Source of the DNA: an uncultured archaeon
Lineage (GTDB): Archaea; Asgardarchaeota; Thorarchaeia; Thorarchaeales; Thorarchaeaceae
DNA: 32,000 bases
Assembly (NCBI GenBank): GCA_964648855.1
Contig: CAZYLT010000017.1
Coordinates: 1-32,000, forward strand
Direction of reading: 5' to 3'
A program made the translations under genes and the position numbers. Positions 1 to 32,000 of this stretch are shown piece by piece (within the stretch, counting starts at the first letter, position 1; every line of letters begins with the position of its first letter). Below the pieces are notes generated by a model, which did not search any database, was not told the origin of the DNA, and worked only from the letters and a program-made list of their open reading frames with translations.

Positions 1-1
1 T

Positions 2-49
2 CATTTTGGCGCTAAGAAGGAGAAGATAGCCCTATACATGAAATACTGA
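2..49 (+). CDS. Probable 3' end of a gene entering from the left (…HFGAKKEKIALYMKY*)
   Basis: Open frame from the window edge to TGA at 47-49, followed by a hairpin (64-83) and a T-tract (92-97). Confidence 0.4.
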   Translation, partial: HFGAKKEKIALYMKY

Positions 50-63
50 ATTTCACAATAGCA

Positions 64-97
64 GGAGAGGTTTCATCCTCTCCCAAATTCCTTTTTT
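64..97 (+). terminator. Hairpin plus T-tract 3' element
   Basis: GGAGAGG (64-70), loop TTTCAT, CCTCTCC (77-83), then CCTTTTTT, lying between convergent genes. Confidence 0.5.
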
Positions 98-733
98 CTA
101 ACGATTATATTCAATGAATGTCAATTCATCCCATTCTTCTATCGAATCAAATATTTCATTCATGTTATGGCATAGTCGTTTGCCCAGCTCTATAGCAGTT
201 TGAGTTTGTAGCTTGCTCCTCATCAATGCCTGCAGTTTTTTCGATTGTCTTACCGCGGTCATAAAATCGATTTTCAAAGTTTCAACCCGATACACGACCT
301 CCCTTACTAAACCGAAAGGCCCCAATGTTTGCAATTTATCCGCATCAAAAACAACTTTCGCCTCTAGAGAGCATTGACCAGAGATTGATTCAGGCTCTAC
401 ACACCGTATGCATTCAAGTAGCGGTTTTCTCCACATTTCGTTGACGCCTATTGAGGTCAGAAATGCATTAACATCTTCATAGCCTTCTGGATGGTATTGA
501 TGGAGCAATGCTCCGAGTTTACAGGTTTGTACATCAGCACGTTCCTTATGAGCGATATAGGACGCGAGTTTCACTGTTCGTTCAGCATGATCTAAATCAT
601 GGGTATGATGAAGACTTTCAAATTTCGCCTGTCCAAAGCGTTCAATTTCTTCAATTTGCCTTGTTGTGAGTTCCACGATATCACTATCCCTGTACTGCCA
701 GATATCGAATTGTTCATTAGCATTGGTAAGCAA
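98..733 (-). CDS. HD-domain protein with a degenerate HD motif
   Basis: HDLDHAERT, GALLHQ in place of the usual AALLHD, and VVFDADKLQTLGPFG (the DADKLDxLG motif of HD phosphohydrolases). Confidence 0.75.
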   Translation of the reverse strand: MLTNANEQFDIWQYRDSDIVELTTRQIEEIERFGQAKFESLHHTHDLDHAERTVKLASYIAHKERADVQTCKLGALLHQYHPEGYEDVNAFLTSIGVNEMWRKPLLECIRCVEPESISGQCSLEAKVVFDADKLQTLGPFGLVREVVYRVETLKIDFMTAVRQSKKLQALMRSKLQTQTAIELGKRLCHNMNEIFDSIEEWDELTFIEYNR

Positions 734-796
734 TGTCCGCAGACTAGGATATACAAGATTACTTCAACCTTAATATATTTCTAATCTACGCTTTGA

Positions 797-1394
797 ATTA
801 ATGAAGAGGCACTATGGGCTTTCGATTGTCCGCATAAGTTCAGTATTGTACGGTTCATCTCACGGAATATCAAATTCCCTGACATGTGTCCTGTTTGTGG
901 CAAGCCCGCCATAAAAGAAGGTGTCATTTCTTCTACAGTCTTCAAGCTGGGTCAAGTGCCCTCAGAAAAACGTAAGTCAAATCATAAACATCTTCACGCC
1001 CGTAAGGCAGTCAACAAATGCAATATTCGATGTAGAATACGAGTATGTGAGGACCATTACTATTCGAGTAATAACAGTGGGAGAACGAAATCACTTCTGT
1101 TATTGATTCTTGGCGTTTCTGCTAATGTCTACTAGGCTTGCATTCAAGCTCATGGATGGGGCCCGTGTTAGTAGTTCGTGAATCATATTGTGGATATCTA
1201 TGTTCGTTTCAGTCTTGCTCGTCTGGCATCGCCTAGGTGGTCATGAATTGACTAAAGCTATATCCATATCTGAAAAGAGCGTAGCAGATACATATCGGCA
1301 GATTCGTGTTAAGCTCGATTGGTACCGAGATGAGCTTCTTATGGTCAATCAAATGAATGCAGAGGGTCCACGGCATGGACAGAGGGATGAATGA
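797..1394 (+). pseudogene. Disrupted zinc-finger (CPVCG…CEDH) membrane protein gene
   Basis: One frame reads IKFPDMCPVCGKPA…IRVCEDHYY…LLLLILG. Hydrophobic sequence continues in another frame after ~1105 (FLAFLLMS…SSS*IILWISMFVSVLLVW…), with an in-frame TGA at 1179-1181. Confidence 0.5.
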
Positions 1395-1406
1395 TGATAA
1401 AAACAA

Positions 1407-2345
1407 GTGACCCCAGAAAGAATTTTTAATTCTCACATAACGAAGATATTGGGACCTCACGTGCGAATTAGCAGAGCCAACTCCGCCTACGTATTTGATA
1501 GTGAGATACTCCTCTTTTTGTTAATATCATCGCTCGTAATCTTGGGATTACCCGCGCCCTTCTTTTCGTCACAATGGTATACTGTTTTTGGCTTACTTGC
1601 ATCCTTACTCATGGGTTGGATCTCCGTAATTGCAATCAGAGTACTTATTGAGTTATCTAAACAACGACTGAGGCCTGCTGATAGTCTCTTCTTTTCGATT
1701 GCAGTTAGCATTCTTCTTTCAGCTCTAGCTCTTTCAATTGCTACGGTTTCAGGTATTGCCAATATGCAGGTGTTATCAATTATATCTTGGATAAGCGTTC
1801 AATCCGCATCAGTCGCAGTGTTGTTCATTGCCCTATTTAGATACACACAGGCTTTTCAGAAGCGATTAGGCGAGTCTCCACAAGATGGACAACCCAACAA
1901 AGGATTGCCGATTATCCTGTTTTCAGCTTTCATATTCACATCCTACCTTACTACATTCCTTATTGGAAACTCTATTGGAGTTGTCATTGGACTAGCGGCT
2001 ATTCTAATACTGCGCATTCCATCTGTCATCCTGTCTGCAAGACTACTCAAATTGAGTAACTCGGTCAAAATGAAGAGTATGATTAGTCTTCTTATTCTTG
2101 GAATCGCTCTTGAAGCTGTAGCCGATTTCTTCTTTGCTGTTTCAATCATGGATACAGTGCCATTTGTTGCAGTCTGGAGTATTTCTACGTATATACTAGG
2201 TTTCTTTTTCTTGCTGGTTTCATGTGTGTCATTCGTAAGATGGAGATCTTCGCCTGGTGGGATGGTGAGGTTGCTCCAAAATGTAATGGAAATCATAGGT
2301 TCGGGAGTTATGGAACTTGCAAGAAAGAGACGAGGCAGAAGATGA
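1407..2345 (+). CDS. Polytopic membrane protein (7-8 TM helices), possible sensor domain
   Basis: 312-aa ORF with about 8 hydrophobic segments and a short basic C-terminal tail. Confidence 0.7.
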   Translation: MTPERIFNSHITKILGPHVRISRANSAYVFDSEILLFLLISSLVILGLPAPFFSSQWYTVFGLLASLLMGWISVIAIRVLIELSKQRLRPADSLFFSIAVSILLSALALSIATVSGIANMQVLSIISWISVQSASVAVLFIALFRYTQAFQKRLGESPQDGQPNKGLPIILFSAFIFTSYLTTFLIGNSIGVVIGLAAILILRIPSVILSARLLKLSNSVKMKSMISLLILGIALEAVADFFFAVSIMDTVPFVAVWSISTYILGFFFLLVSCVSFVRWRSSPGGMVRLLQNVMEIIGSGVMELARKRRGRR

Positions 2346-3618
2346 ATTGAGTTTGCTCAGTAGAACGGACCACCCTAATGGAATGAAAACGACATTTGAA
2401 GATTATACAAGAATGTCAAATGTAAAAGTGCTATTTTTATTCAATGAGCTAACTGGAATGGCACCTTATACACATCAATTCAGCCGGGAGGGGATAGATT
2501 CTCAAATCCTTTCAGGCTTTGTCTCGGCAATGTCCAGTTTCATGGGAGAACTCACAGGTGAAGAGCTTTCTCAATGGAAGACAGTGTACGGATCAAATCA
2601 GACGCTGATTGTTGAACTGGGTGAATGGATGGTTGGAGTACTTGCTGTATCAAGAGAAACGATTGAATATCGTAGTAAACTACGCAGGATCATACGCGAA
2701 TATGAAACTACATTCCAGTTTCTGAAGGAAGCCGATGGTGTCGAGGGAAGCATATTTGATGAGTTTGATCATTACGTGAGAAGGGTCTTCGTCAATCATA
2801 GAATTTCAAAAAGGACCACAATAATGAAGGCGCATAACTGGAGAGAACGCTTACACTCATTCGAATTACCAAGTGAAGCATTTAGGGTTGCAAAGCTTCT
2901 TCATTCTGCAAGAAACGGAGAAAGCATGGGCGAATTGGCAAAACGCATTGATTTGCCTTACGAGGATATCCGGCATACCATTTCACTTGCTGCTTGGCAG
3001 AATATCATCGCCCTGCTGTACGTCCCTTCTAATGAAGATATTCTATCCGTCACTGAAGGTTCAACTAGCGTTCTCTTTGCTCACGAAAACCCTCTTCATA
3101 TATTGAATTCCACGCTAAGAGTAGTAACACTATTAGATGGACGAATTCCTCTGAGCAAACTGCTCTACTCATTACCTTCTGCCGAAAAGGAAAAAACACT
3201 ATATGACTTGGGTAAACTAGTTAACCTTGGTTACCTTGAAAACATATCTCCCGAGCGCACACTCGTTCTGATTAGTGAATGCATTCTAACAAATCTGATT
3301 GCCTCCTGTGCAGATATTGTTGGGCAAAAACAAGCAAGAGAATACTTGTCTAATGCAATAAAAGACGCAATAGGCAATCATCCTTGGGCGGGAAGGATAA
3401 GGGTAAAGAATGATTTTCATGCGTATTGCGCGTTGGAAGAAACGATTACGCCTAGTGATTTGGACAGTATTTATGCTGCCATTCAAAAAGTCAATGAACT
3501 CATTCTTAGCCAGTTAGCAGATGAAATTGCGCTTGACAAGGCCAAGCAGATTGATGAACATGTTCGTTCTCAGTGTCATGACAAGCTTGCTCACTATATT
3601 GAAGACGTGGTCCTATAG
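2317..3618 (+). CDS. Longin-like domain plus winged-helix protein (NPRL2-like architecture); true start may be ATG 2382 or 2412
   Basis: N-terminal VLFLFNELTGMAPY…IDSQILSGFVSAMSSFMGEL pattern typical of Asgard longin domains, followed by two HTH-like segments (ARNGESMGELAKRIDLPYEDIRHTI; LLDGRIPLSKL…LGKLVNLGYL). Confidence 0.65.
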   Translation: MQERDEAEDELSLLSRTDHPNGMKTTFEDYTRMSNVKVLFLFNELTGMAPYTHQFSREGIDSQILSGFVSAMSSFMGELTGEELSQWKTVYGSNQTLIVELGEWMVGVLAVSRETIEYRSKLRRIIREYETTFQFLKEADGVEGSIFDEFDHYVRRVFVNHRISKRTTIMKAHNWRERLHSFELPSEAFRVAKLLHSARNGESMGELAKRIDLPYEDIRHTISLAAWQNIIALLYVPSNEDILSVTEGSTSVLFAHENPLHILNSTLRVVTLLDGRIPLSKLLYSLPSAEKEKTLYDLGKLVNLGYLENISPERTLVLISECILTNLIASCADIVGQKQAREYLSNAIKDAIGNHPWAGRIRVKNDFHAYCALEETITPSDLDSIYAAIQKVNELILSQLADEIALDKAKQIDEHVRSQCHDKLAHYIEDVVL

Positions 3619-3681
3619 AACCATGCTGGTGAGAAGGAGTAGTAATCAAGTATTTAATGTAGAATCACTAGTATTTATTGA

Positions 3682-5277
3682 GTGGTTGCAATGGTTCGAG
3701 AGTTGTCTATTGATTTTCTTCATAAAAGGAAAGGACGTATGGATGAATCTCTGGCAAAAGAGATTGAATACTCGATCGCCTTTGCGCTAGGACATTCTAA
3801 GGGCATAGAGGGAGCATCTCTATCCGGAATAAGCAGGATTGGTGTACCGTACTGGATTGTCCAAGTATCAAACAAAGATTCCATTGTTCTCTCTCCATTT
3901 CATAACGGAGGTAAAGAATTTCATCTGACAAAGGTTTCAGGCTTAAATGAAGTCATTCGAAGACTTAGATCAGATATTGACGAACCTGAAGATATTCTGA
4001 AAGTTGTACCTCAACTCATAGAGTATCTGAGACAGCTCGAACCTGAACCTCATCAGATAAGCTATATTGAGCCGCCCAATCCGTTCGGTTCGTTTAGTAA
4101 TCTTGTATCTGTATTAGACCCTAACAACTGCCCATCAACAATAAAACCGTTGGTTGACTCGCGAATTGCTCTTGACACAAGTGAGGAATATCAGACTCTG
4201 AAGGAATCAGCATCACTGAAAGTGAAGAAGCTACATGGCGTTCAAAAATTGATTGCAGAGAATGTTGGTTCCAAAATAAAGACCCTTAAGAATATGATCG
4301 AAACAGAAAAGCGGCGGTGGGATAAGCGTATTGCTGACATGACCTCCTCAAATAAAGAAGAAAAGGAGAACATAGAAGAAACACGCGACAGAAAGCTGTA
4401 CGAGCTAGAAGAAAAGCACACGATGGGGCTTCGGGCTATAGTTTCTGATTTCTCCAGAAAGACAGATGATCTCAAGACGTTCTTTGAGAAGGAGATCGGA
4501 AAGATAGACCGCTCTAGGGTAGATATACAACAGGAGCCTTCCGATGTAAATAGGTCATTAAAAATTGTGGACAAGCTCAATTCTTCACTGCTTGAGGATG
4601 AGGCCGAGCTGGAACGCATTATTGGGGGCATTAAGGATGAAGCAAAGAGTGTAGAAACGAGATTTTCAGAGGCAGAAGCCACACATCAAGAAAAAGTAGA
4701 AGAGATACAAGAATCGGCCAGACTTCGTATGCAGAGCCTAGATGAGAAACTTGCATCTCTCAAGCAGGAGCGAGACAGCACAATTAGCGAGATGGAACGC
4801 CTCTTGGATGAAACGCGAAATCATTTGATGGAACTTGAACAAGAAGCTGAGAATGTCGTCATAAGACTGGAAAATGATTTGATGCAGGTTGAAGATTTCC
4901 ATTTTGAGAGCAGTTCAATCGAGAGTCTTGCACCTCTAACCAGATTAGACATCGTCTGCTATCTTGCGAAGTATGACAAGGGTGCGGATGTTCTTCTCAC
5001 TCCGTGTATCACTCCCGATGAAAGATTTGGTATGGTTTTGGAGCATAAGCCGGTTTCAGCAGAACTTCACAACTTGCTGTTGCAACATTTCAAAATCTGG
5101 GATAAAAAAAACAGGTCATTCGAAGTTGAACTAAACCAGGCTGCAGAAGATGGACAAGTATTGCGAGATTCTGGAGCGAGGTCAATGATTAGTGATGGTT
5201 TTGACCGACTGCAGCGTATGCAGCTTCTAGAAGAAGACGCAAAGGAAAATTATCTTGACCTACTAAATCAGCGATAA
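3682..5277 (+). CDS. Large coiled-coil protein of unknown function
   Basis: 531-aa ORF with a long E/K/R-rich heptad region (approx. aa 170-400) flanked by globular segments (GVPYWIVQV; LDIVCYLAKYD). Confidence 0.75.
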   Translation: MVAMVRELSIDFLHKRKGRMDESLAKEIEYSIAFALGHSKGIEGASLSGISRIGVPYWIVQVSNKDSIVLSPFHNGGKEFHLTKVSGLNEVIRRLRSDIDEPEDILKVVPQLIEYLRQLEPEPHQISYIEPPNPFGSFSNLVSVLDPNNCPSTIKPLVDSRIALDTSEEYQTLKESASLKVKKLHGVQKLIAENVGSKIKTLKNMIETEKRRWDKRIADMTSSNKEEKENIEETRDRKLYELEEKHTMGLRAIVSDFSRKTDDLKTFFEKEIGKIDRSRVDIQQEPSDVNRSLKIVDKLNSSLLEDEAELERIIGGIKDEAKSVETRFSEAEATHQEKVEEIQESARLRMQSLDEKLASLKQERDSTISEMERLLDETRNHLMELEQEAENVVIRLENDLMQVEDFHFESSSIESLAPLTRLDIVCYLAKYDKGADVLLTPCITPDERFGMVLEHKPVSAELHNLLLQHFKIWDKKNRSFEVELNQAAEDGQVLRDSGARSMISDGFDRLQRMQLLEEDAKENYLDLLNQR

Positions 5278-5290
5278 ACACACATTCACC

Positions 5291-5303
5291 AAGCTTTTTA
5301 TTG
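5291..5303 (+). promoter_or_regulatory. Putative TATA box for the rhodanese gene (likely leaderless ATG at 5326)
   Basis: AAGCTTTTTATT about 25-30 nt upstream of ATG 5326. Confidence 0.4.
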
Positions 5304-5325
5304 AATGAATTTATAATTGTTAAGT

Positions 5326-6204
5326 ATGAAAACTGATAGTGAACCATTCGGAGAAGGTAAATTGAAGTGGGTCACAACAGACTGGCTGGAAAAGAACCTA
5401 GATGATGTGTTCATTCTAGACGTTCAGCCAAACCCACATGATTATTTTAAGCAGCATATTCCTGGTGCCGTCTATTTATCGCCAAATATGGAGCGAGCAC
5501 CAAAAGAAGGAATGCCTGCTGTTTATTTGGAACCAGGTCAACTTGCAGAGCTTTTTGGCAGGGTCGGGCTTACCAATGATACCCCAGTAGTTGTCTACAC
5601 GCATAGGGGCGACTTCAAGAAATGGGGCGATGGACTTGAACAACCATTTATGGCTTACACACTCTTACGCTTTGGCGCAGATGAAGTCTATCTCTTGGAT
5701 GGGGGATTGGAGAAATGGATTGCTGAAGGCAAACCTCTCTCTCAGGAATTCCCGAAGATTATGCCCAAGAAATTCGAACCTAAAGATAGGACAGAGATGA
5801 TGATTGATACCCATGAGGTCATGGATATCAAGGACAATGATGATGTCATTTTGTTAGATGCACGACCTCCTCATCTCTACAGGGGCGACGATACACCTTG
5901 GATAAAAGATGGGCATATTCCAGGAGCAGTAAACCTGCCGTGGGCAAGCCTAATGGACCCAGATAACACAAGACATCTGAAGGATGTGGAAGAGATTAAG
6001 AAGCTGGCTAAGGATGCTGGAGCAACTCCTGACAAGCTGATTATTTGCAGCTGCGGAACAGGGCGAGAAGCCACCAATGAGTATACAATTTTCAAGCACC
6101 TATTGGGCTACGATAAGGTGAGGCTTTACGAAGGAAGCTTTACCCAGTGGTCCGCTGATCAAAACAATCCTGTAGCAAAGGGTGACAAACCTTACGAAAA
6201 ATAG
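5326..6204 (+). CDS. sseA: Tandem-domain rhodanese / sulfurtransferase
   Basis: WVTTDWL, HIPGAV twice, LDGGLEKW, LLDARP, catalytic loop CGTGREA, and LYEGSFTQW. Confidence 0.92.
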   Translation: MKTDSEPFGEGKLKWVTTDWLEKNLDDVFILDVQPNPHDYFKQHIPGAVYLSPNMERAPKEGMPAVYLEPGQLAELFGRVGLTNDTPVVVYTHRGDFKKWGDGLEQPFMAYTLLRFGADEVYLLDGGLEKWIAEGKPLSQEFPKIMPKKFEPKDRTEMMIDTHEVMDIKDNDDVILLDARPPHLYRGDDTPWIKDGHIPGAVNLPWASLMDPDNTRHLKDVEEIKKLAKDAGATPDKLIICSCGTGREATNEYTIFKHLLGYDKVRLYEGSFTQWSADQNNPVAKGDKPYEK

Positions 6205-6216
6205 GAAGCAAAATAG

Positions 6217-6270
6217 TGGGAGTGCAATTCAAATTCATCGATAAGCATTCCCAGAACTCTTCTCTTTTAG
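6217..6270 (+). terminator. Hairpin plus pyrimidine tract downstream of the rhodanese
   Basis: TGGGAGTGC (6217-6225) pairs with GCATTCCCA (6245-6253), followed by CTCTTCTCTTTT. Confidence 0.4.
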
Positions 6271-6408
6271 TGTAATATATAATCCAGTCAAATATCTTGG
6301 CGGGTTTAATTTGGGATGACTTGCAAGCTATCCTAGACATTTTGCCTTTTTGGAATAAAATGAAATACAAATCTCGAGTGGAGATGCTTTGGCAATGAGC
6401 CAGGATGG

Positions 6409-7152
6409 TCAAGCTTGCCCTGCTATTCGATTGAAATTGCGAAAAACTCGGTGATTGTTTGAAATGTCTAGGATTTCGGTGGTTATTTGATCTACATCAT
6501 GTCCAAGAGTAGAAATCAAAATACGATAGGTTCTAAGTAAACGCTTCATATGACTTAATGTAAATTCGGGATGAAATTGGACTCCATATGCGTAAGAGTT
6601 TGAAACCTCAAATGCTTGCACAAAATCATGGCCCATGTGTTGGTGAGATGAGATAACATCAAGATTCTTTGCCTTGATTTGATTGTAGTGGAAAGCATAT
6701 GCATCAAATTCTAAAGAGAACCCATCAAAGAGAGGATGCATTGCTTCCAGTCGAATTCTGCTTACACCTATTTCCGGATCATCTAGATACTTTACAATGC
6801 CTGGAGAATACGCCTCAGCAATTAGTTGCGCCCCAAAGCAGATGCCGAGCAATGGTGTCTTTGATTCATTCTTCGCATCACTATTACTCTGCAGTATATC
6901 AGATATCTGATTCTTTGCATCAATAATCCAACTGACGTTAGCTGTTACTTCAGTCATCCCGCCTGAGATAATGATTTGTTTTCCAGTTAATTCAGACAGA
7001 TTGCTGGCGTTATCAACGAGGCTAACAATCGTTGAAGATAGACCGTTTTTCTCAAGAGCCTTCTTTATGGGATATCCATATCCGTGGTATTCATCAATTA
7101 GACCATCAGCCTCCAAAATTATGACGTCTTTATCATCCCTTGACGCTTTCAT
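6409..7152 (-). CDS. Type 1 glutamine amidotransferase (GMP synthase GATase-like)
   Basis: IIISGG, nucleophile elbow LGICFGAQ, PEIG, and GVQFHPEF carrying the His and Glu of the catalytic triad. Confidence 0.9.
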   Translation of the reverse strand: MKASRDDKDVIILEADGLIDEYHGYGYPIKKALEKNGLSSTIVSLVDNASNLSELTGKQIIISGGMTEVTANVSWIIDAKNQISDILQSNSDAKNESKTPLLGICFGAQLIAEAYSPGIVKYLDDPEIGVSRIRLEAMHPLFDGFSLEFDAYAFHYNQIKAKNLDVISSHQHMGHDFVQAFEVSNSYAYGVQFHPEFTLSHMKRLLRTYRILISTLGHDVDQITTEILDISNNHRVFRNFNRIAGQA

Positions 7153-7154
7153 TC

Positions 7155-8525
7155 TTATCCCCTACTGGCTAAACGCAGATACAATACTATTGCGGCTGCA
7201 ACCGCAAATGTCGCGAAAACGATGATAGAAAGCTCAACTATGGGCGACAATGGTAATTGCGGAGTCAGAACATCAAGAAATATTGTAATCACTTCAATAA
7301 TGCCAACTATTGTAAAAAGCAAAGCAATAGTATTGAGCGACTCTTCTCTTTGTTCTTTTTGCCTTTGGTAGAGCTGGTCAAGCAAATCCTCTATTGCATC
7401 AAGGTCTGAATTCAAAGCATCAAGAAGGTTCTGAGTCAACCAACGCTCATGCAGCTCAGACAGAAGGCACCGTTTCTCAGTATCGAAGGTGATTTTTATT
7501 CCTCTATAGTCGGCAAGGATTCTATCTACACCATTCCTGAAGTCGCGAACTTCATTGATTGAATCCTGCAGGTCATTCAGAGCCATGTTTCTCTGTAGTC
7601 TGTTGAAAGCACTGATCGAGTATTTGACAATATCATTTAGAACATCTAGAAATTGCCATTGAGCTTGTGCAATCTCCACGAGTCTAACATACTCGTACGG
7701 TTGCCTTGCCGTTTGAGAATACCCATCAACGGAGCTTGAGCTAAAAATTATCGAATGCCCCCATCCGAAGTAGACATAGCGATTATCGTATATAGACAGG
7801 TCGCATATATCCATCTTTCTCGAAGGGGTAAGCAGGTTTCTGAACTCCTCACCTGGATTCTCCATGCTAAGCAGCCTTTCGTCATTGATGTGGTATATTC
7901 TATGTGTCCAAGGGATGAAATGCGTTGCTCTATCAACCTTAGATATGTCGGGAAGATGACAGAACCGATGATGTGGTATTTCCAGAGATTCTATTACAGA
8001 AATATACTGCTTTGTTAGCTCATAGCTGAGCTTCTCAAAATACTTCTTAAATAGCTCATTGACCTTTTCAGAGGTTTCTTCAAGTAACAAGACAGATATG
8101 CCACTATCCCTTTGTAGTAGAATTCTGGAGCTGCAGGTTCCAACACCACACTCCGAAAAATAGAAACACACTTCCAGAAACTTCGGAGCTGGAAATAGTT
8201 CCAATCCTTCAATTTCCGAAGAAAAGGGATAACAGCAAGCCCCTGACTCCTCGTGAATCAATCGAGCAACAATAAAGGAATTTTCTGTGCCAGGCGGCGA
8301 AAAGACACCTTTTGAGAGCTTAAAGTCCAGAGAATCTTCGACAGTCCAGCGTATTTCGAAGCTATCATAGCCATCCACATGCTTTGATTCATTCAACTCG
8401 TCCAGAACCGCTGTCTGTATCTTCGCCGTTCCGAGAAAGGAAATCTCATCCATATCGAGATAGACGAACGTATTGAAGGGCGCGAAGATGAATTCTTCAA
8501 TTTCTGTGAATAATAGGTCTGCCAG
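7155..8525 (-). CDS. CorA/DUF155-like membrane protein with 2 C-terminal TM helices; probable CTG start at 8525 (ORF track start 8453)
   Basis: Long amphipathic helices leading into LNTIALLFTIVGII and a second TM helix; no GMN motif. GGAGGT lies 6 nt before an in-frame CTG. Confidence 0.6.
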   Translation of the reverse strand: MADLLFTEIEEFIFAPFNTFVYLDMDEISFLGTAKIQTAVLDELNESKHVDGYDSFEIRWTVEDSLDFKLSKGVFSPPGTENSFIVARLIHEESGACCYPFSSEIEGLELFPAPKFLEVCFYFSECGVGTCSSRILLQRDSGISVLLLEETSEKVNELFKKYFEKLSYELTKQYISVIESLEIPHHRFCHLPDISKVDRATHFIPWTHRIYHINDERLLSMENPGEEFRNLLTPSRKMDICDLSIYDNRYVYFGWGHSIIFSSSSVDGYSQTARQPYEYVRLVEIAQAQWQFLDVLNDIVKYSISAFNRLQRNMALNDLQDSINEVRDFRNGVDRILADYRGIKITFDTEKRCLLSELHERWLTQNLLDALNSDLDAIEDLLDQLYQRQKEQREESLNTIALLFTIVGIIEVITIFLDVLTPQLPLSPIVELSIIVFATFAVAAAIVLYLRLASRG

Positions 8526-8669
8526 TGCGATACCTCCAAGAGATATATCACCTCTGAATGTTGCAAGGTGTTACTTGTAGATGCAAAGCGACTTCTTTGT
8601 CAAATTCAAGTATTGGAGGGAGATAGAAAACAGTATCTAGTGCAAATCATTGTGAGTAAATCTAAAGGA

Positions 8670-8684
8670 TTAAAAAAAAAGAAA
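8670..8684 (-). terminator. U-tract terminator after the proteasome chaperone gene
   Basis: TTTCTTTTTTTTT on the minus strand about 45 nt after the stop codon. Confidence 0.5.
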
Positions 8685-8727
8685 TGAAGTCACCAAGAAT
8701 GTGGCAGCATGCTGATTGCTCATCTAT

Positions 8728-9510
8728 TCATCCGTAAAGACGCTGGAAATCTTCGTCTTCTTGTTGTTGCCCGCCGCGCTGCTGACGCATGTTTTCTACC
8801 TGTTGCGCCATCTCTTTCATCTTGTTCCTGACTTCTTCTGCGCTCTCCTCAAGTTCCTTGACACTCACACCGATATCATAGAGCTTATCTACCGCCTTTA
8901 GAAGTTCAGCTGCGCCTTTAGGATCAGGCACCATTGCCATGGCTGGAGTTAGTAGAGTGAAGCCAATCATATCTCGGGTCAGAGTCTCTGATAGAATGGA
9001 ACCCGCGATCCCAGTAATGATTCCTTTCTTCAGTATCTCCAAATCTCCTACTCCCTCAAGCTCTTTCTGCTTCTCAACTTCAGAAGCATAGAGCACTTTC
9101 CTTTCGGAAGGCATGCCTCTAACTGGAATACCATCAAGAACCACGGTTTCTCTGGCGCCCTTTTCTTTCGCCCAGTCCAAGAGACACGAGCTTACCTGAT
9201 ACATACCCTGTTCATCTACAGGAACCTCACTAATTGCTACGAGCAAGTTCTTCTTCTTACTGGCATAGATACGGAAAGGATGACGAAGCCTGCCCTCAAA
9301 GAATACTGCAGCAGATGGAATATACTTGGAACGCATATGTGCTACTCGTTCCATGTCAAATTGCTCAACAATCTCATTTGCCGCGATAGTTCCTATAAGA
9401 CCTGAAGACGGAAAACCACAAATCAATAATGGCATATCTAAGTCAACGGCTTTGCTTTCTACTATCTTAGCCTCTGGTGAACCTAATCCACCTTCTTCTT
9501 GCTTGTTCAT
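8728..9510 (-). CDS. PAC2-family proteasome assembly chaperone / activator (PbaB-like)
   Basis: LICGFPSSGLIGTIAA, HPFRIY, GIITGIAGSIL, PDPKGAA, and a C-terminal HbYX motif (…RLYG). GGTGA SD upstream. Confidence 0.88.
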   Translation of the reverse strand: MNKQEEGGLGSPEAKIVESKAVDLDMPLLICGFPSSGLIGTIAANEIVEQFDMERVAHMRSKYIPSAAVFFEGRLRHPFRIYASKKKNLLVAISEVPVDEQGMYQVSSCLLDWAKEKGARETVVLDGIPVRGMPSERKVLYASEVEKQKELEGVGDLEILKKGIITGIAGSILSETLTRDMIGFTLLTPAMAMVPDPKGAAELLKAVDKLYDIGVSVKELEESAEEVRNKMKEMAQQVENMRQQRGGQQQEDEDFQRLYG

Positions 9511-9673
9511 GACGTCTAATCACCGCTTAACTATTGTTTTGAGAGGTCACTAATCAATCTTCTGAAATAACCCGCTGCCATCCAACGAATCTATTCTAAG
9601 CATGTGCTTCGAATTCCATGGGAAGATTTTATTGGAGATTCAAACTCAAGTGAACGGACCGGATATGTCGGAT

Positions 9674-11035
9674 TTAGACAGCCGGAGGAGCTATATCATC
9701 TTCGACTTGAACTCTAACTTCTGATCCTCCCTTGACGGGTTGTCTCACCTTCAGAAGAATTAACAGTGACACAACGAACAAAAAGAGGATACTAAGCAGT
9801 GCATTCCGGTAGGCCATCTCAATTCCGAATCCCATTAGCTGAGACCATGATACAACCGCAGAAAAGATGAACGGACCTAGAATAGCTGCGAACTTGCCAG
9901 TAAATGCAAAGAAGCCAAACATCTCGCTCTTTTTTCGCTCAGGGATATACTGTCCATACATACTTCTTGCCGTGCTTTGCGCTGAGCCCATCCCAACCCC
10001 CGCAATAAGCCCCACGATCCACCATACAATTTGAGAGGTACCGAAGTATGCTATCCCCAAAGCAACGACCCAGATTACAAGTGTGATTATCAGAGTTGGT
10101 TTCGTCTTTATTCTGTCTGCTACGTACCCAAAGATGAAGGCTCCTGGAATTGCTGCCAATTGTGTAACTGCAAAGAAGAGGAGAATGTCAGTTGTGGAAA
10201 ATGCATATACTGTTTCTCCAAATAGCGCTGCGAAATAGATAACTGTCGTAATGGCATTGCTGAAAAGGAAATATGCAACCAGGTAAAGCCGCACCCCTTG
10301 GAAGTCCTTCAATTGTCTTACGGTTCTAGCGATTCTGCTGAACCCAATGGATATGTAGCTCTTGCCAAGTTCATCAGGAGTAGCCGTTGCGGGTCGATCC
10401 TTGAGCCCCCAAATGCTAGGGATAGCGAATACGAGGAAGAACAACGCCCCAAGTAAAAATGGAACTGTTGAATTTGTACCAAATATGGATACGCTGATTA
10501 ATGCGATGATTATGGTCAACATTGCTCCGACATAGCCTGCTGCAAATCCATAGCCTCCAATTCTTCCAATGTTCTCATCGGTGCTAATCTCAGGCAACCA
10601 CGCATTATAGAAGGGGAGTGCTCCCTGAAATCCTATATTGGCTATTATGAATATGACAAAGGTCCACACCCATATAGGAATACCAAATGCATATGAATTT
10701 GGCACAGCAAAGTAAAGGAGGGCATTGAAGTAAACGCAAAGAACTGTATAGAGAATCAAGAATTTCTTCTTTGATCCAGAGTAGTCGGCTATGGCGCCAA
10801 GAATTGGTGATGAGATTGCGATGACAATCATCGTGATGCTCCCAGCGTACCCCCATAGAACCGAACCCATGAAACCTCCATCTTGGAAAGCTTCTGTCAC
10901 GAGGTTTCTGAAATATATTGGAAACAACGCTGTGACCATGAGTACAGTAAAGCTAGTGTTCGCAAAATCATACAAGTACCAAGATATCTGTTCTTTCCTA
11001 TCCGTTGGTATTTCTCGCTCTTCTACCACATTCAT
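9674..11035 (-). CDS. MFS transporter, UMF1/ATG22 family
   Basis: SWYLYDFANTSF, SPILGAIADYSGSKKKF, YNAWLPEI and EMFGFFAFTGKFAAILGP; 12 TM helices. Confidence 0.9.
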   Translation of the reverse strand: MNVVEEREIPTDRKEQISWYLYDFANTSFTVLMVTALFPIYFRNLVTEAFQDGGFMGSVLWGYAGSITMIVIAISSPILGAIADYSGSKKKFLILYTVLCVYFNALLYFAVPNSYAFGIPIWVWTFVIFIIANIGFQGALPFYNAWLPEISTDENIGRIGGYGFAAGYVGAMLTIIIALISVSIFGTNSTVPFLLGALFFLVFAIPSIWGLKDRPATATPDELGKSYISIGFSRIARTVRQLKDFQGVRLYLVAYFLFSNAITTVIYFAALFGETVYAFSTTDILLFFAVTQLAAIPGAFIFGYVADRIKTKPTLIITLVIWVVALGIAYFGTSQIVWWIVGLIAGVGMGSAQSTARSMYGQYIPERKKSEMFGFFAFTGKFAAILGPFIFSAVVSWSQLMGFGIEMAYRNALLSILFLFVVSLLILLKVRQPVKGGSEVRVQVEDDIAPPAV

Positions 11036-11126
11036 TACCTCAATGCGTTTAATACTGGTTTATGCAAGTAAGAGGTCTATATAACAATGCGGATTTTCTC
11101 ACAGAGCACATTGAATATGGAGTTTA

Positions 11127-11870
11127 CTATAGAATCCCCTCTTGTCCCATCCAATCCACTATAGTAGAATTGAATTCTTCATGTTGCTCAAGCATGACAC
11201 TATGGCCTGCTTTAGATATGACTTTCATGGTTGAATTCGGGAATCGGTTATTCATATAGTCAGAGTACTTCACAGGAGTCATCTGGTCGCCTTCTCCAAC
11301 GATAATCAATGTCGGAATCTTGATTCCCGTTGCTTTTTCCATAATATCAAAACAGTCACAAACGTCGAAATCGCGCTCGATGGTCTTTGGGTCGCACTTT
11401 CTTATTTCCTCTTGCGAGCTCTCAATCACCGTTTCTGAGGTGGCTTCATGAAACATGAGTCTACCTGCAGCTTCAACATAACCCTCAAAATCGTTCTCGA
11501 GAAGGTCATATATCATAGGATGGACTCGAAGCCTACATCCAGTACCAACCAATATTATTCCTCTGAGTTCATTGGGGTGCTCAAGTGCATATATCTGTGT
11601 AAGCGCACCTCCCATACTGTGTCCCATCAAAACAGGAAGGTCATACTTCTTGATGATAGAGGCTACGTCCTTCAAATATGAACGAGTCACATTCTGCGCC
11701 TTTCTGTCAGGTGTTTCTCCATGACCATTGAGATCGAGCGCCACACATCTCAGCTTGTGAGATAGATTCTGCAGCTGCATCAACCATGTTAGTGCGGAAC
11801 CACCCGCACCGTGGACCATTATCAGTGTAGGTGCATCCTCGGGTCCACGTTCTTTATAGTGTACCTGCAT
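11127..11870 (-). CDS. Alpha/beta fold hydrolase
   Basis: HGAGG oxyanion motif, DLNGHG, GHSMGG nucleophile, GEGDQMTP and AGHSVMLE. Confidence 0.92.
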   Translation of the reverse strand: MQVHYKERGPEDAPTLIMVHGAGGSALTWLMQLQNLSHKLRCVALDLNGHGETPDRKAQNVTRSYLKDVASIIKKYDLPVLMGHSMGGALTQIYALEHPNELRGIILVGTGCRLRVHPMIYDLLENDFEGYVEAAGRLMFHEATSETVIESSQEEIRKCDPKTIERDFDVCDCFDIMEKATGIKIPTLIIVGEGDQMTPVKYSDYMNNRFPNSTMKVISKAGHSVMLEQHEEFNSTIVDWMGQEGIL

Positions 11871-12015
11871 GACGCCACATCATTCAGAATTCACCTTTCA
11901 AGTTTCCGCTTGGGAGGTCTCGATTCTCGATGGGTTAAGAGCAGCCATGTCTTCCGTATGCTAGGTGTTCTCGGAGCGAGCCTTTTTTAGGGTCTTTTTG
12001 CAATGACTTATGTAT

Positions 12016-12084
12016 GGTCGAGAAGTCTTGTGTATGCAAGACTTGCTTGGCGCGTGTATCTTTCTCGACCTCACGCGCTAGGAG
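12016..12084 (+). promoter_or_regulatory. Structured 5' leader of the nucleoside ABC operon (candidate riboswitch)
   Basis: Three complementary pairs within 67 nt: 12016-24 with 12062-70, 12023-30 with 12037-44, and 12046-56 with 12072-82. The last overlaps the SD GGAG at 12081-84. Confidence 0.5.
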
Positions 12085-12088
12085 ACGA

Positions 12089-13156
12089 ATGAGAATGAGC
12101 TCAAATAGAACAATGCTCGCAGTTGTTGTAGTAATTATCATTGTAGTGGCTGGTGTAGTTGGCATCGTGTTTCTGGGACCGATGCTCTTCCCAAGCGAAC
12201 CGAGAGTAGCTATTGTTTTCGCTACTGGAGGACTAGGGGACAAGTCATTCAATGATGCATGTTACGAAGGAGCAACGCAAGCTGAACAAGAATTCGGGTG
12301 GAGTTTTGACTTTGTAGAACCCACCCAGATCTCTGAGTACGAAGAATTTTTGAGAGACTTCGCTGCTCATGAGGGACGTGAAAACCCGTATGACCTGATT
12401 ATATCAATAGGATTTGATCAGGCAAATGCGCTGAACGAAACAGCTAAAGACTACCCCGATCAGGACTTTGCGATTGTGGATATGGTTGTTGATCAACCGA
12501 ACATAGCCAGTCTTGTTTTCGATGAACATGAAGGTTCAGCTCTAGTCGGCGCTATTGCCGGCATGATGACAGAAACAGACAAGATTGGATTCATTGGCGG
12601 TCTGGACATACCCCTTATCAACAAGTTTGCAGCAGGCTATGTCTTTGGTGCTAATTACACAAATCTAGGCATCAACGCTACTGTAGCTTACACAGGCGAT
12701 TGGGTAGATACAACCGCTGGTCAGAATCTTGCAGATGGTATGTACGCTGGAGGAACTGACATCATCTTTGCGGCAGCGGGACGGTCAGGACTAGGTGTAT
12801 TTACTAGCGCCAAGAACAACAATGATACCTACGAGCATCCACTCTGGGTCATTGGTGTTGACAGTCCACAGATGTATCTTGGCTGTGAAGTCCCCGATAA
12901 CCCCGCACCCCCAACAGTGGGGTTAACCTCCATGCTAAAGCGGGTGGATGTTGCAGTCTATGAAACCATTAAGTCAAAGGTGGAAGGCACTTTCGAGGCC
13001 GGAATCCAAGTGTTTAATCTAGCCAATGGCGGATTAGGTTACGAAGTCAACGAGGACCTCCTTGTTCTACCTGTTGACGTAATCGCTGCAGCTGAAGACC
13101 TGCGTGATGATATCATCGCAGGCGATGTAGAAGTCCCCAGTGCGATTTACTGGTAA
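12089..13156 (+). CDS. BMP-family (PnrA/NupN-like) nucleoside ABC transporter substrate-binding protein, N-terminally membrane-anchored
   Basis: GGLGDKSFND, IGFIGG, DIIFAAAGRSGLGV, IGVDSPQ and TSMLKRVDVAVY. The N-terminal TM helix has no lipobox Cys. GGAG SD precedes ATG 12089/12095. Confidence 0.92.
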   Translation: MRMSSNRTMLAVVVVIIIVVAGVVGIVFLGPMLFPSEPRVAIVFATGGLGDKSFNDACYEGATQAEQEFGWSFDFVEPTQISEYEEFLRDFAAHEGRENPYDLIISIGFDQANALNETAKDYPDQDFAIVDMVVDQPNIASLVFDEHEGSALVGAIAGMMTETDKIGFIGGLDIPLINKFAAGYVFGANYTNLGINATVAYTGDWVDTTAGQNLADGMYAGGTDIIFAAAGRSGLGVFTSAKNNNDTYEHPLWVIGVDSPQMYLGCEVPDNPAPPTVGLTSMLKRVDVAVYETIKSKVEGTFEAGIQVFNLANGGLGYEVNEDLLVLPVDVIAAAEDLRDDIIAGDVEVPSAIYW

Positions 13157-13172
13157 ACACAAACAGAATATC

Positions 13173-13214
13173 AGAGAGGTTTTTCCTCTCTCTTTTCTTT
13201 TTCTTTTTCTTTTT
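13173..13214 (+). terminator. Hairpin plus long repeated U-tract between the SBP and ATPase genes
   Basis: AGAGAGG-TTTTT-CCTCTCT (13173-13191) followed by CTTTT(CTTTTT)x3. Confidence 0.7.
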
Positions 13215-13308
13215 AATACCACAGTATTATATACATGCGTGCGAACAGCACTCCTCAAGTCCTAGAATACAAGATTCCTCAAAGCTGTGAAGCAAGGGGG
13301 CTAATGCA

Positions 13309-14892
13309 ATGTATGCGGTAGAACTTGAGCATATCTCAAAGACGTTTCCAGGCGGTGTAGAGGCAAACAAAGATATCACCTTGAGAATCGAGAAAGGAGA
13401 AGTCCACGGTCTCTTGGGTGAAAATGGCGCAGGAAAAAGCACTCTCATGAACATTCTCTACGGCCTCATATCAAAGGATGAGGGCACTGTCAAAATAAAG
13501 GGAGAAGAAGTCGTCCTTCATTCTCCGCAAGATGCAATTGTCAGAGGTGTTGGAATGGTTCATCAACACTTCAAACTTATCCCCACGCTTACGGTAACTG
13601 AGAATGTTATCCTAGGTCTAGAGCCTGTTCTCACAAAATTTGAAACGGTTGAGGAACGCAGCAAACTCCCATTGAAGCAACTGATACCAACGGATATCAA
13701 GGGTGCTGCCAAGAGGATCCAAGAATTAGGTGACGAGAATGGAATGCAAGTTGACCCGATGGCTAAGATTGAGGATATCTCGGTTGGGCAACAGCAGCGG
13801 GTAGAAATCATAAAGACTCTATACAGAGAGGCGGATATTCTTATTCTTGATGAGCCAACCAGTGTACTTACTCCTCAAGAAGTGGATGAATTATTCGTGA
13901 CTCTTGAACGATTTCGAGAGGCAGGGAGAACCATAATTCTGATTACACATAAGCTACGGGAGCCTTTGGCATTATGTGACCGGATTACAGTCTTGCGAGA
14001 TGGCGAATTAGTTGGCACAGTGAAGACTGAAGATACGTCTCGTGAGGAGTTGGCAAGAATGATGGTGGGAAGAACAGTTATTTTTGAAATAGAAAAAGGC
14101 ACTTGCCAACCTGGTGAGGTCGCTTTGGAAGTAAGAGACCTTATTGTCAAAGACGGCCGAGGCTTAGCGGCAGTAAACGGAATTAGTCTGGAAGTTAGAT
14201 CAGGAGAAATTTTTGGTATTGCAGGCGTGGAGGGCAACGGACAAACTGAACTTGTTGAGGCAATTGCGGGGATCATAGAACCAGCCGCTGGACGAATATT
14301 GGTTGATGGAACTGACCTCACGGGAAAATCTGCAAGGACGATTAGAGATGCAGGTGTAAGCCATATTCCCGAGGATCGCCATAAGCGTGGCTTAGTGTTG
14401 GGTTTTTCCGTCAAAGAGAATCTTACATTGGGTAGGCAGCATCTATCACCTTATGCTACGGGTCCTATGCAGTTACTACTCAATTTTCCTGTAATGTCGC
14501 AAGTGTCTGAAGAATTGGTAGATACATACTCGATTAAGCTATCCGACATTGATGAACCAGCAAGCACATTGTCAGGAGGAAACCAGCAAAAAGTTGTTGC
14601 AGCAAGAGAGCTATCCTCCATGCCCAAGGTGATTCTGGCAGCACAACCCACTAGAGGCCTTGATGTGGGGGCTACGGAATACATTCGCAATGTCTTGGTG
14701 AAAATGAGAGACGAAGGAGTTGCAATCCTATTGGTATCAGCTGAGCTTGAAGAGATAATGAATCTCGCAGATAGGATTGGAGTGATTTACAAAGGCAAAA
14801 TAGTTGCTGAGCGAAGGCCGGAAGAAACTAGCAATGAGGAATTGGGATTGTTGATGGCTGGAGAGAAATCCAACATGAAAGAGGAGGTATAG
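13309..14892 (+). CDS. Nucleoside ABC transporter ATP-binding protein (tandem NBD, NupA/YufO-like)
   Basis: GENGAGKST, LILDEPT, IAGVEGNGQ, LSGGNQQK and QPTRGLDVGA. Confidence 0.95.
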   Translation: MYAVELEHISKTFPGGVEANKDITLRIEKGEVHGLLGENGAGKSTLMNILYGLISKDEGTVKIKGEEVVLHSPQDAIVRGVGMVHQHFKLIPTLTVTENVILGLEPVLTKFETVEERSKLPLKQLIPTDIKGAAKRIQELGDENGMQVDPMAKIEDISVGQQQRVEIIKTLYREADILILDEPTSVLTPQEVDELFVTLERFREAGRTIILITHKLREPLALCDRITVLRDGELVGTVKTEDTSREELARMMVGRTVIFEIEKGTCQPGEVALEVRDLIVKDGRGLAAVNGISLEVRSGEIFGIAGVEGNGQTELVEAIAGIIEPAAGRILVDGTDLTGKSARTIRDAGVSHIPEDRHKRGLVLGFSVKENLTLGRQHLSPYATGPMQLLLNFPVMSQVSEELVDTYSIKLSDIDEPASTLSGGNQQKVVAARELSSMPKVILAAQPTRGLDVGATEYIRNVLVKMRDEGVAILLVSAELEEIMNLADRIGVIYKGKIVAERRPEETSNEELGLLMAGEKSNMKEEV

Positions 14893-14895
14893 ATT

Positions 14896-16395
14896 ATGGA
14901 AGATTCAGCTATGAGTAAGAAACAACCAGGGAAAGACAATCCTAAGCCATTCACCCCCGAGTGGTTCCAAGCAAAAATAATCAATCCATTTCTTACTAAA
15001 CTCAGAGACCCCGAATTCCATAAGCAGGTCGCTGCATCCTTGGGATCTATTGTTCTTGCCATGCTCATTGCAACAGTTGTTATGATCATGGCGGGATATA
15101 ATGCAGGTCTGGCGTTTATCGCTCTCATCAGAGGGGCAATCCTGTCATGGGATAGAGTTCTTTTCAGAGCGACACCGCTAATATTTACCGGCCTCTCTGT
15201 TGCCCTAGCCTTCAAATCTGGGCTTTTCAATATTGGACCCGAAGGTCAGGTCTTCATTGGTGCGATGGCGGCAACTGTTGTTGGATATATGATTGCCCTA
15301 CCAATCGTAATTCATCCTATAGCATCCCTATTTGTAGCAGGTCTGATGGGTGGAATTTGGGGGTTTGTTCCTGGGCTTCTTAAGGCGTATCGTGGTGCTC
15401 ATGAGGTTGTCACGACAATGATGCTTAGTTATACTGCAATACTCCTAACCCACTATCTTGTTGCAGGACCATTTTTGGAGCCAGGTAATGAATATATCCT
15501 CCAAACTCCGCCTATATTTGGTTCTGCCGAACTGCCAAAACTCACAGGCTCATTTCTAAGCTGGGCATTCTTGGTCGGGATACTTGCAGTCATTGCTGTA
15601 GACTTTTTGATCAACCGAACTGTGCTCGGTTACGAGATGAGAGCAGTAGGACTAAATAAGGACGCAGCTGAATATGCCGGCATTAATTCAAAACGCACAA
15701 TGGCACTCTCTTTAGGTTTAGCAGGAGCGCTTGCAGGCATGGGTGGAGCAGGAGAAATTCTGGGGTACCATCATCGGTTTATTGACAATTGGAGCTCGGG
15801 TTTAGGATGGGACGGGATTACCGTTGCTGTACTTGGAGGAAATAACCCTTGGGGGGTTCTTGTGGGCGCAATATTCTTTGGAGCTCTTAAGACTGGAGGA
15901 AACAGCATGCAACGTATTGCGGGTGTTCCTTCTGAGATGGTTAGCGTTATTCAAGGATTGATAGTGGTTTTTGTAGCTGCACCCAGGATAATCAACTGGA
16001 TTTCTGAGAGGGGTGGAGAAGAATTCAACTGGCTAAAACGTTCTCCGCGAGAAGGCGGTCCTCACTTCATAACACTTGGTGTAACGCTTGTGGCATCAAT
16101 CCTTGGTCTTAGCCTACTGGGCTCCATTTCACATACTAGCATGATGGCGGGAATAGTAGTCTTCGTAGCCAGCTTGATTGGCATAGTTGCGTTTGTGTTT
16201 ATGTTTTCAAGGGAGCTGAGAGGACTACAGCTTGCTATCCTATCAGGAATTTTATGGTTTGTAGCGACGCCTATAGGATTCATGGTGGGCAACACTTCAT
16301 TGCTGTTATCCAGCCTGATTCTTGGAGCTATAATGACCGTATTTGGGTTGGTTACAATGATTGGGTACAAAAGTCAATTGGAGGGTGACTCATGA
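14896..16395 (+). CDS. Nucleoside ABC transporter permease 1 (NupB/YufP-like) with a C-terminal TM extension
   Basis: ATPLIFTGLSVALAF, GLFNIGPEGQ, HEVVTTMML, GYEMRAVGLN and GWDGITVAVLG. Confidence 0.92.
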   Translation: MEDSAMSKKQPGKDNPKPFTPEWFQAKIINPFLTKLRDPEFHKQVAASLGSIVLAMLIATVVMIMAGYNAGLAFIALIRGAILSWDRVLFRATPLIFTGLSVALAFKSGLFNIGPEGQVFIGAMAATVVGYMIALPIVIHPIASLFVAGLMGGIWGFVPGLLKAYRGAHEVVTTMMLSYTAILLTHYLVAGPFLEPGNEYILQTPPIFGSAELPKLTGSFLSWAFLVGILAVIAVDFLINRTVLGYEMRAVGLNKDAAEYAGINSKRTMALSLGLAGALAGMGGAGEILGYHHRFIDNWSSGLGWDGITVAVLGGNNPWGVLVGAIFFGALKTGGNSMQRIAGVPSEMVSVIQGLIVVFVAAPRIINWISERGGEEFNWLKRSPREGGPHFITLGVTLVASILGLSLLGSISHTSMMAGIVVFVASLIGIVAFVFMFSRELRGLQLAILSGILWFVATPIGFMVGNTSLLLSSLILGAIMTVFGLVTMIGYKSQLEGDS

Positions 16396-17354
16396 TGCAA
16401 GGAGCAGATGCAACCACGTTTGCACTTATTGGATGGTTGATACGGGCTACATTGCAGATGGCAACACCATTGGTCCTAGCTGCACTTGGAGGGATGTTCA
16501 GTGAGCGTTCAGGTGTTGTAAATATCGGCTTAGAGGGTATGATGTTGGTGGGCGCATTTTCAGCAGTTGCAGTGACCTATTTCACCGACAACCCCTGGTT
16601 TGGCTTTATTGTTGCAATTCTTGCCGGTGGTGCACTTGCTGCGGTTCATGCCATTGTTTGTGTTAAATTCAAAGGAAATCATATTGTGAGCGGGACAGGA
16701 ATAATTCTATTGGGAGCAGGAATAACGACTCTAGGATTGGAACTAGTTTGGGGAATAAAGGGACGGTCAGATGAAGTCTTTGGGTTGCCAAATGTCGTAC
16801 TTCCTCAGATCCAAGGAATCCCCATAATTGGTACCGCCTTTGGTTCTTTGTCTCCTGTAATCTACATGATGTTCATCATGACAGTCGTATGCTGGTATGT
16901 CCTTTACCGAACACCATTCGGTCTGCGATTACGGGCGGCTGGGGAGGATCCCAGTACTCTCGATACTGCCGGGGTAAACGTGGAGTGGTATCGAGCAATC
17001 GGTGTTATTCTAAGTGGATGCCTTGCAGGAATGGGAGGGGCATACCTTTCCATCGGGTTTGAAAATGCATTCGCAAAAGGTATGACGGCCGGAAGAGGTT
17101 TCATTGCATTAGCTGCACTCATATTTGGGAACTGGACACCTATTGGTTGTCTGTTAGCAGGTTTGTTCTTTGGATTCTTATATGGACTGGACTATGCTCT
17201 GCAGCTAACATTAGGGCTTGAGGTCGTTGGAGACTACATCAGCTTTATTCAAATGGTCCCCTATCTTCTTGTCATTGTTGCTTTAGCAGGGATTAGAAGG
17301 TCAATTCCACCAAAATCAGTTGGCGTTCCCTATGAAAAAGAAACGCGTGCATAG
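16392..17354 (+). CDS. Nucleoside ABC transporter permease 2 (NupC/YufQ-like)
   Basis: SERSGVVNIGLEGMML, TPFGLRLRAAGEDP and GRGFIALAALIFGNW; ATGA overlap with the previous gene. Confidence 0.93.
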   Translation: MMQGADATTFALIGWLIRATLQMATPLVLAALGGMFSERSGVVNIGLEGMMLVGAFSAVAVTYFTDNPWFGFIVAILAGGALAAVHAIVCVKFKGNHIVSGTGIILLGAGITTLGLELVWGIKGRSDEVFGLPNVVLPQIQGIPIIGTAFGSLSPVIYMMFIMTVVCWYVLYRTPFGLRLRAAGEDPSTLDTAGVNVEWYRAIGVILSGCLAGMGGAYLSIGFENAFAKGMTAGRGFIALAALIFGNWTPIGCLLAGLFFGFLYGLDYALQLTLGLEVVGDYISFIQMVPYLLVIVALAGIRRSIPPKSVGVPYEKETRA

Positions 17355-17425
17355 TAAATTTACCTGTAGAATGCTCACATCCACAAGGTAGTCTTAAAAG
17401 AGGAACTTCTGGGGAGGATGCTACA

Positions 17426-17869
17426 TTGAAGGTCATTCATAATCGTAGTCCGATGCTCCTATGCCTCGTTGGTGGCATATTGATGATAGCATCGGGTTCA
17501 AGCGGGTCCATGGGGTACTTGGTAGAACTCGAACAACCTCTCCAAGATGGAGTAGATTCGACGATATCTTTGACCCTTGATATCATTTTGGCTATTCTTA
17601 CATTGCTAACAGCACTGGCAGGACTGGGCCTCATTTTAGCTGGGTTGATTCTCACCACAAGATATGTTGAACCTGCGAGATATGCGATAATTGTGAGTGT
17701 GGGGACTGGGGTTCTTAGTCTGGTCATGAGCCTAGTGCAGCTTGCTATGGCTGGCGTTCCACGCATGGACCTCAACGTCCAATTCGTACAGTCAATGGGG
17801 TGGATTGGTGCTATGTTTGGCATTGTCGCCCGAATCATTTCTCAGCAGCAGCCAATTGTGTCTAGCTGA
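17426..17869 (+). CDS. Small 4-TM membrane protein of unknown function
   Basis: GGAGG SD before a TTG start; four hydrophobic segments. Confidence 0.7.
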   Translation: MKVIHNRSPMLLCLVGGILMIASGSSGSMGYLVELEQPLQDGVDSTISLTLDIILAILTLLTALAGLGLILAGLILTTRYVEPARYAIIVSVGTGVLSLVMSLVQLAMAGVPRMDLNVQFVQSMGWIGAMFGIVARIISQQQPIVSS

Positions 17870-17875
17870 ATTTTC

Positions 17876-18271
17876 TCAGATGTCGTATATTGAAACAGAG
17901 GCTTCTAGGTTCTTTGCCGCTTGAATACATTCACGGAGAATCCCTGATTTGTCAGCATCCATTGGTGCAAAGGCAATCATGAACCATACTCCCTTTCCAG
18001 TGGCCATGATAATGCTTGTAGCTCCCGAAGGGTTGATGGCAACCAAGCTTGAATCATTATTCAGGACAGTGATGAACCGAATATTCTTCACAACAAATCG
18101 GCTCGTTTCGCCATTCCATGCTTTAATCAGAATATCAAAATCCTGCGTCTTTAGCTGAAGATTCTCGGTCATATACCCAGACTTGCCTTCAACACTAAAT
18201 ACGCATGCACCAGATATTTCGGAATAGTTGGTCATCGCGATTTGTACTGTCCGTTGGATTCTTGCACTCAT
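17876..18271 (-). CDS. Divergent Asgard-type profilin
   Basis: 131 aa in profilin order: N-helix, GACVFSVEG, YMTEN, LIKAW, VVKNIRFITV, LVAINPSG, IIMA, FMIAFAP, C-helix. Confidence 0.7.
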   Translation of the reverse strand: MSARIQRTVQIAMTNYSEISGACVFSVEGKSGYMTENLQLKTQDFDILIKAWNGETSRFVVKNIRFITVLNNDSSLVAINPSGATSIIMATGKGVWFMIAFAPMDADKSGILRECIQAAKNLEASVSIYDI

Positions 18272-18373
18272 GTAGCAGCCCTATCGTGTGAAGTGTGCTA
18301 CAAGAAATAGGTATTGCGTGGATGTAGGTTGAATCAGTAGGAATAAGGGTCAATAGTAACAAGACGAGGTTTT

Positions 18374-18970
18374 CTATGAAGACGCAATAGAAACTGCTCT
18401 TGCCATGAGAACGCTTCTACCATGCAGTTCGTCGTTACTGATCCAAGTTACAAGCTTGCCATCCTTTTCGGACATTCCATGACGCAGTGCGATATTCTTT
18501 AAATCTGGATGATGCAAATATGGCGACTCTAATCTATAGACAAACCATTCATCAGAACCTTGTTCCTTAATTCGGCACGTAATATTGATTTCTTTCCCTT
18601 CACCAATTTCAACTTTGAATCGCTTTCCTATCGAATGCGAAATCTTCGCATACGGTCCAAAAACGCCATTCAAAACAGCATCTGTGTAATTCGCTGCAGG
18701 AGTTGGCAAGAATGCCCAGGTCCAGAAAGCATATCCAAAGATCATAAGGGCAAATGCCACTATGAAACCTATTGTGTTGAATGAGTAGACCACTTCGAAC
18801 CCCTGTGACCAGCCGGGTGGAAACCATTCTTGTGGCAGAGATTCAATTTCATAGATATCAGGACTATAAAATATGTAGAGGGCGGCAGAAAATACAACCA
18901 ATAGAGTTGCCAATGCTATTTTTTGTCTCTCCCGATAGAGGCTCTTGGCATTCTCGAGTAGGTGATCCAT
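18374..18970 (-). CDS. 2-TM membrane protein with a soluble C-terminal domain
   Basis: 198-aa ORF with two hydrophobic helices; its start abuts the stop of the upstream gene. Confidence 0.7.
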   Translation of the reverse strand: MDHLLENAKSLYRERQKIALATLLVVFSAALYIFYSPDIYEIESLPQEWFPPGWSQGFEVVYSFNTIGFIVAFALMIFGYAFWTWAFLPTPAANYTDAVLNGVFGPYAKISHSIGKRFKVEIGEGKEINITCRIKEQGSDEWFVYRLESPYLHHPDLKNIALRHGMSEKDGKLVTWISNDELHGRSVLMARAVSIASS

Positions 18971-19324
18971 CTAGTGTTCCTCCAGAGTTTCTTCGTATAC
19001 TTTGCGTGTTTCTTTTCCGTAGGTTCTGCACAATGCCACAAGGACAGAGAGCAGCGGATGTTCATTATTGATCCGTATCGCATAGAGCTTCGGTGTCAGC
19101 TCGTCGATGAGTATCAACTCGTTTTCCTGCAAATGCGATAGGACTCCTCTATAGAGGCTCCTCGATTTCCCACTGTAGCCGATTAGTCGACTGAGCTGTA
19201 CTCCACTGACGCTACGCGGGTAGATATGGGCCAAGGCCAGCAGAATCGCTCGCCGAGTGCTATTGAGCGAAGCAAACAGCTGGATGAGCTCATATACTGA
19301 GCGTAGTGTTTCGTCATCTTCCAT
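18971..19324 (-). CDS. Winged helix-turn-helix protein (probable start ATG 19324)
   Basis: LNSTRRAILLAL…SGVQLSRLIGYSGKSRSLYRGVLSHLQENELI, followed by the wing strand LYAIRIN. Confidence 0.7.
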   Translation of the reverse strand: MEDDETLRSVYELIQLFASLNSTRRAILLALAHIYPRSVSGVQLSRLIGYSGKSRSLYRGVLSHLQENELILIDELTPKLYAIRINNEHPLLSVLVALCRTYGKETRKVYEETLEEH

Positions 19325-19569
19325 ATTTCTCAACCCACTATAGACCTTTATGTGCACAAGAATACACATTGCAAACTCAAAGTGCCAGCAACAATTTTGT
19401 CGGTTTCCACATTTCTTCCTTTGCTCTCTTATTGGAGAATGCAACTATTTCATTCTTGTGTATTAGAGCTGTTTCTTCACCATACTAGGAGTATTGCCCC
19501 GCATAGAGTTAATAAACTTCGTTTGCCAGATATGATATATCTCTACTCACATATACGGAGGTTTCAAAA

Positions 19570-20136
19570 ATCAGATCATTTGGAAGTAAATTCCTTGGTT
19601 GGCTAGCAGCCGTCGCAATCGTACTTATCGCAGGATGGTTCCTGCTGCCGTCAGGGTATAACACGTTAGTTCTGTGGCTTGCGCCACAACTAGGAAACTA
19701 CATTCGTCCGACTCTTGTTCTTGTTAACACACTACTAGTAGACCCACTCAATAACCTGCAGATGGTAGCCATTTGGGGTGTTGCGGGATTCATTGCTGGA
19801 GTGCTTGCTGGAACCAAGAAAGGGGCGTTTGCAGTGGGCCTATTAGCCTGGCTCACAATGATACTTATGCTTGTATTTCTGGTCTTTCAGCTATTTACAA
19901 CTGGGGTAGAACTTGGTACAATTCCGCCCATCCCGCCAGGTTCATCTATTGCAGATGTTTTGGGAATTCCACTAATTCAATCTGTAGTGGATGAGTTACT
20001 GCCGCTGATTGCGGGTAGCGGAGGAGCACCAGATATTAGCTCCCTTCTACAGCCATTGATAATTTGGTTCTTGACTCCCCCCATTGTTGTGATTGTCACA
20101 GGAATCATTGGCGCCACAGTGCGCCCAAAGGAGTGA
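19570..20136 (+). CDS. Multi-pass membrane protein; probable ATC start at 19570 (ORF track start 19762)
   Basis: The frame stays open and hydrophobic for 64 codons upstream of ATG 19762 (RSFGSKFLGWLAAVAIVLIAGWFLLP…). GGAGGT lies 7 nt before the ATC. Confidence 0.7.
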   Translation: MRSFGSKFLGWLAAVAIVLIAGWFLLPSGYNTLVLWLAPQLGNYIRPTLVLVNTLLVDPLNNLQMVAIWGVAGFIAGVLAGTKKGAFAVGLLAWLTMILMLVFLVFQLFTTGVELGTIPPIPPGSSIADVLGIPLIQSVVDELLPLIAGSGGAPDISSLLQPLIIWFLTPPIVVIVTGIIGATVRPKE

Positions 20137-20143
20137 GAAAATA

Positions 20144-21781
20144 ATGAAAGTAAAGCACGCATTTACACTTATGTTCGTAGCGTTCATGGTTTTTGCACCA
20201 TTAACGGCAGCAGCGATGGAAGACAGCTTTGGTGTTGCACAGGGTGAGGAATTCAATCCTGAAGAACTCATTGGGAGGCTCCTTGAGGAAGGAGCTGAGG
20301 TACTACTTACCAATATTGATGAAGACGGGGTACCCGGTGTCATTTATGGACAATTAGGGATCCCTTCAGATGACCTGGGCCTCACGGAAGATTTCTATGA
20401 TGGTTGTCTCGCAATGGCAATGATATCTACTCATGGAGAATTTCTAGATATTGTCTTTGATTTGATAGGCGGAAACCCATTCTCAGGAGAATCCTCCGGA
20501 GGCGAGTTTGCCACAGCACAGGATGGTGGTATGGGAAGTCCTGAGGAAATTCTAGAAATACTTGGAACCGAGTTTAATCTACTAATAACTGTGTATGCGA
20601 ATATGCCAGAAGCTGAGTCTCAGCAGAAGATGTCAGGCGTTGTCAACCACATGACAAGCACTTTCGGCTTCAGTTTGACACAACTACTGGCAATCAGGAT
20701 CGATGAGAACTTGTTTCCACCAGACGCTGAGATTGAACTGCCCTTTGACTCTCTTGACCTGTTTATATATCAGGAGCTGAGCACGTTTGACATTGTAACA
20801 AACGCAATGTTAAGTCAAATGGATGACTCTGGAATCCTTGGAGCGATGGACACCTCCCTCTTCACCGAGGCCAGAGCATCAGCCGCAGGGATGCTTGCTA
20901 TTCCTGACTTGGCTGAGCTGGTGAATTTCATCAATTCAACCTTCGAGGGCGCTGGAACTGCTCCCCCATCTTCTGGATTCGCTCTAGCTCAATTCCCAGA
21001 GAACCTAGAAGGCCCACTCGCTATAGCTGCAGTAGGGTACCTTGGTGAGCAAGTCTTGACATCAGAAAGCACCGAGCTGAATGTAGGCGCATTGGTTGGA
21101 GCAACAGGAACAATCTCTCCGTTAGATTCTGGACAGTCTCTTATTATTACGAACCTGCCTGAGAATGTGAATATCACATCTGTGACTCCATTTGTTGAGA
21201 ATCAAACCTTCTACGAAGCGAATGGTAGCACCGTCTTCTGGAATTCGACAGCACTCGGAGACCAGCCAGATTACCTCATTTCATTTGATGGTGGAGAATT
21301 CCCGCCACCGATTACTATTGAGCGAACTTTCTCACCTGAAACTGCCACAGCGGGAGGGTCCGTGGAGGTTACGGTCACCGTGACCAACGAAGGAACGGAA
21401 GCGATTTCCGATGTGTATCTGAATGACACAGGCTTATTGAGCTATTATAGCTCAGTTACTGTGACAGGCACAACAAGTGACACATTTGCGACTCTGAATG
21501 GTGGACAAAGCGAATCAATAATCTATCAGGTTGTATTCGAAAACGAAGGTCGGTACGGATTCCCAAAGGCTGCTGTCATGTATACATATGAGGGTGATAG
21601 CTACACAAAGACCACTCCTCGCGATGGTTATACCGTAGAACCAAACCCTGGCAATCTTGCAGCCCAGGCCATAGCTGATGGATGGCCCTATTCCGGTATT
21701 GCAGTAGGTGTGGTAGCACTTGTTGGAATCTATTCCATTGCGGGACTTGTCCGCGGTCGAGGCGACACATATCAAGTATAA
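20144..21781 (+). CDS. Acidic cell-surface glycoprotein with a C-terminal DUF11/BatD/TRAP-beta-like Ig domain and TM anchor
   Basis: Signal peptide MKVKHAFTL…AAA, several NxS/T sequons, ITIERTF…VEVTVTVTNEG…DVYLND…GRYGFPKAAVMY, then a C-terminal TM helix and short tail. Confidence 0.75.
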   Translation: MKVKHAFTLMFVAFMVFAPLTAAAMEDSFGVAQGEEFNPEELIGRLLEEGAEVLLTNIDEDGVPGVIYGQLGIPSDDLGLTEDFYDGCLAMAMISTHGEFLDIVFDLIGGNPFSGESSGGEFATAQDGGMGSPEEILEILGTEFNLLITVYANMPEAESQQKMSGVVNHMTSTFGFSLTQLLAIRIDENLFPPDAEIELPFDSLDLFIYQELSTFDIVTNAMLSQMDDSGILGAMDTSLFTEARASAAGMLAIPDLAELVNFINSTFEGAGTAPPSSGFALAQFPENLEGPLAIAAVGYLGEQVLTSESTELNVGALVGATGTISPLDSGQSLIITNLPENVNITSVTPFVENQTFYEANGSTVFWNSTALGDQPDYLISFDGGEFPPPITIERTFSPETATAGGSVEVTVTVTNEGTEAISDVYLNDTGLLSYYSSVTVTGTTSDTFATLNGGQSESIIYQVVFENEGRYGFPKAAVMYTYEGDSYTKTTPRDGYTVEPNPGNLAAQAIADGWPYSGIAVGVVALVGIYSIAGLVRGRGDTYQV

Positions 21782-21791
21782 ACTGCTGATT

Positions 21792-21832
21792 TCCCGGACT
21801 ATGTCCGGGAGTCAACTCTTTCTTTTTTTCTT
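21792..21832 (+). terminator. Hairpin plus U-tract terminator
   Basis: TCCCGGAC-TAT-GTCCGGGA (21792-21810), then CTCTTTCTTTTTTTCTT. Confidence 0.7.
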
Positions 21833-21861
21833 CTATCAAAACGCGTAGCCGATAGTTTATC

Positions 21862-22836
21862 TTGCCGTCAGTGATTCAATCTAATAGACTTAGAATGACA
21901 TTACGAGAGAAGTTAGAGGGCTATCTGCGGCTCGAGCGTGCATTTTTTGGCATTTCTGAACATGAGGATAGACAGCCGGATATCGGGGTATTGGGCGTGC
22001 CATATGACCTTACCTCTAGTCATACCCCAGGAAGCCGTTTCGGGCCCGATGCCATAAGAAGAGCAACAGACAGTGAAAGGTCTCATGGATATCCATTATT
22101 GATCGGTAAAGAACCCATAAACAGTGATAGGCCATTGTCCGAGATAATTACTCTCGAAGACATCGGAGACCTAGAGGTTGGAGTTCAATTACCTGAATCA
22201 GTTGAGGTTCATATCTCTGAAGCGGCCAAGATTCTAGGTGGTTCTAATACGTCACTCGTATTTCTTGGGGGTGACCACTTCATAACCTATCCCATCATGA
22301 AAGGCTTGAAGAAGGCCTCTCAGGGCAGATGGGGCCTTTTCTATTTGGATTCTCACGCAGATTTCTATGATGACTATGGCGGTGCTGATTTATCACATGC
22401 CTCCACAGTTCGTAGGATTGTTGAGCAAGACATTACCGATTTACAGAATATTGTTGCATATGATATGAGGTGTGCACCTCCTGATCAGCGAATCGAATTA
22501 CAGCCACTGATTTCACAAGATGTGGAAACGATTGCAGAAACAGCAGTCCGGTTCAGCAATGTTTCTTCAAGGGTTGACCAAATCCATTTGTCAATCGATC
22601 TAGATATTCTCGACCCTGTATATGCTCCAGGCGTTTCTCATCCTGAATCAGGCGGTCTCTCAGTTGAGGAACTCATAACCCTCATCCGGCTAGCTTTTAC
22701 TACGGGAAAAGTACACTCCGCAGATATTGTTGAACTAAACCCGATGTTGGATGAGAATGGCTTGACAGCTATCGCTGCTAGAGATGTGCTCAAGGAAGTG
22801 CTTTGGGGATTCGCCATTTCGAAACGAAAGTTATAA
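21862..22836 (+). CDS. speB: Ureohydrolase (agmatinase-like, arginase family); start may be ATG 21895
   Basis: GVPYD…PGSRFGPDAIR, GGDHFIT, DSHADF, SIDLDILDP, APGVSHPESGG and DIVELNP. Confidence 0.85.
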   Translation: MPSVIQSNRLRMTLREKLEGYLRLERAFFGISEHEDRQPDIGVLGVPYDLTSSHTPGSRFGPDAIRRATDSERSHGYPLLIGKEPINSDRPLSEIITLEDIGDLEVGVQLPESVEVHISEAAKILGGSNTSLVFLGGDHFITYPIMKGLKKASQGRWGLFYLDSHADFYDDYGGADLSHASTVRRIVEQDITDLQNIVAYDMRCAPPDQRIELQPLISQDVETIAETAVRFSNVSSRVDQIHLSIDLDILDPVYAPGVSHPESGGLSVEELITLIRLAFTTGKVHSADIVELNPMLDENGLTAIAARDVLKEVLWGFAISKRKL

Positions 22837-22867
22837 GTAGCAATTACACATAACAATAACGTTCAAG

Positions 22868-23617
22868 ATGGCGATAAGCAGGTCGAAGGAAATTGAAGCG
22901 GTGAGCAATCGGGTAGTGGACTTGCTTCGTGAGTTGGGATTTGGTGCTCACGAGTCCTCTGCTATTGTTGCTCTGAATCAGAAGACCTCATGTACAGTCG
23001 CAGAGCTTTCATCAATGACGGGAATCCATCATGCAAATCTCTATTCTGTTCTTGAAGGGTTAGTTGCACGAGGTCTAGTAGTGCTGACAGAAGGGAGGCC
23101 AAGGGTCTATGCTTTTGCTCCTCTATCAGTATTTGAGGAGCTATTCTCAACCAAAGTAAAACAGGTAGCCAAGGGCTTGAGGCGCCTGAGAGAAGAGCGT
23201 AAGCAATCCGCCACTATTCCTTCCCTGGTCTATACTATTAGAGGAAGGACTGACGTGCATGCGAAAATGGCTGGGATGGTGTCAAAGGCAAAGAAACGGA
23301 TTATGCTGGTATGCCCTGATATCAATATGATTGGATTAGAGATAGTTGACTCAATAAAGGAAGCTTCCAATAGAGGAGTGAAGATCAGAGCTGTATTCGG
23401 CGATTCACCAGAGGACCTGAATTTTGATATAGAACACCGAATAAAAGAAGAAACTATGGCCATAGACCTTGTAGTAGATGGGAAAGAAGCATTGATTTCC
23501 ATGCCAGATATGTCCGTTTGCGGATGGGCTGACAATGAGTTGATTTCCCATCAATTAGAGAACTTTCTTGAACAAACTTGGAACCTAGCGAGGAGTAATG
23601 ATGATGACCGATTATGA
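22868..23617 (+). CDS. TrmB-family transcriptional regulator
   Basis: N-terminal wHTH (LRELGF…NLYSVLEGLVARGLV…GRPRVY) and a C-terminal effector domain (RGVKIRAV, LVVDGKEALI). Confidence 0.88.
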   Translation: MAISRSKEIEAVSNRVVDLLRELGFGAHESSAIVALNQKTSCTVAELSSMTGIHHANLYSVLEGLVARGLVVLTEGRPRVYAFAPLSVFEELFSTKVKQVAKGLRRLREERKQSATIPSLVYTIRGRTDVHAKMAGMVSKAKKRIMLVCPDINMIGLEIVDSIKEASNRGVKIRAVFGDSPEDLNFDIEHRIKEETMAIDLVVDGKEALISMPDMSVCGWADNELISHQLENFLEQTWNLARSNDDDRL

Positions 23618-24974
23618 CGTAATTGTAGCAGGAGCGGGAACAGGCGGTGCAACAACAGCGTACACCATTGCGAAGAATGGAAAATCTGTGCTGTTGATTG
23701 ATAGGAAGGAAAAAAGCAAGATTGGCGACAAGACATGTGGTGATGCATTGGGAAGTCATCATATTCAGGAGTTGAGAGATCTTGTGGGACTACCAAAAGT
23801 GCCTGACGGGATAATAGAACATGAGGTAAACGGCATAGACCTTATCGCACCCGACAGAGAGCATAGGTTAAGGATACAAGGCCCTACAACCACGGGGATG
23901 TCTTTCAACCGATTGAAGATGGGGCAGTGGTTCATCTCTATAGCTGAAAAGGCTGGAGCTGTATTGATGCCATCCACGCGTGCTAAGCGTCCAATTATAG
24001 AAAGCGGAAAAGTCACAGGGGTCCAAGTCTTGGATTCTGAGGGGCAGGAGCATAATATTACAGCTCGCGTTGTTGTAGATGCTACTGGAGCCACAGGAAT
24101 GCTGCGGAGACAACTACCCGAGTCAACTCCCATTGAAAGGACAATCAACAAGGAAGATAAGATGGTAGCTTGGAGAGATATTTATGAAACTCCCAACTAC
24201 ACCTTCGAAAACCCTGATATTTTGGAGATTTTTTGGAATCAAGAGGAAACCCTCGGCGGATATACTTGGGTTTTTCCACAGGGTAAGCACAGAGTAAACG
24301 TTGGAGCAGGTGTGATGACAATTGAAGGGCACAGAAGTCCACAAAATATCATGGAGGAATTTGTCAAACCCAACTGGGACTTCATGCAAACAGAGTACCA
24401 AGTGTTAGACAGTAGCGGCGGTGTTGCTCCGATAAGACGACCAATAAATACCATGGTAGATGATAATTTCATGCTCGTAGGTGATGCAGCATGCCAGGTT
24501 AACCCAATCCATGGAGGCGGTATTGGATCTTCTCTACTAGGAGGAGCGCTAGCAGGTCTCACTGCCGTGAAGGCTTTGGAGTCCGGCGACACATCAATTG
24601 CGGGTTTGTGGGAATACAATCCGAGATATATGGAAATGTATGGGTCAAAACAAGCATCATTGGATGTCTTCCGCTGGTTTCTCCTGAATGTTACCAATGA
24701 GGAAATTGACTTCGCTTTTGAAAAGAAGATCATCAAGGCCAGCGACCTATTGGAAACCTCAATGAGCGGAGCTATGAAAATTGGAATGGGCGACAAATTC
24801 AGAAGACTCGTGTCTGGAATAGGTAAGCTTCCATTATTGCTACGAGTTTCTAAAATCGCAAATCTGATGCAGGATATTCGGGAAGTGTATTCAGAATATC
24901 CCAATAACCCGTCCGGATTGGATAAGTGGAAAGAGAAGCTTGGTCCAATATACGAAGAGGCCAAAACTGTTTAA
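23598..24974 (+). CDS. Geranylgeranyl reductase family (digeranylgeranylglycerophospholipid reductase-like)
   Basis: YDVIVAGAGTGG, KTCGDA, VVVDATG, GGYTWVFP and GDAACQVNPIHGGGI. Confidence 0.9.
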   Translation: MMMTDYDVIVAGAGTGGATTAYTIAKNGKSVLLIDRKEKSKIGDKTCGDALGSHHIQELRDLVGLPKVPDGIIEHEVNGIDLIAPDREHRLRIQGPTTTGMSFNRLKMGQWFISIAEKAGAVLMPSTRAKRPIIESGKVTGVQVLDSEGQEHNITARVVVDATGATGMLRRQLPESTPIERTINKEDKMVAWRDIYETPNYTFENPDILEIFWNQEETLGGYTWVFPQGKHRVNVGAGVMTIEGHRSPQNIMEEFVKPNWDFMQTEYQVLDSSGGVAPIRRPINTMVDDNFMLVGDAACQVNPIHGGGIGSSLLGGALAGLTAVKALESGDTSIAGLWEYNPRYMEMYGSKQASLDVFRWFLLNVTNEEIDFAFEKKIIKASDLLETSMSGAMKIGMGDKFRRLVSGIGKLPLLLRVSKIANLMQDIREVYSEYPNNPSGLDKWKEKLGPIYEEAKTV

Positions 24975-25021
24975 CTTCATGGTGAAAGATTAAGAAAATC
25001 AACATGGATGATATGGCATGA

Positions 25022-25984
25022 TTGGAGATTCTTCCTATGAGAGAAATATGCAGTGTTGCCAACATTAGCTTCTTCGCTCCTGAGTCAGCATATTTCTCAT
25101 TCAGCAATAGTCCCTATATTGGACACAGAAACGCAACAGCCGTGGACATCTATCCGATTGAGGGAGAATGGGGCTGCAGTGTTGCATCGCCCGTTGAAGG
25201 AAAAGTGGTGGCAATCAGAGAGACTCGAATGCGAAAAAAGCGAGAATTCTTCACAGCAGACTTCGATTACGCTATTGGAATAAGACCATCATCTAACCCA
25301 GATTATGTAGTTCGCGTACTCCACTGTAAGCCAGAAGTGAATATTGGTGACGCCGTAGACCGGCTTGGACACTTGGGTGCAGCTATTCGATCGCGTTATT
25401 TCAACTTCTGGACAGGCCCCCATTACCATGCGGAAGTGATGCTCAGTAGTGATTTTGCGAGATCTTCTCAGTCAATACTCCTTAACATACCTCCTACTGA
25501 GATCTTAGGCTCAGAATCAGACTCCGATGATGCGCACCTAGACATCATCGAGGTTACTGAGGACCGAATTCTGGCAACTGGCGAATTTGGACATGCAAGT
25601 TCAGGAAACGGTCTCTTTGGGCACTTGCTTCATACTAGCCAAAACCCATCATTTGGGCTTCTAGACGGAGGAATCCCTCATTATGAGTTAGCTGGTTGCT
25701 TGTGTTCGCCCGATGCCAGTCAACTCACTTTGTACAGGTGGTCGAGATTTGTTGTAGGAAGAACATCATCTGGTATAGATAGTCCAGCTCGATTCTTGAC
25801 AAATCGAAAACTCAACTTTAAATTGGCAGATCATAGGATCAGGGGCATCTCATTTTACATATTCACTGAATACAACTTGATAGATGGAAAAGCTCCACTA
25901 ATTCTGATTCCGAACGATTATGGCGGATTTGTTGACAAGTTTCGAGTGGGAGATACTGCTGAGCTTCATGCAGAATATGATTAG
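25022..25984 (+). CDS. Archaeal peptidase M23-like (hybrid-motif) protein
   Basis: GHRNATAVDIY, VASPVEGKVV, RVLHCKPEVNIGDAV and TGPHYHAEV (HxH). Confidence 0.6.
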   Translation: MEILPMREICSVANISFFAPESAYFSFSNSPYIGHRNATAVDIYPIEGEWGCSVASPVEGKVVAIRETRMRKKREFFTADFDYAIGIRPSSNPDYVVRVLHCKPEVNIGDAVDRLGHLGAAIRSRYFNFWTGPHYHAEVMLSSDFARSSQSILLNIPPTEILGSESDSDDAHLDIIEVTEDRILATGEFGHASSGNGLFGHLLHTSQNPSFGLLDGGIPHYELAGCLCSPDASQLTLYRWSRFVVGRTSSGIDSPARFLTNRKLNFKLADHRIRGISFYIFTEYNLIDGKAPLILIPNDYGGFVDKFRVGDTAELHAEYD

Positions 25985-26100
25985 ACTTGCATTAGACAAA
26001 TACACAAAATCAGCTACTAACTACTCTTCCACCTGATTCTTCTAATTCAAAAATTCTTAATGCATACACTAAAGAAAACATCATCCTTGGAAGTATTGTC

Positions 26101-27078
26101 ATGATTGAATCCGTTCGTGTATCATTGGGCTCCGCAATTGCATTAGGTCTAGAGCAAGGACCGGAGTTGAACTACTTTACTACGTTATTCATCATGACAC
26201 ATTCAGAAACTGGGTGTACAGCGAATTGCGCCTTTTGTCCTCAGGCTATCGATAGCGACTCGCGACCAGAGATGCTCTCCAGAATTGGTTGGCCTAAGTA
26301 TGACTCAAGTACATTCATGAACGCAGCTAATTCCAATCTCGAAAAATTTCTGAGAATATGTATCCAATGTCTCAATTACTCTGAGGTTGTGAATGACTGC
26401 CTTGATATTCTTAGTATACTAAAAGCTCAGAGGCCGCCTATTTCTGTATGCATTCACCCAATCTCAAAACAGGACATGGTCCGATTGTATGATGCGGGTG
26501 TGGAGCGAATTGGAATTGCAGTTGATGCGTGTACGCCGGATCTTTTTGAAAAAACCAAGGGCAATCAGCGGACACCCAAGTATAGCTGGACTGAACACAT
26601 GAAAGCTCTACGAAATGCAATGAAGGTGTGGGGACGGGGAAGTGTCACGACTCATCTAATTGTTGGCTTGGGCGAAACCGAGAGAGAGGCTGCAGAGTTT
26701 CTATTTCAAACCAAAGATATGGGGGTAACAGTCGGACTATTTGCGTTCACGAGCATAAAGGGTACAGTTCTTGAGAACCACCCGCAGCCAGATATTGGAA
26801 GATACCGTCGAATACAGATCCTACATTATCTCCTTTCGTTAGGAGAGATAGAGAAAGAGGATGTATCCTTCACAGAGGGACGCTTGGATTTTGATATTCC
26901 CGAAGAGAGATTGGTGGACCTTCTTTCAAATGGAACTGCATTCAGAGTTAGCGGTTGTCCTGGATGTAATAGGCCATACTACAACGAGCGGCCACGTGGT
27001 CCACTCTACAATTACCCTCGTCCTCTGGATAGAAAAGAAATTATAGAGGCCATCAAACAGGCAAAGGTGGTGGATTAA
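26101..27078 (+). CDS. lipS2: Radical SAM lipoyl synthase subunit, LipS2 type
   Basis: CTANCAFC (CxxxCxxC), HLIVGLGETE and C-terminal SGCPGCNRPYYNE (LipS2 GCPxC[ND]RP motif), directly upstream of the lipoate ligase genes. Confidence 0.82.
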   Translation: MIESVRVSLGSAIALGLEQGPELNYFTTLFIMTHSETGCTANCAFCPQAIDSDSRPEMLSRIGWPKYDSSTFMNAANSNLEKFLRICIQCLNYSEVVNDCLDILSILKAQRPPISVCIHPISKQDMVRLYDAGVERIGIAVDACTPDLFEKTKGNQRTPKYSWTEHMKALRNAMKVWGRGSVTTHLIVGLGETEREAAEFLFQTKDMGVTVGLFAFTSIKGTVLENHPQPDIGRYRRIQILHYLLSLGEIEKEDVSFTEGRLDFDIPEERLVDLLSNGTAFRVSGCPGCNRPYYNERPRGPLYNYPRPLDRKEIIEAIKQAKVVD

Positions 27079-27079
27079 A

Positions 27080-27847
27080 ATCAATTCATTCCGATTTCTT
27101 GGTTTAGAGGTGAATAATGCCTATACAAACATGGCAATAGATGAGTCAATAGTAACAGCAATCCACAATGGAGCGGCAGACCCGACTCTCAGATTCTATC
27201 GCTGGAAACCATCTGCAGTATCTATTGGGACATTCCAAGGAATGGAAGAAGAAGTCGATATCGAATATTGCAAAAAACAGGGAATCGATCCAGTTCGTAG
27301 AATCACCGGGGGCGGAGCGGTCTATCATGATTTCAATGGAGAAATCACATATAGCATTATTATTCCACAAAGCCACAAACTGGTCCCACATGATATTTTG
27401 CAATCTTACTCCATAATCTGCGATGGCATAATAAGAGGGCTAGCGAATCTAGATATAGAAGCACAATTTGTACCGATAAATGATATAGCTGTAAATGGAA
27501 AGAAAATCTCGGGAAATGCGCAGACCCGACGAAAAGGGTGTCTCCTCCAGCATGGAACTATCTTATTGGACCTCGATGTGAGAGAGATGTTCCGTATATT
27601 GAAAGTTCCTCAGGAGAAAATCTCTGATAAAATGATTGATGATGTAACGCAACGAGTGACGTCTTTGAAACATATTCTGGGAAGGAAAGTAGAATTTGAG
27701 GAGATTAGCAGAGCCTTGCGGAGAGGCTTCTCGGATGCGTTGAATATTGAACTAGTGCAAGGTTCTCTCTCTGGTGAAGAGGTTGAAGCTGCGCGAAAAC
27801 TAGCTAAGAAAAAATACTCAACCGACGATTGGAATTTCTCAAGGTGA
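27080..27847 (+). CDS. lplA: Lipoate-protein ligase catalytic subunit; probable ATC start at 27080 (ORF track start 27110)
   Basis: NMAIDE, PTLRFYRW, VRRITGGGAVYHD, NDIAVNGKKISGNAQ and LQHGTILL. Confidence 0.9.
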   Translation: MNSFRFLGLEVNNAYTNMAIDESIVTAIHNGAADPTLRFYRWKPSAVSIGTFQGMEEEVDIEYCKKQGIDPVRRITGGGAVYHDFNGEITYSIIIPQSHKLVPHDILQSYSIICDGIIRGLANLDIEAQFVPINDIAVNGKKISGNAQTRRKGCLLQHGTILLDLDVREMFRILKVPQEKISDKMIDDVTQRVTSLKHILGRKVEFEEISRALRRGFSDALNIELVQGSLSGEEVEAARKLAKKKYSTDDWNFSR

Positions 27848-27852
27848 GTGTT

Positions 27853-28128
27853 ATGGAAAAGAGCAGCTTCAAAGTACCGGGTGGGAAGCTTGTAAGAATC
27901 ACACTTAGCAGAGACAACAACGTGATTTCCACAATCAGAATCACGGGTGATTTTTTTCTCCATCCAGAAAGTACTTTGGATGACATTGAGGAAAAACTAG
28001 TTGGCGCAATACTACTAGAGTCGGAATTACAAAAAAACATTGAATCCGTAATAGCTGAAAAGAATGCAACTCTGATTGGTGCTACTGCCGCAGACATTGC
28101 AAGGGCTATAATGCTAGCTGTTGCCTGA
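27853..28128 (+). CDS. lplB: Lipoate-protein ligase accessory (C-terminal domain) subunit
   Basis: FKVPGGKLVRI and IRITGDFFLHPE; GGTGA SD before ATG 27853. Confidence 0.85.
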   Translation: MEKSSFKVPGGKLVRITLSRDNNVISTIRITGDFFLHPESTLDDIEEKLVGAILLESELQKNIESVIAEKNATLIGATAADIARAIMLAVA

Positions 28129-28184
28129 CATTCGGTGTTTCTTGAGGGCTACTGTGCACAGGTCTAGTCACACCTCTTGTGAGG

Positions 28185-28200
28185 CGAAATACCTTTAAAG
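28185..28200 (+). promoter_or_regulatory. BRE/TATA promoter of the histidine kinase operon
   Basis: CGAAATACCTTTAAAG: a purine-rich BRE followed by TTTAAA. Confidence 0.55.
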
Positions 28201-28265
28201 CAAGGCACCAAGCCAGCTAACTTGTCACGGATGTCAACAAACCTCAGCCCCTTGGAGGAGTTCTT

Positions 28266-29708
28266 CTGAGTCAAGCTAACTCTAACAGGATTTCTTCGTT
28301 AAGAGAGGGGATTCCCCTCATCCTAGCTTGCCTCTTAGCCATCCTTATTCTTTCACTGACAGTCAATTACAGCTATCTTCTGTTTCACTCTTTAGTGGAG
28401 ATATATTCAATCATTATTGCTTTCAGTTTATTCATCATTGTTTGGAATACACAGGATCTTTCGGAGAACAGTCTATTCCAACTGCTGGGAACCGCATATT
28501 TCTTTGTGGCTTTGTTGGACTTTATACATACGCTTTCATATTCCGGTATGGGCGTTTTTCCGGGATTTGGAGCAAACCTTCCTACACAGCTGTGGATAGC
28601 TGCGAGATACCTGGAAGCAATGTCACTTCTGACAATCCCATTCCTGTCGAAGAGAGGCATCTCACTGAATAGAGCATTTTTTGCGTATGCTTCCATCTCT
28701 GCAATACTCCTGCTCTCGATATTCATGGGTGCCTTTCCAGTAGCATACATCGAGGGTAGTGGATTGACTCTATTCAAAATCCTCAGTGAGTATTTGATAA
28801 TGATGATACTTGCCGGAGCGGCATATGTATATTCACGAAAGAGTCATGAATTGCCGCAGGATGCAAAAAGGTATTTCATTGCAGCGATCATCATCACTAT
28901 CGGAGCTGAAGCAGCATTCACACTCTATGTAGATGTGTACGGTTTTGCAAATATGATTGGTCATTATCTGAAGCTACTATCTTTCTATCTTGTCTATGAG
29001 GGGGCTGTAAGATATGTCTTAACCAATCCTGTATCTGCTCTTTTCAGCGACCTAAAAGATAGCGAAACAAATCTGTTAGAATCGAATGCGGCCCTAAGAT
29101 TCTCTCTTGATGTGCTCCAGCATGACGTAAGGAATTCGCTTCAGGTTGCCATAAGCTATTTTGACCTGTGGAAAGAAGAGTCATCCGATGAGCTATTAGT
29201 TGAGGTAGCAAATTCCATTGAACATGCCATCAATACGATTGCTGACGCGCGTGAAATTGAGGAATTAGCTCTCTCCAATGATACTCGAAAACCAGTTGTG
29301 TTATCAAAGATATTCGAATATCTGCCATTTCGGAGCAGACTAAGCTTTGAAGGTGATTGCTATGCTTATGCTGGCGCTGGGCTGATTTCGGTTCTTTCGA
29401 ATCTCATCGATAATGCGATAAAACATGGTTCTGCAAGCGAAATTACCTTTCAGGTGGCATCAACCCCTGAAAAATGCCTAATATCAATCAGGGATAACGG
29501 GAATGGTATTCCTGAGGACTATCAGGACAGAATATTTGAAAAGGGATTCGTTGGACCTAAATCATCAGGAACTGGAAGGGGACTATACATTGCTCGTGAG
29601 ATTGTTCAGCGGTATGACGGAAAGATTGAACTTGTGAAATCCAATAGCACGGGAACAACATTCCGAATCGAGATCGACAGAGTACAAGGGAATCGAAAGG
29701 TAAAATGA
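28266..29708 (+). CDS. MASE3-domain sensor histidine kinase; probable CTG start at 28266 (ORF track start 28395)
   Basis: YSYLLFHSLVE, LDFIHTLSYSGMGVF and NLPTQLWIAARY (MASE3); H-box QHDVRNSLQ, N-box NLIDNAIKHG, DNGNGIP and GTGRGLY. Confidence 0.9.
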   Translation: MSQANSNRISSLREGIPLILACLLAILILSLTVNYSYLLFHSLVEIYSIIIAFSLFIIVWNTQDLSENSLFQLLGTAYFFVALLDFIHTLSYSGMGVFPGFGANLPTQLWIAARYLEAMSLLTIPFLSKRGISLNRAFFAYASISAILLLSIFMGAFPVAYIEGSGLTLFKILSEYLIMMILAGAAYVYSRKSHELPQDAKRYFIAAIIITIGAEAAFTLYVDVYGFANMIGHYLKLLSFYLVYEGAVRYVLTNPVSALFSDLKDSETNLLESNAALRFSLDVLQHDVRNSLQVAISYFDLWKEESSDELLVEVANSIEHAINTIADAREIEELALSNDTRKPVVLSKIFEYLPFRSRLSFEGDCYAYAGAGLISVLSNLIDNAIKHGSASEITFQVASTPEKCLISIRDNGNGIPEDYQDRIFEKGFVGPKSSGTGRGLYIAREIVQRYDGKIELVKSNSTGTTFRIEIDRVQGNRKVK

Positions 29709-30685
29709 ACGCATATTTCATAATCGTCTTATTAGGAGTGATTCTATTCTTCGTCGTTTGGATATTGGGATGGGTCCTGGAGAGACTTTCACACATTGCC
29801 CTAGACACGGCCCGTGCTCCTGGCTCAAGAGCTTGGTACATGCTGGTTGGTCCCGGGGTCGCACTACACGAGTCTGCTCATGCTCTGGGTTGCCTCTTTA
29901 CTGGAACAGAGATTGTTGAATTCAAACCGCTTCATGTGGAAACTGTAGGAGATGAAGTAATCTTTGGTTATGTGAAATACAGGAACCCTCCGAGTATTTT
30001 GAAGAGAGCTGTCATCAACTTGGCGCCTGTAGCGGTTTCCTTAGTCCTCCTGATATTCTTCGCTCTTGGAGTCACATATCTCGTGCCAGAAACACCCGGA
30101 ATTGGTGGTCAAGCCCTACAGCTACTGGAAGATTTGATATACCTCAAGAATGACTCAACGCTTCTGAGTGATCTCCTATACCCACTTGTGGCAATCTCGG
30201 GTTTTGTATATTCATTCTTCTATACTTTCGCAGGCCTAACGGTTGTCAATCCTTTATTCTGGATAGTTGCGTTTTTGGCGATGACAGTGATGTTCAGTAA
30301 CGCTCCATCCAATGTTGATATCTCAAATGCAAGGCCAGGATTACGATTGATTCTACTGTTTGATATGATATGGTTGATAGTCGCGTTTCTATATCCTCAA
30401 GCTGGTTGGGCACTATTTGGGGTATTTGAGCTGCTCGCCGTTATGTACGCATTGGCTATTGCTTTCGCCATACTAGCATACGGCTTCTTCATCATGATAA
30501 CAGCAATGGCCAAGGTAAAAACGCCCATCAATCTTATTCCGTTATTAGCCACTATCGTTAGTGGTTTCTTGTTGAATATCTACTCGGTCGGCTCACCAAC
30601 ATTTCGTACAGTGGTCTCAGTTGGGATATTCGGGCTTATGCTCGTTCCCCTTCTCTTTATCAAAGAAATCCGTTCCGTCAGGTAA
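29705..30685 (+). CDS. Membrane-embedded HExxH zinc metalloprotease-like protein (M50-related)
   Basis: PGVALHESAHALGC, GYV and INLAP; many TM helices; ATGA overlap with the kinase stop. Confidence 0.7.
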   Translation: MNAYFIIVLLGVILFFVVWILGWVLERLSHIALDTARAPGSRAWYMLVGPGVALHESAHALGCLFTGTEIVEFKPLHVETVGDEVIFGYVKYRNPPSILKRAVINLAPVAVSLVLLIFFALGVTYLVPETPGIGGQALQLLEDLIYLKNDSTLLSDLLYPLVAISGFVYSFFYTFAGLTVVNPLFWIVAFLAMTVMFSNAPSNVDISNARPGLRLILLFDMIWLIVAFLYPQAGWALFGVFELLAVMYALAIAFAILAYGFFIMITAMAKVKTPINLIPLLATIVSGFLLNIYSVGSPTFRTVVSVGIFGLMLVPLLFIKEIRSVR

Positions 30686-30733
30686 TACTGAGTCTAAAAT
30701 AGTCAGCTGTACTACGATACCCGGGTATGGATT

Positions 30734-31081
30734 ATGGTCAAGATAGATATGGTACGACGCCCATCTTTGATTAGTCCACGTCATCTGCTCAGACACGTGT
30801 TTTTCACTGAAATGCAAGTGGAACAGGCAGCGAAAATCCTCAATGAAATCATGAAATCCAATGGAGTAGTTCCTGATTCTGAGTGGAAAAGGTTCGTTCT
30901 CTCCAGTAGAGGTTTGTATGTCAAAGTCATCAGAAAACTGAGAGATGTGGGTATTGTGGAAAAGCGGATGGGGGAATATCACTTGGCACGAGATTTCTCA
31001 ACAGCATTAGACAAAATTGGTGATTATTGGACCGATATCCTCGAATCCTATAGAAATGGTGATCGGACAATCACATTCTAA
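30734..31081 (+). CDS. Small winged helix-turn-helix protein
   Basis: SRGLYVKVIRKLRDVGIVEKRMGEYHLARDFS, a recognition helix plus wing. Confidence 0.65.
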   Translation: MVKIDMVRRPSLISPRHLLRHVFFTEMQVEQAAKILNEIMKSNGVVPDSEWKRFVLSSRGLYVKVIRKLRDVGIVEKRMGEYHLARDFSTALDKIGDYWTDILESYRNGDRTITF

Positions 31082-31091
31082 AGCTATGATT

Positions 31092-32000
31092 TCAGTCTAA
31101 CTCAACTTCGCCTTCCTTTATTTCAATCTTTTTCAGCGTGCTGATTGCCCGTTCCTCAGTAGTCTTGAGGACTCCGAGCTTCTCAAGCTCTCTAGCATGT
31201 TTTGCTGCCAATCCAGCAGGAATCCCAAGTGATTTTCCAAGCTCTTTGAAAGTTACCGATCCCACTTCATCCACTAAGAGCAAGACCTTGGTGTTAGCCT
31301 CCAGATTCAGCACCTTGATGTAACGAGAAGTACGTTCTCTTGCCAAATCTCGTTCTTCTAATGCCATATCCCGCTCTTTTTCAAGCAGACGAGTTGCCTT
31401 TTCGAAGCCCTTCTTCTGCATCTCAAGGGATGTAGTCAACTCCTTCTCTTTTTGCAGCTCGTTCTCTAAATCATAGATTTTTTGCTCAAGATTCTTTACT
31501 TCATCTATTCGATCCTGAACTGACTCGAGTTCCTTCAGTCGCTTTTCCGCCAGCTCTTGAGCAGCCTCTTTTTCCTTGACAGCTTCAGCAGCAGTTCGTT
31601 TCACTTTCTTCAATTCTGAAGTTGTTTCATCTAGATTCAGGCGCTTTTCATCCAACGCATTCTCAAGGAGCTCGATTTTTGATTCTAACGACTTCATCTC
31701 GGCCTCAGACGCAGCCGATGGCTCAACAGCTTTTTCGCTTGCTTCTCGGTACACATCAAGCTGGGTCTTTGTTTCTGCAAGGTTGATATTTAATTCCTCG
31801 ATCTCTTGACGAGCGTGGTCACGTTCAGAAATGAGGTTTTCAATCGTTTCATCTTTCTTGAAGATCTGGCTCCTTAAGGTGGATACTTCATTCTCAAGCT
31901 CCGCAATTCTTCGATTGAGTTCTTCAGTCTGAGCATCAACTTTGCTAGCTGAATCAATTTGGTCTTGCAGGGCCCTAACTGTCTTCTGTAGTTTGGATAT
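31092..32000 (-). CDS. Coiled-coil protein with a C-terminal wHTH (5'-truncated by the window edge)
   Basis: The frame is open from 32000 (ISKLQKTVRALQDQ…) with continuous heptads, ending in VLLLVDEVGSVTFKELGKSLGIPAGLAAKHARELEKLGVL. Confidence 0.8.
   Translation of the reverse strand: MSKLQKTVRALQDQIDSASKVDAQTEELNRRIAELENEVSTLRSQIFKKDETIENLISERDHARQEIEELNINLAETKTQLDVYREASEKAVEPSAASEAEMKSLESKIELLENALDEKRLNLDETTSELKKVKRTAAEAVKEKEAAQELAEKRLKELESVQDRIDEVKNLEQKIYDLENELQKEKELTTSLEMQKKGFEKATRLLEKERDMALEERDLARERTSRYIKVLNLEANTKVLLLVDEVGSVTFKELGKSLGIPAGLAAKHARELEKLGVLKTTEERAISTLKKIEIKEGEVELD

What the first reader, a model, noticed from the sequence alone, without database searches (positions are those of the whole stretch)
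12016..12097. Candidate Asgard riboswitch: switchable RNA structure occluding the SD of a nucleoside ABC transporter
Seen: within 67 nt there are three helices. P1 is GGTCGAGAA (12016-24) with TTCTCGACC (12062-70), 9 perfect bp. P2 is AAGTCTTG (12023-30) with CAAGACTT (12037-44), 8 perfect bp. P3 is CTTGGCGCGTG (12046-56) with CACGCGCTAGG (12072-82), 11 bp including 2 G-U pairs. P1 and P3 are interleaved (pseudoknot topology) with only 1 nt between their 3' strands, so they are probably competing conformations. P3 pairs the GG of the GGAG SD just before ATG 12089. TTCTCG (12062-67) could also pair with TGAGAA (12090-95) over the start codon. Established: bacterial BMP/Nup transporters are common targets of purine-class riboswitches, while very few riboswitches are known in archaea. 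Inference: a translational on/off switch, possibly sensing a nucleoside or nucleotide. It does not match the purine riboswitch consensus as I recall it.
Basis: partly seen in the sequence, partly recalled or inferred. Interest (0 to 1): 0.85.

Follow-up and report, generated by a model that had tools for sequence, protein, structure and literature searches.

The report
Structured mRNA leader of Thorarchaeota nucleoside transporter
The three helices are real and belong to a conserved, folded ~80-nt leader in front of a nucleoside-uptake operon of an Asgard (Thorarchaeota) archaeon, probably a two-state control of translation, but nothing shows that it senses a metabolite as a riboswitch would.

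Summary
P1, P2 and P3 lie exactly where stated, upstream of a Bmp/PnrA substrate-binding gene followed by an ABC ATPase and two permeases.

A TATA box (11983-11990) sits 85-112 nt before the start codon in nearly all orthologous loci of this family. The motif GUCGA (P1 5' strand) lies 29-34 nt after the TATA box in 17 leaders, so P1 probably involves the very 5' end of the mRNA.

- **Core:** P1 (GUCGA/UCGAC) plus an inner hairpin is kept in at least 8 genus-level lineages.
- **Distribution:** a covariance model finds it once per genome, always before bmp, only in this family. Rfam has no match.
- **Selection:** against the same-genus genome the leader is 93% identical, versus 64-66% for flanking non-coding DNA. 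Five of the six changes fall in loops or linkers; the sixth is an end pair of P1.
- **P3:** it competes sterically with P1 and pairs half of the Shine-Dalgarno sequence (SD), but is significant only in this genus and its nearest neighbour.
- **Against a riboswitch:** loops and junctions are not conserved, and SD accessibility is no lower than in shuffled controls.

Verdict: a new lineage-restricted cis-acting leader RNA, probably a P1(ON)/P3(OFF) element. A riboswitch is possible (about 0.13) but unsupported.

The parts
11983..11990 (+). TATA box TTTTTTAG of the bmp operon promoter
   Evidence: A TATA-like motif lies 85-112 nt before the start codon in nearly all orthologous loci. Region 11976-11991 is 94% identical to the same-genus genome, while its flanks are 64-66%.
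12013..12016 (+). Predicted transcription start (inferred, not mapped)
   Evidence: GUCGA begins 29-34 nt after the TATA start in 17 leaders whose spacers are otherwise unconserved. An archaeal TATA box centred near -26/-27 is my own knowledge; promoter elements are described in PMC7289017.
12016..12024 (+). P1 5' strand (GGUCGAGAA), probably the 5' end of the mRNA
   Evidence: the core GUCGA/UCGAC is paired in 12-13 of 13 leaders from 7 genera. G-U replacements occur in genus g3.
12023..12044 (+). P2 hairpin (AAGUCUUG / CAAGACUU, loop 12031-36)
   Evidence: The orthologous hairpin covaries: 4 of 9 pairs have compensatory changes, and G-U pairs are present. Three of its 6 loop positions differ in the same-genus genome.
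12046..12056 (+). P3 5' strand
   Evidence: No substitutions against the same-genus genome.
12062..12070 (+). P1 3' strand (UUCUCGACC), lying in the loop of P3
   Evidence: UCGAC lies 5-12 nt before the SD in all P1-class leaders.
12072..12082 (+). P3 3' strand, running into the SD
12081..12084 (+). Shine-Dalgarno GGAG (first two bases paired in P3)
   Evidence: AGGAG is conserved 9-12 nt before the conserved ATG in orthologues.
12095..13156 (+). bmp gene: membrane-anchored Bmp/PnrA-like substrate-binding protein. The conserved start is ATG 12095; ATG 12089 is not conserved.
   Evidence: PF02608, E = 6.5e-57. N-termini of orthologues. Sources name the homologues as BMP family proteins of Candidatus Thorarchaeota.
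13309..17354 (+). Rest of the operon: tandem ABC ATPase (13309-14892) and two permeases (14896-16395, 16392-17354)
   Evidence: PF00005 and PF02653.

Best explanation
This is a selectively maintained, lineage-restricted structured 5' leader RNA (about 80 nt) of the bmp nucleoside-type ABC importer operon of a Thorarchaeota archaeon.

Transcription most probably starts at 12013-16, 30-33 nt after the conserved TATA box. The extreme 5' end (GUCGA...) would then pair with UCGAC about 10 nt before the SD (P1), enclosing hairpin P2. This P1+P2 core is shared by at least 8 genus-level lineages.

In this genus and its nearest neighbour a GC-rich helix P3 has been added. Its loop holds the P1 3' strand and its 3' strand runs into the SD. 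P1+P2 (SD free) and P2+P3 (half of the SD paired) therefore exclude each other and are nearly isoenergetic.

I take it to be a two-state leader that sets translation initiation. P1 forms first during transcription and is the ON state; P3 is the thermodynamic OFF state. The factor that shifts the balance (protein, small RNA, metabolite, or simply folding kinetics and decay) is unidentified.

Shown: the helices, their conservation, purifying selection, single-gene association, and absence from Rfam. Inferred: the TSS, the mutual exclusion, and the effect on translation.
For: Gene context and promoter:
- Helices and gene context.
- TATA box 85-112 nt upstream in nearly all orthologous loci.
- GUCGA fixed at 29-34 nt from the TATA box.

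Conservation of the core:
- The RNAalifold consensus of 13 leaders from 7 genera is P1, with G-U and some compensatory changes.
- P1 is paired in 89.5% of cells, against 27-43% when the partner is slid (that alignment was fitted to the model).
- P1a-P1b span varies from 37 to 55 nt, which fits an RNA helix and not a dimeric DNA site.
- P2 covaries.
- CM R1 gives one hit per genome in 14 of 86 family genomes, all abutting bmp, and none in 125 genomes of 26 other families. The next-best hit in the own genome has E = 1.7.

Selection (against the same-genus genome):
- Leader 75/81 identical, against 64% for the spacer, 66% upstream, and 72% at third codon positions.
- p = 4e-6 and 1.5e-4 for those comparisons. 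Substitutions are 1 of 54 at paired and 5 of 27 at unpaired positions, p = 0.014.

Family-wide structure:
- Mean folding z = -2.23 over 52 leaders, against -0.46 and -0.67 for flanking controls.

P3 and the two states:
- P3 is significant in g1 (p about 0.001-0.01) and in g8 (p = 0.001-0.003), where its sequence differs.
- Ensemble energies are -26.6 kcal/mol (P1 forced) and -28.2 kcal/mol (P1a blocked) in the window. Forcing P1 opens the SD in all 16 leaders tested.
Against: - The P1/P3 competition is not conserved beyond two genera.
- P3 covers only 2 of the 4 SD bases.
- Equilibrium SD accessibility in the window (0.34) is ordinary against shuffled upstream sequence (27th percentile). Family-wide it is 0.42 against 0.43. 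The SD-to-ATG region is if anything more open than in shuffles.
- The increase in SD opening when P1 is forced may be partly generic.
- P1 is conserved mainly in sequence, so true covariation is weak.
- The TSS is not mapped and expression data could not be obtained.
- The compared genomes are related, so the counts overstate independence.
Confidence: 0.5

Rival explanations
1. A true metabolite riboswitch. The P1-closed domain (P2 plus the 15-19-nt J2/1 strand carrying an RYGUGK motif) would bind a nucleoside, base or related metabolite. That would stabilise P1, prevent P3, and turn translation of the importer on.
For: - The architecture resembles a translational riboswitch: a closing helix P1 whose 3' strand is shared with an alternative helix next to the SD.
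- The two states are nearly isoenergetic in g1, g8 and the L084/L089 group.
- A moderately conserved RYGUGK motif lies in J2/1 of g1, g8, L035, L084, L088 and L089.
- There is strong purifying selection.
- Purine riboswitches do control nucleoside and purine transporters in Bacillus (PMC5393184).
Against: - No Rfam family matches the window or 20 orthologous leaders.
- No unpaired core is conserved across the P1 class, and junction lengths vary 5-19 and 0-12 nt.
- The P2 loop and linkers change between congeners while the stems do not, the opposite of a binding pocket.
- Leaders of the same gene in sister genera have unrelated folds.
- The element is found before one gene only and in one family only.
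Confidence: 0.13
2. A constitutive structural leader. A 5'-terminal helix and hairpins would protect the mRNA from 5'-end-dependent decay and keep the ribosome-binding site insulated and open, with no switching.
For: - Every leader class of this gene in the family is strongly folded, although the folds differ.
- The 5' end is base-paired in the P1 class.
- The SD-to-ATG region is slightly more accessible than with shuffled leaders (mean percentile 0.68).
- In 11 of 16 P1-class leaders the P1 state is clearly favoured.
Against: - In the window and its congener the MFE state lacks P1 and leaves the 5' end free.
- All 22 nt of the competing helix P3 are unchanged between the congeners.
- P3 is recreated with a different sequence in g8, which is hard to explain if only 5' protection mattered.
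- Some classes fully pair GGAG with a CUCC anti-SD.
Confidence: 0.25
3. DNA-level operators. The perfect P2 palindrome (+10 to +31) and/or the GTCGA motifs at the TSS would be binding sites of a transcription repressor, and the RNA pairing would be incidental.
For: - P2 is a perfect 8-6-8 palindrome just downstream of the predicted TSS.
- GTCGA is conserved in sequence rather than covarying.
- Archaeal repressors often bind over the TSS (own knowledge).
Against: - Orthologous P2 and P1 contain G-U pairs, which are mismatches in DNA.
- P3 has two conserved G-U pairs.
- P1a-P1b spacing varies from 37 to 55 nt.
- The half-site palindrome AGTCTTG..CAAGACT occurs only once in the genome, and GTCGA follows no other strong TATA-like site.
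Confidence: 0.07
4. Not an RNA element: either chance complementarity, or a coding N-terminal extension read from ATG 12014, which is in frame and open up to bmp.
For: - The frame is open from ATG 12014 in this genome and in its congener.
- ATG 12014 coincides with the predicted TSS, so leaderless initiation is conceivable.
Against: - Of the 5 codons that differ between the congeners, 4 are non-synonymous.
- Other genera have stop codons just upstream of the conserved MSSN start.
- Conservation and folding statistics exclude chance.
Confidence: 0.03

Closest known systems
Purine (guanine/adenine) riboswitch, Rfam RF00167, and 2'-dG variants
   Same: A cis-acting 5' leader closed by a helix P1 in front of purine or nucleoside uptake genes. 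In Bacillus these riboswitches control nupC, pbuG and xpt-pbuX (PMC5393184).
   Different: - No covariance-model match even at E = 10.
- No three-way junction with kissing loops and no conserved junction nucleotides.
- The bacterial examples mostly act by transcription termination; here there is no terminator.
H-type pseudoknot translational riboswitches (preQ1-I, SAM-II, fluoride)
   Same: Interleaved helices in which the second helix reaches the SD. The size is small.
   Different: - The linker between the P1 3' strand and the P3 3' strand is 1 nt and cannot cross a 9-bp helix, so the helices compete rather than coexist.
- There is no A-rich L3.
- No Rfam match.
SD-masking bistable leaders and RNA thermometers (ROSE, fourU)
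   Same: A helix next to or over the SD whose formation depends on an alternative pairing. The action would be translational.
   Different: - Only 2 of 4 SD bases are paired, and accessibility is not below shuffled controls.
- No fourU or ROSE sequence signature.
- The competitor is a 5'-terminal helix.
5'-terminal stabiliser stem-loops of bacterial mRNAs (for example the ompA 5' UTR; own knowledge)
   Same: The first nucleotides of the transcript are base-paired, and the leader is long and folded.
   Different: In the window the most stable fold leaves the 5' end unpaired. The partner of the 5' end lies about 45 nt away, next to the SD, not in a local hairpin.
Known archaeal riboswitches (TPP, fluoride; own knowledge)
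   Same: An archaeal cis-regulatory leader in front of a transporter.
   Different: Those classes are ancient and widely distributed, with invariant cores. This element is confined to one family of Thorarchaeota and evolves quickly.

Membership tests
Purine riboswitch (RF00167) | Scores at or above the Rfam gathering threshold | tested here: not met
   No family reaches gathering in the 32-kb window. No riboswitch family appears at E up to 10 in 11850-12200. None in 20 orthologous leaders.
Purine riboswitch (RF00167) | Three-way junction P1-P2-P3 with an L2/L3 loop-loop contact and a conserved junction core | tested here: not met
   P1 encloses one hairpin plus a single strand, and P3 is interleaved with P1. 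The P2 loop changes at 3 of 6 positions between congeners.
H-type pseudoknot riboswitches (preQ1-I, SAM-II, fluoride) | Both helices can form at once, with loops long enough to cross the grooves | tested here: not met
   The L3 equivalent is 1 nt (12071) against a 9-bp P1, and the connecting strand is taken up by the stable P2 (geometric argument, inferred).
Riboswitch (generic) | Aptamer helices conserved, with covariation | tested here: inconclusive
   P1 is kept in 7-8 genera, but mostly by sequence identity plus G-U changes. P2 covaries in one subgroup.
Riboswitch (generic) | Highly conserved unpaired nucleotides forming a ligand pocket | tested here: not met
   Junction lengths are 5-19 and 0-12 nt and their sequences differ. 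Unpaired positions evolve faster than paired ones (5/27 against 1/54).
Riboswitch (generic) | Alternative expression-platform pairing coupled to P1 | tested here: inconclusive
   Present and significant in g1 and g8, borderline in L019 and L011, absent in the other P1-class lineages.
Riboswitch (generic) | Specific binding of a small molecule that changes the fold | not testable with these tools
   Needs in-line probing, SHAPE or ITC.
SD-sequestering translational leader | SD less accessible than expected in the repressed or ground state | tested here: inconclusive
   The window has SD unpaired probability 0.34 against 0.44 for shuffled upstream sequence (27th percentile). Family mean is 0.42 against 0.43. 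With P1a blocked it is 0.47, against 0.72 with P1 forced.
5'-terminal mRNA stabiliser | Transcript 5' end base-paired within a few nucleotides | tested here: inconclusive
   Predicted from the constant TATA-to-GUCGA distance of 29-34 nt. The TSS is not mapped, and the window's MFE fold lacks P1.
DNA operator palindrome | Exact inverted repeat at fixed spacing, recurring at other promoters of a regulon | tested here: not met
   G-U pairs occur in orthologues. Spacing is 37-55 nt. The palindrome is unique in the genome.

The most novel reading that the evidence does not exclude
The P1-P2-J2/1 domain would be the aptamer of a new riboswitch class native to Asgard archaea. It would sense a nucleoside or a product of nucleoside catabolism and switch on translation of the importer by locking P1 against the SD-masking helix P3.
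Probability: 0.12. Interest if true: 0.85.

Novelty: new variant of a known kind. Interest (0 to 1): 0.5.

Why it matters
My literature searches found no paper on cis-regulatory RNA or riboswitches in Asgard archaea. This is a concrete leader that is comparatively supported and under strong purifying selection, in front of what is probably the route by which Thorarchaeota take up nucleosides. The review PMC6646929 holds that Asgard archaea feed salvaged nucleosides into central carbon metabolism through type III/IV RuBisCO.

It gives a short RNA (about 85 nt) with two defined, mutually exclusive folds that can be probed in vitro without cultivating the organism.

It also shows that orthologous leaders of one gene can keep 'being folded' as the conserved property while the fold itself turns over between genera. 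That is a caution for riboswitch hunting by structure alone.

Tried and rejected
- **JGI metagenome contigs:** the scan for close relatives of the protein found only distant Bmp proteins. Closer leaders came from eight look-ups of homologous proteins.
- **Second copy or regulon in the own genome:**
  - GGTCGAGA occurs 89 times, about the chance expectation.
  - AGTC...GACT palindromes number seven and are unrelated.
  - A P1-SD-ATG pattern scan gave only the bmp leader with a TATA box, plus one weak look-alike before a DMT-type transporter.
  - The CM search gave one hit; the next had E = 1.7.
- **Genome-wide TATA-to-ATG distances,** to judge whether 80-nt leaders are unusual: too few and too noisy, so no claim is made.
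- **MAFFT alignment across subgroups:** it shifted the P1 3' strand by one column, so P1 counts rest on A1/A4 and on manual segmentation.
- **Coding reading from ATG 12014:** rejected on the substitution pattern.
- **Earlier notes of this scan:** nothing on this element.

Full report
**1. Observation**

- P1 is 12016-24 with 12062-70, 9 bp.
- P2 is 12023-30 with 12037-44, 8 bp.
- P3 is 12046-56 with 12072-82, 11 bp with two G-U pairs.
- GGAG is at 12081-84.

P1 and P2 overlap by two bases. The minimum-free-energy fold of 12010-12100 is P2+P3 at -30.1 kcal/mol, z = -2.17, equalled by 4 of 200 dinucleotide shuffles. From the predicted start of the transcript to the ATG, z is about -3.0.

The downstream gene is a Bmp/PnrA-type substrate-binding protein (PF02608, 6.5e-57). 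It is followed by a tandem ABC ATPase and two permeases. An alpha/beta hydrolase is transcribed divergently upstream. Public sources name the closest homologues BMP family proteins of Candidatus Thorarchaeota.

**2. Start codon and coding potential**

The frame is open from ATG 12014. However, orthologues start at the motif MSSN, which corresponds to ATG 12095, and several have a stop codon directly before it. The same-genus genome G001 has AAG in place of ATG 12089.

Between the two congeners five codons of the putative extension differ, four of them non-synonymously. The stretch 12014-12094 is therefore a non-coding leader.

**3. Promoter and 5' end**

In about 60 orthologous loci from 86 genomes of the family a TATA box (TTTTTTAG, TTTTTTAA or TTTTAAG) lies 85-112 nt before the start codon. 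A long leader is thus conserved.

In the window the TATA box is at 11983-90.

In 17 leaders the motif GUCGA, which is the P1 5' strand, begins 29-34 nt after the first T of the TATA box, although the spacer itself is unconserved. An archaeal TATA box is centred near -26/-27 (own knowledge; promoter elements in PMC7289017). That places the transcription start at about 12013-16, so the P1 5' strand would be the very 5' end of the mRNA. This step is inferred. Expression data could not be obtained.

**4. What is conserved**

A MAFFT/RNAalifold analysis of 13 leaders from seven genera returns P1 as the only consensus helix.
- The five core pairs GUCGA/UCGAC are kept in 12-13 of 13 sequences.
- Genus g3 shows U-A to U-G and C-G to U-G changes.
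- The two inner pairs show some compensatory changes.

On a model-fitted alignment of 24 rows, 89.5% of cells pair, against 27-43% when the partner is slid by 1-3 columns. Covariation proper is weak because the helix is mostly invariant.

The distance between the two strands varies from 37 to 55 nt. This, together with the G-U pairs, argues for an RNA helix and against a dimeric DNA site.

The enclosed hairpin P2 covaries in the subgroup L035/L084/L088/L089/L026/L027, where 4 of 9 pairs have compensatory changes.

A covariance model of the P1 class (R1) gave these results:
- One hit per genome in 14 of 86 family genomes, each directly upstream of the bmp orthologue.
- No hit in 125 genomes of 26 other families of the phylum.
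- In the window's own genome, one hit at E = 6.8e-13; the next best has E = 1.7.

Rfam has no match for the window or for 20 orthologous leaders.

**5. Selection**

Identity against the same-genus genome:

| Region | Identity |
|---|---|
| Leader 12014-12094 | 93% (75/81) |
| TATA-to-TSS spacer | 64% |
| Intergenic DNA upstream of the TATA box | 66% |
| bmp coding sequence | 88% (42 of 52 differences at third codon positions) |

The leader differs less than the non-coding flanks (p = 4e-6) and less than third codon positions (p = 1.5e-4).

The six substitutions are at 12032, 12033 and 12036 (P2 loop), 12061 (linker), 12062 (the end pair of P1) and 12090. That is 1 of 54 paired positions against 5 of 27 unpaired positions (p = 0.014). 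All three helices, including both competitors P1 and P3, are therefore under constraint, while the loops are nearly free.

**6. P3 and the switch idea**

The P1 3' strand lies in the loop of P3, with 5 nt before it and 1 nt after it. With P2 folded, a pseudoknot containing full P1 and full P3 is sterically implausible (geometric inference). The states are therefore P1+P2 and P2+P3.

Constrained folding gives:

| Leader | P1 forced (kcal/mol) | P1 5' strand blocked (kcal/mol) |
|---|---|---|
| Window (g1) | -26.6 | -28.2 |
| L002 (genus g8) | -27.3 | -24.5 |

In the window the SD unpaired probability is 0.72 with P1 forced and 0.47 with P1a blocked. In all 16 P1-class leaders tested, forcing P1 leaves the SD more open.

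However, a helix bracketing the P1 3' strand is better than shuffles only in some lineages:
- g1: p about 0.001-0.01.
- g8: p = 0.001-0.003, with a partly different sequence and a lower stem ACUC/GAGU over the SD.
- L019 and L011: borderline.
- All other P1-class lineages: not significant.

**7. Is the SD masked?**

I shuffled everything upstream of the SD and kept the rest. Native leaders do not have a less accessible SD: the family mean is 0.42 against 0.43, and the window is 0.34 against 0.44 (27th percentile). The SD-to-ATG region is slightly more open than in shuffles (mean percentile 0.68).

SD occlusion is therefore not a family-wide selected property. It does occur in particular leader classes. 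For example, the g2 class pairs GGAG fully with an invariant CUCC.

**8. Family-wide picture**

All leader classes of this gene are strongly folded.
- 52 leaders: mean z = -2.23, with 62% below -2.
- Equal-length segments upstream of the TATA box: mean z = -0.46.
- Equal-length segments inside the coding sequence: mean z = -0.67.

The folds themselves differ between genera. Junction lengths inside the P1 domain range from 5 to 19 nt and from 0 to 12 nt, with no common unpaired core. The only shared feature is a moderately conserved RYGUGK in J2/1 of g1, g8 and the L035/L084 group.

**9. Interpretation**

The element is a real, new, lineage-restricted cis-acting leader RNA.

For the window the best reading is a two-state translational control element. 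P1, formed first during transcription, gives an open SD. P3, thermodynamically favoured, pairs half of the SD. The trigger is unknown (confidence 0.5).

| Rival reading | Probability | Main reasons |
|---|---|---|
| Metabolite riboswitch | about 0.13 | Not excluded, but there is no conserved pocket, loops evolve freely, folds turn over between sister genera, and it is tied to one gene in one family |
| Constitutive stabilising or insulating leader | about 0.25 | Fits the family-wide data but not the conserved competitor P3 |
| DNA operators | about 0.07 | Disfavoured by G-U pairs, variable spacing and uniqueness in the genome |

Purine riboswitches control nucleoside and purine transporters in Bacillus (PMC5393184). 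I could not verify from the library that they commonly control BMP-type systems.

**10. Limits**

- The genomes are related, so the counts are not independent.
- Alignment A4 is fitted to the model.
- The TSS, the mutual exclusion and any effect on translation are inferred, not shown.

Noticed in passing
window 12014-12094: ATG 12014 coincides with the predicted transcription start and is in frame with bmp, with no stop codon, in both this genome and the same-genus genome. A leaderless N-terminally extended product (MVEKSC...) is formally possible, but 4 of the 5 changed codons are non-synonymous.
   Followed up: partly
window 12089-12097: The gene start is probably ATG 12095 (conserved MSSN) and not ATG 12089, which is AAG in the congener. 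GGAG-to-ATG spacing is then 10 nt, as in the orthologues.
   Followed up: yes
L066-L071 (leaders of genus g2 bmp genes): A different leader class for the same gene. It has a hairpin AAACGC...GCGUUU with a covarying top, then an invariant CUCC that pairs fully with the SD GGAG around a CUAAC/GUUAG mini-hairpin.
   Followed up: partly
L018, L033, L038, L042, L044, L046, L056, L057 (genus g5): A third leader class. It has a covarying 5' hairpin plus an invariant GGUUC-N7-GAACC hairpin, and the SD is left free.
   Followed up: partly
own genome, contig C13 about 10630-10706 (+): A weak look-alike, GUUGAA ... UUCGGC enclosing a UGCGG/CCGCA hairpin, lies before a 299-aa multi-pass membrane protein (DMT/EamA-like by eye). 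The CM search at E up to 5 did not pick it up, so it is probably chance.
   Followed up: partly
L090 (JGI contig) 401-424: The called start of this Bmp orthologue lies inside the leader (ATGTTAGGAG...), so the SD is annotated as coding. The conserved MSSS start is 18 nt downstream.
   Followed up: no
L059 (G052): This orthologue has TTG at the conserved start position behind GAGGTAGAGAGAAAA. That fits the scan's earlier notes on non-ATG starts in this lineage only in a general way.
   Followed up: no
L030, L040, L049-L053, L023 (paralogous Bmp genes): A paralogue group carries long Thr/Pro-rich linkers (runs of up to about 16 T residues) between the membrane anchor and the Bmp domain. These look like glycosylated stalks.
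   Followed up: no
window 11127-11870 (-) and L083, L088, L089: The divergently transcribed alpha/beta hydrolase is a conserved neighbour of bmp in three metagenomic contigs, with a similar intergenic distance of about 190 nt. L084 has a divergent gene at the same position, but no Pfam family is on record for it.
   Followed up: no
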